A stretch of 64,000 bases of DNA, from NCBI GenBank assembly GCA_040285825.1, contig JAUPSS010000007.1, positions 1,958,689 through 2,022,688 on the forward strand. The letters are read 5' to 3'. This document shows positions 1 through 64,000 of the stretch, one piece after another. A program made the translations under genes and the position numbers. Within the stretch, counting starts at the first letter, position 1, and every line of letters starts with the position of its first letter. The stretch comes from Eukaryota sp. TZLM1-RC (lineage: Eukaryota; Protista; Metamonada: BaSk clade). The notes below the pieces were generated by a model. The model made no database searches. It saw only the letters and a program-made list of their open reading frames with translations, and had not been told where the DNA came from.

Positions 1-2
1 AT

Positions 3-2627
3 CCATCTATTGCCATAATCTCTTTCCGACCAGTCCATGTTGGTTGCGAGGAGAGCTCGATTAGCCTCATCCAGTCTGCTGAATTGGGTTCTTCTTAGAA
101 TTTGAGCCCAAATGATGCGTTCATCTCTTGAGGTAGGGACCATAGGAGAAGAGATAGCTAGGTGAGCACCTTGGTATCGTAGCGCATTTAACACTTCGGG
201 GGTGACACATTCAGCGAGGCCTCGGGGGTTGATCCTCATGGCTTGACGGAACAAGTCCCATTCGTGAACTGGTTCTCCAGTGATGTTACCAAAATACTCA
301 TCGATCGGTGGTTGGGAACCTTCTCTAGCTAGTTCTAATTCTTCATGTAGTCTGGCAACTTCGTTAGCTAGAGCTATCTGGGCTGGATCCTCAACGTTAC
401 CTCTCGTTTCTCTTAAGACTCGGTCGGTACGACTCCAGAGAATGAATTTGTTGACAAACTTTAGGAGTTTATCAGCGTCTCTCAAATCACAAGCCTCAAG
501 ATATGGACGTTTAGGACGGTCCCTACGTCTGTCATCTCGGTCTCTTGATCCAATCATTGAAGAGAGGAGAAGGCTACTTTCGTATGTGCCCGAGAAAGGT
601 GAATGATGTGAGGAAATGGAGGATGTTGAACCTGTCGTGGAAGGTGTAGGTAGGGGTTGAGGAGCTCGACTAACGGGAGTGATGGGAGCAGCTACTGCAT
701 CAGAAGATGTGGTGGGGGTGGGTGATTCACTGCTCACAGTGACAACGTCGTCGTCAGCTTGTTCCATAGCAGATTGGTTGGGGTTAGAGGTTTCCGTGAT
801 AGGAAATGAATCAGTTTCCATAGGAGGTTGTGGTGATTCAGGAGGTTGAGCGGAGGAAGATGGAGCTTCACTCTGTTGAGGTTCAAGGGAAGGTACTGTC
901 TCTTCAATCTGGGCTGGAACCTGATAAGAAGAGATCGCTGGTTGAACCAAGCGTGTTTTCTCTATACGACCTTCTACCATTACCCACTTTAACATCCTGG
1001 ATTCTATGCATCCAGGGAAAACGGTGACGAGCTGGAGGGCTCTTTGAAGATTGCCAGATCTTCTGTGGTCGGGACCACAATATGACGCTATATGATCAGG
1101 ACGTCTATCATATAGAAAGAGTCTTTCACCATATGTGGTTTCGGTAAACCACCACCCTGTTCTATAATCTCTGTCGATAAGGATATCGAGAGATGCGTTG
1201 TACCCAGGGCTGAACCTAGGGTATGGGCAAGGGTTGTGAACGTTTATGAAGAGGTTGTCTTCATCTCCAGCGAAGCGTCTGAATACTCCTTCTCGAGTAG
1301 TTCTCATGAACCTAACTCCGGGTCTTGGTTCATAAGTTGGTTCAGGGTCATTCCTGGAGGTTTCTGGGGTGATCCTTTCATCGGAAAGAAATGGACCAAT
1401 TCTGGGAGAGATCCATATTCCTAAGTCGTTCTCGACTTTGGGGCCGTAGAAAGGAGGACGCTTGTTGCTCATCTCCGTGGGAGGGATGGCCTCTGGGTCC
1501 TCTGGAATGACTCGTGTGTCCCTATATCTAGCGTAAGGGTTGTGCTGGCGGGAAGCACCATGATGAACACTTGAGCTAGCGTAGGAGCTAGTTTGAGAAG
1601 GGGTGTGTTTAGCAAGTGTAGAGGATGTTCCTCTTCTAGCCTGTAACTCTCTTTCCAGTCTGTTCTTGAGTTTCCAGATTCGATCTTCATGGAAGTAACG
1701 TTCTAAATATTTTTTAGAAACCTCACCAGTTTCTCTATTAATTTCAGGAACATGTTCCGTGGGAGGAACCGGAGGTTGAGCTGTGTGAGAAAATTCCCTG
1801 GGAGGTTCCTCATAGTCAACCAGATCTGAGAATAATAGTTCATACCTCTTCCTTTGCTCTTCGGAAAGATGCGAAGGAAAATTTGGTGTGCTAGGAGTGG
1901 AATCTCTAGCCTGGGGAGGGGAAACAGACAGATTGTTAACTCCTCTTACTGTTGATGTAGTAAGAGGAGATCCTGAAGTTGGGACAGCAGGATTTTGAAT
2001 AGTTCTCCTAACAGTTGGAACTGCAGGGAGAAGCTGTTGAGAGTGAGAGGGTGGAACCTCAGAACTGAATGGAAGGGATGAAGATGGTACTTCAATGGCC
2101 TTCTTAGAGGAGGAAAAGGGTTGGTCTTCCAATCCTTCTTTTGCAGTGAGAGAAGGTTGAACAGTCTCTCTGCTCTGAGTAGAAGGTGAAGATGGTACTT
2201 CAGAACTTCTTCCAGGGAGAGGAGAAGGTGGGACTTTAGATGCCCCCAATTGCGAAGGGGGAAGAGGAGCAACGGAATCCTCAACATCTTCATCGTCGTA
2301 GGAGACTAATGAAGGACTTCTTCCTTCAGAAGGAATAGAATCCTTAGAAGGGTCGTCTCCTTCCGCAGGAACGGAATCCCGAGGAGAGGAACTTCCTTCC
2401 ATTGGAACGGAATCCTCAGGAAGGGAACTATCTTCCCTTGGGGTAGAACCCTCGGGAAGAGTTGCTTCAGGAAGCGCAGAAGCTTCAACCGAAGAAGGAG
2501 GCACGGAAGCAGGGTCTGTGGTTAGTGGTGAGGAAGAGGGACCAGTCTCTTCCTCAAGGATCCTACGCTGAGCCGGGGACGACCCAATACGTATTGATGG
2601 TCTTGGCTGTTGTGAGTTAGAATTCAT
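3..2627 (-). CDS. Gag (N-terminal part of Gag-Pol), open at window edge
   Basis: ATG at 2627 (MNSNSQQPRPSIRIG...). The frame was spot-checked open to the edge and is absent from the ORF track because it has no stop. DADKLLKFVNKFILW, GEPVHEWDLFRQAMRINP and IWAQILRRTQF align with DAKKIFDFVLNFGNW, GQPVHQYDFVRSMFFEVDP and IWEYLLLSTQY in the 38909 ORF. Confidence 0.8.
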   Translation of the reverse strand, partial: MNSNSQQPRPSIRIGSSPAQRRILEEETGPSSSPLTTDPASVPPSSVEASALPEATLPEGSTPREDSSLPEDSVPMEGSSSPRDSVPAEGDDPSKDSIPSEGRSPSLVSYDDEDVEDSVAPLPPSQLGASKVPPSPLPGRSSEVPSSPSTQSRETVQPSLTAKEGLEDQPFSSSKKAIEVPSSSLPFSSEVPPSHSQQLLPAVPTVRRTIQNPAVPTSGSPLTTSTVRGVNNLSVSPPQARDSTPSTPNFPSHLSEEQRKRYELLFSDLVDYEEPPREFSHTAQPPVPPTEHVPEINRETGEVSKKYLERYFHEDRIWKLKNRLERELQARRGTSSTLAKHTPSQTSSYASSSVHHGASRQHNPYARYRDTRVIPEDPEAIPPTEMSNKRPPFYGPKVENDLGIWISPRIGPFLSDERITPETSRNDPEPTYEPRPGVRFMRTTREGVFRRFAGDEDNLFINVHNPCPYPRFSPGYNASLDILIDRDYRTGWWFTETTYGERLFLYDRRPDHIASYCGPDHRRSGNLQRALQLVTVFPGCIESRMLKWVMVEGRIEKTRLVQPAISSYQVPAQIEETVPSLEPQQSEAPSSSAQPPESPQPPMETDSFPITETSNPNQSAMEQADDDVVTVSSESPTPTTSSDAVAAPITPVSRAPQPLPTPSTTGSTSSISSHHSPFSGTYESSLLLSSMIGSRDRDDRRRDRPKRPYLEACDLRDADKLLKFVNKFILWSRTDRVLRETRGNVEDPAQIALANEVARLHEELELAREGSQPPIDEYFGNITGEPVHEWDLFRQAMRINPRGLAECVTPEVLNALRYQGAHLAISSPMVPTSRDERIIWAQILRRTQFSRLDEANRALLATNMDWSERDYGNRW

Positions 2628-2748
2628 ACAGTGTAGTATAACAGAAGTATAATTTATTACGAAGAGGTATTGTATTCACTCTTCTTAAGCTAACAGGCGG
2701 AATATTAATAACTAAACTATTAACTATAAATACTATTCAAGACTAACA
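2595..2748 (-). repeat. 5' LTR of element A (~154 bp, TG...CATCA)
   Basis: Boundaries inferred by analogy with the paired LTRs at 38788/45560 (TG start, AATAAA, internal ATG, CATCA end). The partner LTR is outside the window. Confidence 0.65.
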
Positions 2749-2788
2749 CCTACTGTGAATTTCTATCCAAACGCACTTCTCGCTTTTT

Positions 2789-3661
2789 TTACATATGTTT
2801 TAGCCAATATGTTGAAAAAGAAATAAAGCCAGGAGAATAACTGGGGGATGGGGACACGGCATTTTTTCGCATTGTGTCAGATGCAATATTTTCCAGAAAG
2901 GATAAAATATTTAGCCCAGCAGTGAATAAGAAGGTGATGTTGTCTGGACTGAGATCAACATTGTCCAGCATCAACATAGCGTCACAACGATGAGGGTCGG
3001 CAACCTGCTGAATAAATAGGTCCATTATGTACTCATGGTGACCTTCATCATACCATGCGCGCAAAGAGTCAGGAATAGTGGCTGCAGACGTGTTCACCAC
3101 TAATGAAGCATATTTCTTTGGGCAAGGGCACTCAAAGAAGGTAGTCATTGTCCGGAAGAAGTTCAGCTTCCAGGAGACAGGGCCATCAGTAAGTATTTGA
3201 CAAAAGCTGTTCGCCATTTGCAGTGCGCGAAAGCTTCTAATGTCAGAGTGGCACCAGTTCTCGGTTCCCTTCTGAAAGCCAATAGGAGGAAAGGGCCAGC
3301 CAGGTCGGAAAGAGACATCATAGAGTGCGCGGTACACTTCCATATGATTCTCGAATGGGCGTCTCACAGTCGGATGAGGTACCATTACAAAGTCTTGACA
3401 TTGATACCAAAACTGTTGTTGATATAACCAGAAAGCCATTTCCGGATATTGCAGGACGAACAGCTGTGCTAACCGGGCAGTAAGCACAGTGACAGTTCGA
3501 ATATAGCGAAACTGTCTTTCCATTGAAACAAGAGCTGCAGTAGAGAAGAACTGAGCAGCACTTGCTGGAACTGTCGTCTTGCTGTCGTTTATTGGTTGCT
3601 CACGACCGTTAACCTCCCAGGGGAGTACACGCCTTCGACGTGGCAACTCTGGATTTGCCAT
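2789..3661 (-). CDS. Hypothetical 290 aa; resembles the N-terminal (REC/WED) half of a Fanzor1, truncated next to the LTR insertion
   Basis: TTVPASAAQFF...IRTVTVLTARLAQLFVL...LYQQQFWYQC...ALQMANSF...ILSFLE...PSPSYSPGFISFSTYWL follows the pattern and spacing of Fanzor1 N-termini. No RuvC motifs are present. Recognition by eye only. Confidence 0.4.
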   Translation of the reverse strand: MANPELPRRRRVLPWEVNGREQPINDSKTTVPASAAQFFSTAALVSMERQFRYIRTVTVLTARLAQLFVLQYPEMAFWLYQQQFWYQCQDFVMVPHPTVRRPFENHMEVYRALYDVSFRPGWPFPPIGFQKGTENWCHSDIRSFRALQMANSFCQILTDGPVSWKLNFFRTMTTFFECPCPKKYASLVVNTSAATIPDSLRAWYDEGHHEYIMDLFIQQVADPHRCDAMLMLDNVDLSPDNITFLFTAGLNILSFLENIASDTMRKNAVSPSPSYSPGFISFSTYWLKHM

Positions 3662-4192
3662 TGGGGTGAATATGTTAGTCGAGAAAAGATCAGACAGTCA
3701 ACAATAAAGATTTGATTTATTCACCACTTCTTACATCTATACAAATACAAAGCCTGAGCAAAATGATAATTAAACACTATAATGCGTGATATTTAAGCTG
3801 CCGCAACTATTTTCTTTCGTGAAAAGGTTACAGTTGAAGGAGTTTTTTAGGTGATAACATTAGCATATTCAATCAAGAAAACGTGTTGTTTCAATGAGTT
3901 CGAATAAAGTTTTTTTTTCATAATCTGATCAACTTGACACTTCTTTAATCTTTAAATAGAAACCACTTAACCTAACAATGACTCTTGACAAGACAACATT
4001 CACAACTTCTCTCTTTCACGAACTCTATCTTCTCCGATGTAAAGACTTGACAACGTCAGCGAAAACAACATTTCTGACTCCCTTACACCTACAATTGTCT
4101 CGTTCCTAACTAACAATAGTACGCTAACCACATTCGCTCTTGGCCTTTCTCCTAAGAACCAACCTAAATAGACAAAAGCTTGATTTCTTAAG

Positions 4193-4510
4193 TTACTTCA
4201 AAACTATACATTGTTCTTCAACTTTCGCATTCGCTACTGGTGATAATGTATTGAGATCAGGTTGTTGCATCGGACTCATAGGTATACCAGCACCTTCAGT
4301 ACCCTTTCCAACAGCTTTTAGACTGTCATCAGTGGGTTGAATTACTTTGGTTGGAGACTGTTGTTTCTTTAACACCTCTGATTTCTCTTTTCCATCCACA
4401 ATGTGTTCAGCCAACATCAGAATATCTAGAGCAGAATTTGTATCTCGATTCCACAACGTTTTGCATTGATTACACTGCCTCAAACCCCACGAAACTGCTT
4501 GTCGACTTTT
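4193..4510 (-). pseudogene. Fanzor/TnpB C-terminal fragment (Zn ribbon half + RuvC-III)
   Basis: VSWGLRQCNQCKTLWNRDTNSALDI matches the GL.C..C..WNRD.N.A.NI C-terminal motif of Fanzor1. Confidence 0.8.
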
Positions 4511-4639
4511 ATAGTATTACGTAATTGTCTTGTTTATTAAGATTAGGTTTGTGACCTTGTTTTCCACTACAAAATGAGTGGTAAATTGATTCAATTAAAT
4601 TTATTTGAATAAAGGTGTTTTGACTCAACACAAACATTA

Positions 4640-7600
4640 TGTCCGAAGGAGGGTTCTCATCATCCTCCGATACAAACACTCATGACCATACTCCTCATTC
4701 AACCAAATCCCATCACAGTCCAGAAGTTCATACTATATTCCGACCTAATCCGACCTAATTCTTCAAACTCGCAGAATGGAACATTGCGTTGTGTATTCTC
4801 GACAACCTCGGTATTGACCTTCTCTTTAACGAGCTTTTCAATCCTTGGACGTATTCTTCCGTCTACGTTAAACGTCGTCTAAGTGATTTCATTGATGTTC
4901 TCTCCAAGTTTTATAACAACTGGTGTAATACCAGAACCTTCGAGGAACAAAAGCGAGCTCGGAAATCTGTCAAAAACTTCACTGGTCCGGGAGCTCAAGG
5001 TCTCATGTTCGGTGGGAGACCCCATCCCCAAGACCAAAAGCTCGTCGACACTTATGAATATGTCGAACAAGTATCGACCAATAAGGAGCAGCTCAGACGC
5101 AGAGTCAAAAATCTAAAGAAACGTTCTGCCAAAGACGATAAGTTTGCTGCATCCTCTTCTGACATCTGTGGATTTTGCAAAGAGCCAGGCCATTCGGTTA
5201 AGGAATGCCTACATCCGCATTGCAAGAGATCTGCAATTCCAAAGAATAAGCGTCGTAGTTTAGACAGTTATAGCAGTAGTGATAATAAACATCCTCGTAG
5301 TTACAGAATCAAAACAATTAACATCAAGAATCCACACCCCACCAACGTTAATCCATTTTCAGATCCTACTACTGACTCTCTCAAACAATCGTTTACGACA
5401 TCATCACATTCTCCTCCCAAACGCCTCTTGAATCCTTTGAGCACATGCGATTCTGAATCTTCGAGTATTAATAGAATTTTTAGCTTATCTTCTGTTTGTG
5501 CCATTAAATTTATTAATGGTACCAAGTTTATAGAAATCTGGTTGCAGATTAATTACACAGAAGCATCTGGTCTTAATGATAGTGGAGCATCCATATCTGT
5601 CATCTCAAGAGACCTATCCACAAAATGCAAGATGGAACACTAATCTGAATCTGTCAAATTCATTGGTGTTAATGGAGAACCATCAAACTCTGACCGCAAT
5701 GCCAAAGGAATCCTATCCTTCAATGTCGGTAGCATTGCCAAAGTTGTGCATCATACCAAATCGTTACCAATCGTTCCAGGCAACAACATATGGAATAGAA
5801 TAGAATGGAATAGACATTCTATATGAACTCAGCCCCATGAACAACGACAGGGTACACATTCATCTCGACGAGCTTCACAGAACACTAATGTTACCTGCAT
5901 CTGAGTTTGACCTTAGAATTTCACAGACATCTGATTTTAAGTTGTCACAAATATTCGAAGATCACGTCAACTCGTCAGGTTGTAAAATAAAGCTCAACAA
6001 TCAATCAGAAAATCAACAGCTCCTCGCAACTCTCGAAGAGTTCAAAGATGTTTTCAAGTTGAAACCCCATGAAGACGGCATCGACTGTAACCCCATGGAC
6101 ATCGATTTCTACGATGAAGACACTGTTGTTTATCGTCCACCTCGCAGATTAAACCCTGAACGACTCAAAATCGCCAACCAAATCTTCGATGAGTTAATCA
6201 AATCTGGTTTCGCCACAGAATCCAACGGTTGATTCAGCTCCCCAGTCGTCCTTGTAGTTTACCCTGATCATCGGAAACCACGTCTTACAGGCGACTTCAG
6301 TGGTCCGAATGGAGTCAATGCGAACACTATCCCTATCGCCCCAAACCTTCCAAAGATCTCTGATGTATTAGAGTTCTTATCTCAGATATTGCTATTGGCG
6401 GCGTCATTTGGGAAGAATATGATCCTTGTGAACACAATGGCACTATTCTCATTGACCGTAAGGTCCGACCTATCAGTTTCTTCAGCAGAGTTCTCTCCAA
6501 TTCCCAAAAGAATTGGTCAACGATGCAGAAAGAGCTTTACGCTATACTTCTCATCCTAACAGAATCATGCATCGAGAGTTACTTCAAAAGCAGGAAGCTC
6601 ACGATATTCACAGATCACAGGAACCTCTCATATCTGGTAACATCCCCTGATAAGAATCGAATTGTCACACGTAGGTTACCAATACTCAGTGAGTTCGACT
6701 TCGAGTTGGTACACACCTCGGGGGAAGACAACTACTGGGCAGACAAGCTATCCAGACAGGTCCCAACGACCAATCCTGTACGCATAAACTCAATCAACAC
6801 AGGCAACATTATTCTTCAGCGAGCGAGTCCACCTATGAACCGTTTCACCCAATCTATTATATCAGAACCTACAATCCATCAGACGACTCTGCTCTTCCAG
6901 CCCCTGACGAGATGACCTTCGGGATACACACAAAATCCTCATTTTGAAGGAGAAATGTGCATCTGCAATCCCCATGTTCGATCCTTGGTTGAGTAGAATC
7001 CGTTCAGAGCAAAAACAACCTGTTGCAGCTCACGAGCTTTTATTTAATAACTGTTCCGTCAATCATCTTGACCTCTACGTTAACGAATCAGGCAAGATCA
7101 TCATCCCGTCATCACTCATCAACGACACGCTCTTGATCATACACGGTTATGTATCAGGCGGTGATCCTAGTATGTCTGAGAGTTTACGCAGGCTATCCTC
7201 TAGCGCCTACTACTGGCCCAGTATGACTGATGTATGAAGAACCACGTGCGTTCTTGTCCATCATGTCAGATAACGGCACCTGTCCCCAAATCTATCACTC
7301 CACCCACCGGATCTCTCTGGGCTGACAAACCCTTGGCGAGATTAAACGTGGATACCATTGGCCCTCTTCCTCCAGACCAAGAGGCCAATAAGTACATCTT
7401 AGTTTTCGTGGACGGTTTCACTCGGTATACAATCCTCGTACCCCTCAAAGAATTAAACGCAATACTGACAGCCGACGCTTTGATTTGGAGTGTGTGTGCA
7501 GTCTTTGGTATACCCTACAGCATTCACAGTGACAACGGCCCAGAATTCGCCAACAACGTTTTTAAATCACTGTGCGAATTCTTGTCTATCAAGGTGACGA

Positions 7601-8626
7601 ACAGTGTTCCAAATTTCTGTCAATCAAATGGCCTAGTTGAAAGACGTCATAGAGTCATCTTACAAAATTTTAGGAAGCTCCTAATCGATTTTAACGCCTA
7701 TGACAACTGGTCAGAATACGTACCTTACGTAGAACTCTTAACGAATTCATCTAAGAGCTCTGTCACAGGTTTATAGTCCATTCGAGCTTATGTTTGGGTC
7801 AGACGTCAGTCCCAGAGCTGATCCTTTATCAATTTTCTCCACCATCGAAAAGGTTAGCACTGAGGTTCCTTTCATTCTGGATATCCAATCTAAATTCCAT
7901 CGATTGCAAGAAAAACGTGAAAAAGCAGAAATCACCCAAACATCGAAATCGCTGAAGGAAAAGCCAAGCAAGAATAACCTGCTATTCGAAATTGGATGCT
8001 TAATCCTCAAATCATCTAGTAACTCCAAATTACATGGAAATTATCTGGGCCCATATCTGGTCATCGACAAACCTAGTAAATCAACTTTATTAATAAAGAA
8101 TTTAATCACAGGTGTCGAATCTAAGGCTAGCATTTCACAATGCAAATTATACCAGTCTGACAGGCCCACTGATGATGAGTTTCATAGTATCGTGGCCTCA
8201 GATGATACTGAGGAGCATCTATTATTGGAAGTTTTCAGCCAGGATGGTAACGAGTGTCAAGTCGTACACGCTGGAGATGTACGAGGCACTGAGCCTGTCG
8301 ACCGCATTAAGAACATTAAGGCCTACCAAGCCTTCCTCCAGACTAATAAGTCGCGACCCCCTGCTAGTCAACCTACTCGCAAGCAACCTCGTAGAAGAGC
8401 CAGAAAAGACTGTCGAAAGGAGGGGAAGAAGTAGTGTTAGTCTTTACACTATTCTAGAGTGTAGTTAGTCTTATCTATTTGTTCTTGTATATTAGCTTAA
8501 TGTTTATTGTTCTGTCATGGAGACTTCACTAGTGATGGTATTGAAATTCACTATAGCTCATTTCCCCGTCGTAATAAATTACTCTCTCTCTCTATACATA
8601 TGTCTAACTCTAGCCCACAGGCTTCA
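4640..8626 (+). mobile_element. Decayed Ty3/Gypsy LTR retrotransposon B (5' LTR not found; RT core deleted)
   Basis: CCHC knuckle CGFCKEPGHSVKEC, protease LNDSGAS, RT start (PDHRKPRLTGDF), RNase H (QKELYAI, TDHRNL), integrase (CPSC, DTIG, DNG, ERRH), polypurine tract and 3' LTR. Colinear with the 38909 ORF but with frameshifts and stops. Confidence 0.92.
8435..8626 (+). repeat. 3' LTR of element B (~190 bp)
   Basis: Starts TG immediately after the PPT (GAAAGGAGGGGAAGAAG) and the TAG stop. Shares TTCACTAGTGATGG, GAAATTC, TAATAAATTA and an internal ATG with the 38788 LTR. Right end inferred at GCTTCA. Confidence 0.7.
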
Positions 8627-8796
8627 TTATCTCTTAATAAAGGGAACTTCAATGAGATAAAGATTCTTTTGGCTTGTGAAACAGATTGTAGGTCGTCAAA
8701 GGGAGAACCAACAGAGATTAAGTCACAGCAGAGTAGCAGCAAACGCAGCACATACACTAGGGGAGAGAAAGCCATGAAGACTTGGTTACAGAGTAC

Positions 8797-9598
8797 GTTG
8801 GGTGAAGTTGGCAATTTGGAATGAATTTCCATATTCTCCATTTACATTTACATTTTGAAATGGAAATGGTAATGCAAACATATTGTCCATACTCAATTGT
8901 AACTGAACCTGCTTAAATGACTGATAACGAATCTATTTACGTTACTGCTGATGTATCAGATAATAAAGAATGCCTCCAAACGTCTTCGGCAACACTAACT
9001 TCGTTAAAAAAACATCCCCTGTTTGGATCCCATGTTGATTGATTAATGCATGTTGATGAACTTGACAAATATTTATCTGAAGGAACAGTTCATTTGAGTA
9101 CTGATCCTATTGAATGGTGAAAAAACAACAAATGTGTTTTTCCAAGATTATTTCCTCTGACTTTGAGTTTTCTAACATTCCCAGCAACAACAGTTTTTTG
9201 TGAATCCTTCTTTTCAGTCGCTGGCTCCATTCAAACATCCAAACGTGCTAGAATGTCACCACTTTGTTTTAGAATACTTACCTGAGTTGAAGGTAAGGTT
9301 AAAAAACGATCAAATCAAAATACTTGAAACACTGAAGTAAAAAATAGGTAGTCGAATTAGCTTTTTATATAATTAATTGTCAGTAAAATGATTTGTTTAC
9401 ACCTACATTAGAAATACTTCAATGAATCAACAAATAACAAAACACTTCGACCAATTACTACACCACTGTCAAGCTCAGTAATGGTTAACTTCACTCTGGA
9501 TCTGAATTAACGTATGTCGGCTGTTTGGAATCATCTTATCAGAATGTGGAAATGGAAATGGAATGGATTCCACTTTGCCAAATCTAATTCAACCCAAC
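8797..9598 (+). mobile_element. Internally deleted hAT DNA transposon remnant
   Basis: ~9050-9285 encodes ELDKYLSE...DPIEW*KNNKCVFPRL...LTFPATTVFCESFFSVAG...KRARMSP, the hAT C-terminal dimerisation domain. Imperfect terminal inverted repeats GTTGGG..TGAA..TTGGCAA..TGGAAT and subterminal GAAATG repeats. Confidence 0.75.
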
Positions 9599-10367
9599 AA
9601 AAACCACAGGTGTGAACCCAATCGCAACTTTCCATTACATAACATTGATTGAGGTTTACTTTACTATTTTTCAGTTTCTTCATTTTCCTAGTGTTACAGA
9701 TTTATACATACTGCACATTCTATTTGGTGTTATACTATGTAGAGTCCCCAATAAAACATTCTGTTTCCACTTTTAAAATATTTATATATTTCACTATTCA
9801 AAAATACCTATTGTGTTAAATGGTCAATCGCTTCAACATCTCTTCCTCCACAGTTTGATTGCACACTTGGGACAAACTGGGTTTAATGGATGAGACTTAA
9901 CATCATTAGCAGAGGTGTATGAAGTGTCAAAGATCACTGAAGATAAGTTTGTGGGTGTTTAAATGGGCTTTTGAATCAGAGAATCTTGGAATGAAAGTGT
10001 TTTGAAAAGATCATTACGAAGACGATACACTGTGAGTGTCTTGAATCAAATTTAAAGCATTTTCGGTAGCATTGATGTGAGTGAAATGAAAATTAAGGAC
10101 CCAGAATGAACAGATCACAATACGCGTACAGGTACACATTATATAAAAAAAACACTTATCTATGGGGTCTTCGCAACGCCCCAGGAATAAGTATTTGTTG
10201 CCTCTATCCTGTGCATCATTGAGGTATGGACTTGAATAAATAGAATTGAATTAATTTAGAGAACAGGAATCTTCATTCAAAGTGTCATTCAAAGGAATTT
10301 GTATAATTAATTAAGTATAATGGAGATCCTAATATATATACATTTTAATTAGAAAGCGGTACAAAAA

Positions 10368-12003
10368 CTAATGAAAACTACTGGGAACTGATTCATGAAA
10401 ATTATTCTTATTAGCTTGCCTCTTCTTGCGGACAGCAGGGAAAGATTCCAAGGTAGGATACAACTTTAAAAGCTCAGAAAACCTATGAGAAAAGGTGAGA
10501 GGGCGCTTATCTTTACGATAATAAAGATATGCAACAAATTTCTCCAATCCATACAAACCTTTTCCATGGTGATACTCGTATTCTACTAAATCAATAAAGT
10601 CCCTCAAAAGGGTTTCAGAGAAGCGTTTTTCCAATCCAAAACTGAGAAATCTGAAAACACATTGAAGTCCATAATTATAACCAGCAGAGAAATCCTTGAT
10701 AGCAAAGGTTTTGAACTCTTGGTACACTGAGGTAAGAAGTAAGAATTACTATACTTTTTTGGTTAAAATGGTCTCTTAAATAATAGCAAAGGAATCGGTA
10801 CCAGGTGTTCATTTGCTGAGATAATCCAGGACCAAGTCTTCGTCTCTCACGCAGACAATTCTGTCTAAACTTGAGGTATGTTTTCTCCTCAAAGGCACCA
10901 GGTTCCAATAGCCTGTGAGACACATGTGAACTAGACTTGATACTCGAGACAGACTCCCTACGTTGGTTCTTGACGGGAACACTCTTGGAAGGAGTTTCTA
11001 CAGGAGTGCTGGGTTCGGGACCCTTTGCTTCAGGCATAGGCTTAACCTCAATCTTGGGTTCGGCAACAGGCTGTTCCTCGTGATCATAAAAGTAATAGAG
11101 TTGGCTTTGGATATCATCATGGAGCTCCTTCTTTGCTCCTCTTCTGAAATGAGGTTCGGAGACCTTATGTTGTCGCCTTCCTCCTCCAGATTTGACGTCT
11201 TTCTTTTGTCGCTTTGGAGTAACAACTACAAGCCTAGAAAGCTCAGCATCAAATTCGTCAAAGTCATCCTCTGCTTCCTCAGCATAGAGTGACTGCTTGA
11301 TGGTATCAGCTTCTGAATAGGCTCGAGGTCTGGTAGGTGGCAAGGGTTCTTCCTCTACACCAGAGAGGCAGTTTTTATCATCATCTTCCATTTCAAATTG
11401 GTCATCATCAGGGTCAATGGGTGCTTCCTTGAAGATGGAAGACCTGCGAGAGGAAACAACTCGCCAGGAATCTTCTGTACTTGATATCGGACAATAAGCA
11501 GGAAGGGAGGTCGCTACCAGATCATTTGAAAAGCTGGGTGATGTCGTACGAATTTCATGCAGAGTATGTCGTGGACGGAAGGAATGAATGGAACTGTCTA
11601 CACTCATGTTGGTGATTTCACAAAGACCAGCTACTTCATCATCAACATCTTGTTCTATGCGTCGACGAACAAAGCAATGACCAGAATCCTTTGTAACGAG
11701 TTCGACAACATCAGAATCTTGTAAGGCCCGTTCAATAAATGGACAATCTACACCTGTAAGTGAACGCAGCTTTTCAAAAGATGCAAGGAGTGAGAGTGGG
11801 ATAAAACCTTCGGAATCCATATGGCTCTGTAACCAAGCATCACTACGCAGTTGAGAGAGTTCGAAATAACTTTCCACTGCTTCCCGGACTTCGGTCATCA
11901 GTGACTGCATGGAGTCCATGGTTTCTGAGGGATGATCAATGGAACCTTTACGTTCTCGACGTTGCTTGTTGAGTTTAGCTCCCTTTTTGAATGAAGTGAC
12001 CAT
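10368..12003 (-). CDS. LARP1: La-related protein 1 (La motif + DM15), 28-nt intron 10727-10754
   Basis: La motif (VESYF...LRSDAWLQSHMDSEGFIPLSLLASF). DM15 repeats (CLRERRRLGPGLSQQMNTWYRF, YGLEKF). The GT..AG intron joins the two ORFs in frame (NQK-MYQEF). Confidence 0.9.
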
Positions 12004-12067
12004 TGTAGAGATGAATTCAGTTTCAGGGAAGATAAATAAATTAAGTTTTAATATAGACCGGTGGCAG

Positions 12068-12192
12068 TAATTAGTCTCACTCAGACTAATTTTGTACTGA
12101 ATTGTTTGTGCTTACCGGACAGTAATAGTCTCACTCAGACTAATTTTGTAGTGAGACTAATTCTGTACTGAGACTAATTTTGCAGTGAGTCT
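12068..12192. repeat. Cluster of short direct/inverted repeats (AGTCTCACTCAGACTAATTTTGTA / TGAGACTAATT)
   Basis: 4-5 copies of an AGACTAATT motif in both orientations, including the palindrome AATTAGTCT-CACTC-AGACTAATT. Confidence 0.75.
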
Positions 12193-13276
12193 TATTTTGT
12201 CTCGACCTTATTTCTGTTTACCACCAGACAAACCACATCTTTATCAATTAAAAAACACTCAATATATTCTAAAATATAACATTCATCATTTTCTTCATCC
12301 ATCAGCTCAGTAATCTCCTGATGGGGTATGAAAACTTCGGTTTGAATCATCATCGAATCCCTGTACTTCAGTGAAATCATGGTCGTCACTCCCATCTTCC
12401 CAGATATCTTCATCATAACCAGAATAAAAAAATGATTGGTACAAAGTTTTATAAGTTTTTGAAAAAAGTAGTGGAAAATTGTTTGAGAATGTGTACTTTC
12501 TATTTCCTAACCAACATGGATACATTTGTATCAGAATTGTCCACATGGTTGAATGTGGAAAATGGATTGTCAAATGAGTCTGGATCAGCGACTCTATCTT
12601 AGGTATCACAACTTTCATAAATTCAGAATAGAATGAAAAGTTTTCAAAAAGTGTCACAACAGCAAGCTACGATTCAAAGTTCTTTCCGCCAATTACAAAT
12701 TATAGAAAGGTAAAACCTATGCACAACTGTTATATACTAATTGAATTACTGCCATAATTCACTTGTCATTTTCATGAATTTGTACAAATTGGTTTCAAAA
12801 ACGTGTTGCTAAGTGAACATTTTTATATGTTTCCGTTTGACAGTAGTTTCTATTATCACAAAATTTTAATTGATTGAGTTAATTTGTGGACTGAAAGTAC
12901 TCATATTTGGCGTTCTATATGTCAACAAGCAACAAACACAACAATTCAGTTTTCTGCTGAAATGGATTATAATATTGTTAATACAACAATTATGAATTCA
13001 CTTCATGTTAACGACCAATCATTCCACATATCTCCATTGACAAAGTTTAACAAAAAAATGCTGATGATGTGTGGTGGTGAACTCTGACACCAGGTTCTGA
13101 TGTTTTGGAAGCACAAGTTAGCATAAGGACGTATTTATTGTTGCTTTGATCGTAGATATACGCCATTTTATTGTTCCAATTGATGAACAATGTCTCAACA
13201 ACCGAGTGCCTTGTGAAAACGAAGCGAAAGAATTGAACACAAGATACAAAAACTATACTATAAACACGCACATAAC

Positions 13277-13685
13277 TTAAGCTTGAAGAGCATAACATCT
13301 CAAAGGAAAAGCACGTTCCATCTTTTGCTGACGAAGGGTCTTGCGAGCCTTGTCTTCGGGAGAGAGTGCTCTTCTCATGGCACGGGTGAGTTTGGGTCTA
13401 AGATTCTTGGGAACGTACTTAGCACCACGATATTGTGATCTCAAGGCATGCTTCTCGTTAGTGTTGATGATGGTCAAACATCTGGCAATGTTCTTGCGGA
13501 CAGTTCTGATCTTCATCATTTTTGGTGCCTGTCCAGATGTGACCTTAGCAACTCTGAGGTTGAGAAGTTCTCCCTTGAGATCTGAGAGAGTCTTCATGAT
13601 CTCAGGCTTGGACATCTGACGGAGCTCATGAGGCTTTAATTTGGAAGACTGCGCTGCTGTCAATATGATTTGAACTCATACACAT
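13277..13685 (-). CDS. RPL35: 60S ribosomal protein L35 (uL29), 25-nt intron 13657-13681
   Basis: KLKPHELR...LRVAKVT...VRKNIARCLTIIN...PKNLRPKLTRAMRRALS. First exon ATGT followed by a GTATGA..CAG intron. Confidence 0.97.
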
Positions 13686-14283
13686 TGGAAGGAAAAAAGG
13701 AGAATATGAATTCTCTTTTCACGCACTTATTATGTTTTTCTCATTGGTGATCCTCTTAAAGTACAGTTTGTCTTCACGAACACTTCTTCACAAACATCGC
13801 TGACGATGAATCCCCATGTTTTTTCAACTTGAAGCTGAATCTTAAATATACCTGTAGGAAACGAATGCAATTTTGTGTCATCTTTTGTACATGCAATACG
13901 TTCTGTTCTGTGTTATAATCAATGGTTAACTGTTATTTGAACATCACAATGTTCAGCTATGATGTTTAGATTCTGTTTCTGTTTCGCATTAACCCAGGTT
14001 TTTAAAAGACGTGTGGCGTATTCATTCACATTGATTAGTTTTTACATGAATCAATTTCAATAATATGATACTAGTACATTCTCATAGAACCAAAATTAAT
14101 CATAAGAAATTCAAATATACAGACTAGTATCATATCTCTTCTTTCTATATATATTTTTTTCTTCATGATGTGCGTGAGGAAGATTTTCCATAGTTGTATC
14201 AATTTTGATTTAAGGGTCTTGAAAGAAGGGAATTCATAAAAAATTCACTTTACGATGCAAATGTTAACTTCAACATCTACAAA

Positions 14284-17200
14284 TTTTTTTTTCTCCCTCC
14301 CTTAGTCAACCCTCTCATATTTCACTTTCTGTCACGGCGTCACAGTCGTACTGTGTCTTTGCCAAAACGATGCCAGTGACTGACAGTGACTCTGATACTG
14401 ATTGGAACGCCCAAGCAAAGATTCTACCCATCAGATCAAGCTCATCCCCTTCACTTCTCCACTCTCCCCACCCTTCAAGCTATGCTCGAAATTCTTATCA
14501 AAAAAATTTGAAAATTTTTAAAAAAGACTTTTTGCCTTTGTGTGATGCCCCTGATATTACGCCTGAAAAAGTGCAAAAAAGAAGATATACCTGTTCCAAA
14601 TGTGGCAAGGTTGGTCATAACATTAGAAAATGTCCTGATATTATTACCGAAAAAATGAGACTGAAAACCAATATTTCTATTGTTAATAGTTTGCAAACGC
14701 CATCCGAACTGAATCTTCCTCCTGTTCCCAATGTTTCTGCTGATGATGTTAATTATGATTTAAATATTGATCAAACTCATTTACCAAAAACTGTTGCTCC
14801 TGATCCTACGGATAATGTCTTGAAACATAGTTGTCCTTTTTGCAAAAAGTTCCTCTCTAATTCTTCTAATGGTCGCCCTCTATTGTTTTGTTATGACTGT
14901 CAAACAAGTGATTCTCTTCGTACACCTGTTAAAATTCCTGTAGAGGTGAGTCCTGCCAGTTCTGTTCCTTTGTCAATGGAAATGCGTTCTTTTTCTTCGC
15001 AATTGAAATTAAACAAATGGAACATAACAAGATTTTGGAAATTTTTTGCCAAAAAAAATAAGAAGAAAATTAATTACAAACCAAAACAGGGAAAAGCTAA
15101 TTCATCTTTTCAGGCAAGAAAATTGTTTTTGAGAGGTAGATATGGAAGCGGATTAAAAAATATTTTTTCGGGAAAACTGGCTGATACCAATCTCGAAACT
15201 GTTGAAAAATTGAAATCCCTCCATCCAACTGAACATTTTTGCCCCAGTAAGCCTTCTATTTGTCAATATTGGCTCGAAAATTCATTTCAGGCTCAAGAAG
15301 TATTGAATGCCGTTGCTAAATTACCAAAAGGAAAAGCTGCTGGTCCTTCAGGCATTTCCTTTGATTTGTTAAAAACTGCCTGTAAAAATGCTCCTGAAAT
15401 TGTTGAGGATCTTGCTTCCTATTTTCAAAAATTTAATGTGTTTAAATTATGTTCCTCCGCCTGAATTGACTGCTGCCCGTTTAGTTGCTTTAGTTAAACC
15501 TGGTAAAGGTGACAAACCTGATGGAGTTAGACCAATTGCCATTGGAGAGTCATTAACCAGATTGCTCTCTTCGCTTATTTTTAACAGAATTTCTTCTAAA
15601 GCAAGGGACTATTTGAAGCCTTTCCAATTTGGTATAAAAACTGTTGAAGGTGCTTCTGTTGCTTCAATGACTTCAGATGTTTTTTTCAATAGTCAACATC
15701 ATCAATATATTTTCAATTTGGATTTCAAAAATGCTTTCAATTCTGTGAAACGTGATTGTATTTTTGATGTGCTTCTTCATAATTTTCCTGAACTTTCTGC
15801 ATATTTTTATTTATTTTATGGAAAAAAATCAGACTTAGTTTTTGACTCCTTTACCCTTGAATCTTCTTCTGGTGTGAAACAAGGTGATCCTCTTGGCCCT
15901 TTGCTGTTTTGTTTGGCTATTCATAATATTATTAAAATGACACAACAAGATTTCCCTGATTTGCGTATTGTTGCCTATATGGATGACATTTCTATTATTG
16001 GCTCTTTTGAAAGCATTTCTAGGGTTTCTGAAGACATTGCGGCGAAATACAAAGAAATTGGTTTAGCTTTGAACCCATCTAAATGTCTCTTGATTGGTAG
16101 AGAAAAACAATATTTGATGATTGGTGGAGCTCAGATTCCTTTTATCAATTATGACCAACAAGCTTTTAAGTTTCTTGGATGTTGGCTTGGCAATTTGGAT
16201 GAAATTTATTCCCAGTTAAACAATTTATTGGAGAAGTTTGACAAGGATCTTAGTTTTATTGCTGAATGTGACATTGAGAAACACATCAAATTTTTTTATT
16301 TTAAAAATTTGTTATTCTGGAAAATTCACTCATATTTTAAGGTCAACTCCCCTTCGGTATCTCTCAATTTTTGCAGATCTTTTAACAAACTTCGAGTCAA
16401 ATTTTTTTCTTCTTTATTAGAAGTAAATGAATCTTTAATTCGAAGTCATGTATTTTGTTCAGCAGATTTGGGTGGAATTGGATTCACCAAATCTTCGATT
16501 CTGTGTAAAGCAGCATTTTTGGGAGGTGGTAAAAATTTTGTTTTTGAATTTTTCCAAAGGTTCCCTTTTGATGTTCATCTGATCAATGGTGAATCAAATT
16601 TTTACTTGAATCAACTGCAATTTGAATTAGAAAATTTGCCCAGTGATATCTGGATTCAGTGTTTTCCTCAAAATGTTCAAGAAATTCCCACTCGATCACT
16701 TCCAAATTTACGTTTTTGCTTGAAAAAGCTTCAGCACCATCTGGTTAAATTATATGAAGGCTTGGATTATGAAGTAAGACTTGGCTTGGCCAAAACTAAA
16801 AATCCCGCTTTCGGTAATTTTTTAAAGGATATTCGTGATAGTTCAGCTGCTGCTTTAGTAACTCAAGTTCCCTCTGTTTATGGACTTTTGTTAAAAGACA
16901 ATGAATGGCTTCTAAACATGCGTTTTCGTTGTTTTCTGTGGCCAAACAATTTGCCCAATCATTTAACTTGTAAATGTGGTAAACCTCTTTTGTTTACTCA
17001 TCTTTTGAACTGTAAACATTTCATTACGTTTAGAAGCAAAGTGCATAATAACGTCAGGGACCAAATTTATGTAATGTGCAAATCATATCGTGTAGATTCC
17101 TTTTTAGAACCGCTGTTATCAAAACTAATTCTTGATGATCCCAATATTGATAGTACGCGTTACAACAGAGCTTCTATGGGTCTGACTAGAGGTGATTTAG

Positions 17201-17705
17201 TTGTTCCTGGTTTAAATGGTAGTTTTACTATTTTGGACGCCATGTCTATTGACCCTTGTAATTCCTCTAACGAACATTTCATTAACTCGGATGTAAATAA
17301 TCCTCTTCTTGCAGGCGAAAAATATAAAATTGCTAAATATGCGAAACCCATTTCCTCGGTTAATGAAAATTCTCATGCCCAATATAATTTATGTCCATTT
17401 GTTTTTTCTTTGCTTGGATCTCTAGGTAAGGCTGCTATGGCTTTCCTTGAGGATTTTGTTGTAGTTGTAAAGGAAAGAACTGGAAGAATTTTCAATCGTG
17501 TTTACTGGCAAAACAGGATTGTATTGTCTATTTTTAAGGGAATGGTAACACTAATTTCTGATTCACTATCTTCTTTTGGGAAATTTTCTGAATCTTTAGC
17601 GATTAATTGTTTTGATGTAGGGGAGGCAGGTTTTGAGGATGTGGAGTTTTAATTGTGTATTTCATATTTGTTGTTGAATAAAAATAAACTTATTTTAAAA
17701 AAAAA
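14284..17705 (+). mobile_element. Apparently full-length CRE/R2-type non-LTR retrotransposon (Zn knuckle, RT, RLE endonuclease) with 12-bp TSD
   Basis: CSKCGKVGHNIRKC; RT motifs RPIAIGE, LDFKNAFN, GVKQGDPL, YMDD; CKCG..HLLNC..HNNVRD and RGDLV..D..KIAKY. A-tail at 17697-17705. TSD AACATCTACAAA at 14272-14283 and 17704-17715. Frameshifts at homopolymers (~15430, ~16295-16350). Confidence 0.92.
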
Positions 17706-18068
17706 CATCTACAAAAAGATGTACACAAAAAAGAAAATGAACAACAAAATTGTCAACACTGAGATTAATCGGTTTCAGTGGTCCAATTGCCAAAAGGTTC
17801 TGTGATGTAACAAAAGCTTAAATTCTAATCTCAATGACAACTCGAAATTCTTTTAAGGGAAGAAATAAGGTGAAGGTGTAAAGAATAATCGAATACCTAA
17901 TCAAAGACTATACCAAGTTTGCAAAAACTTTGGACCCGACAACATGGGGAATGTCGCGAATTTGTCCCAAAATTTTTAAATTCCCAATATAAGAAAGCAA
18001 AAAGTCCTGTGTGTCTGTTTCCAAAAGTTCGCAAATACTACAATTTAACATTTTTGTTCTGCTAGACT

Positions 18069-19583
18069 ATGCCTGTAGTCAGTGCCAATATCAATGTGGG
18101 ACTCTTGGGTCACGTTGATGCTGGTAAAACCTCTATTGCCCGTGTTCTTACTGAAACCAAATCTACTGCTTGTTTAGATAAGGATCCACAATCACAGTCT
18201 AGAGGAATCACCCTTGACCTTGGTTTTTCTTCTTTCAAAGCTCCTGTTACTCATTCTCAATACCCTTTCAATGAGCTTCAATACACACTTGTTGATCATC
18301 CAGGACATGCCTCACTCCTACGTACTGTTATTGGTGGTTCAGCTATTATTGACCTCATGTTCCTAATTATTGATATAACTAAAGGTATTCAAACACAAAC
18401 CGGTGAGTGTATTGTTCTTGGGGAACTTATGTCAAAAAGTAGTGTAATTTTACTATCAAAAGTTGACTTGGTACCCTCTTCTGACAGGGAAACAGTCATT
18501 GAAAAGGCGAAGAAAAAGCTTAAAGCTGCTTTGAAGAACACTCACAACTTTTGTGACTCTCCAATCATACCCTTCTCGGCACATCACCCTTTGGATGGGC
18601 AAAGGGAAATTCTCTTATCCACACTCGAAGGTCTCGTCTTTAATAAAGTTCCAAGAATTAATAAAATGATGTCTTCTCAAACCAACAACCCCCTATTGAT
18701 TTCTTTTGATCACTGTTTTTCAGTAATGGGAAAAGGAACAGTTTTGACAGGTACAGTACTCTCTGGAATTCTTACAACTGATAGTAATGTTTGCATTTCT
18801 GGGAAACCCACCAAAGTTAAAGTAAAATCAATTCAATCATTCAAAACTCAGGTTTCAACAGCTCAGTCGGGCGATCGTGTTGGTATATTGGTAAAGAAAT
18901 TCCCGTCTTCTTCAATTGAAAGAGGGTTCATATCAGACGCTCCTCTTCCCCTGGTATCTGCGTTTATTGTGAAGGTCAACAAGGTAGCCTGGTTCAAGGG
19001 TGAGGTCGTTACTGGACAACAATATCATGTTTCTATAGGGTTTGAGACAGTTATTGGAAAGATTACCCTGTTTTCTGCTCACGATTCTGTTTTCAATGGT
19101 GATTATGAAGCTTTAACAAGTGCAGATGATCACTCTGACAGTGCGTATGCCTATGTTCGACTCGTCTCCCCTGTCACTACTCCAACCAATGCCCTCTGTG
19201 TGTTTTCTAGGTTAGATTTTCCCGAAAACTCAAAACAATGTAGAATTGCGTTTTATGGCAGCGTACATTATCTAAGCAAAGACAATGGCTTCAATATATA
19301 TAAGAAGAAGCAAAAAGTTGGTGTTTTGGAAAGATTTGCCTCAAACAATTCCGCAATTATTAAAGATTTGTTTGACTCTGTGTCCCAAGCGAGGGCTTTT
19401 ATAGGAGGAAAGCTTCACTCTCAGGATGGTAGACTTATTGGGCATATTTCCTTGACATTTGGACAGAGTGGAAAAGTGAAAGCGGATTTGGTTGGTGAAT
19501 CAGTCATTGATGTTGGTCAATCTGTTATTCTTTTTTACAGGAGAAATGCTTTTGAAAACTCCCGAAGTGTTTCTTTGACTTAG
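18069..19583 (+). CDS. EEFSEC: Selenocysteine-specific elongation factor (eEFSec/SelB)
   Basis: NINVGLLGHVDAGKT, DKDPQSQSRGITLDLGFS, TLVDHPGHASLLRTVIGG, KGIQTQTGEC, CRIAFYG, FGQSGK. Confidence 0.92.
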   Translation: MPVVSANINVGLLGHVDAGKTSIARVLTETKSTACLDKDPQSQSRGITLDLGFSSFKAPVTHSQYPFNELQYTLVDHPGHASLLRTVIGGSAIIDLMFLIIDITKGIQTQTGECIVLGELMSKSSVILLSKVDLVPSSDRETVIEKAKKKLKAALKNTHNFCDSPIIPFSAHHPLDGQREILLSTLEGLVFNKVPRINKMMSSQTNNPLLISFDHCFSVMGKGTVLTGTVLSGILTTDSNVCISGKPTKVKVKSIQSFKTQVSTAQSGDRVGILVKKFPSSSIERGFISDAPLPLVSAFIVKVNKVAWFKGEVVTGQQYHVSIGFETVIGKITLFSAHDSVFNGDYEALTSADDHSDSAYAYVRLVSPVTTPTNALCVFSRLDFPENSKQCRIAFYGSVHYLSKDNGFNIYKKKQKVGVLERFASNNSAIIKDLFDSVSQARAFIGGKLHSQDGRLIGHISLTFGQSGKVKADLVGESVIDVGQSVILFYRRNAFENSRSVSLT

Positions 19584-19925
19584 ATTTTCCTTTCATAGTT
19601 TTGTCTCTCGTTTTGTTGTAATGGAGGTGCTGTGAGAACTTTATTGAAATGAATTTAGATGTATTGTGGTTTGTTTCTTTTAATTAAAAGAATTATTTCT
19701 ATTAGTTTGTTAATTATTAATTGTTAATGTACAGATACATAATTGCGTTGGTCAAGCAAATCCCACTCACTCAAAGCAAGAACAATTACAGAAATAGGTG
19801 AAAAAAGCTATATCAATTCTGTGTTCTATTAAAGTAGACAAACAAATTTACAGTGAGGTCTACAGTACTGTATTCCTTTCATCAACGCTTTGTAAGATAT
19901 CTTCTATCATTAAATCTGCTTCACA

Positions 19926-21275
19926 ATGTCTGAAGAACGTCCTGTTGTAATTTTTATAGAACTTGGCTCTTTCCAATCATCAATATCTCGTCGAAACAAT
20001 GAGTGGTTCAGTATGAGGACTGCTGTCGCAAAACCAGAGGTACCCAACGAAAATTGGAGTTTTGGAGAACAGGCTCTCTGGAAAAAGAATCTGCTATTCC
20101 CTCTATCTGCCAATAAGATTGAATGCAAGAACTCTCTGATAACCTTCATAAGAGAACTCGTTCGCCTTGGTAAAGTTGGACCCCTTGAAGACCAATGTCT
20201 GTGCATCAACGATCTTGAACTGCCAAATGTTCAGTCACGAAAGGAACTTCTTACTCTGCTTTTCAATGAATTTAATCCAAGGTCGATATTGGTTGTTCCT
20301 CAGCAATTGGCCACAGCCTATGCTTTCGTAACAACTCATCATGCCAATTTCCCCCTGATTTTGGTAAACACGGGCCATCGAATTAGTACATGTTGTACTG
20401 TTACGATGGAGAATGAACAACTAACTTTTAAATCCCCATTATACCAAAGTCCTGGGGGATTCCACGCAATGAATGCCTTCAAGAAGCTTCATCCTATGGT
20501 CAAAAACTATTTCCCCAACCATACAATGATGCGACGGGAAGCCACTGGTGACGGGAAAGCTGAGAACTATGTCGAGCAACTTCAAGGCCCAGAGTTGAAG
20601 AATCCCTTCCATTCAAGTGACTATGAATATGCTTTCCTCAACAAAGCCAAGGTAGCCGATCGTCAAACAAGGCAAGATAGTTACTTTCCTGATGTTGGAG
20701 CCATATCATTGCCCTCATTAAGTCCGTCTACATATAGTTCTTCTTCTAGAGAAATTGAGTGTGGCAGAACGCTATCTCTTGCGTCTGAAGTGTTCTTTAC
20801 TGATGCATTTCAGCTTCCATTGCCATCTATTCCCCAAAACATTGCCAATTTGTTGAATCAATCCCCTATCGAATGTCAGAACAATATAGTACTTGCAGGA
20901 GGTCTCTGTCGCATTCCTAACTTCACAAAAAGAGTAGGCCATGACCTACAGGAATTGGTGGTTGGACATACAAAGATTCATGGATTTCAATCAAACGCAG
21001 ACAACTGTGGAAAAGAGATTCGCCATGGCCTAGTTGACATTGCCAAGAAAGAAGGTGGATGGAGGTCTGCTTCTGAAGGTCAGAACAGGTGGATTTTGAA
21101 AGCTGAATTTCTTGACAACCCCGATGTTGCTCTGCAAAAGGGCTTCAATGTGCCTAATTATGACGCTGTTAACATTGATGCAGAGCCATCTGTAGAAGGA
21201 CTAGACCCTTCTGGAAAGGTGACTCAATTCTCAGAGTTTGTCCCAGATTCTACAAAAGGAGCTGGAATTGTTTAG
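19926..21275 (+). CDS. Divergent actin-related protein
   Basis: VVIFIELGS (cf. IDNGS), RKELLTLLFNEFN, ILVNTGH, NNIVLAGGLCRIPNFTKRV, WILKAEF are actin-fold motifs. Confidence 0.75.
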   Translation: MSEERPVVIFIELGSFQSSISRRNNEWFSMRTAVAKPEVPNENWSFGEQALWKKNLLFPLSANKIECKNSLITFIRELVRLGKVGPLEDQCLCINDLELPNVQSRKELLTLLFNEFNPRSILVVPQQLATAYAFVTTHHANFPLILVNTGHRISTCCTVTMENEQLTFKSPLYQSPGGFHAMNAFKKLHPMVKNYFPNHTMMRREATGDGKAENYVEQLQGPELKNPFHSSDYEYAFLNKAKVADRQTRQDSYFPDVGAISLPSLSPSTYSSSSREIECGRTLSLASEVFFTDAFQLPLPSIPQNIANLLNQSPIECQNNIVLAGGLCRIPNFTKRVGHDLQELVVGHTKIHGFQSNADNCGKEIRHGLVDIAKKEGGWRSASEGQNRWILKAEFLDNPDVALQKGFNVPNYDAVNIDAEPSVEGLDPSGKVTQFSEFVPDSTKGAGIV

Positions 21276-21490
21276 TTTTACATGTGCTGATGGTTGTAAA
21301 TAAATCATGAGTTTTGATCAAATTGAAATATTTTTGGAACAAATGCTTGGTTTAGTTTGGTTTACATACAAAGATTTGAGAACATATAAGGCAGCATTTA
21401 ATGTTTGAAACCAATAAATGACATTATATTTCACTTTATTGTTGTTTTTTTAAAACCTTTGTTTATTAGTAATAAATATTCACGCAAAAA

Positions 21491-22560
21491 CTAGAACTCA
21501 ATGTCCCCAATACACGCATCAACAACACCAAATCTCTTAAGCGCGCGATTTTCTACTCTATTCCTAATTGTAACATTGCTTTGGTTATCATTTCTTGAAT
21601 TGCCTCAAGTATACTAAAAACAATTCTATTGTGCCAGAAATTAAAGTTCAACTCTGTTGTCTGCTCTTTCCTTTATTATACATCTGAAACCTTCAAGAAA
21701 TTTAATACCAGATATTCCAATGTTACCAAAAAGGGAAACAGCAAATGGAACCAGCTAAAACTTTACATGCTCAACACGTCCTAGCTGAAATAAACGCTCC
21801 TTGTACTGTTTGATTTTAATTCTTTTCAGCAAAGCAAAGTGAAGTTTCATCTGTTTAAGCAAAATCAATTGCTGATTTTTTACAAACATCAACAACTTTG
21901 ATCCCACCTTCAGACCCAGGAGTAATTACATCAGCCGGCGTCTCCTAAAAGTATTTTCATCTTCATTTTCAGGTGACAACTTCCACAGAAGTGGTTCAAC
22001 AAAAGCTTCAATATGGTGGCTTTTGCACAAGGTACACAAGTGGTCTCTTACAGCATCATGAACAACTGAGCGATATGTAATATTAAATTTGCAATTAAAG
22101 AAATGATTCAAATTATTGAGCTGACCACAACGACAAATCAAATCATTTGGCACACTGCATGGCCACAAAAACATCTCATTCTTAAGTCATTTGTCCATTC
22201 ATGGTCATTTAACAATAGACCATAAACACTGGAAATTTGCGAAATGAGACAACTTGACCTCTTTTCCTTAAGATCAATCAAAAAGTTTGCAAAAACGGGA
22301 TGCTTTTTCTTAGCCAAGCTAAGACGAACAGTAAAATCCAAGTTTTCAAAAACTTTGAATATCTTTTTCTGCACTTTAGCATATGCAAATTTCAAGGAAA
22401 TCAAACTCCTGGGTGGAATTTCTTGAATATCGGCAGGAAAGCAATTAAAACCAGATGTGAGGAGAGAGGCATTCAATTTCATTTTGCAAAGACACTAAAG
22501 AATCATTAACACAGTGTTCTATTAAATATTGGTTTTCATTAAAACGTTACAAAAATTCAA
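21491..22560 (-). mobile_element. Decayed 3' fragment of an RLE non-LTR retrotransposon
   Basis: QEIPPRSL..., YGLLLNDHEW, CRCGQ..HFFNC..HDAVRD, homologous to 16680-17550; many frameshifts. Confidence 0.85.
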
Positions 22561-22731
22561 AATTTTGTTTTTTGGTCCAGTTTCTAGTCAGTTGGAAAAA
22601 CTATTATTTCGGAGATAAATATTTAAAATTTTCATTGGTTTTTGGTCAGTTTTAATGTAAGAGAAACAGTTCATTTACAGAGGTAACTCAGGAAGATTTC
22701 CTTTGAAGGGGATGATTAGTTAAATTAATTA

Positions 22732-24516
22732 AATTAATATTTTATTTATTTTCTACGAAGAATCAAATAGAACAAACTAAAACACATAAGAAACTAAATT
22801 CTCCACGCCAACTCTTGATGAATCCTTATAAAGTTTAGACATCATTAAACTCAAGTACTTGGGAACACTTCTGTACAAAGCGAAAATGATACGATTTTTC
22901 CATAAATTCTCTGCAAAATTCTTACCACTTGAACGACATAAATTACCAAAATCATTGATGAAATTCAAGGCGGATTGTCCAATGTTGCCAAAAATCGAAA
23001 AGGCAAAAGGAACAAACGAAAACTTCGAATAAAGGTTCTTATTTAAATCATTTAATATCTCAGTATATTTATCTCTCTTACGATCTTCAGCCTTGTTCAA
23101 ATGACCATTAGTACTAAGTAAAACATCATCGCGATAAACCAAAGCAAAGGGATCAACTGTAGTGAAATCAACAACAACTTGAGAGGAATCCACAAAAGGA
23201 GCAATTAAATCACCTCGACGTGAATTAAAAAGATTATCATCACTATAATGCTTCAACAAAGGTTCTACTTTGCAACTAAAATTGTAACACTTGAACATCT
23301 CATATGTCACATCACGAACGGCATTATGAAGAACTGACCTATATTGGAGAAATTTCTTACAGCTCACAATATGACGAAAATTGGCAGTAGGTTTTTGTTA
23401 CAAATACAATAAGAATTGTCCAAAAGACCACTTGGATACATCCCTAATCTCAACCGCATGTTTTGTTTCCAAGCTTCATTTGTTAAGTGAAGACCAAATG
23501 GCCTTGGTTGCTGAGATATTAAACTAGTACAGTTCTGAATGTCTGATAAAAAGGCAGCAAAGACGGGATTATTAATCTTAGTCACACTAAGTCGTTTAGA
23601 AAAATCCAGGTCTTCAAAACCAATAAGAACAGACTTCTGTAATTTCACAACAGCAAGATGAAGATTGGTGAAAGATCTCGAAGGCACAGTAGGCAAACTT
23701 GAAGGAAAACTCCTATTCCAAACATCAACAGGTAGTTCTTGCACCATTTTGTCAAGAGAAATTAATAAAGGATGTGATTCATTCAAAGGAATATGATCAA
23801 AACGAAGTTTCCATTCAAAAAGAAAATTTTTCATACCACCAATAAAAGCACTTTTGCATAAATACTCTGCTTTTGAAAAACCAACTCCACCAAATTTAGG
23901 ACTAAAAAATGCATGATAAGGAATTTTAGATGGACAAACTTCTACTAAATTTCCTAAGAAATTTGTTCTCAAAGTATTGAATTGACGTGCAAAATCATGA
24001 GAAATTGTGGGAGATAAAGAACGAAGAAGATGATTAATTTTTGATCCAAAACACACATTGAGGACCGAAAACGCTAAATGTTTGTCAATTTGTAGATCTT
24101 GAATAGCCAAAAGTTGCTCTTCGATTTTTTCCAAAATACCTGACAAAATCGATTTAACTTTTTCACTATTTCCAAAATAAGATCCAAGAAACCGAATAGC
24201 ACCTTCCTCGTAATCAACGTATTTGATAAAAGTTTCATTAAATGCCACCTCCGCATGCTGATTACCAATAATGAAACACTTGGGCAATTTAATGTCTAAC
24301 CCTATTTGTTTGGCCAGAAAAACAAAATGTTGTAAACCGTGTTGTAAAAGAGACAAAGGGCCAATAAGTGATAAATCATCTGCATAAGCACATATATGAA
24401 TGTCAGGAAAATCCGACTTAAATTTTACCAAAACTGATTGCAGTGCTAAGCAAAAGAAAAATGGACCCAATGGATCCCCTTGTTTGACCCCTCTTGACGA
24501 AACAATATTCTCAGAA
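22732..24516 (-). mobile_element. 5'-truncated RLE non-LTR retrotransposon (RT C-half + endonuclease)
   Basis: GVKQGDPLGP, YADD, FGGVG, HNAVRD, RRGDLI, KRDKY. Possible TSD TTAAATTAATTA at 22720-22731 and 24517-24528. Confidence 0.9.
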
Positions 24517-24904
24517 TTAAATTAATTATTAGATTAATTAATTATTAGATTAGGATAACTGTTTTCAATGACTCAAATTTTGATCTTCAGATTACAATAT
24601 AATAATTTTTCACTTTATTTCTTTCCAAAACCTGGTTGAAATCTTAAAATATTACAAGAATTATTAGGAATTTTGACTACTTTTCCATTAACTTCTAGAT
24701 TTAAGCCGTGAAATCAGTTGATTTGATCGTTCTTACATTAGCATTAAGATCTTTGATAACGGGTAGAAATGATAGAATTGAACATGAAAGAATGAGAAAT
24801 CAAAAAAAGAAATACAACATGTACAAATTAATTCAACCCAAACTAAAAACCACTCCAAAAAAACTAATTAAAACAATTAATTAATTGATTAATTAAGATA
24901 CAAC

Positions 24905-25809
24905 CTAACCAGTTGTAGCCCTTTTGATAATACTAGAGGCATCACACAGCACTCTTGACAAACTGTCCAGCTTCTGAAGAGAATCAAACTTTTCTAACCG
25001 AGTTGCACCACCTTCCAGCTTTCCCTGCAAAGCATGATGAACCCTCAGTTCTAGAGCCAGAACGGCAGCCTCAACTTCTGCCCTTCTTGTTTTGAAAGTC
25101 AGTAGCTTGTCCCTTCCAGAGTCAATGTTGTTTTGAATAGTTTCTGCTCGAGCCTCAAAGTGCTCACGGAGATTTTGTAGTTTATTGATATGATTTGTTT
25201 GTTGTAAAAGGGCTGCATCGTGTTCCTCACTGATGCTGTTCAACTTCGCCTGCACCTCTTCTGTTTCTTGATCACATTTACTGGCTCTTTCTATGAGAGT
25301 GGAGTGGGCATCAGACAGAGTAATGAAGCGACGACGGATGGCCTCTACTGAGTTGTATTCTGGAGCTACTGCAACAACAGAGTTTAAGTAATCAATGAAA
25401 GGAGCTTCTGAAGTGAGAAGAATGACTTGATCACACGTTTTTCTGTCTGCACTTCCAAGTCTGCCTTTTCTTTAGAGAGTTGACTAAGGAGTTGATTGAG
25501 TTGGGCAATGTCCTGTGAAATATGAGAAATATCGTCGTGAATGGTTCTAATAATACGTTCTGCACGAGTTCTTCTTTTAAAGGTTTGCTGAATGATGTTA
25601 TCTACGTCTTTATAGTCTTTTTGTAACTGATCATGCTTTTTGTCAATTTCCTGTTGAAGATGAGAGAACTCGGTTTCCCGAGATTGAACTTCATTGCGTT
25701 TGGCTTCAAGGTCATCATTGACAGCCATGATTTGACGACGAACATTAAGCCAGCGAGTTGTGGAAGAAACATGATCTAGAAGAGGAAATTCGTTATTGTT
25801 AGAGGCCAT
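24905..25809 (-). CDS. CCDC42/CFAP73-like coiled-coil (DUF4200) protein, 29-nt intron 25408-25436
   Basis: LLDHVSSTTRWLNVRRQIM...LEAKRNE. Splicing gives EKQAPFIDYLNSVV..PEYNSVEAIRRRFITL and joins the 24905 ORF. Confidence 0.75.
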
Positions 25810-25864
25810 AATGTTGAGGCTTGGAAAGTATGGAAAATTCCCGATCCATTTTCGTGCGGAATAA

Positions 25865-27730
25865 TTACAAAAACTGTCTACTACACAGATACTGAGGCCT
25901 TTCATTACCACTCATTCTTGCTTCAGCAATTGCAAACATGTTCAGACAAGCCAGCTTATTTCTATTGAAAAGCTTTGTTGAGCCTTTATTACTGTGTTTG
26001 CAACTCTGACTATTACAAGCTAATAAACCATGACATGTGGTAACTGGAGTCTTTTCTCTTCTATAGAATCTGGGATTTGTTACTCTCAAAAACGTAGCAA
26101 CCTTTTCAAAACAAACAGGACATTTTGCTTAAGTGAAAGCTTCATTAATCATCAACACTTTAAAACCATTGCTGGTCAGAAATTGAAGCCATCAAATACC
26201 TCGAGTAGGTCTCTGATGTTTTGAGTTTTTGGAGCCGATTTTACCATAATCACCCATTGGTAATAAAGTGTCTTTTGGATTGCCAAACTGTTGAACAAGG
26301 TTTTTTAACAACCAACTTTCAGTCTTTTGCTTGTGAATAAATGCTTGCATTGTATGAATGCTCCACAAGTCAAGACTGTAAAAGTCAATTGTCACAATTT
26401 TTTTGCCGAAGTGTGGCAACCACAAAATGAGAAAAATCTATAAAAGTTGCTGAATTGGCAGCAATCGCGGATAATGCGGTGTTTGCATCTTCAATTGTCA
26501 TTTCGTTAGACTCTATCATTTGGTTTCTGACGTAATCTAACTCAGTATACTTTGTCACCCATCGTTTTTGTTTTTCATTAATCCTACTTTTCAAGGACGA
26601 GGACATCTGAGTCTTTCTCAACCATTTGAATTTCTTGTCTTGATTCATCACCCGACTATTTCTTTGCTGTTCAGTTTCATCTTCAGGCACCATGGCTAAT
26701 TCTTGATCAGTCTTTTTACTCCCAAAATACAATAAATCCCGTTTTCCAGGATCACTAACAACAATTCGTTTGCCTTGAAAAGTATCAACATCAACATCAT
26801 CAATATATAAATCAGAAATACTAGCCTTGTTGTCTGGCTTACATTTCTGACCTTGTAAATCCCGACGAACATATTCTACTGCAATATTAAATCCATCTGT
26901 GTGAATAATGTTGTTGAATTTATAATTTCTTTGTTTGACCATTGGTCGGTGTTGAGTATCCACTTAGCTTGTGCATTTCTGACAACACATTTTCCACTTC
27001 TCAAAGTAAACAGTCAAAGTAAACAGTAATAAAACGATTAATATGTTTTTCATAATTTAGTTTCAAATTATTCTCAAAATTGGCAAACATTACTGGGGCC
27101 ATGTACTCAGGTGGTCTTCTGAATTCATCAGTTGGAAATCGTGGAAACTGTTCAGGCCTATATCTCAAATAGTCTACATACTTATGGTTTTGTTCAACTT
27201 TTGGTGTTCAAAGGTAGTCGATAATCTATAATCTCCTTCACCATAAACAAAGTTTTCAAAATCCTTTGAAAATGTACTTTTTGGTTCCACCATTTCTTGC
27301 CCATAATACGCAGCTGAAATATAACGAATTCTGGCCATTAATGATTCATATAATTGGGCAGATATTCGTGGTTGTATAAAAATAACGTTCAAAACAAGAC
27401 TGTAAATACAGTTTTAAGCAACATGTAATACGAATTTGTAACTGTTGAAATTTTAAAACAGTTTCTCTTAATTTGAGTATCACAATTGAATGTTTAACCA
27501 TTGAGTTGACGGTTGCTCGAAAGGATTTATAAGATGATATAATGAGTTTGTCTTTCTGAAACAGCACAAAGTGTTTCAGACAAAAGATACAATCATAAAG
27601 CCCATATTGAATCGAATTTTGTATCAGAGGAGAAGTAGCTAAAAAATCAATTGGCATAATATGGGAAAATTCCTGATGAAGTTTAATTTTCTTTTCATTT
27701 ATCTTTTTATATGCCAGATTGCTGTAAAAT
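25865..27730 (-). pseudogene. Decayed DEDDy-exonuclease(ExoIII end)-Fanzor1 fusion, copy 1
   Basis: In order: YGLYD; YKSFRATVNSMVK...LKLYL; FENNLKLNY; IHTDGF; RuvC-I VVSDPGKRDLL; FGNPKDTLLPMGDY...PTRG; RuvC-II INEAFT; CHGLLACNSQSC; FNRNKLACLNM...GNERPQYLC. Multiple frameshifts. Confidence 0.88.
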
Positions 27731-27945
27731 TAATTTATTGAATTTGCACACTCATAGCTCATAACTAATGGGACGACTGTCATTGAACCAAAATTTCCTC
27801 TACATAATCTTGATTTGCTTGCTGTCTAGCTAAAGCTTCTGTTATTCGATTGAAAAACCGAGGTAATCTATTAATAATGGCAAATTGAATCCGTGAACGC
27901 CAGAAAAAAATATCAAATTTTTTCATTGTGTTTTCTTGAACCATT
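27731..27945 (-). mobile_element. 3'-terminal fragment of the 48458-50525 non-LTR family
   Basis: High nucleotide similarity to 48465-48685 (...WRSRIQFAIINRLPRFFNRI...EEILVQ* and 3' UTR). It interrupts the Fanzor element. Confidence 0.85.
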
Positions 27946-27948
27946 ATT

Positions 27949-28290
27949 AAAATAACAATTCAAGACACAACATTCCATATCTAAAGTGCAAGTACCTAAA
28001 CCCCAAAAAACAATAGAATAAGAAACATCAGAATAACAATTCAAAACAAAACATAACGAAAGAAACATCCCATATTCAAAGTGCAGGTACCTAAACCAAA
28101 AAGATCAACAATATCCAATACATCAAAATAACAATTCAACACAAAACAAAAACAAAAAAACATCTCATATCTAAATTGCAAGTATCTGAGCCACAAATAT
28201 CAACCAAATCAAAAACATAAACAAAATAACAATTCAACACAAAACAAAAACAAGAAAAACAACCCATATCTAACGTGATTAGCACCATGG
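27949..28290. repeat. Degenerate tandem repeat, ~80-100 bp unit, ~4 copies
   Basis: Recurring blocks AAATAACAATTCAA and CATCCCATATCTAAAGTGCAAGTACC. The same repeats occur inverted at 46460-46620. Confidence 0.85.
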
Positions 28291-28319
28291 CTGACACAAC
28301 AGCACCCATATCATGACTC

Positions 28320-28800
28320 ACATGATGACTGAAAAAGGGCAATACTCTACCCCCTTGGAAGGATCAGAACGACGATTTCGATAAGAAACCGAGGCTCTGA
28401 CCTTCCGTTTATTCCTGTGAAGCAGGATGACTGATCCCGACTGAGGAGTTCGGGTAGAAGTACTCTGCTGTTCTGTGAAGAACAGGTTGAAGGAGGAAGT
28501 GGGAACTGAGTCCGTTACATCGTTATCCTTTTCCCCTTTTGCTGCATGATGTTAGAAGAATGGGAAGCGTCACAATAATTTCGGTGTCTGACACGATGTC
28601 TGACATGCTGATTGCAATTTCAAATTGATTGAAAATTTCCACAATGGTATCAAATGCCTATCCACTGTATCTCTATTAGTGGTCATCAACATCAGCTCGA
28701 TTTACCCTTCAACTGTTACTGTTACAATAGTCTCCCACTCTTCTTCTTTACTTGTTTTAACTTCTGAAAAATAGCGCCAAATCACATCACCCATACGTAT
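28320..28800 (-). pseudogene. Decayed unknown ORF with hairpin-rich 3' part, part of the exonuclease-Fanzor element
   Basis: Roughly 80-90% identical (by eye) to 45960-46420 in inverted orientation. Substitutions are enriched for synonymous changes in one frame. Confidence 0.55.
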
Positions 28801-29549
28801 AGGCTGAAACCAAAACACTCCTACTTCGATAAATAAACGTTTGGTTATCTGTTCAAAATCAAGCAATTCATATCACGTCGTTCCAATATTGATTTTTCTT
28901 GTGACATCTCATTTTTTAGACCTGCCGAAAATTTTCTCAGCTATTCTATCGCCTGTAATTTCAAAGAAAGAAAATCTCTTCCTGATCTTAAACCTCAGCC
29001 ATCAATAATTACTAAATTTTTAAAAATCTTTGTAGATGAGAGGTATTCCAACTATGGAGCGATTATCTAATCAACACAAATTTATCTTTCAATTCATTAG
29101 TTATCTCGGCACAATTTTGTAATTCAAGACAAGTCTTAATCAGGCTTTTCTCTTATCTCAAAAGGCTCAAGTCGAAGAGTATCGATAATATTAAGTGAAG
29201 TTCCAAATTCTATTCCTTCATCAGTGAAGTAATCTCATGCCTTCATTTCTAGTAAAGGGACATTTTCAATTTTTGGAAATTTTCTTGAATCAGAAAAAAA
29301 ATTCTCAAAAGCAATCATTTCTGAGATACTTTTTTCATTAATAGTAAATGAAAACTATTAAGATTAATTAGAAATTCATTTGAATGTATTCAAAATATTG
29401 GTTCAAGAAAACAATGCAGAGCTTTGATAACTTTCAAGGCTCTCACGAATTCAATTGACCTGAATTAAGATATCCACATGATTTATTCATTCAATAAGAG
29501 ACACAATGGCGAAAACACAGGCAGATCAGTATTCTGTAGAGCAAATCCA

Positions 29550-30030
29550 TTTTTAAATATTATTTATTTATTAGAAAACTTATAAATCAACATCTAAAAC
29601 AACACCTCTCACAGTGAAATCCAAGAGAAAGCAAAGGATCAGAAACCATCTTCAACATTCCCTCAAAAATAGACAACACAATTCCTGTTTGCCAAAACAA
29701 TCTGTTGAAATTTCTGTTAGTTCTTCTCTTTACAATCATTTCAAAATCTGCCAAAAAACGTTCAGCCGTGGGAGCAAGTGAACCAAATAGAGAAAATACA
29801 AATGGATACAAATTGTATTTTGCATGCTGTTGGGTAGACAATTTGGAAAAAGGTTCATGGTATTTTTTTGATTTTGAAATTTTCAGCATTTGAAAAGGGA
29901 TTATGAATTTCTGAATTAGCTATTCTTTCATTTGAGACATTACATCCAATAAAATGAAGGTTCCATCTAATCCAGGTAATATGACATCTCTATTATTCTT
30001 ATGAAAATCATCTTCTGCATCAAACAGATT
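29550..30030 (-). mobile_element. 3' fragment of an RLE non-LTR element (14.3-kb family)
   Basis: KYNLYPFVFSLFGSL...KRRTNRNFNRLFWQ is homologous to 17380-17580. Confidence 0.85.
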
Positions 30031-32264
30031 TCCTTGTTCACCATTAGTTCTGATTTTATCTCACTAAGCGTTGAAGTTCTGTAAAAAACTAAAAAATATA
30101 AAACACTTTAGTATTTGTCAATTTTTAGTATCCTAAAAATTTTTCAGTAATAAAAATTTTCTTTATTTCTTTGCCGTCTACAAATTGAAGTTATAACCTG
30201 AATTTATGCAACTTAAATCACAAGAGCCATTTTCAGGGTGCAATGGTTTCTCATTTCTGCTCTAGCATCAACCCCAAGATAACTTAAAAATAATCCGCAA
30301 TTATTAAACAAAAAACAAAGAACTAATTTTGGCTTGTTTACACCTTGCATAAGCAATGTGAAGAGCAACAAGAATATTAACTCCAAATTTAGATATCATT
30401 GAAATCCACCAGAGGGTGAACTCAACTGGTTCGGTGCTGAACAAAGTATTCATCAAGGAACTGTACATCACAGCATAGTGGATTTTGTAGGTAGTTTTTT
30501 TAGTGTTCAAATAGTTTCTTTTTAATTTTCAATACAAGCAATGTGGATAAGCATTTGTGGTGGCGCCTTTAGACTTAAATAGAATAAGGGCAAAATAAAT
30601 AAAGTTTAGTTCATTCCTTATTTCCTATTCTCCGACTTATGGCAACAACAAATTTTCGCCTTTTTAGGTTAAAATGGATGCCGTATATAACTATCTTTGC
30701 CTGTGTCACAGTCACATTGATCAGGTATCAGCAAATGTCAGACATCTTTCGGAGAGATATCTCTGATTCTTGTACCTCTAACAGTTTGCAGTCGCAGCAA
30801 CAACAACAACACAATCATAACGAAGACAAGGTGACGGACACGGCACTTCACCTCCTCCTTCTATAAAGATGCAGTCGAAAGAGCTGACGAGGTCCCTTTT
30901 GTTCTAAAATAAATGTCAAACAACTGGCGTAGACCCGTATCCCACCTCTCCTCCTGACTCCAATGTGGTTCAAGAGGTAAACAAAAACGGACACATTTCC
31001 CTCTCTCCTTTCTAGTGTAAAATCTAGTAAGGAAACAGATGTGAAATGCCACCTTACATACATCAACCCCTTTAGACGAGTATCATGAATTTCATGATCA
31101 ACTAGATAACATGGAAGGGGAGATGGCACCAGTGAGGAATGCTCCAAACTCTTAACAAGGACGCAGAGACTGACCTCGAGTCAACGGACTTTTGCCTATT
31201 CGAGCAGCTCCCTTCTTTATAGCCAAACACTAAAAAAGTCGACTACGTACGAAGTTACGAGTAGAGACTTCACCTACATTACCAATGTACTACGAGAACA
31301 CAAATACGAATGTTGCTCTTTTTACAATTTCAGTCGAGGAAACAGTGCTTTAACAACAGAAAACGGCGCCTTCAAATTTCTGAAGTCTGTTACTTTGCAT
31401 ACTGTTGTTTTTAGTCCAACGTAAACCCTGTATAATCATTTGCGAATCCACTATTCGATTCAATAATACCTTATGATCCAACATAGGTCAACATCTGAGT
31501 AGAATTACCAACTAAAAATGATGGGAAATATTGTATTACATACCACAACACATGTACTTTTACCAGTAATACTTATTCAGTTTCTGCAAGCACTGCGCAC
31601 TAATGATAACAAAGCTGGTTGAAAATCAATAATTTCTTTTCCAATTTCAACAAATTTGTTTTAAAATTTCAGTCTGAAGTGTAAACGATTAGAAAAGCTG
31701 ATGCAATTTGAATCAAAGTTGAAATCAAAATAAAAGTAAATAACAGTGGTTATTCGAGGCACATTTGTCAAAACATATAAATGAATCTGTTGTCAAAAAG
31801 ACATAAGATAATTATGATTCCACTCTGCGCTTGTTTCAGGTACCAATTCATAACTTTACAAGTAGTAAGTGAATGACTTATTTTTTGCCCAATTTTCCGC
31901 ATTTTCAAACCCTCAATTGGCCAATCTCAAGATCTCCACTTTTTGGAAAAGAAATACTTAGAAAACCTTTCATTATGGACAACAAAATCACTGCAACGCA
32001 TAGCTGAATATTCTCTGCATATGACATCGTCAAAAAACACTTTAAAAGTTTCAATTGTATGCAGAAAACTGATGTAATGTGGAGATGGACAGAGATATTT
32101 AAAAAGAAAAAAACTAATTTAATTACAATAAAATACAAAATTGACCGAAAATAACCATTTAAACTTAATAAATTCACTTAAACGCACAACCAAATGACTA
32201 CTCTAAAACAACAACAACACTAGATAGAGATTCCAACAATAAACCCCAATGAAACTACTACTTT

Positions 32265-34817
32265 CTACTCATTCTTTTGTAATAACATCTTTGCATGAAG
32301 TAACCTGGAAGCAGCAGCAGCTCGCACCTCTTCGCACCCTGAGGTTCCTGGATTACTTTCGTCAGAAGACTTAACAGAATCAAGTTTAAGGGCTTCTTGG
32401 TAGTCAGCATAAGCCTTGTCGAACATGCCCAAAGAGTCATAAGCAGAACCTCTGTTGAAATAAGCATTAGCAGACACCGGGTCCAGTTCGATTACTTTGG
32501 TAAAGTCACTGATAGCTTCTTTAAAACAACCAAGTTTGTCATAGTTCAAAGCGCGATTGTGGAAAGCATGGATATTAAAGGGATCCAAACTAATTACTTT
32601 GGAGTATTCGGCGATTGCTTCAGAATGCTGGTTACACTTGGCAAAGGAATAGCTTCTATTTAGTAGAGTTCTGATGTTAGAAGGGTTTAGTTCCAAACTA
32701 CGTGAGTAATCTGCAATTGCTTCAGCATATCTGCCCAATTTTCTATAAGCAAAACCTCTATTGTTTAATGCGGCTGAATTGGAAGGATTTAATTCTAAAG
32801 CTTTAGTATAATCAACGATTGCAGACTCAAAATCACCTAAATTACGATGACAAAAACCTCTGTTATGATGATAGATTGGATTTTCAGGGTCTAGTTCAAT
32901 TGCTCTTGAAAAATCATTAATAGCATCCACAAATCTTTTCAGTTTGTCAAAGACAAGTCCTCTGGAATTATAGGAAGAAGCTGAAGAAGAGTCCAAAGAG
33001 ATTGCAGTAGAGAAATCCTCCAAGGCCTTTTCAAACTCACCAAGCTTTTCATAAGAACTTCCCCTGTTATGGTATGCATTTGGGTTGTTTGGTTCTATAT
33101 CAAGAGCTCTTGTGTAGTCTTTGACAGCTAAATCATCCATATTGGTCCTTGCGTACGAGTAAGCTCTGTTATACAAAGCTTTGAAGTGATTAGGATCAAT
33201 TTCAAGTGCTTTAGAGTAGTTGCTGATAGCCTTATCAAAGTCACCAAGCTTTCTATAAGAAAAACCTCTGTTATGATGAAAATCAGCATTAGATGGCAAG
33301 TAGTTAATTGCACAGGAAAAGTTATCAATAGCCGATTTGAAATCTCCTTTCCTGTCGAAGGAGATACCTCGATTGTAAAACACGTAAGGATTGGTAGAAT
33401 CCAAGGAAAGGGCTGAGGTGTAATCAGCAATGGCAAGATCAAATTGACCCAGTCGATCATAAGAGAAACCTCTGTTAAAATAAGCCTTGAAAAAGGAAGG
33501 ATTGATTGAGATTGCTTTGGAGTAATCAGCAATCGCCTGATCAAAGTCACCATTTCTGCGATGCTGAAATCCCCTGGCATGATAGAAATCAGCCTCCTTT
33601 GAAGAATTTGGCTTTGGTTGGGAGGTTTTAGGGATGGGGTTGGGGTTTGAATTGGAGTTGGGGTTAGGGTTAGGGTTAGATCGGACAGGAATGGGCCTGG
33701 CAGTTGATGGTGGTTTTCCCGGTGTGTAAGAATCTATGTACTGACGGACATACGTCCTAACGAGAGACTCGGTCTTGTGTAGATCAGGAGCAGAGAGTGA
33801 AGCCTTTGTGAGAGTTCTAGTGGCTGGTTTTGGTGTAGGAGGATGTGAAAGGCTAGCTGAAGAAGGACGGAGCACAGGAGTGGGACACCTAGAGGGCATT
33901 GGAGAGGGAACGAGGCCTGGATGAGGAGGTGCTGGGGATGAAGCTCTTGAAAGGTTCCTTCCTGTCCTTCTGAAGGGTGATCTCGGCCGCTCACTTTCAA
34001 CGACCAGGGCATGCTTGTAGTCCTCGATGGCCAAGGCGAAGTTACCTTTGCGGTTCTGGACAGCAGCTCTAGCATAAGCAGCAGACGCGTAAACTCTGTC
34101 TATTTGTAAAACAGATGAAAAGTCTTCAATAGACTTGTCTAATTCATTGAGGCGTTCATACGCAACACCTCTGCCATACAAAGCTTCTACATTGTTTTTG
34201 TCTATTTTCAAAATATAATTGAAATCATCAATGGCTCGTTGATATTCACCTTTTGCAAGAAAAGAATTACCTCTAGTGATTCTAGCTTCTTTATTGTTAG
34301 GATTATGTTCAAGCTTAAGTAAGATATCAAAATAAAGCATACAGTTTCTGACGTTAATGTGAGAGATGATTCGCAGTCCTCATTCTTTCTAAGTAGAAGA
34401 GAGCGGCCCCGGCTTACAGGGCGATCTGAAGTAGCATGACGGGGAGAAGGCTCAGGGATAGGATGTTCACTGCTTGGAATACGCATAAGTTACAGACTGC
34501 TTCGTGAAAATATGTATGTGTAGTAGGAAGGATAAGTTGAGAGTTGCAGATGTCCAACAGATGCAATGATGTATTTTTGAGTGCTTTCACTTTTAATCTT
34601 TATTTTTCTGGCAAACTGCTCAGTTCTGCAAGTCAAGTTACACTATTACTAAAAACAAGCTTCTGAAAGAACGTTATCTTCAATAAAATCAACAATGACG
34701 TATTTAACCTCTGTTCGATTCTCTCATATCTATTGTTTCCCACCACCAGGTAAGTGCAGGATAAACATGTTCATCAACATCTTCGACGACTTCTTGGTTC
34801 TGGTGAGGGTTGTCCAT
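32265..34817 (-). CDS. Multi-TPR repeat protein; 29-nt intron 34314-34342; upstream exons uncertain
   Basis: About 15 canonical TPRs (AY.NRG..Y..LG....AI.DY..A..LDP). The GTATGC..AAG intron joins SET|LEHNP. The ATG at 34817 is tentative. Confidence 0.85.
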
Positions 34818-34908
34818 GGTGAATCAGATGACTAGAAATTCTGTAATAGAAGGAAAATTGTACACTATAATCTCAAATTTAACAATTTAATTAATGAACT
34901 ACGAAGTA

Positions 34909-35068
34909 TCATTTTCGCTTTGTACAGAAGTGTTCCCAAGTACTTGAGTTTAATGATGTCTAAACTTTATAAGGATTCATCAAGAGTTGGCGTGGAGAAT
35001 TTAGTTTCTTATGTGTTTTAGTTTGTTTTGTTGTTATTTGATTCTTTATATAAATGGTTAAATTAAAT
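34909..35068 (+). mobile_element. 160-bp 5'-truncated non-LTR copy (22.7-kb family) with 12-bp TSD
   Basis: Near-identical to the reverse complement of ~22765-22890. TSD AACTACGAAGTA at 34897-34908 and 35069-35080. Confidence 0.88.
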
Positions 35069-35080
35069 AACTACGAAGTA

Positions 35081-35530
35081 AAAAGAAACAAAAAAAGCAA
35101 ATTAAAGCACAAAAGAAACAAAATTCTCCACGCCAACTCTTGATGAATCCTTATACAGCTTGGACATCACTAAATTTAAGTATTTGGGAACACTTCTGTA
35201 CAATGCAAAGATGACACGATTCTTCCATAAATACCCAGCAAAATTCTTACCATTTGAACGACAAAGATCATCAAAATCATTTAAAAAATTCAAACCAGAT
35301 TGACCAATGTCATCAAAAATCGAAAATGCAAAAGGAACAAACGGAAACTTCGAGTAAAGGTTCTCATTTAAATCATTTAATATCTCAGTATATTTGTCTC
35401 GTTTACGAACATCAGCCCTGTTTAAGTGACCATTAAACTAACTAAAACATCATCACGATAAATTGAAGCAAAGGGTTCAACTGTAGTAAAATCATCAACA
35501 ACATGAGAGGAATCCACAAAAGGAGCAATA
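35081..35530 (-). mobile_element. Older 3' fragment of the same non-LTR family
   Basis: LWKNRVIFALYRSVPKYL...SSRVGVENFVSFVL* is homologous to the 22777 ORF. Confidence 0.85.
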
Positions 35531-35629
35531 AACTAATGAATTTTTTGTTTTGGAATTAGGTGTTAATCTCAACTTACAATAACTTTACTTTACTACAAGA
35601 CTGAATACAATATACTAATAACTAATGCT

Positions 35630-36200
35630 ACGAAATTCAATGAACCAAGATTTCCTCTACAAAATCCTGATCTGCTTACTATCTAGCTAAAGCTCCTCTT
35701 ATTCGATTGAAAAATTCGAGGAAATCTATTAAAAATGGCAAAGTGAATTGTTGATCACCAAAAAAGTCATCAAATCTCTTCATCGTTTTTTGAACCAATT
35801 GTTTTGAAAATCGTTCAAAAAAATTCCAACTTCTGCTGTAAATGGGAAAGCATTGAAAAATTTATCTACTTCAATCAACATTAGCTTCTTCAATATCTTT
35901 GTCATTTGCTTTCCCATTTTCGATAAAAGGAAGACCATCTGTAGAAGCAGGAACTTTGTTGAATGATTTCCAAAAAACAGTTCAAGAAAAGACAATAAAA
36001 GATTTGCTATATTTTTATGGCGCTCCAGAATTCAATTTGCCATTAATAATAGATTACCTCGGTCTTTCAGTCGAATTAGAGAATCTTTAGCTAGAAAGCA
36101 AGCAGATCAAGATTTTGCAGAAGAAATCTTGGTGCAATGAATTTCGTCCCATTGGTCATGAGTTAATTTTGTCAAGAGTGCAAGTTCAATAAATAAAGGA
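35630..36200. mobile_element. Two oppositely oriented 3' fragments of the 48.5-kb non-LTR family
   Basis: 35630-35890 (-) and 35900-36200 (+) both match the FAFPFSI.GR...QDFVEEILV end. Confidence 0.8.
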
Positions 36201-36459
36201 TATCTTTGTCATATATTCTTTGTCATATTTTTTTGTTTTTCTTTCGTTTTGAGCTCAGGAGCAACTACAGCATCAAGATTTTTTCTTACAATCAAGTTTC
36301 AAACCCCCAATTGTTCTCCTGGTATTTGTTTCAGTTCTATTTTATGTTTATGTTTAGTCATTGTTTGATATACCATCACTAACATTTAGCTCTAATGAAG
36401 AAGAGTGGAAATATTACATTTATTTTAGTGAACAGAAGGAATGATTAACCAGCTATTCA

Positions 36460-38491
36460 TTAAGCCGAATAAGCAAACATTGATTTTCTATTTTTTTCCT
36501 TGACGATTAATTCTCTCTCTGCTAAGTTGTGTAAACAATCAGATATGAAGCTATCAGAAACATTGAAACCAAAGTTAAAAGTTTGTTTTCTAATAGCAGA
36601 AAATGATAACCTTTTGTTTTTCTTTAATAGCCGAACTAAAAAGGCCTCAACTTTTTGAACTGGACCAAAAACACTGTGGTCAAGAGAAGTCAAGGGATTT
36701 TCTTCCTTTACCAATGTTTGCGAAGCCATCTGTGGATCATAAAGATCTGATACTTGATCTAAATCTGGATTAATCCTAACAGAATCGCCATCAAGTATCA
36801 AAACATTAGCTTCTGTTAACAAATTTAAATGTTTTGTAAGCAAATCTGACTTAAAATTGGAACCATCATGGGAAAGTAACGGGTCTAACCCTAGAGAATC
36901 ATCCAATGTTTTAAAAAGAGACAATATTAACCCTTGAATTAAAAAACACCTAAAAATAACCTGTTTAGAACCAGTATTGAACTGAACAACTACATTGCTA
37001 AGAGGCCAATTTGGTTCAACAGTCTTGTGATTTAAAAAATTGGAATGAGATTTGAAAAGCTCAAAATTATTGATTAAAGGTCTGGTGAACAGAGCAGGAA
37101 AGGCCGATAGATCAAAATTAATAGAACCGATAAAGAAATTCCAATAACTTTTACAACAAAGGAATACGGAGAAGTCAGAAACAAGTTCCTGAGAAACCAT
37201 TTTAGAAGATTCAAAATCGGAAACAATACCATGCAAATGTTCATCATCAATTAAGGAAACTAATTTTTTCAGATTTGAAAAATTGATATGTGAATTATTA
37301 AAGCATTTTAACAATTTACTACAAAGAATTGGCTTCATTTTTGACACAATTGTGGAAAGATGTTTCAACTGAATGACTTTAAAAGAATTGGTGTAAAATT
37401 TCAAGAATATGGGGAAAAATTCGCCAAAATTTAATATCTTTGCACCAAAGAAAAGATCAAACACTTGAAAGAAAAGATCAACGGACATTTGCTTAAAAAT
37501 TGGCTTAAATAGACGAGTTAGATCTTTCTTTTCGTAAACCACACAATAAATAATTAAAATGGACTCCAAGTAATCATTGTGTGTGGCAGTTTTGTTTAAA
37601 TCGAGCAAACTGAGAAGAAATTCCTGAAAAAATGAATTACTGGGCAAATTTAAATTATAATAGTAGAAAAAGAAAAATTCCTTGGGGTTAAAAAGCTTTG
37701 GAATTACTAGTGACAAAGCCCAAAACTTTATTGATAACTTCAAAATGATTTTCATTAAGAAATAACTTTTCAACAATTGAATTAATTTGCTTATCACAAA
37801 AAGATCTCAAAAAAGCAGACTTTGAATTATTCAACAGCAGATAGAGTTTAAACAAGGAGTATGTTTTTCTCAATTGATCAAAAGAAATCAAAAGATTGAT
37901 GACGTGATCCCTAATCAAATTTGATAAAGACAAAGCTAGATCCGGAAAGTGAATATCTAAAACAGCACAAAGAGAGACAAAACTAGATTTCAAGCTAAAA
38001 TCCTGAGCAATATTGTCGAATATTATAGAATTTCCCACAATGTTATTAAAATCTAATTCATTAATAATAACTAACAACTGATTCTTCATATAGGCACTAC
38101 ACACTTCCTTAATAGTTCTGACACTGGTGGTTATCTTCATATCATCAGGATTGGAGATAAATGACTCAACAGAGAGGTGTACAAGATCATGTACCAAATA
38201 GTCATTTATAAAACCAAACAAAGAGATGAAAAGACGACTATGTTCCTCAAGGGTGTTTGATGTGGCGAGAAGGTCAGCTAAACAAGGGGAAGATATTGAG
38301 GGTAGAGGTAATGATGATAAAAAATGATCTATCCATTGGTAAAGAAGTACCGAATTAGCAATATCTTCAATGACTGCATAGTTATAGGCCCATGTGTAGA
38401 CTTGTCCAAGTACTTTGGATGGAACACGTTTGTCAGAGACTATGAGTGAACAAGCCTTTTGAAGTATCCGCAGGAGATTATCAGGAAGCAT
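36460..38491 (-). CDS. Divergent cullin-like protein; probable 31-nt intron 37696-37726
   Basis: C-terminal VEAFLVRLLKKNK...ISDCLHNLAERELIVKE...FAYSA resembles the cullin neddylation (winged-helix) domain. A GTTTTG..AAG intron joins the two ORFs in frame. Confidence 0.65.
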
Positions 38492-38787
38492 GGACTACGT
38501 TGGACTAGAACTGATTAGATGAGTCATGCATGTAAGAGATTTTGATGGGCTTTCAGAAGATTTTCAAAAAAGTCATCTTCCATTTAGTTGCTTCCATTTC
38601 CAATTCCATGCAGGTTTTGAGGATGTGGAGCTTTAATTGTTATTTGATGTCTCTACTTCTGGGCTTTGTGTAATAAAAAGATTATAGAAATAAATATTGC
38701 ATTTCTTGGCAGTCATTAATGTTTGAGTGTTTTGATGTAATCTTCATGCTCCTTTCATGTCCCCATTTCTATGTCATAATAACTGAA

Positions 38788-38923
38788 TGTTGTACTGTGG
38801 ACAATTAGTCTAGTACATTTATATTTATATAACATAGTTCACTAGTGATGGCCTTTATAAGGGCCGGTGAAATTCTAATAAATTATTCCTTATTCTTTGT
38901 TATCATATATGGATAGAGCATCA
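38788..38923 (+). repeat. 5' LTR (136 bp)
   Basis: Direct repeat of 45560-45695. Confidence 0.98.
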
Positions 38924-41900
38924 TTAATTAATGGCTTGAATAGCCACAATGATAACCCTCCTTCCTCTATGAGGAAGAGTAATGTCCCTTCTTTGAAGGA
39001 GAACAATCCACCGCCCTCGGTGAGTAATCCTCCACCTACGGAGAGTAATCCTTCCTTCGGGAAGAGTAATCCTCCAAAGGAGAGTGAGCTTTCCGCTGAG
39101 AAGAGCATTGCCTCTCAGAAAGAAAGCCACCTCCCCAATAAGGAGAGTGAACTTCGCACTGAGGAGAGCCCTACCTCCCAGAAAGGAAGTCACCTCCCTA
39201 ATACGGAGAGAGGTAACCACGTTGTTGATGTGTCAGAACTGTACACATACCCCGACAACTCCTCGGAGCTCCTTCCTTGTAGGAAGAGTTTTCTCACTCC
39301 GAGCGAGCAACGGAGATTCAAAGCGTTTGTTGTAAGTAACAAATCTGACGCTTGTACAGAAGGTGAAGGAGGCGAAGGCGAGCAACAGTCTACGACTGGC
39401 TCCTCACGTAAAACTCCCTCCTCACCTACTTCTGACACCAGCTCAAGTGAGGAACCTCAAAGTGATTCCAGAGGATCTCTTGATCAGAACTACAGTAGGA
39501 GAGGGGATGAGAGCGATGATGAACCACCTCATACACCCAATCCTTCTAATCCAACTCCTAGTTTTCCATCTACGGAAAGGACTTCTCAGGGTCTTTACCG
39601 AAGGAAACTAGCTAAAGCAGTTGAGGCTGTAACTAGAGATTTCTTATTGGACCTCATCGCCAATCCTCCTGATGATGTAAAGGATTGGAGTGATGACGAA
39701 TTATTAAAAATGGCTGAGAATGAGTCAGAGCGTCTTGCGGGAGACGTAGACCCAGCCGAATGTGAGAAGGTGCGACGTGACTATTTAGCGAAACGTTGGC
39801 CCTTCCTCTTTGGGGAAGCCCACGGCAAAACACTTGACGACGTCGTCTACGAGAGTTATGATCAAAGTCCAAATCTTTTAAAGAGATTGGATGATCTTAC
39901 CGATTCGGCAGTCTCGTGTGGAATGAGTGCAGTCGAGGATTGCTATTTTAGCGCACCTCGTTCAAAGTATCAAGCTGCTACTCCCAGGCCTGCCAAATGG
40001 CATAGGGATGCAATTGATGACCACAAAATATATTTCAGTGGAAATCAAGAAGCTTACGACAGACTATTTTGGATAGCTAAAATGTATCCTCATAATCAAC
40101 AAGGTAGAAACCTTAGAGGCGTCGTAAGTCATTTCCTAGTGGAGAATGTACACCCAAAAGATTCCATTGCGGACATTTTTATTATGCTTGGGGGCAGATT
40201 CGATGAATCTCGAGGTGACACCCTTCAATTTCATACCAAAGAGTCCTATATTAGAGAAATAGGCACAAGGGTAATTGAATTGAAAGAGCAACGTGTTGGC
40301 CCCAACAAGTTAAAACTAGTATACCCTGATGCATGGATGGCTAAACTTAAGGCATGGGTTGATAGCTGGCCCGACCAAAATGTTTTTGAGAATGTCTTAA
40401 TAAAGAGAAGTTGCCTTCCATATGATCATAAACTAGCAGGGGTCCCTAGAGGATCTAAAGATGCACCAGATTGGGTGGATTTAAGGCCACCAGCCCAGAC
40501 TGTACCTGTGCAGGAGGAACCTCCTAAGACAAGATTTATCATTAAGTTGGGCGAAACATTGCCTTCAGAAGAGAGGAATATGAACCTATTTGGTACACCT
40601 TCTGTAGGGCCTCTGGCATCTAGGAGAGCTTCTTGTGAAGCAACTCCTACACAAGCATCTGTTATAAAATCATCTATACCCACGCAACCCCTAGGAACGA
40701 ATGCTCCTAGAGATTCTCTCGTCGACACCCTCGGTCTTTATAGAACTCCTGTAACAGACGAGGAGAAATTGAGGAAAAGAATAGACGACAAACTTAGATG
40801 CCTAGTTAAGTTAAATGAAGCGTTTGACGCCAAGAAGATCTTCGACTTCGTGCTTAACTTTGGCAATTGGGCTAAAACAGTTAGGGATCGCGATGGACCC
40901 ACCAGAGCATTTACGCCGATCACCAAATACGGTCAACCTGTTCATCAGTACGACTTCGTTAGATCTATGTTCTTCGAAGTTGACCCTTTGTATTTGAGAT
41001 TTATGATCGAGGGTAAGGTCATCGCAGAATGGCAGAGTTTTTATGGAGGCCGTACAAACGTGTTAGGCAACAACCCATCTGACGCCGAAATCTGGGAATA
41101 TTTGCTACTCAGCACCCAGTACAAATACCCTACCGATGTTGAAAAGGCTTTAAGGTCTGTAAGACCACCTGAGATCAGTCGCAGAATGACTGCTGAATCT
41201 TCGTGGACAGCCTTCATAGAGCAGATCATATATATAATTCGACGCTCTACAATTATGCCTGGAACGGATGGTAATCCGTCTGTCGTCTACCCAGCAAAGA
41301 GATTTCTCGAAACTATTAACGACAAAACAAACAATCAATTGATGGACACATATATCATTTGGATTGGCAAGTTTGATTCGAGTAACGAGAAACTGGGCGA
41401 TGCGATTTACGATTTAGGTAACACATTTGTTAACAAGGTCAATAGCCTTGAATCCTCGATCAAAGACATGAATTTGATTAGAACAGCTTTTGGTGCTCAC
41501 GCTCCTGCGCAAAACGGACGAAGCCAGTCAAAAGGTCCTTTTAAGAACCCTAGAGTAAGTAGTCGACCCATCCCTTCAGAGCAATGGTGTAACTTATGTA
41601 ATACCAATAAACATCCTGAAGAGAAATGTTTTAAATTAGTGGGAAGACCTGGTTCAAAAAAACGTCATGGAGGTGAAAGACGTGATAGAAAACGTAAAAG
41701 TAGTAGTAATAAACCAGATGATTATACATCTTTTAACAATAACCTTACAAATAATTCAATCAAATCCATTTATAAAATGAGCAAAACAGATTCGAATTAT
41801 AATCACCTAAATCCATTAAAAAGATTTAGAGAGTCATCCAATCCTGTGGGTTCTATCCACAGTGTTAGACTATCCAGGGTAGCAGAGGACCAAGAAAGTT

Positions 41901-44900
41901 TTAACGGGGAACTTTGGTTAACCTGCACCATAAATAACGTGGAAGTACAAGGCGAAATTGATAATGGAGCTGCATTTTCAGCATTATCAATGGATTTAGC
42001 CTCTAAATGTAATATGACAGTTAATGACAATAAGACTGTCGAATACTTATCGGCAAATGGTATTCGCTCCACGACCCTGGGATGTGCAAGTGGTGTTCTT
42101 GCTCTAAATGTGGATAGCTTGGCCACTCAAGTGTTTTTAAGGATCGAATTCCAGATCATTCCTGGTACCAATAATTTTTTGATCGGAAGAGACTTATTAC
42201 AAACCTTGGGGCTACGCACGGAGCACGGTTTTAATATTAATTTGGATCGCGAACATCGCACCATCTTAAATGCTGAATGTGAGTTTGATAATAGAATTTG
42301 TCAACCAATTAGATTCATTGAACAATTGAGTAATAAATCAGACTTAGGTAATGATTTTGGGCATTCCACATTTAGACATGAGTTAGATGAGTTGGGCTGT
42401 AGAATATGCCTGGATGACATTAGGGACGAGGAACGCCTAGTCGTGCTACTCGAAAAATATAGAAATGTATTTAGTGGGCTACCTCACCCGGATGGAATTG
42501 ATTGTCAGCCGATGACCATTCCATTTTATGACGAAAGTAAGGTCGTCAAAAGGAAACCTCGAAAATTAAACCCAGAAAAACAACGGGTAGCCGAGGAAAT
42601 TTTTAACGAATTGATCCGTAATGGATTTGCTGTGCCCGCAAAGTCTCAATTCAGTAGTCCCATCTGTCTTGTGATTTACCCTGATCACAGGAAGCCACGA
42701 TTAACTGGCGATTTTAGTGGTATTGGTGGAGTAAACGATTTAACTAAACCTGTAGAGGCAAATTTGCCCAGGATTAGCGACATTTTAGAGTTTCTAAGTA
42801 AAGCTAATTATATAGCAACTCTAGATTTACCTAAGGCATTTTGGCAGCTCAAAATTGCAGAAGAGGATATTGATAAAACTACCGTATCAATTCCCGGAAT
42901 GTCGATCAGTTTTAAAAGGGCTTGTTTTGGTTTGAAGAACGTTCCTGCAGTCTTCCAAAACATGATGATGGAAATATTTGATTCTGAGGGTGTATTTATT
43001 TATATCGATGATACAATAATAGTAGCTTCAACCCTGGACGAATTTCTATCTAGAGTAGGTACGGTCCTAGAACGCGCCAAACGTTTTAGAGTTAACCTTG
43101 GCCTACCCAAGTGTAGCTTTACCACTTGCAAACATGAAATAAAAATTCTAGGTAGTATTTTTGTAAACAAAACCCGTTATATAGATGAATTTAGGATTGA
43201 GGGACTGATCAACCTACCCAAACCCAGGACATTACCTGAAGTTAGGAGTTTTATAGGATCGATCAATTATATACGTGACTGGTTGCCAAATTTGTCTGAC
43301 TTGATAGAACCAATCAACAAATTAACCAGAAACAAACCGTCAAAGATCAAGTGGACTTCTGATCATGACGAGGCTTTTGGTAAGATTATAAACCTTATTA
43401 AAGCAAATATCCCTCTTGAATTGCCCTCAGAAGACAAGCACATTTTAATAAGTGCGGATGCGTCTGATGTGGCTGTAGGTGGAGTAATATGGCAAGAAGC
43501 TAACCCACCTAAAGATCCTACGACACCGCTAATTAAGAGAAAGGTTGTACCTATTGCCTTCTTTAGCAGATTATTATCAACTTCACAAAAGAATTGGTCT
43601 GTACTTCAGAAAGAGTTGTATGCAATTTTACTAATTCTCACTGACAGTAGTTTAGAAAATTATTTAATTTCGAGGAAATTAACTATTTTCACTGATCATA
43701 GAAATTTAGCATACCTTATATCAGCTCCTGAAAAGAACAGAATTGTGAAGAGGTGGCTACCAATATTGTCAGAATTCAATTTTGATGTAGTCCACACGGC
43801 AGGCGAGGAGAATTATTGGGCAGACATGTTGTCTAGATTGGTTGATACCAAACCCAAAACCCCTCGAGTCCAACAAGTGAGAAACTTGGCACCTCACAGA
43901 GTTGAAGAACAATTACCCTATTTAAATTTATTAACTAGAGTTAATTTGTTAAGGGATGATATTACTCAACCGTCCACAATTGAGCTACCCACGATCAATA
44001 GCTTATCTGCACTGAAAGAAGCAGTTGAGGATACTAAATTTGATTTATTTGACACTTGGATCTCAAAGATTAGGCAAGAACAACTTATAGATGTTGATTC
44101 AAATCCTGATTATTATAAAGATTACAATTATAATTCAGATATTCAATTGTATACCAACAATCGTGGGAAGATTGTTATCCCAGATAGTTTAAAGAAGCAG
44201 ACTTTAACTATCATTCATGGACATGCAAATGTTGGCCATCCTAGTGTGACGACTAGCGTAAAGAAATTACTCAATAGTGATTACTTTTGGCCCGACATGC
44301 GCAACGACATGATTAATCATATTAAGAGATGCCCAGCATGTCAAAAGACGGCACATGTGCCTAAAAAAGTCATTGAATCATCTGGCTCTCTTTGGGCTGA
44401 TCGACCTTTTGCACGATTAAACGCAGATACTATTGGACCATTACAACAAGATGATAATGGATTCAAATATTTAATAGTTTTCGTAGATTCGTTCACTAGG
44501 TATACGATCATTTGCCCTGTAAAGGAATTGAATGCAGTGGAGGCAACCAATCACCTCCTATGGAGTGTAGTATCAATTTTTGGTATCCCACTGTTGATTC
44601 ATAGTGACAATGGTATTGAATTTGCAAATACCATATTCAAAGGGTTATGCGATTTATTAAACATTGAAGTAAGTCGTTCACTAACTAGCTTTTCACAAAG
44701 CAATGGTTTAGTAGAAAGACGACACAGAGACATCTTACAAAGTCTAAGAAAGATTTTGGTGGACTCTGGCGATTATAGCAATTGGAGTGAATATATCCCA
44801 ATTGTACAACTTCAAATCAATTCAACTATTAGTAGAGTTACTGGTCATTCGCCCTACAATTTAATGTTTGGTAGCGACCACAGCCCTAGAGCTGATCCTA

Positions 44901-45559
44901 GTAATATGTTTGAATTAATAAAATCAGCTAATGTTAATATTCCCTTTGTTAAAGATCTTGAAGCAAAACTTGAAAGGATTTCAAAGAAGAGAGAAGAGGC
45001 AGAGCTCAGGCAAGCTCAACAACTGCCTGAAGTTAACAAACATAGGAACCCTTTTAATAAAGGTGACTTAGTTTTGCGATTAAAGACTAATGGTAAACTC
45101 CATGGTTGCTTCGCTGGCCCTTTTCTCGTTGAAGAAGTTAAATCCAATAAAAGTTCATTACTCAAGAATCTTGTCACTGGTTCGATGTCTACGGCAAGTA
45201 TAAATCATTGTAAACTATACCTTTCAGACTTCCCTAAAGAAGATCTTGATTGGCATAAGAATATTGCTGCTGGCGATATGGAAGAATCTGTAATCGTTAA
45301 AATTATAGATCACTTTGATTACGTAGATTCGAACAATAATAAAGTTCCTTATTGTACCGCAGTTTGGTATGGCGGCGAGACTTCGTCTGTCCCAGTTGCT
45401 GACGTCAAAAGCACTGAGGCATATCAAACATATTTGCGCTCTATTAGTCCTCACACTACCAGGAAACGGAAGGTATCTTCTAATTCCAAATCTAAGACTA
45501 ATTCCCCTGCAGTCAGTACTCGTAGCTCTCGTTCGAGATCTAAGAGAGGGAAAAGGTAG
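38909..45559 (+). CDS. Gag-Pol polyprotein, 2216 aa (Gag-CCHC-PR-RT-RNaseH-IN-chromo-like)
   Basis: CNLCNTNKHPEEKC; IDNGA; LDLPKAFWQ, FGLKN, YIDD; ADASD, QKELYA, TDHRNL; H-H-CPAC, DTIG, DNG, ERRH; C-terminal chromo-like segment. Confidence 0.97.
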   Translation: MDRASLINGLNSHNDNPPSSMRKSNVPSLKENNPPPSVSNPPPTESNPSFGKSNPPKESELSAEKSIASQKESHLPNKESELRTEESPTSQKGSHLPNTERGNHVVDVSELYTYPDNSSELLPCRKSFLTPSEQRRFKAFVVSNKSDACTEGEGGEGEQQSTTGSSRKTPSSPTSDTSSSEEPQSDSRGSLDQNYSRRGDESDDEPPHTPNPSNPTPSFPSTERTSQGLYRRKLAKAVEAVTRDFLLDLIANPPDDVKDWSDDELLKMAENESERLAGDVDPAECEKVRRDYLAKRWPFLFGEAHGKTLDDVVYESYDQSPNLLKRLDDLTDSAVSCGMSAVEDCYFSAPRSKYQAATPRPAKWHRDAIDDHKIYFSGNQEAYDRLFWIAKMYPHNQQGRNLRGVVSHFLVENVHPKDSIADIFIMLGGRFDESRGDTLQFHTKESYIREIGTRVIELKEQRVGPNKLKLVYPDAWMAKLKAWVDSWPDQNVFENVLIKRSCLPYDHKLAGVPRGSKDAPDWVDLRPPAQTVPVQEEPPKTRFIIKLGETLPSEERNMNLFGTPSVGPLASRRASCEATPTQASVIKSSIPTQPLGTNAPRDSLVDTLGLYRTPVTDEEKLRKRIDDKLRCLVKLNEAFDAKKIFDFVLNFGNWAKTVRDRDGPTRAFTPITKYGQPVHQYDFVRSMFFEVDPLYLRFMIEGKVIAEWQSFYGGRTNVLGNNPSDAEIWEYLLLSTQYKYPTDVEKALRSVRPPEISRRMTAESSWTAFIEQIIYIIRRSTIMPGTDGNPSVVYPAKRFLETINDKTNNQLMDTYIIWIGKFDSSNEKLGDAIYDLGNTFVNKVNSLESSIKDMNLIRTAFGAHAPAQNGRSQSKGPFKNPRVSSRPIPSEQWCNLCNTNKHPEEKCFKLVGRPGSKKRHGGERRDRKRKSSSNKPDDYTSFNNNLTNNSIKSIYKMSKTDSNYNHLNPLKRFRESSNPVGSIHSVRLSRVAEDQESFNGELWLTCTINNVEVQGEIDNGAAFSALSMDLASKCNMTVNDNKTVEYLSANGIRSTTLGCASGVLALNVDSLATQVFLRIEFQIIPGTNNFLIGRDLLQTLGLRTEHGFNINLDREHRTILNAECEFDNRICQPIRFIEQLSNKSDLGNDFGHSTFRHELDELGCRICLDDIRDEERLVVLLEKYRNVFSGLPHPDGIDCQPMTIPFYDESKVVKRKPRKLNPEKQRVAEEIFNELIRNGFAVPAKSQFSSPICLVIYPDHRKPRLTGDFSGIGGVNDLTKPVEANLPRISDILEFLSKANYIATLDLPKAFWQLKIAEEDIDKTTVSIPGMSISFKRACFGLKNVPAVFQNMMMEIFDSEGVFIYIDDTIIVASTLDEFLSRVGTVLERAKRFRVNLGLPKCSFTTCKHEIKILGSIFVNKTRYIDEFRIEGLINLPKPRTLPEVRSFIGSINYIRDWLPNLSDLIEPINKLTRNKPSKIKWTSDHDEAFGKIINLIKANIPLELPSEDKHILISADASDVAVGGVIWQEANPPKDPTTPLIKRKVVPIAFFSRLLSTSQKNWSVLQKELYAILLILTDSSLENYLISRKLTIFTDHRNLAYLISAPEKNRIVKRWLPILSEFNFDVVHTAGEENYWADMLSRLVDTKPKTPRVQQVRNLAPHRVEEQLPYLNLLTRVNLLRDDITQPSTIELPTINSLSALKEAVEDTKFDLFDTWISKIRQEQLIDVDSNPDYYKDYNYNSDIQLYTNNRGKIVIPDSLKKQTLTIIHGHANVGHPSVTTSVKKLLNSDYFWPDMRNDMINHIKRCPACQKTAHVPKKVIESSGSLWADRPFARLNADTIGPLQQDDNGFKYLIVFVDSFTRYTIICPVKELNAVEATNHLLWSVVSIFGIPLLIHSDNGIEFANTIFKGLCDLLNIEVSRSLTSFSQSNGLVERRHRDILQSLRKILVDSGDYSNWSEYIPIVQLQINSTISRVTGHSPYNLMFGSDHSPRADPSNMFELIKSANVNIPFVKDLEAKLERISKKREEAELRQAQQLPEVNKHRNPFNKGDLVLRLKTNGKLHGCFAGPFLVEEVKSNKSSLLKNLVTGSMSTASINHCKLYLSDFPKEDLDWHKNIAAGDMEESVIVKIIDHFDYVDSNNNKVPYCTAVWYGGETSSVPVADVKSTEAYQTYLRSISPHTTRKRKVSSNSKSKTNSPAVSTRSSRSRSKRGKR
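45542..45556 (+). promoter_or_regulatory. Polypurine tract (plus-strand primer)
   Basis: AAGAGAGGGAAAAGG, separated from the 3' LTR only by the TAG stop. Confidence 0.9.
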
Positions 45560-45695
45560 TGTTGTACTGTGGACAATTAGTCTAGTACATTTATATTTAT
45601 ATAACATAGTTCACTAGTGATGGCCTTTAAAAGGGCCGGTGAAATTCTAATAAATTATTCCTTATTCTTTGTTATCATATATGGATAGAGCATCA
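45560..45695 (+). repeat. 3' LTR (136 bp)
   Basis: Direct repeat of 38788-38923. Confidence 0.98.
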
Positions 45696-45959
45696 TGAAC
45701 CAAAATTGGTAACAAAACAGATTGTTGGAATTGTTTAAGCTACTAATTACAAAAAACAATAGGTGAGTAGCAGTGTGTTGAAATAGTGATCCGCAAAAAA
45801 CAAATGATTCAGAAATAGTGAACACTACTTCTATGGTAGTAGAAGCACAAAACACTTATTATAGGAGCATAGAACAGACATATCATGATTGTGCACTTCA
45901 ATTGTCAACATTGACCTTCTACAGCATGATCAATTTGTCGACAGGACTTTCCAAATCGG

Positions 45960-46620
45960 AGACATATGGTGATGTGATTTGACCCTATTTTTAAGAAGTT
46001 TAAACAAGTGAAGAAGAAGAGTAGAAGACTTCGGTAGCAGTAACATTTGAAGGGTAAATCGAGCTGATACATTGGATAGGCATTTGATGCCATTGTGAAA
46101 ATTAGCAATCAATTTGAAATTGCAACCAGCATGCCAGATATCGTGTCAGACAGCGGGATTATCTTGACTCTTCCTATTCTTCTCATATCATGCAGCAAAA
46201 AGAGAAAAAAAATAACGAGGTAACGGACTCAGTTCCCAGCTCCTCCTTTTACCTGTTCTTCACAGAACAGCAAAGTACTTCCTCCCGAACTCCTCAGTCG
46301 GGAACAGTAATCCTGCTTTACAGGAATAAAAGGAAGGTCAGAGCCTCGATTTCCTATAGGAATCGTCGTTCTGATCCTTCCGTGGGGTAGATTATAACAC
46401 TTTTTTCAGTCATTATTTGAGTCATGATATGGCTGCTATTGAATTAGCCATGGTATTAATGACCTTAGATATGGGTTCTTGTTCTTGTTGGTATTTTGTT
46501 TTGAAATGTTATTTTGATGTTATTGAGTTTGTTGTTATTTGTGGTTTCTCAGTACTTGTACTGTAGATATGGGATGTTGTGACTTAAATTGTGTTTTTGA
46601 TAGTGTTGAGTTTGATGATA
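45960..46620 (+). repeat. Second copy of the unknown ORF/hairpin block plus tandem repeats
   Basis: Inverted homolog of ~28090-28800. Confidence 0.85.
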
Positions 46621-46634
46621 ACGTTGATAAATTA

Positions 46635-47900
46635 TGCTTTTAATCAAGTACCTTCCAACATCTTCTATCAACAAACCCATTTTCTGTTGATTTAAGAATG
46701 GATGGAAATCTTGAAACAAATGCTGGTCCCAAACAGAGAAAATCCAATTGAAAGCGAGTATGGTCAACAAAACTGAGCCAAGTCCTAGTGGCTTCAAGCC
46801 TGACCCTTTGATTAAGTTGAAATCAAAAACCACAAATCAAAATCTTCCCACTGTTTTGTGCCTTGATCTTGAAACGTATCAGGATGGTCATCTTTACCAA
46901 AATCATGATGGCCAATTTCAACCTCCTGATGAGATTATCAACAAAAAGTGAAAAGAGGGTGCAGATCTGCCAAAAAGAGAAACTAATGAGCAAATGGATG
47001 AGTGGATTTCAGATCAAAACATCCTTTTAATTTCAATTGTTGTTGGAAGAGATGATTGTACTAATTTCTTTTTGGAGAGTAAATAATCACTTATATTGAG
47101 AAGGAGTTCTCAAATTATTAGATTACCAGACATTGATAAGGTTAATCAGGCAGAAGTTTTCTCTGACAAAAAAACCGTGCTTCTTAGGTTTTTAAACATT
47201 GTTGGTAATCTGCCACCTCATTGTTATCTTAATCACAATTTAATGCAACTTGATTGACAGGTCTAAAAGTTAGATTAAATTAGTTTGATCTACCATTTCC
47301 CACTTTTCCTGATGGTACAGCAATTGATGCTCTCAACCAACATTCACCAAGATGGAGAGAAGTTGTCATCAGGGAAAATGACTTTTATCTTTTGGACACA
47401 CTGGTATTTGATAAAAGATTCATCAAAATTCTTTATGGTTATAGTTTAGGCAATCTGGCGCAAAAAAGGGTTAGTGAAAATCAAATCAAACTTCATCTGT
47501 ACGTCTCACTCAAAATGCTTATTCCCAACAATTTCCCACTTTCATATTGTTTGGAATTAATTGGGAAAATCAAAAAAGGGGGAAATTATTGTCCAGAATA
47601 TTAATCAGGAATGCAACACACAGATGAGGAATTTATTAATTTTTTAACCTGTTGATTGTTTAGCCACTGCTCCATTGGGATAATAATTGATTCAATATGG
47701 GCTTTATGATTGTATCCTGAAACTTTTTGTATTTTTTCAAAATGATAAGTTCATTTTACCATCTTATAAAACCTTTCGAGCAACCGTTAACTCAATGGTT
47801 AAACATTCAAATGTGATACTCAATTTGAGAAAAACTGCTTCAAACTTTCAACAATTACGAATTCGTATTACATGTTGCTTGAAGCTGTATTTACAGTCCC
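46635..47900 (+). pseudogene. Decayed PolB-type DEDDy exonuclease fused to a Fanzor1 N-terminus, copy 2 (3'-truncated)
   Basis: ExoI VLCLDLET (46853-46876); VLLRFLNIV..P...HNLMQLD ExoII (47234-47254); LDTLVF..GYSLGNLA; ExoIII YGLYD (47696-47710); then in frame YKTFRATVNSMVKH...LKLYL. Confidence 0.75.
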
Positions 47901-48164
47901 GAAATTTTCAATTTTATTTATTTATTCAATTTTCATTTCATTCTTTATTTCATTAGAGTTTCAAAATTCCAACAATGGTTGAAGACTCAAGATAAATAAA
48001 ATGCAATTCTTATCAACCTGTGTATATTTAGAATTTCTTTACAGTGATGGGTTACAGAATATTCCATTTGTTGCAATTTACGGCTAATATTTGTACCAAT
48101 TGTATCAATCAAATGTTTTGTCTTAAATCAAAGCAAAAAATGACCACACACCACAATAGTTAAC

Positions 48165-48430
48165 TGTTCAAGAAAACCCTGACCTGCTTGTTTTCTTGCC
48201 ATTGCTTCCCTCATTTTATAAAAGAACCGAGGTATCTATTTAATAAAGCAAATTGAATTCGAGACCGCCATAAAAAGACATCAAATCTTTTCATTGTTTT
48301 TTGAACCATTTTATGGAAATCATTCAAACAATTTTCTGTTTCTACTGATAGTCTTCCGTTCATAGAAAATGCAAAAGCAATAAATACAACTGGTCTGTTT
48401 CTATCAGCAACAGCTTCTTTTGCAACATTG
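48165..48430 (-). mobile_element. Older 3' fragment of the adjacent non-LTR family
   Basis: FIAFAFSMNGRLSVE...WRSRIQFA, homologous to 48540-48800. Confidence 0.8.
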
Positions 48431-48457
48431 AGGAGATAAAATCAACAACTTCATATT

Positions 48458-50525
48458 ATTTTTTAATTTATTGAATTTGCACACTTGATTAAATTAAATC
48501 AAAACTAATGGGACGACAATCATTAAACCAAGATTTCCTCTACAAAATCTTGATTTGCTTGCTGTCTAGCTAAAGCTTCTCTAATTCGATTGAAAAACCG
48601 CGGTAATCTATTAATAATGGCAAATTGAATCCGTGAACGCCATAAAAAAATATCAAATCTTTTCATTGTTTTTTCTTTCACCATTTTTTGGAAGTCATCC
48701 AAAAAAGTTTCTGCTTCAACTGATAATCTTCCATTTATCGAAAATGGGAAAGCAATAAAAACCAGCTGTGTATTTCTATCGATATTTGCATCTTCAATTT
48801 CTTTATCATATTTTCTATGTTTTTCTTTTGCTTTAAAATCCAGAGCAGCCACAGGATTAAGTTTTCTTCTGTGAACCAAAGTATCGTTTGCAACATTACA
48901 TGAGACAAAGTCAACAATAGCTTCAGAATTATCAATCCAATCACAGTATACATCACCTCTATCATCAGAACCAAAATTATTCAGAGAAAGTGTTTCTTTC
49001 AGCAGGGGCTCTTTGATACACGATATCCTTGCAGTTTGTGCCATATTGAAAACAGTGTCTCTAACAGCATCATGTAATGAAGAACGATAAGTTATCAATT
49101 TAGAGCAATTTAGAGCATGGCGCAAAGTGAGTTGAGGTGAATTCGAACAAATACATTTTTCTTTTGATAATAATTGGTTAATGGGGATGTTCAAATATAA
49201 TCTCATTTTTGTTACAAATGCTTCATTAGTAGCACACAATCCAAATCTTCGTGGTACAATGGTTACAAAAAGTGAAGAATCTGACACCTTGTTTTCACAA
49301 ACACCCTTTTCCAATAACAATGAGTGAAGATCTTGATTTAAAACAGCCGAGCTGCAAATATTTTTATAAAGATCTTTTTCATACATTCCAGTCAATCTTT
49401 TCTGTAATGTTCGAAGAGTGTACTTCAAATTTAAAACATTTTTTTCTGGAATATTGTCATTGAATGATTGGGGAAAACATCGACCCCATTTTTCTACATC
49501 AATTCTTGAAATTTCTTCATTTAATGCAAAAACAGTGGAACTTTGCGTTGTCATCAATAAATCTTCCCAATCTGCAAATCTTTCGGAGAACTCAAAGATT
49601 GCATTTCTGCATCCACCAACAAAAAGCACACGAGGTAAGAATAGAAGCCTTCGTCCACCCTAAACCACCATATTGTGGACTAAGGTAAGCATGATCTGGA
49701 ATTTGGAAACATTTTACATCCCAGTAATTGAGACAGAACTTTTGCACGTAACTCATTAAACTTTTTGAGCCAAAGGTCTAGTGACGAGAGGATTTGTTGA
49801 TCGAAATATATGATTAAAATTGGAACTAAAACACAGTCTTATAATGGTAAATTTGATGTGTTTTTTTATATCTAAATTCATCATTCGGTCAATTTTGTCA
49901 GAAATTGAGTTCAACTTTTCAAACAATTTTTTTGGTAATTTCATCATTATTTCCTAAAAACGAACCCAAATGACGAATAGCATCAATTGAATATAATTTG
50001 GCTTGAATTTCAATATCATCAATTATTGTGGAAACTGGAGAATTCGATAACAAAACACATTTAAGTAAATTAAGTCGGAGACCAATTTTGGTAAATAATT
50101 CTTTAAAACATACAGTTGCTTTTTTCACAATATTTAATTCACCAATAAGCACAACATCATCCATATATGCAATCATTTTTAGTGAAGGAAACATCTCTTG
50201 AATTTGCAGTAGAATAGGATGAATGGCCAAACAAAACAAAAGAGGTCCTAACGGATCTCCTTGCTTTACGCCACTTGATGAAATCAAAATGTTGTTACCA
50301 AAATGTAAATTAGAATATGTGCAATATGTTGATTGAAAATATGGTATTAATTCTGGCATATATTGCAATAGAGCACCATGGATACTGCGACGACTTAGCG
50401 AATTGAAAGCATTACTAAAATCCAATGACATGCAAACATTGGATTCATTTTGACGAAATAAGACATCAGTAGCAAAAATCGCTGAAGAGACTCCATCTGT
50501 AGTATTTATACCATATTGAAAGGGT
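48458..50525 (-). mobile_element. 5'-truncated RLE non-LTR retrotransposon with 11-bp TSD
   Basis: LDFSNAFN, GVKQGDPLGP, YMDD; CICS..HALNC..HDAVRD, RGDV, KHRKY. TSD AACTTCATATT at 48447-48457 and 50526-50536. Confidence 0.92.
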
Positions 50526-50580
50526 AACTTCATATTTGAATTGAATGACATAATTTTGCCAAAAACATACTTACTCCAAT

Positions 50581-53500
50581 ATGGTTGTTCGCAATGCTGT
50601 GGAACCCTGTAAGATTCAGGGAAAGACTGGTCGTTTTATAGACTCTGTTGTACAACAGCTCATCGTCTCAATCAAAGATTCTCCAACTTCCAACACCAGT
50701 GAGATTGAAGCAATTAAACGTGCATTATCTGACATAGGTCACCAACATCCAACTCTTACCATCTCTTCTGTACTTAACTTTCTCACTTCTAATGAAGTTG
50801 GATTAACCCACAGAGTAGCTCTCCTTGAGATTGTCTCTGCTGTAGTTGAAAACGCTTCTCTGGAACGCTCTCTAGCTGATCAAGTTGCAAATGTCGCAGT
50901 CCACGATGTTACTGCCACTAAAGTTTGTTTCCATCTATTGCTTTTCATCCTAGGACATCATCCCCCAATGGCAAGCTGCTGCCTCGGCTGTCATCGCTGC
51001 CGTCTGTAAACGTTCCCCTAAAGCTGCTCACTCTGCCATCGTCTCTTCCTGGCCTTCTGGTACCATTCCCCACTACTTCCTCCTTCGTTGTGTCGCTGAG
51101 TTTGCACAGTTCAATCCCACTTTCCTTGTCCCCAACCTCGCTGAAATTTCCACCCGCTTGGTCAATTCGATTGGTTTGGTGAAGAACATTAACGTCAAGT
51201 GGTCCTTTGCCAATGCAGTAGGGTGCATCTGTGAAGCCATTCAACACGTAGCTGCTGATGAAACCACATCCACCTCTCTCCGTACTTCATTCTCTTCTGA
51301 ATTAGCCCCTGTGTTTGATACCTTGTTATCTTGGGTAGCAGGCAAGGAAATTAAGGTTAAGCTCCAGGTTATTGAATCAATTGGTCTTTTGACAGTTGTT
51401 ACTCCTCCAGAGTTTTTACGTCCAAGAATTCCAAAAATTGTTACAACTTTATTTACATTGTTGAAGAAAGAAAAACAATTAGAAGCAAAATTACCTATTT
51501 TAAAATCCCTCTCGTCCCTGCTAACGGCTATTTCGGCTTCTTCTTTGGAATTAGAGTCCTCTCAGTTGGACGAGATATTCAAAACAATTCTTAATCTTGG
51601 CACTAGTGTTCAACAACAACTATCCGACGTGCCTTCAGCTGAAGCTTTAAGAATGTGGAGCGAGTGTATACGTTCGGTAGACGCTCTTTTCCTTGGTAGA
51701 CATACCAATGCAGCTACTATTGACTTCTTCTTCAACTCAATCACTAGCCCTTCCTCCCCTAATCATTTGGGAACTTCTCTACTGGTGGTTAAGCAATTAT
51801 TGGCCACTCACCCAGTCAAGTTTGAAGATCGGAGGGATAACTTGGTGGCAATGTGTAGAGGTGCCACTTCTTCCACCTCTGTTGTTGTTCGTAAAGCTTT
51901 GGTTGAAATGACCGCTACGCTTGCTAGACAAGGGCTCATGAACATTTCAGGAGCTGATGATTTAATTCACTTTGTTGTTTCATGTGCTGGTACCACAGAA
52001 GAAACACCCGCTGAGAAGAACTTGACTAGAATATCAGAAGATGTACTAAACCTCATTGTCACCACCATTCCTGAGATTCACAACATTCTCTGGCCTTCTT
52101 TAATAGAGCAAATGAAACCTGAAGCTCATTTTGCTGCTGCGCCCATCATTTCAAAGTGTTTGGCAATCCTAATTGAGAATTTACCAGAAGAATTAAGAGT
52201 TCCACTTTCTCTTGAAGAGTACAGAGACGTTCCTAAAGCTGATTGGATGATTTCAATGATGTTTATCTTCTTGCACAAACCAAAGTCTTCCACTGCTGCC
52301 GTCTCTCTTCTTTCATGGCTCGGATGCATTCCCGAGGTCTATGGACTCGAGGAAGAACCTGGCAAGGTGCTGAAAGAAGGATCAGAGAGCCTAACTAAAG
52401 TTGATCCTAGTTCTAGTAATTATGAACCCAATCTTTTACTAATGTTTGCAAGGTTTTGTGCCGCCATTAGTGAGAAGTTTCTCGAAGATTTGTCTCTAAG
52501 GTTCCAGTCTGTCATTAACACTATGACTGAGTCTGAACAAAAACGTGCGATTCTTCGTTATATAGGAACAATCGCTTCTGTCTGTAAAAGAAAAGATTTA
52601 GTTGTTTCCCTCATTGGTTGGTTGTTATCACATTGTTGCTTTAATGATGAAAAACAACGTCAAGGCTTGGCTTCTGCTTGCGGTCTAGTGGCAGAACATC
52701 ATCTAGATCCTGTGTTGGACGCTCTTGGCCAATCAATCAGTGCAGGAAACAATCAAGCAGCTCAGCAGTCCTCTGGATTCTTCAAGAAAAAGAAATCTGG
52801 TCCAAAGATTGCAGATGATCTGGTTTCCACCATTATCCTTTGCTTGGGTCATGTCTGTAAACATGCTCCCGTCAATCTTTTGGCTCCAAGATTGGAAACC
52901 TATGTTCTCCCTTATATCAAACCCTATTTAGTAAAGGGAAAGATATCGTCTCCGGTACGTGAAGCAGCTCTTTCTTGCGTTTATCTCATGGCAAAAGCTC
53001 TTCATCCCTCAAAGTTGGCTGACTGTGGTTCTTCTAATGTGGCGAGGTTTGTTTTCAAGCCCAGAGATGAACTTTTGGAGTTGGTACTGGAGTTAACCAA
53101 TCCTGCTGATGTTCCAGAAAGTGCAATCTCTCCTATTAGGTTCAAAGCTCTGTCGGCATTGTCTTCATTGGTTGTCCTTCCCCCTGGTTTGACCTCTACA
53201 ATCTCCACCAATTCTCTCAATGCCGTTCTCAGGCTGACAGCCAGCAGCACCGACCAAAAGAAAGAACTTGAAGAACGATTAGAAAGAGCAATGGTTGCAA
53301 TTTTGGACTCCAACCCCACACTGGAACGTTTATTATCTATTTGTGATTCAGTTGGCCAGTGGTTAGAAGGTTCTCCTGATTCAACTGCCTCTGCACTTGC
53401 TTGCCAACGTGCCGCACTACAACGTTTTATCGAATTAATCTCTCAACCTGAATATGAACGAAATTTGGATGATGTATTCCCCATTGGAAACCTCTTAGGA

Positions 53501-55504
53501 CCTCTTATTCCATGTAGCTTTCATCAGTATTCTCCAGTTAGACTCAATGCCTTGGATTGTGTTGAACTAGCTCTGTTTGCCCATCATATTTACTCCAATC
53601 CTGTAAGTGATTCACCATTGGTTCCTCCTGAATCACTAACCAAGTTTTCCTCAACCAAATCTTCTATTAATGATGAAGTTCACACAGCTGGAGCCTCTGC
53701 TCTTGGAGCTGCAACTGCTGGTCTTTTAACTTCCCTCCAAGTGCTGGAATTGAGTAATGTGTTGGGCAGAGTTGTGCTTACTTGCAATCCCTCTACTGCT
53801 AGTTATTGTGGTTCTTTTCTCTCCTCATTAATTAAGGCAAAAGGAAGTGAATTAGAATCACAAGTGGTGGGCATTCTTTCCAGCCTTCTTTCCTTTATGT
53901 CTATGTCTGGTGTCTCTGAAGGATCGACTGTTAATGACGGTTCTATAGCTGGTGCGCTGTTGGACCCTTTGCTTATTTTGTCTGATGAGCACCATACCAC
54001 TGCTTTGGATTATCTACTATCTTCATTCGATACCAAAAATCCTGATGAGAAGAGCATGTCTACCGCCACTGCTGCTCTTCTAAGGGGAATGATTGCTAGA
54101 TCAGATGGTGCAAAGGTGTTTTGGCGGATTATCGAAGCTTTAAATAGTGGTCAGCAGTTTGAGTCACCCAGAGGAGGGACTATCCAACCATCTGGAATTA
54201 CTTGTGGTTTAACCCTAACCCTAACTGAGTGCTTGGCTTCCAAAGCAGCTAATCAGGTGATTGAAGAGAGTAAAAGTAACGATGACGATGAAGACGAACC
54301 TGTTGGACTTTGGGCAGCTACTATTTGTACCATAATGTTGAGAATCGGTTGTTGTAAGGATCTGACCCAATTCGATGCTCACTCTCAAGTAATCAAGTGC
54401 CTGCAACACTTTTTAGCTTTAAAAAACAATGTTTCTTTGTCTCAATCGGTTAATAGTAATGGAACGTTTAATTTGTTAGGCACTGGTCATTCCATTCCAC
54501 ATGGTATCACCAATTTGGCTTTTAGCATAGTGAAGGCTAGGCCTGAAATGCTGGTTTCAGTACACAAGTTTTTATCCAAGTTCTTTTCTGCTTCCTACTC
54601 TGGTCAGCGATTGGTTGCAACTTCTGTTTCTTCTGAATTTATAAGGCATTTTTCCAAGCCTTCTAAGTTTATGATGAGTCTTATTAATTCTATATTGTCA
54701 AGAACCACTGATGAAGAATCTTCTGTTCGATTAATGGCCATCAAGGGCTTGGGTAATGTTGCTATCAGTGGAAAGAGACAAATCAACAAGTATTCCGGAA
54801 CAGTTTTAAACTGCTTGTTGCCATCAATGGCTGATCAATCAAACGATGTTTCCATTGAGGCTTTGAATGCTCTCAAACATGTTGTGGAACTTGCTGATGT
54901 GGATAAGGTCGACTCTATGGTTGTCACAATTACTCTTCATCTACGACCATTGTTAGCAAGGCCTGTTTCAGCATTAAGAGTCGCTTGTTTTGACCTTCTT
55001 GCAGCACTGGCCAACGTCAGGACCGAAGCTTCTATTGATGGTTTGACCGAGCAAGCCCACCACTTTTTGCCATCTTTTCTTATCTTTGCCTATGATGAAT
55101 GTGAAGAGGTCAGGAGTCACACAATGAAGGCTTTTGAGGCGTTGGCCAGGTACACCGAGTGTTCTGCTTTAAATGAGTTAATTTCCAGTAGGTCTGTGAT
55201 TGGTGGTTATTCTGAATATATGACATTTTTAAGAAACATGGCTGAAGTTCTTCAAGCAAACTTTTTGTCGCATCTCAATTCCTACATCATGGCATGTCTC
55301 CAATCTACCAAGTCTGATATTGATTTCGTTCGTGCCAATTCTGCTCTAGTGTCGGCTTCACTTGTTTGTGGACTTTCTGAAGCTTCAAGGAAAAGGTTAT
55401 CTTTAGAACATTGTCCTATGGAAATTTTATCGATGCTTAAAGATCCTTCTTCATATGTTCGGACCAATGCAGCTCTTTCTCTAGCTTTGTTTAAAGATTT
55501 GTAA
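50581..55504 (+). CDS. Maestro HEAT-like repeat protein (MROH1-like), 31-nt intron 50923-50953
   Basis: Splicing gives ATK|DIIPQWQAAAS...PHYFLL; ILWPSLIE; GLASACGLVAEHHLDPVL; HEAT repeats throughout. Confidence 0.8.
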
Positions 55505-55618
55505 GTTTTTTGTTTTTATTGTAAAGTTTTTTATTGTGGTTTTATTCAAAATCTTAATTGAAAAATATGGATAATTTAAATCTTAAAAAAATATATTACA
55601 CAGAAAGTTAATTCTCAA

Positions 55619-55915
55619 TCATTCTTCATGGGGTGGTGTCAATGCATTAAACCCTGGGGTTGAAGCCAAACAAAGATCATCCTTGATACGCTTTCTCCTC
55701 ATCCTCTTTCGCTTAAAAACCCACGAGCTGAACAAGTGACCAACAGTGCTAACTGATCCTGTTATATGGGTTCTAGAAACGCCATGCCTTAGAGATCTTG
55801 CTGGATGGTACTTTGTTTGAAGCAGTGTCTCATTCAAAGACTGTGCGTGTAGATTGTTATCTCTGAATTGTTCGTATGTGGGTGATGGCTGGAGTGAGGA
55901 TTGGGAGGATCCCAT
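55619..55915 (-). CDS. Small hypothetical protein (98 aa, MGSSQS N-myristoylation-like start)
   Basis: ATG-initiated ORF with host-like GC between AT-rich flanks. Confidence 0.5.
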   Translation of the reverse strand: MGSSQSSLQPSPTYEQFRDNNLHAQSLNETLLQTKYHPARSLRHGVSRTHITGSVSTVGHLFSSWVFKRKRMRRKRIKDDLCLASTPGFNALTPPHEE

Positions 55916-56499
55916 TGATTAGTTGCTATGGTACAGGTAATGAGAATACAGCATTGGGTTGGCCACTCAAAGTGAAGGTTGTTCGCAGGTTTCTTTGCTA
56001 AACAATAGTTTGTGTTGTCCGACCTAAATTGAGTCTACCTTTTGTCCACATCATCAGTTGTTTTATTGATAAATATTGTTGTTTTATTTTAGCAAGTGAA
56101 CATACAACACATTGATAGGTCAACCCAAACGATCAGTCGAACTTTTTGGTAATATATAACATGGATAAGCATCAGCGTTTTCAGCACTGATAAAAATAAA
56201 TAAATCAAAGTTTTCAGTTTTTTAGGGGTTGGCTTCTTTGTTTTAGTCTTTGTTTACAATTCTTTTTCAAAGCAAACAGGGAACTTTGGAGAAAGAACGC
56301 ATTTGTCTTTTAAAATAGTTTCAAAGCCACGTTTAATGAAGAAACTAATCCACTTTTTTTGAAGGAGTTGGGGACTATGTTAGAAATTATTTATTGTTTG
56401 ACTACACAAGTCACCAGTACATATCAGAACTTTTTCTTTAACTCCTTTTTTATCATTAAATAAAAGAGTATAATAAATAAAAGAGAATAAAATATTTGT

Positions 56500-57540
56500 T
56501 ATTGAACTTCAACACTTAGTAAAATTAAAACAGAACTAATGAAATCAAATTTAATGAACCAAGATTTCCTCTACAAAATCCTAATCCTCTTGTTTTCTCG
56601 CAATTTCTTCTCTTGTTCGATAAAAAAACCACGATAATCTATTAATTTCAGGATATTGAATTCGTGACCACCACAAACAGAAATCAAATGTCTTCATTGT
56701 AAATGAATTATTCAAATAATTAATATAATTATTTACAAGGGATAAAACTGCGAATAATAATAAATTGTTTGTGTTTTCTTGACCGTTCTCCATATGTTAC
56801 CATTCATAACTTTTCAGGGAATTGGATCTAGAAGCATTATTCTGACATCTGTCATGACCCAATGACAGGATTATGCCACGGTATTTGATATGATTACCTG
56901 AATGTAATGATGATATTACATAGGAATTGACCTCCATAACAGGAAAATAGTAATAAAGTAAAGTTAAGAAACGTTATTTATAAACAATCTTCTTCATCAG
57001 CAGATGGTCTTCATCAGTTATTGGGTCTTCAAAGGCTTCCGTTTTTGTTTCCAATTGTGAATTATTTAATTTACAGAATAATCGAAGCTCAAAATAATCC
57101 ATTAGGTTGGCAGACAGCTAATCTTAAGCTGATTTATAAGAGAGGTAAAACAAATATAGTCATGGAAAAATATAGACACAATTCTCACACACCATGTTCA
57201 TCTAATTGAAACTTTACTACCTATTTGGCAAACTTGAGAATAAACTGATGGTTTACTAATGTCTTTACAAGCAACGTTTTGTCTCCTGTTTTAACTTCTA
57301 ATGGTCATGAATATCCGATTGGCTCCTTTAAGTGATTTCAAATTATTGCTAAACATGGAATAACACTTGTGTCAGGTCTGGAATTAGACATCTTTTATAC
57401 ACTAAGGTCAGATCAAAAAAACCAAGATTACCATTACATTTGGGCAAATAAAAACAATTTACACTAACAGTTCTAGTGCTACCTAGCCATTTTTTCAGCG
57501 TTCTACTCAATAGCGAGGTAATTAGTAGCTTCAATAAATG
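56500..57540. mobile_element. Scrambled non-LTR remnants
   Basis: 56500-56700 (-) is a 3' end of the 48.5-kb family. 57060-57200 (+) PLGWQTANLKLIYKRG..YR resembles RT domain 1. 57349-57534 (-) LKKWLG..FYLPKCNGNLGF resembles the post-RT region. Confidence 0.55.
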
Positions 57541-58188
57541 TGATGTGTAATTCGTGTACTTGTAAATATGAAAAACACAATTGCAGAAAACATTTTGGAC
57601 ATGTTCTATTATACCTTCAAACCTTGACAGTACTCATTTGGAAATACTAAGTGTATTACAGGCAGTTGTTGGGTATTATTTGCCTAAAATCCTGAAACGA
57701 TTACCCTTGTTTATTGATGAAGGTAGTTCAAAATCATTAATTTTTAATAAATAAATCAATTAATGGAAATTTGTGGACAATTTTTGAATAACAAAGTGCA
57801 TTAAATCACTAATTATTACGCATAACCAAAAACACAATTTTACAAATGCTTATGGCTGAATTTCCCCAAAACTGCAGCATGAAGATCATAGAAAGAAAAT
57901 GGTACCACACTTCCACACTTCGATACTGCTATCATTTCAATTTTGGATCAATATTATTATTAAATTCTTTAATTGTAATCTTAAGTGTTATTGTTAATTA
58001 CTTTCATTTTTCTTACAACAAATTCAAAAGCTCATTTCAGTGAATACCATGGTCCTAATAAACCAGGGTGAACACTCAAGCTATACATTTTTCTCAATAT
58101 ATTTCTTTTATAAATTACTCCAAATAGTTGAAGTAAAGGAAGCGAAAACCTTTATAATCAAACACGTATTAAAATACGATCTAACAAT

Positions 58189-58560
58189 CTATTGTTGTTG
58201 AACCAAAAAGTTGAAGTGTTCGCTGTCTCCAAAGACCTTGGTTACAACACAAACGGAAGTCTTAACGATGTTTCTTGGGTTTCCATCAACATCGAGTTTA
58301 TAGAGACCACAGAATTCTCCAAGTTGTTCACGGGTGCAATCACGGAAAATGGGAATGTTCTTTTCACGACAAAGGGCTTCAACAAGTTTGACGTATTCAG
58401 CATGATCTGCGTCTTCAGCCAACACACACATGAGGGCCTTTTCGGTATCGAGTGCTTTAACACACACACGGACACCGGCTAAGAGACCGTCAACAATACG
58501 GGCAGATTTGATGGTTTCGCGAATAGCGGTAACGTTGTCCATTTGAGCTTCTCCTTCCAT
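58189..58560 (-). CDS. RPS12: 40S ribosomal protein S12 (eS12); probable 29-nt 5'-UTR intron 58576-58604
   Basis: DGLLAGVRVCVKALD...CVLAED...YVKLVEALC...LGEFCGLYKLDVDGNPRNIV. Confidence 0.95.
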   Translation of the reverse strand: MEGEAQMDNVTAIRETIKSARIVDGLLAGVRVCVKALDTEKALMCVLAEDADHAEYVKLVEALCREKNIPIFRDCTREQLGEFCGLYKLDVDGNPRNIVKTSVCVVTKVFGDSEHFNFLVQQQ

Positions 58561-59019
58561 GGTTGAGATCCTCGACTAACATGAGATATGATGAATGAAC
58601 ATACAGCAGAAAAAAGGCCTTGAATGATCAATTTGCACTCATCCTATTTTCTTTTGTCAAACCTTGACAATTCTAGTTACTACTATTTGAAACATACACT
58701 TTTGATCGTTACTCTTCCATCATGAATTCTCAAGTATCTACTTGTTCTCCACTCTTTTTGTACTTCTGTCACCATTATCTTTTTCTAACACTTTGAAAAC
58801 AGCTTTGATTTCTTCATTGTATTTTTTGTTGAATTCAGAGGCTCTGAACCTTCTTTGAACATCACAACTTGTGCTGATTCAGACTTCTTTGATGTATCTT
58901 TGATAGTTTTCTGTTCTATTATTGCTGTTGATTTTGAATACGTAAAAGCAAAAAATTTACTCGTAAAGATAAATACACGATAATGACAAGATAAAGCTAA
59001 ACTCTATTAATACACAATA

Positions 59020-60222
59020 CTACACAGACAATGAAGCCTTCCTTTGTTGTACAGCATCTCCATATTGACTTTGCAAAACAAAGGCAAAGGAAAATATATC
59101 TTCTAATAGTCTTGTTGGCCATGTTTTAGTTTGCTGTTTTAAATCCTGAAGAAACATCAAAGTACTTGCAAAGTCCATATCAATAAGATCTGAAACAAAA
59201 TGCCGCAGAATAGCCACACATACAAATATATGAAAATGAACAAAATTACCATCTGCAAGATAAGTATCAATCATCCGAAGGACTAATGAATGAGGCAACT
59301 CTCTGAAAAGCAGACAGCTCATCCATCTAAAAGCGAAAAGATTGGAATGAACGCCAATAGAGGTGAAATGGTCATGAAGGGCTGAAGTTTCGTTGCATTT
59401 AGCCAAGACCATATCAAACAGTAAAACCATATTATTAAAACCATTCTGATTATTAATATAAAAACACTCTAAAGGATCTAAAAATTTTTCAAACAAATAA
59501 TATAAATCAGATTCAATCTGCATAAACTCTTCTTCTTCAAGCCCGTCCATAGTAAAATCACTTGGTTCTGATTGAGACACCTTTGGTGTCAGGATGGCAA
59601 TCAACAGAGGAATTGCCAAGTCATTCATACCTTGAACATAACCAGCAGCAGGGTGTCTGACAGCCCAGAGAAGTAGGACACGAGTAAGCATAAGGTTGAT
59701 GCGAGGATGTTGAACAAAAGGAAGATCTGTGGTAGTTCGGGGTAAATCCACCTTTATTTGATGAACTAAACTAACATCATGAGGAGAAGTAGACTTGAGG
59801 CGGGAAGATGTGTAGCGAGAGGTATGGATTTCATACTCCTTCATCTTAGTGATACGAGTTTGTTCTCGTCGAGAAGAATCTGATGGTAAATAATTCAGGA
59901 GTAGTGCCCAGACAATAGAACGAAGTTTGTTGGGCACTCCGTTCCACGATATTTCACGTAATAGTTCCATTTTGCAAACAGGTGCATAAATTAGTTCTTG
60001 AAAAATGTGCAGTCTATTCTGGTCAGGTGAGACGACATTGTGTGTATCTGTAGCAATGTTGGAGGAGACGTATTTAGGTTTTTTCGATTCTGGTGTTGCT
60101 GGAGATACATTGTCTGTAGAACTTATACTATGGACACACTTATATGAGGATTTTAAAGATTTGGAGCTGGTAGGGCTGGTGACAGGACGTATCCGTGTAG
60201 GACCGAACTTGTGTTTGAACAT
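59020..60222 (-). CDS. Rab-GAP TBC domain protein (TBC1D22/Gyp1-like)
   Basis: LREISWNGVP, QIKVDLPRT (R finger), WAVRHPAAGYVQGMNDL (Q finger), FAFRWMSCLL. Confidence 0.92.
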   Translation of the reverse strand: MFKHKFGPTRIRPVTSPTSSKSLKSSYKCVHSISSTDNVSPATPESKKPKYVSSNIATDTHNVVSPDQNRLHIFQELIYAPVCKMELLREISWNGVPNKLRSIVWALLLNYLPSDSSRREQTRITKMKEYEIHTSRYTSSRLKSTSPHDVSLVHQIKVDLPRTTTDLPFVQHPRINLMLTRVLLLWAVRHPAAGYVQGMNDLAIPLLIAILTPKVSQSEPSDFTMDGLEEEEFMQIESDLYYLFEKFLDPLECFYINNQNGFNNMVLLFDMVLAKCNETSALHDHFTSIGVHSNLFAFRWMSCLLFRELPHSLVLRMIDTYLADGNFVHFHIFVCVAILRHFVSDLIDMDFASTLMFLQDLKQQTKTWPTRLLEDIFSFAFVLQSQYGDAVQQRKASLSV

Positions 60223-60293
60223 TGGGAAATAGTTTTTTAAATACCAAACAACTAAGAGGAATTGTTATCATTGTTTTAGTTCTTGTTTCAACT

Positions 60294-61082
60294 ATGCGTA
60301 TTACAGAGTTTCGCTTACCGCTACCTCTATCAACACACGAGTACCATATTGGACAACTCTATACGTGTGCACAAGCTTCCAAAAACGAAACAGATGGCAA
60401 TGATGGTATTGAAATTGTCCAAAATGAACCATATGAAGATGAACATCGTAGTGGCCAGTACACATACAAAATATTTCACCTTAAGAGCCATATCCCGAAG
60501 TTTTTGAGACCATTTATTCCTAAATCTGCAATGAAACTAGAAGAGAAGGCTTGGAATGCTTACCCTTACTGTCGTACTATTTATGTGAACGGGTTCTTAG
60601 GGGATAGATTCTCTCTGGAAGTGGAAACACTTCATGTTGACGACCGTGGAGACAATCCGAATGCCCTCAATATTTCCGAACAAGAATTGTCCTCTCGCCA
60701 AGTGGACCTAATAGATATTGTCAACGACTCAGTTGCACCAAAGGATTATGATGAACAATATGACCCTGCAGTTTGGGACTCTGCTAAACACCCTGGTAGA
60801 GGTAAATTGGCAAAAGACTGGATCCAAACCCATAACCCAGTCATGACAGCCTACAAGACCGTTCGTGCAAAGTTTACCTTCATGGGATTGACAAATAAGG
60901 TCGAAAAGTACATTATGAAGGTAATGCGTGACGTTTTTCTCAAATATCACCGTCAAACTATTTGTACCATGGATGAATGGATTGATTACTCCATGGATGA
61001 TATAAGACAACTCGAGGAAAAGACTAAAGAGGAGTTGGCCGAGACCTTCTCTCAACATACAGAGGATGTCGAACAAGAGTAG
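60294..61082 (+). CDS. Phosphatidylinositol transfer protein (PITP)
   Basis: EFRLPLPLS..EYHIGQLY, GQYTYKIFHL, EEKAWNAYPYCRT, GRGKLAKDW, MTAYK. Confidence 0.95.
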   Translation: MRITEFRLPLPLSTHEYHIGQLYTCAQASKNETDGNDGIEIVQNEPYEDEHRSGQYTYKIFHLKSHIPKFLRPFIPKSAMKLEEKAWNAYPYCRTIYVNGFLGDRFSLEVETLHVDDRGDNPNALNISEQELSSRQVDLIDIVNDSVAPKDYDEQYDPAVWDSAKHPGRGKLAKDWIQTHNPVMTAYKTVRAKFTFMGLTNKVEKYIMKVMRDVFLKYHRQTICTMDEWIDYSMDDIRQLEEKTKEELAETFSQHTEDVEQE

Positions 61083-61222
61083 TTTAATGTGTTTATGTTT
61101 AATTATTTCAGTAAATGTATGTGTATAATTTACATTTATTTAAAAACAAATAGTTGTGTAAGTAACAACACACATGAGAAATTGAACAAAATGAAAATAA
61201 ATTGTGCAATGACACATAACAC

Positions 61223-61780
61223 TCAATTACTCAACAATTGAACGGCGACTTTAATATGGCCAATTAGGTCCGAAAAAGTCATCAAAAACTCCCGAAAATC
61301 CGCATCTTCCACAGTGAGGTCAAGATTGTTGTGGTAAATAGACATAAAATCCAGATAACTTTTGCAAAGAGGAAGAGGAATTGTGGGTTTAATTGTTGAA
61401 TGTATCCTAAACATATAATCAGGCAAAGGTTCGCCATCTCCCATTTTAAGAGAATCAGAATACTTAGATACTGCAGATTCAAGAAAACGCAAACTACTGG
61501 AGATAGCTGTAGGGAGATGTACATTTTCAAAATAGGTGTAAGGAGCACCAAAGTTAGCAGCAGGAGTTTCTACAAAGTCTGGAGTAGTGGTACGGGTCTG
61601 ATTAACCTCTTTTCTGATACTTTCCTCTATATGAGAAGGTACATCCGGGTATTGTAGAGGAAGGCTCTGAGGAATGAGTTGAAAAACATGACCCTTATTT
61701 CTTGTCCTACGACGAAGGATCCACAAGGAAAGTACAAACGAAGAAGCAAGTATTATTGTTGTTAGTATCAGGTCATTCAT
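61223..61780 (-). CDS. Hypothetical single-pass membrane protein (~185 aa)
   Basis: N-terminal hydrophobic segment LILTTIILASSFVLSLWIL followed by RRR; clean ORF. Confidence 0.7.
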   Translation of the reverse strand: MNDLILTTIILASSFVLSLWILRRRTRNKGHVFQLIPQSLPLQYPDVPSHIEESIRKEVNQTRTTTPDFVETPAANFGAPYTYFENVHLPTAISSSLRFLESAVSKYSDSLKMGDGEPLPDYMFRIHSTIKPTIPLPLCKSYLDFMSIYHNNLDLTVEDADFREFLMTFSDLIGHIKVAVQLLSN

Positions 61781-61884
61781 AAGGAAGGAATGGTCCAGTT
61801 GCAGATTTAAGTTTGATTGCTTGACTTTTTTCAAAACGGCATTTTTCGAAGTTACTTTTTCTCGTTACCATTGTTGATTCACCC

Positions 61885-64000
61885 ATGAATCCACACTCTA
61901 ACGACAACAGTCCTGAGGTAGCTTGTGACCTCAGTACTGACTTCCATTCTTTGTCTACTGATGAAGCACTTCACCATTTCGCTGTAACAAAGTCCGAGGG
62001 TCTCTCTTCTTCCAAAGTTGAGTCACAACAAGCTCGCCATGGCTCCAATGAACTGACTATGGGTAAGCAAAAGAGCAAGCTTGTTATCTTTTTGTTGCAG
62101 TTTCATCAGCCTCTAATCTACATTCTCTTGGTAGCTGGTGTTGTTACTGCCTTTTTGGACCCGCCAGATTCTATTGCTATCTTTGGTGTTGTGCTTGTAA
62201 ATAGTATTGTTGGCTTCATACAAGAAGTCAAGGCTGCTCAAGCCATTAGTGCACTTGCCAAGAAGATGGTTTCTCTGGTCATGGTGCAACGAAACTCTCA
62301 AAAGATTGAAGTTAATGCAACCGAACTTGTTCCTGGTGACATTGTTTATCTCACTGCTGGTGCTAAGGTTCCTGCTGATCTTCGACTGTTGGAAATCCAT
62401 GACTTGTATATTGATGAGTCCGCTCTCACAGGTGAATCTGTTCCTTCATCAAAGTTTGTCAAGTCTGTAGATCCCAAATGTGCACTTGGGGACAGAAAGA
62501 ATATGGCCTTCTCATCAACTATCATTACTCGTGGCTCTGGTGTCGGTGTGGTAACCAGCATTGGGGATTACACTGAAATTGGTAAGATTAATGATCTGAT
62601 CCAACAATCAACTGCTATCAAGACTCCACTCACTGAAAAGATTGAACGATTCGCACATGCTCTGATGTTTGCAATCATTCTGCTCTCCATTGGTACTTTC
62701 TTCCTTGCTATGTTTAGAGCCAACATGGAATGGATTGATTCTTTTCATGCTTCTGTTGCCGTAGCTGTTTCTGCCATTCCTGAAGGACTTCCTGCTGCGC
62801 TCACCATTACTTTAGCTATTGGTGTCTGGAGAATGGCTAAGAGGAATGCAATCATTAGAGTTTTGCCTGCTGTTGAAACCCTTGGATCAACTTCTGTCAT
62901 CTGCTCTGATAAGACTGGAACTCTCACCACTAACCAAATGACTGTCAAGTCTATCTTCGTTGCTGGCCGTACTCACAATGTGTCTGGTATTGGTTATAGT
63001 GCCAATGGTGAAGTGGAAGATATCAATCCTAATGTTATTTCCCTTCTCGAAACTGGTTCTTATTGTAATGATTCAGCCATTATCAAGGATGGTGATAACT
63101 TGAAGTGTACCGGTGATCCTACAGAAGGCTGTCTTTTGGTCGCTGCTCAGAAAGCTGGTATCAAAGCCCATGAACTTGCTAATGCTGAACGTATTGCTGC
63201 CATTCCCTTTGATTCTGATTTGATGTTTATGGCTACGTTGAATACTGCTAAGGAAGGAGGTTTTAAGCTCCACGTTAAGGGAGCTCTCAGTGTACTTGAA
63301 CAACGGTGTTCTCACATCTTGACAAGCGAAGGTATTCGTGAAATCACAAATGAAGATCTTGAGGCACTGCAACTTGAGGCTGACAAGGCTGCCCGTCAAG
63401 GTCTCCGTGTTCTTGCTCACTGTAACAAGGAATATGCTGAAGCTGTGGACCAATTGACCCCTGAAGATGTGCAAGGCCTCACTCTTTTAGGTTTCCAAGC
63501 ACTCTATGACCCTCCTCGCGAATCAGTGATTCAATCCATTGCTGACTGTCGTGGAGCCAAGATTCAAGTTAAGATGCTCACAGGTGATCATAGCGTGACT
63601 GCTCTGTCTATCGCTAAGGAAATTGGCCTTACCCACAAGGATGACACCAATGTGGTCACTGGACCTCAGCTTGAGGAACTCACCGCCGAACAGCTTTCTG
63701 AAATTGTAAAAACAACTCATGTTTTCGCTAGAGTCTCACCTGAAAACAAGCTTCAGATTGTAAAGGCCTTACATGGTCATCAAGAAGTTTGTGCTGTTAC
63801 AGGTGATGGTACAAATGATGCCCCCGCTCTCAAAGCTGCTGATATTGGTGTTGCTATGGGTACTGGAACTGATGTAGCTAAAGAAGCTGCTGATATGGTC
63901 CTTACTGATGATAACTTTTCCACTATTGTTAATGCCGTGAAGGAAGGACGTTCTGTTTTCGCAAACTTGGTCAAGTTTATTCTCTGGACCATTCCTACTA
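61885..64000 (+). CDS. P2-type cation-transporting P-type ATPase (runs off right edge)
   Basis: ATG at 61885; DESALTGES, AIPEGLP, ICSDKTGTLT, DPPR, MLTGD, VTGDGTNDAPALK. Missing from the ORF track because there is no stop in the window. Confidence 0.95.
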   Translation, partial: MNPHSNDNSPEVACDLSTDFHSLSTDEALHHFAVTKSEGLSSSKVESQQARHGSNELTMGKQKSKLVIFLLQFHQPLIYILLVAGVVTAFLDPPDSIAIFGVVLVNSIVGFIQEVKAAQAISALAKKMVSLVMVQRNSQKIEVNATELVPGDIVYLTAGAKVPADLRLLEIHDLYIDESALTGESVPSSKFVKSVDPKCALGDRKNMAFSSTIITRGSGVGVVTSIGDYTEIGKINDLIQQSTAIKTPLTEKIERFAHALMFAIILLSIGTFFLAMFRANMEWIDSFHASVAVAVSAIPEGLPAALTITLAIGVWRMAKRNAIIRVLPAVETLGSTSVICSDKTGTLTTNQMTVKSIFVAGRTHNVSGIGYSANGEVEDINPNVISLLETGSYCNDSAIIKDGDNLKCTGDPTEGCLLVAAQKAGIKAHELANAERIAAIPFDSDLMFMATLNTAKEGGFKLHVKGALSVLEQRCSHILTSEGIREITNEDLEALQLEADKAARQGLRVLAHCNKEYAEAVDQLTPEDVQGLTLLGFQALYDPPRESVIQSIADCRGAKIQVKMLTGDHSVTALSIAKEIGLTHKDDTNVVTGPQLEELTAEQLSEIVKTTHVFARVSPENKLQIVKALHGHQEVCAVTGDGTNDAPALKAADIGVAMGTGTDVAKEAADMVLTDDNFSTIVNAVKEGRSVFANLVKFILWTIPT

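Follow-up and report, generated by a model that had tools for sequence, protein, structure and literature searches.

The Ty3/gypsy retrotransposons studied here carry a palindrome of 12-14 nt at the end of the 5' long terminal repeat (LTR), in the position where a tRNA primer-binding site (PBS) is expected. Judged from the sequences, we see about an even chance that this palindrome is the minus-strand PBS itself and that its partner is the palindrome of another element RNA. DNA synthesis is started by a host tRNA in nearly all retroviruses and LTR retrotransposons, and to our knowledge the loop-back priming of the Tf1 type is the only well-studied exception. In at least three metamonad genera the site is self-complementary, covaries cleanly and keeps a fixed register to the end of the LTR, which points to host-RNA-free priming by two element RNAs.

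Element B and its 5' junction

The whole stretch of DNA that was analysed (the window, 64,000 nucleotides) contains an intact Ty3/gypsy element, element B, at 38788-45695 of the plus strand, with LTRs of 136 bp and a 4-bp target duplication, TGAA (5' copy at 38784-38787, the identical four bases at 45696-45699). The 5' LTR (38788-38923) begins with TG, ends with CA and is repeated directly, with one mismatch, at 45560-45695; because the target duplication flanks both ends of the element, the LTR end at the CA of 38922-38923 is exact to the base. A single open reading frame from the program-made list (38909-45559, plus strand) starts within the 5' LTR, stops adjoining the 3' LTR and encodes a polyprotein of 2216 amino acids, in which Pfam domains were found for an aspartic protease (residues 1002-1098), reverse transcriptase (RVT_1, 1289-1417), RNase H (1482-1623) and integrase (1757-1924). 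A polypurine tract (45542-45556, plus strand) lies within the end of the reading frame and is followed by the stop codon TAG and the 3' LTR, a layout that is common to all relatives. The direct TG..CA repeats with a short target duplication, the protease-reverse transcriptase-RNase H-integrase order and the polypurine tract before the 3' LTR are those of Ty3/gypsy elements (Metaviridae).

The perfect palindrome of element B, our candidate for the minus-strand priming site (38922-38933, plus strand), is composed of the final two bases of the LTR, CA, the 8-nt core TTAATTAA and TG. A left arm, GAGC (38916-38919), separated from the palindrome by AT, and a right arm, GCTT (38934-38937), both on the plus strand, form an optional 4-bp extension of the helix. 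The junction GAGC-AT-CA-TTAATTAA-TG-GCTT reads exactly as it was given in the preliminary description of this DNA. The 3' LTR (45560-45695, plus strand) is followed directly by the target duplication, and no palindrome is found there.

A second junction of the same kind, GACC-AT-CA-ATACGTAT-TG-GGTC (2602-2581, minus strand), had also been reported, as part of a divergent element A. The junction is real; its assignment is wrong and merged two different copies. The junction is part of a different copy on the minus strand, C, of the L002/P0006 family, whose 5' LTR (2595-2748, minus strand) was placed by alignment to both LTRs of L002 and whose perfect 12-nt palindrome (2585-2596, minus strand) again consists of CA, the core and TG. 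The reading frame of copy C is open for 875 amino acids up to the window edge. No partner LTR lies inside the window, and the LTR end was confirmed through L002, a relative of the same family (mean column identity of the alignment 87%) with two LTRs and the target duplication ATAG. Element A itself lies on the plus strand and is 5'-truncated and frameshifted (pol at 5368-8434); its 3' LTR occupies 8435-8626 (plus strand). The earlier statement that the 3' LTR junctions at 45695 and 8626 are without the palindrome was confirmed. Elsewhere in the window a 14-nt palindrome (24874-24887) is located in AT-rich intergenic sequence and not at an LTR junction.

Conservation and covariation of the palindrome in Skoliomonas

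The comparison within Skoliomonas covered relatives from three assemblies with 11 5' junctions; L008 (P0009 family), for which no LTR pair was found, was excluded. The palindrome was present at the identical place in all 11, with its centre 4 nt past the LTR end, and the LTR ends are fixed to the base by target duplications. Ten of these palindromes are perfect; the imperfect one belongs to a dead copy, L002, whose LTRs are 95% identical and whose 5' LTR is without its start codon. L009 was an exception in appearance only: about 95 bp are deleted within its 3' LTR, and its 5' junction carries the palindrome. None of the 3' LTR junctions has it (arms of at most 3 in all), and the background rate of perfect palindromes of at least 12 nt in 214 kb of Skoliomonas DNA is 4.5e-4 per position.

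Six distinct cores occur among these junctions. In the intact copies every difference within the palindrome is a compensating double change, with zero uncompensated changes; between sister pairs on the pol tree there are two such changes for B/L004, one for L003/L005 and two for L006/L007. Even the LTR terminus takes part in this, for in L004 the change of the terminal CA to TA is matched by a change of TG to TA in the mirror dinucleotide. According to the covariation analysis the core is 98.1% paired, and four of the six core pairs have changed on both sides; pairing was 24-43% in the controls, in which the partner was slid by 1-3 columns, and 0 of 500 shuffles reached the observed score. It is the pairing that is conserved rather than the encoded peptide, as had been proposed. 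Every element has a self-complementary centre of 4 nt (AATT, ACGT, TATA or TTAA). A site for a host DNA-binding protein was considered and rejected, because the six different cores keep the symmetry alone.

The 4-bp extended stem, which had been described together with the palindrome, stood only in part. With its 2-nt bulge it is present in the subclade of B, C and L001, where one pair covaries (G-C, C-G, T-A); it does not hold as a general feature, since across families 69% of the cells are paired, and one pair is broken in a second copy of the B family.

Other genera and control elements

Palindromes at the LTR end were also found in Aduncisulcus (two elements, 14 nt, beginning 1 nt inside the LTR end) and in Carpediemonas (one element, 12 nt, beginning 0 nt inside), and the register differs between the genera, being 2 nt inside the LTR in Skoliomonas. 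Downstream of the Aduncisulcus palindrome, at a distance of 4-23 nt, there is a partial second copy of it (AT-rich 7-8-mers), while a second copy of at least 7 nt was found within 100 nt in neither Skoliomonas nor Carpediemonas. In Skoliomonas the palindrome begins 13 to 31 nt downstream of the start codon, and in Aduncisulcus it precedes the start codon by about 90 nt; given this varying distance, a downstream hairpin aiding start-codon recognition was rejected as the function of the site.

As controls served five Ty3/gypsy elements from metagenomes, the only ones there to offer two LTRs, since in many contigs a collapsed single LTR prevented the setting of LTR ends; the five have TGG-type sites 1-6 nt past the LTR and palindrome arms of at most 3. 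A scan of IMG/VR returned mostly caulimovirus-like genomes and nothing useful.

Search for conventional priming sites

A TGG is located 8 nt from the LTR end in element B, and most Skoliomonas junctions, those of B and C among them, have a TGG directly after the core. Ordinary tRNA priming could start from this TGG, with the core as a spacer; we hold this to be highly improbable. Two families do not have the TGG (L004 has TAT, L007 has TGT); its TG is part of the palindrome, and the next G either has a C of the extended stem as its pairing partner or is the first base of a Gly codon. No two families share the sequence that follows the palindrome, and these sequences, read as tRNA 3' ends, are without C61 and a T-loop. 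In addition, with a spacer of 8 nt the cDNA end would carry 8 surplus bases. The window contains no tRNA genes, and ARAGORN identified only two tRNA-Pro and one tRNA-His in all Skoliomonas loci; the comparison of the post-LTR sequence with host tRNAs that had been suggested earlier gave, for these three, no match longer than 7 nt and no meaningful complement. The controls described above show how a genuine tRNA site looks, and element B does not appear to possess a tRNA-complementary site that starts with TGG only a few bases past the LTR.

Intramolecular self-priming of the Tf1/sushi type, in which the transcript folds back so that its 5' end meets the post-LTR sequence, would fit the missing tRNA PBS, a trait shared with Tf1/sushi elements and with Tcn1 and TAR, for which priming of this type is also predicted (PMC6317226), as well as the very short LTRs and the single reading frame. 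However, Tf1 sites are not palindromic (PMC5445492), and the best complements to the first 16 nt past the LTR that any LTR contained were 0-7 nt long, no better than in shuffled sequences. We regard this kind of priming as very unlikely in the present elements.

A possible priming route through two element RNAs

The start of minus-strand synthesis sets the U5 end of an LTR, and the LTR end keeps a fixed register to the palindrome; therefore the 3' end of the primer would have to fall inside the palindrome. Since the site is its own complement and changes by family, only its counterpart on another element RNA could keep pace with it as a partner. We infer a route in which the pairing of two RNA molecules, a cut, the cutting enzyme and a self-correction of the site are combined as follows. 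The palindromes of two element RNAs would pair, together with a few flanking pairs in some families; one of the RNAs would then be cut within the duplex or at its 3' edge; and the fresh 3'-OH would be extended with U5 and R of the other RNA as the template. Cutting ahead of the final TG would bring the first copied base exactly to the observed LTR end. The enzyme is probably the RNase H of the reverse transcriptase, by analogy with Tf1, the precedent for a primer that RNase H produces by cutting an RNA duplex. Once the primer is copied during plus-strand synthesis, the palindrome's right half would be rewritten from its left half, so the palindrome would stay perfect while its sequence drifts.

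Predicted folding energies are consistent with a dimer: hairpins of the monomer are weak (-1 to -7 kcal/mol), and the dimer is predicted to gain 10-16 kcal/mol over two monomers. Priming by fold-back, one of the two modes originally put forward, is disfavoured, as the central four bases of the would-be loop are self-complementary in every element. The palindrome might instead act as a single-molecule hairpin, as proposed for the 'conserved hairpin site' of the fungal GalEa elements, and serve, for example, as a signal for reverse transcriptase binding or initiation. The predicted monomer hairpins and the second copy in Aduncisulcus, which resembles the CHSeq2 of GalEa, speak for such a role; self-complementarity of the centre is needless for a loop, the second copy is confined to Aduncisulcus among the three genera, and the extended stem is not maintained. 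We consider this explanation improbable.

Priming by two RNAs meets difficulties of its own. A 12-bp AU-rich duplex is weak as a primer site compared with the 18 bp of a tRNA, and the genus-dependent register misfits a single cut rule unless integrase trimming differs. The cut would also need to be asymmetric, because cutting both RNAs would prevent regeneration of the PBS.

The preferred dimer would equally be expected if the palindrome were a dimerisation or packaging site only, similar to the dimer initiation site (DIS) of retroviruses, and the primer were an unrecognised host RNA or a protein, or initiation were de novo. It is well known that in retroviruses and Ty1 the dimerisation of the RNA is driven by palindromes close to the PBS (discussed in PMC5445492); two genomic RNAs pair there through a self-complementary sequence of the 5' leader, as they would here, and in the B subclade the 4-bp stem could close a loop holding the palindrome. 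Nevertheless, the retroviral DIS and the Ty1 PAL neighbour a tRNA PBS and have no fixed link to the end of U5; known dimer initiation sites add to a PBS and do not replace it. Whereas a retroviral DIS is a palindrome in a hairpin loop accompanied by a PBS, the palindrome of our elements overlaps the LTR end at the PBS position, its closing stem is only partly conserved, and no other PBS was found. A function in dimerisation alone would leave the priming site unexplained, nothing else being conserved past the LTR end, and would explain neither why the LTR of every family ends at one and the same base of the palindrome nor why the terminal CA covaries with TG in L004. We find this reading rather unlikely.

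Relation to known elements

Contrary to the preliminary description, in which the feature was thought to be undescribed, a palindrome in place of the PBS has been published for the fungal GalEa elements of the Ty1/Copia superfamily, where a 'Conserved Hairpin Site' takes in the final base of the LTR (Donnart et al. 2017, PMC5445492); its authors found no complement in U5 and proposed no mechanism (PMC5445492). The two groups share the absence of a tRNA PBS and a short, sequence-variable palindrome at the PBS position that includes the last base of the LTR. They differ in that the GalEa palindrome is 10 nt long and is paired, with a conserved A/A mismatch, with an inverse copy 12-41 nt downstream, CHSeq2, whereas the metamonad palindromes have 12-14 nt and those of Skoliomonas and Carpediemonas are without a second copy. 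Moreover, GalEa elements are Copia elements of fungi with the integrase before the reverse transcriptase, while in the metamonad Ty3/gypsy elements the integrase follows RNase H.

With Tf1/sushi elements our proposal shares tRNA-independent priming by the element's own RNA; the Tf1 site, however, is non-palindromic and pairs with the very start of the transcript that carries it, while the partner proposed here is the corresponding site of a second RNA. The Skipper elements of dictyostelids, in which a polypyrimidine stretch takes the place of TGG (PMC5006619), are likewise a Ty3/gypsy lineage with an unconventional and unexplained priming site, but theirs is a pyrimidine run and not a palindrome.

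If two-RNA priming is correct, it would also account for the fungal GalEa sites, unexplained since 2017; the elements would evade host defences that act through tRNA fragments, and RNA dimerisation would be coupled to initiation. A 12-nt site with natural compensatory variants offers a simple test system. LTR-finding pipelines that demand a tRNA PBS will miss or down-rank such elements.

More tentatively, and with the odds somewhat against it in our estimation, paired RNAs, a cut, copying of the primer and a self-repairing palindrome might together constitute a third mode of reverse transcription initiation in LTR elements. It would be the ancestral state of a Ty3/gypsy lineage of metamonads that extends over Skoliomonas, Aduncisulcus and Carpediemonas, and either independent of the fungal GalEa Copia elements or shared with them. 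On the pol tree 11 palindrome-type elements are split with 100/99 support from the tRNA-type elements, which numbered four and were the only outgroups, the tree being built without reference Tf1/sushi sequences. The Skoliomonas elements form a clade of their own on a long stem.

Elements in the window

The DNA of the window, on record as 'Eukaryota sp. TZLM1-RC', is of Skoliomonas origin. A 1351-aa protein of the TZLM1-RC assembly is 93% identical to the element polyprotein, the close relatives of which (42-61% identity) occur only in the Skoliomonas assemblies TZLM1-RC, TZLM3-RCL and GEM-RC1; matches beyond these three have 25-31% identity. The intact Ty3/gypsy element, B, extends from 38788 to 45695 between copies of a 4-bp target duplication (TGAA), and its LTRs, 136 bp each, have one mismatch between them. 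A single ORF of 2216 aa with the order PR-RT-RNase H-IN starts within the 5' LTR (38909) and its stop immediately abuts the 3' LTR; the polypurine tract is at 45542-45556. The 5' LTR ends in CA (38922-38923), and the self-complementary junction placed at 38916-38937 by the preliminary description was confirmed as a perfect 12-nt palindrome, CA + TTAATTAA + TG, at 38922-38933.

The second junction (2602-2581, minus strand) is also present as it had been written, but the 'element A' to which it was assigned proved to be two different copies. Since tblastn gave pol matches in the window only for B and for the plus-strand element A, the minus-strand junction belongs to a third copy, C. Element A (5368-8626) consists of a frameshifted pol (5368-8434, tblastn matches across several frames) and a 3' LTR (8435-8626), without 5' LTR and N-terminal part of the ORF, and stands head to head with C. 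The LTR of C is at 2748-2595 (minus) and its ORF is open for 875 aa up to the window edge. C is a member of the family of the Skoliomonas locus L002. An LTR pair and the target duplication ATAG at that locus locate the LTR end at this same dinucleotide, CA, which removed the concern that this end might map elsewhere.

A covarying palindrome at the 5' junctions

Eight additional loci were fetched from three Skoliomonas assemblies, and LTR ends were fixed by LTR pairs and 4-bp target duplications. Every 5' junction of this set carries a palindrome centred 4 nt beyond the LTR end. Its core, the 8 nt following the LTR, is TTAATTAA in B and in a second B copy in L009, ATACGTAT in C and L001, GTACGTAC in L003, GTAATTAC in L005, L006 and L009's own element, and ATTATAAT in L007. 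In L004, where the LTR terminates in TA, the site reads TA + ATAATTAT + TA. The L002 site, ATAAATAT, is decayed; this is a dead copy with 95% LTR identity, and the start codon has gone from its 5' LTR. Palindromes of at least 12 nt have a frequency of 4.5e-4 per position in 214 kb of Skoliomonas DNA, and at the 3' LTR junctions, from which the structure had been reported absent, the palindrome arm is never above 3. The P0018-family element of L009 initially looked like a palindrome-free exception on account of a deletion of about 95 bp inside its 3' LTR (14012-14092) relative to the 5' LTR (6859-7030); both LTR ends and the target duplication ATTC are consistent.

The covariation that had been proposed from the two junctions of the window was borne out when nine junctions were aligned without gaps: pairing in the six core pairs is 98.1%, against 24-43% when partners were slid by 1-3 columns, four of the six have changed on both sides, and none of 500 shuffles reached the observed covariation score. 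Sisters in the pol tree differ by double changes only (B/L004 two, L003/L005 one, L006/L007 two), one of those between B and L004 turning the LTR-terminal CA into TA together with TG into TA ten bases off. The peptides encoded at the site vary between families and the site is untranslated in Aduncisulcus; conservation concerns the pairing and not the protein, as had been suggested. The four central bases (AATT, ACGT, TATA or TTAA) are self-complementary in all 14 junctions. The additional four-pair stem across a 2-nt bulge holds for the B/C/L001 subclade and is not a general feature.

Other metamonads

Two elements of Aduncisulcus paluster, with 68% protein identity and different LTRs, both have a 14-nt palindrome including the last A of the LTR. 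Their target duplications are of 3 bp (CAT in L010, CAG in L159), whereas those of Skoliomonas and Carpediemonas are of 4 bp. One element of Carpediemonas membranifera (L160; target duplication ACGT) has a 12-nt palindrome beginning directly after the LTR CA. The palindrome thus reaches 2, 1 and 0 nt into the LTR in Skoliomonas, Aduncisulcus and Carpediemonas respectively, so that the cut rule or integrase trimming must differ between the genera. In the tree, 11 palindrome-type elements are split from four tRNA-type elements at 100/99 support; with only these four outgroups placed, the topology is in keeping with one change of priming type.

Two further observations come from these loci. At L010:7669-7682 a 14-nt palindrome, CA-N10-TG, is followed by TGG and lies upstream of a protease-containing gene, with no LTR context established. 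The Carpediemonas element is situated at an edge of a second repeat pair of 673 bp (5566-6238, 11408-12080), one copy of which is followed by a non-palindromic sequence starting AAGTAGCAGC (6239-6260). The arrangement resembles the insertion of one LTR element into another, which is possibly non-autonomous and has a different priming site.

Proposed priming at the palindrome

Priming by tRNA from the TGG 8 nt downstream is unlikely. This TGG is absent from L004 and L007, the sequence after the palindrome is different in each family, and the longest match to the three host tRNAs compared is at most 7 nt. In our reading the B and C sequences, taken as tRNA 3' ends, lack the invariant C61 and T-loop, and an 8-nt spacer would put eight surplus bases on the cDNA end. 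The usual arrangement is seen in the controls, five metagenomic Ty3/gypsy elements with both LTRs, which have a TGG-led, GC-rich, non-palindromic site 1-6 nt past the LTR. A Tf1/sushi-type site is not supported either: complements of the 16 post-LTR nucleotides within the LTR are no better than in shuffles. A link with the start codon was discarded as well (the ATG precedes the start of the palindrome by 13 to 31 nt in Skoliomonas and follows the palindrome by about 90 nt in Aduncisulcus), and so was a site for a single host protein, symmetry alone being kept across six different cores. The preliminary interpretation is supported in part; that a covarying palindrome has taken the place of the tRNA site is solid.

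The start of minus-strand DNA synthesis sets the U5 end of the LTR in retroviruses and LTR elements. Since the palindrome is locked base for base to this end in every family, the primer 3' end should lie inside it, and since the site is self-complementary and its sequence changes between families, only the same site on another element strand can match it. Fold-back of a single molecule could also use such a site and monomer hairpins are predicted, but they are weak; a hairpin loop needs no self-complementary centre, yet the centre is so at all 14 junctions, fold-back without a loop is sterically impossible, and the predicted dimer is 10-16 kcal/mol more favourable than two monomers. These considerations, partly from folding predictions, favour pairing between two element RNAs.

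The priming chemistry that we infer is as follows. Two element RNAs would pair via the palindrome, and cleavage of one of them would supply the primer, on the model of Tf1, where RNase H cuts an RNA duplex. A cut before the last TG would leave CA + core as primer, its 3' end facing the first post-LTR base, and would yield the LTR end as observed, with no need for trimming; the four extra pairs of the B/C/L001 subclade would extend the primer-template helix to 14 bp. The cut would have to be limited to one of the two RNAs, otherwise the site could not be rebuilt. As the plus strand copies the primer, the sequence of the right half-site would be reset to match the donor RNA's left half-site, which would convert single mutations to matched pairs and account for perfect palindromes despite sequence drift.

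Relation to known elements

The claim that such a site is undescribed needs qualifying. Among published cases the 'Conserved Hairpin Site' of the fungal GalEa Copia elements comes closest. It is a 10-nt palindrome including the last LTR base, without tRNA site or U5 complement and with no mechanism proposed (PMC5445492); in the later literature we found it cited only for bivalve TRIMs. GalEa belongs to the Copia superfamily and has a second, inverse copy downstream, whereas the metamonad elements are Ty3/gypsy and those of Skoliomonas and Carpediemonas are without such a copy. Self-priming by loop-back is described for Tf1/sushi elements and predicted for Tcn1 and TAR (PMC6317226), and Skipper elements have a pyrimidine run at the site instead (PMC5006619). 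Among LTR elements that have no tRNA primer site, the metamonad palindrome is a new variant; should the two-RNA mechanism hold, it would be a new priming mode.

LTR motifs and neighbourhood

Skoliomonas LTRs are 91-172 bp long and the ORF starts inside them, which leaves room only for a very short R and U5. Every Skoliomonas family has AATAAA or ATAAA roughly 40-60 nt ahead of the LTR end (e.g. 38878-38883 in the window), a possible TATA-like element or poly(A) signal. B and A, whose LTRs are otherwise dissimilar, have in common an identical 14-nt LTR block, TTCACTAGTGATGG, with the palindromic CACTAGTG (38838-38851 and 8525-8538), which may act as a promoter or regulatory element in both. In L005 (TZLM3-RCL) two tRNA-Pro(TGG) genes and one tRNA-His gene (1231-1303, 11746-11817, 12176-12248) lie within a few kb of the element, which may reflect chance or a preference for the neighbourhood of tRNA genes.
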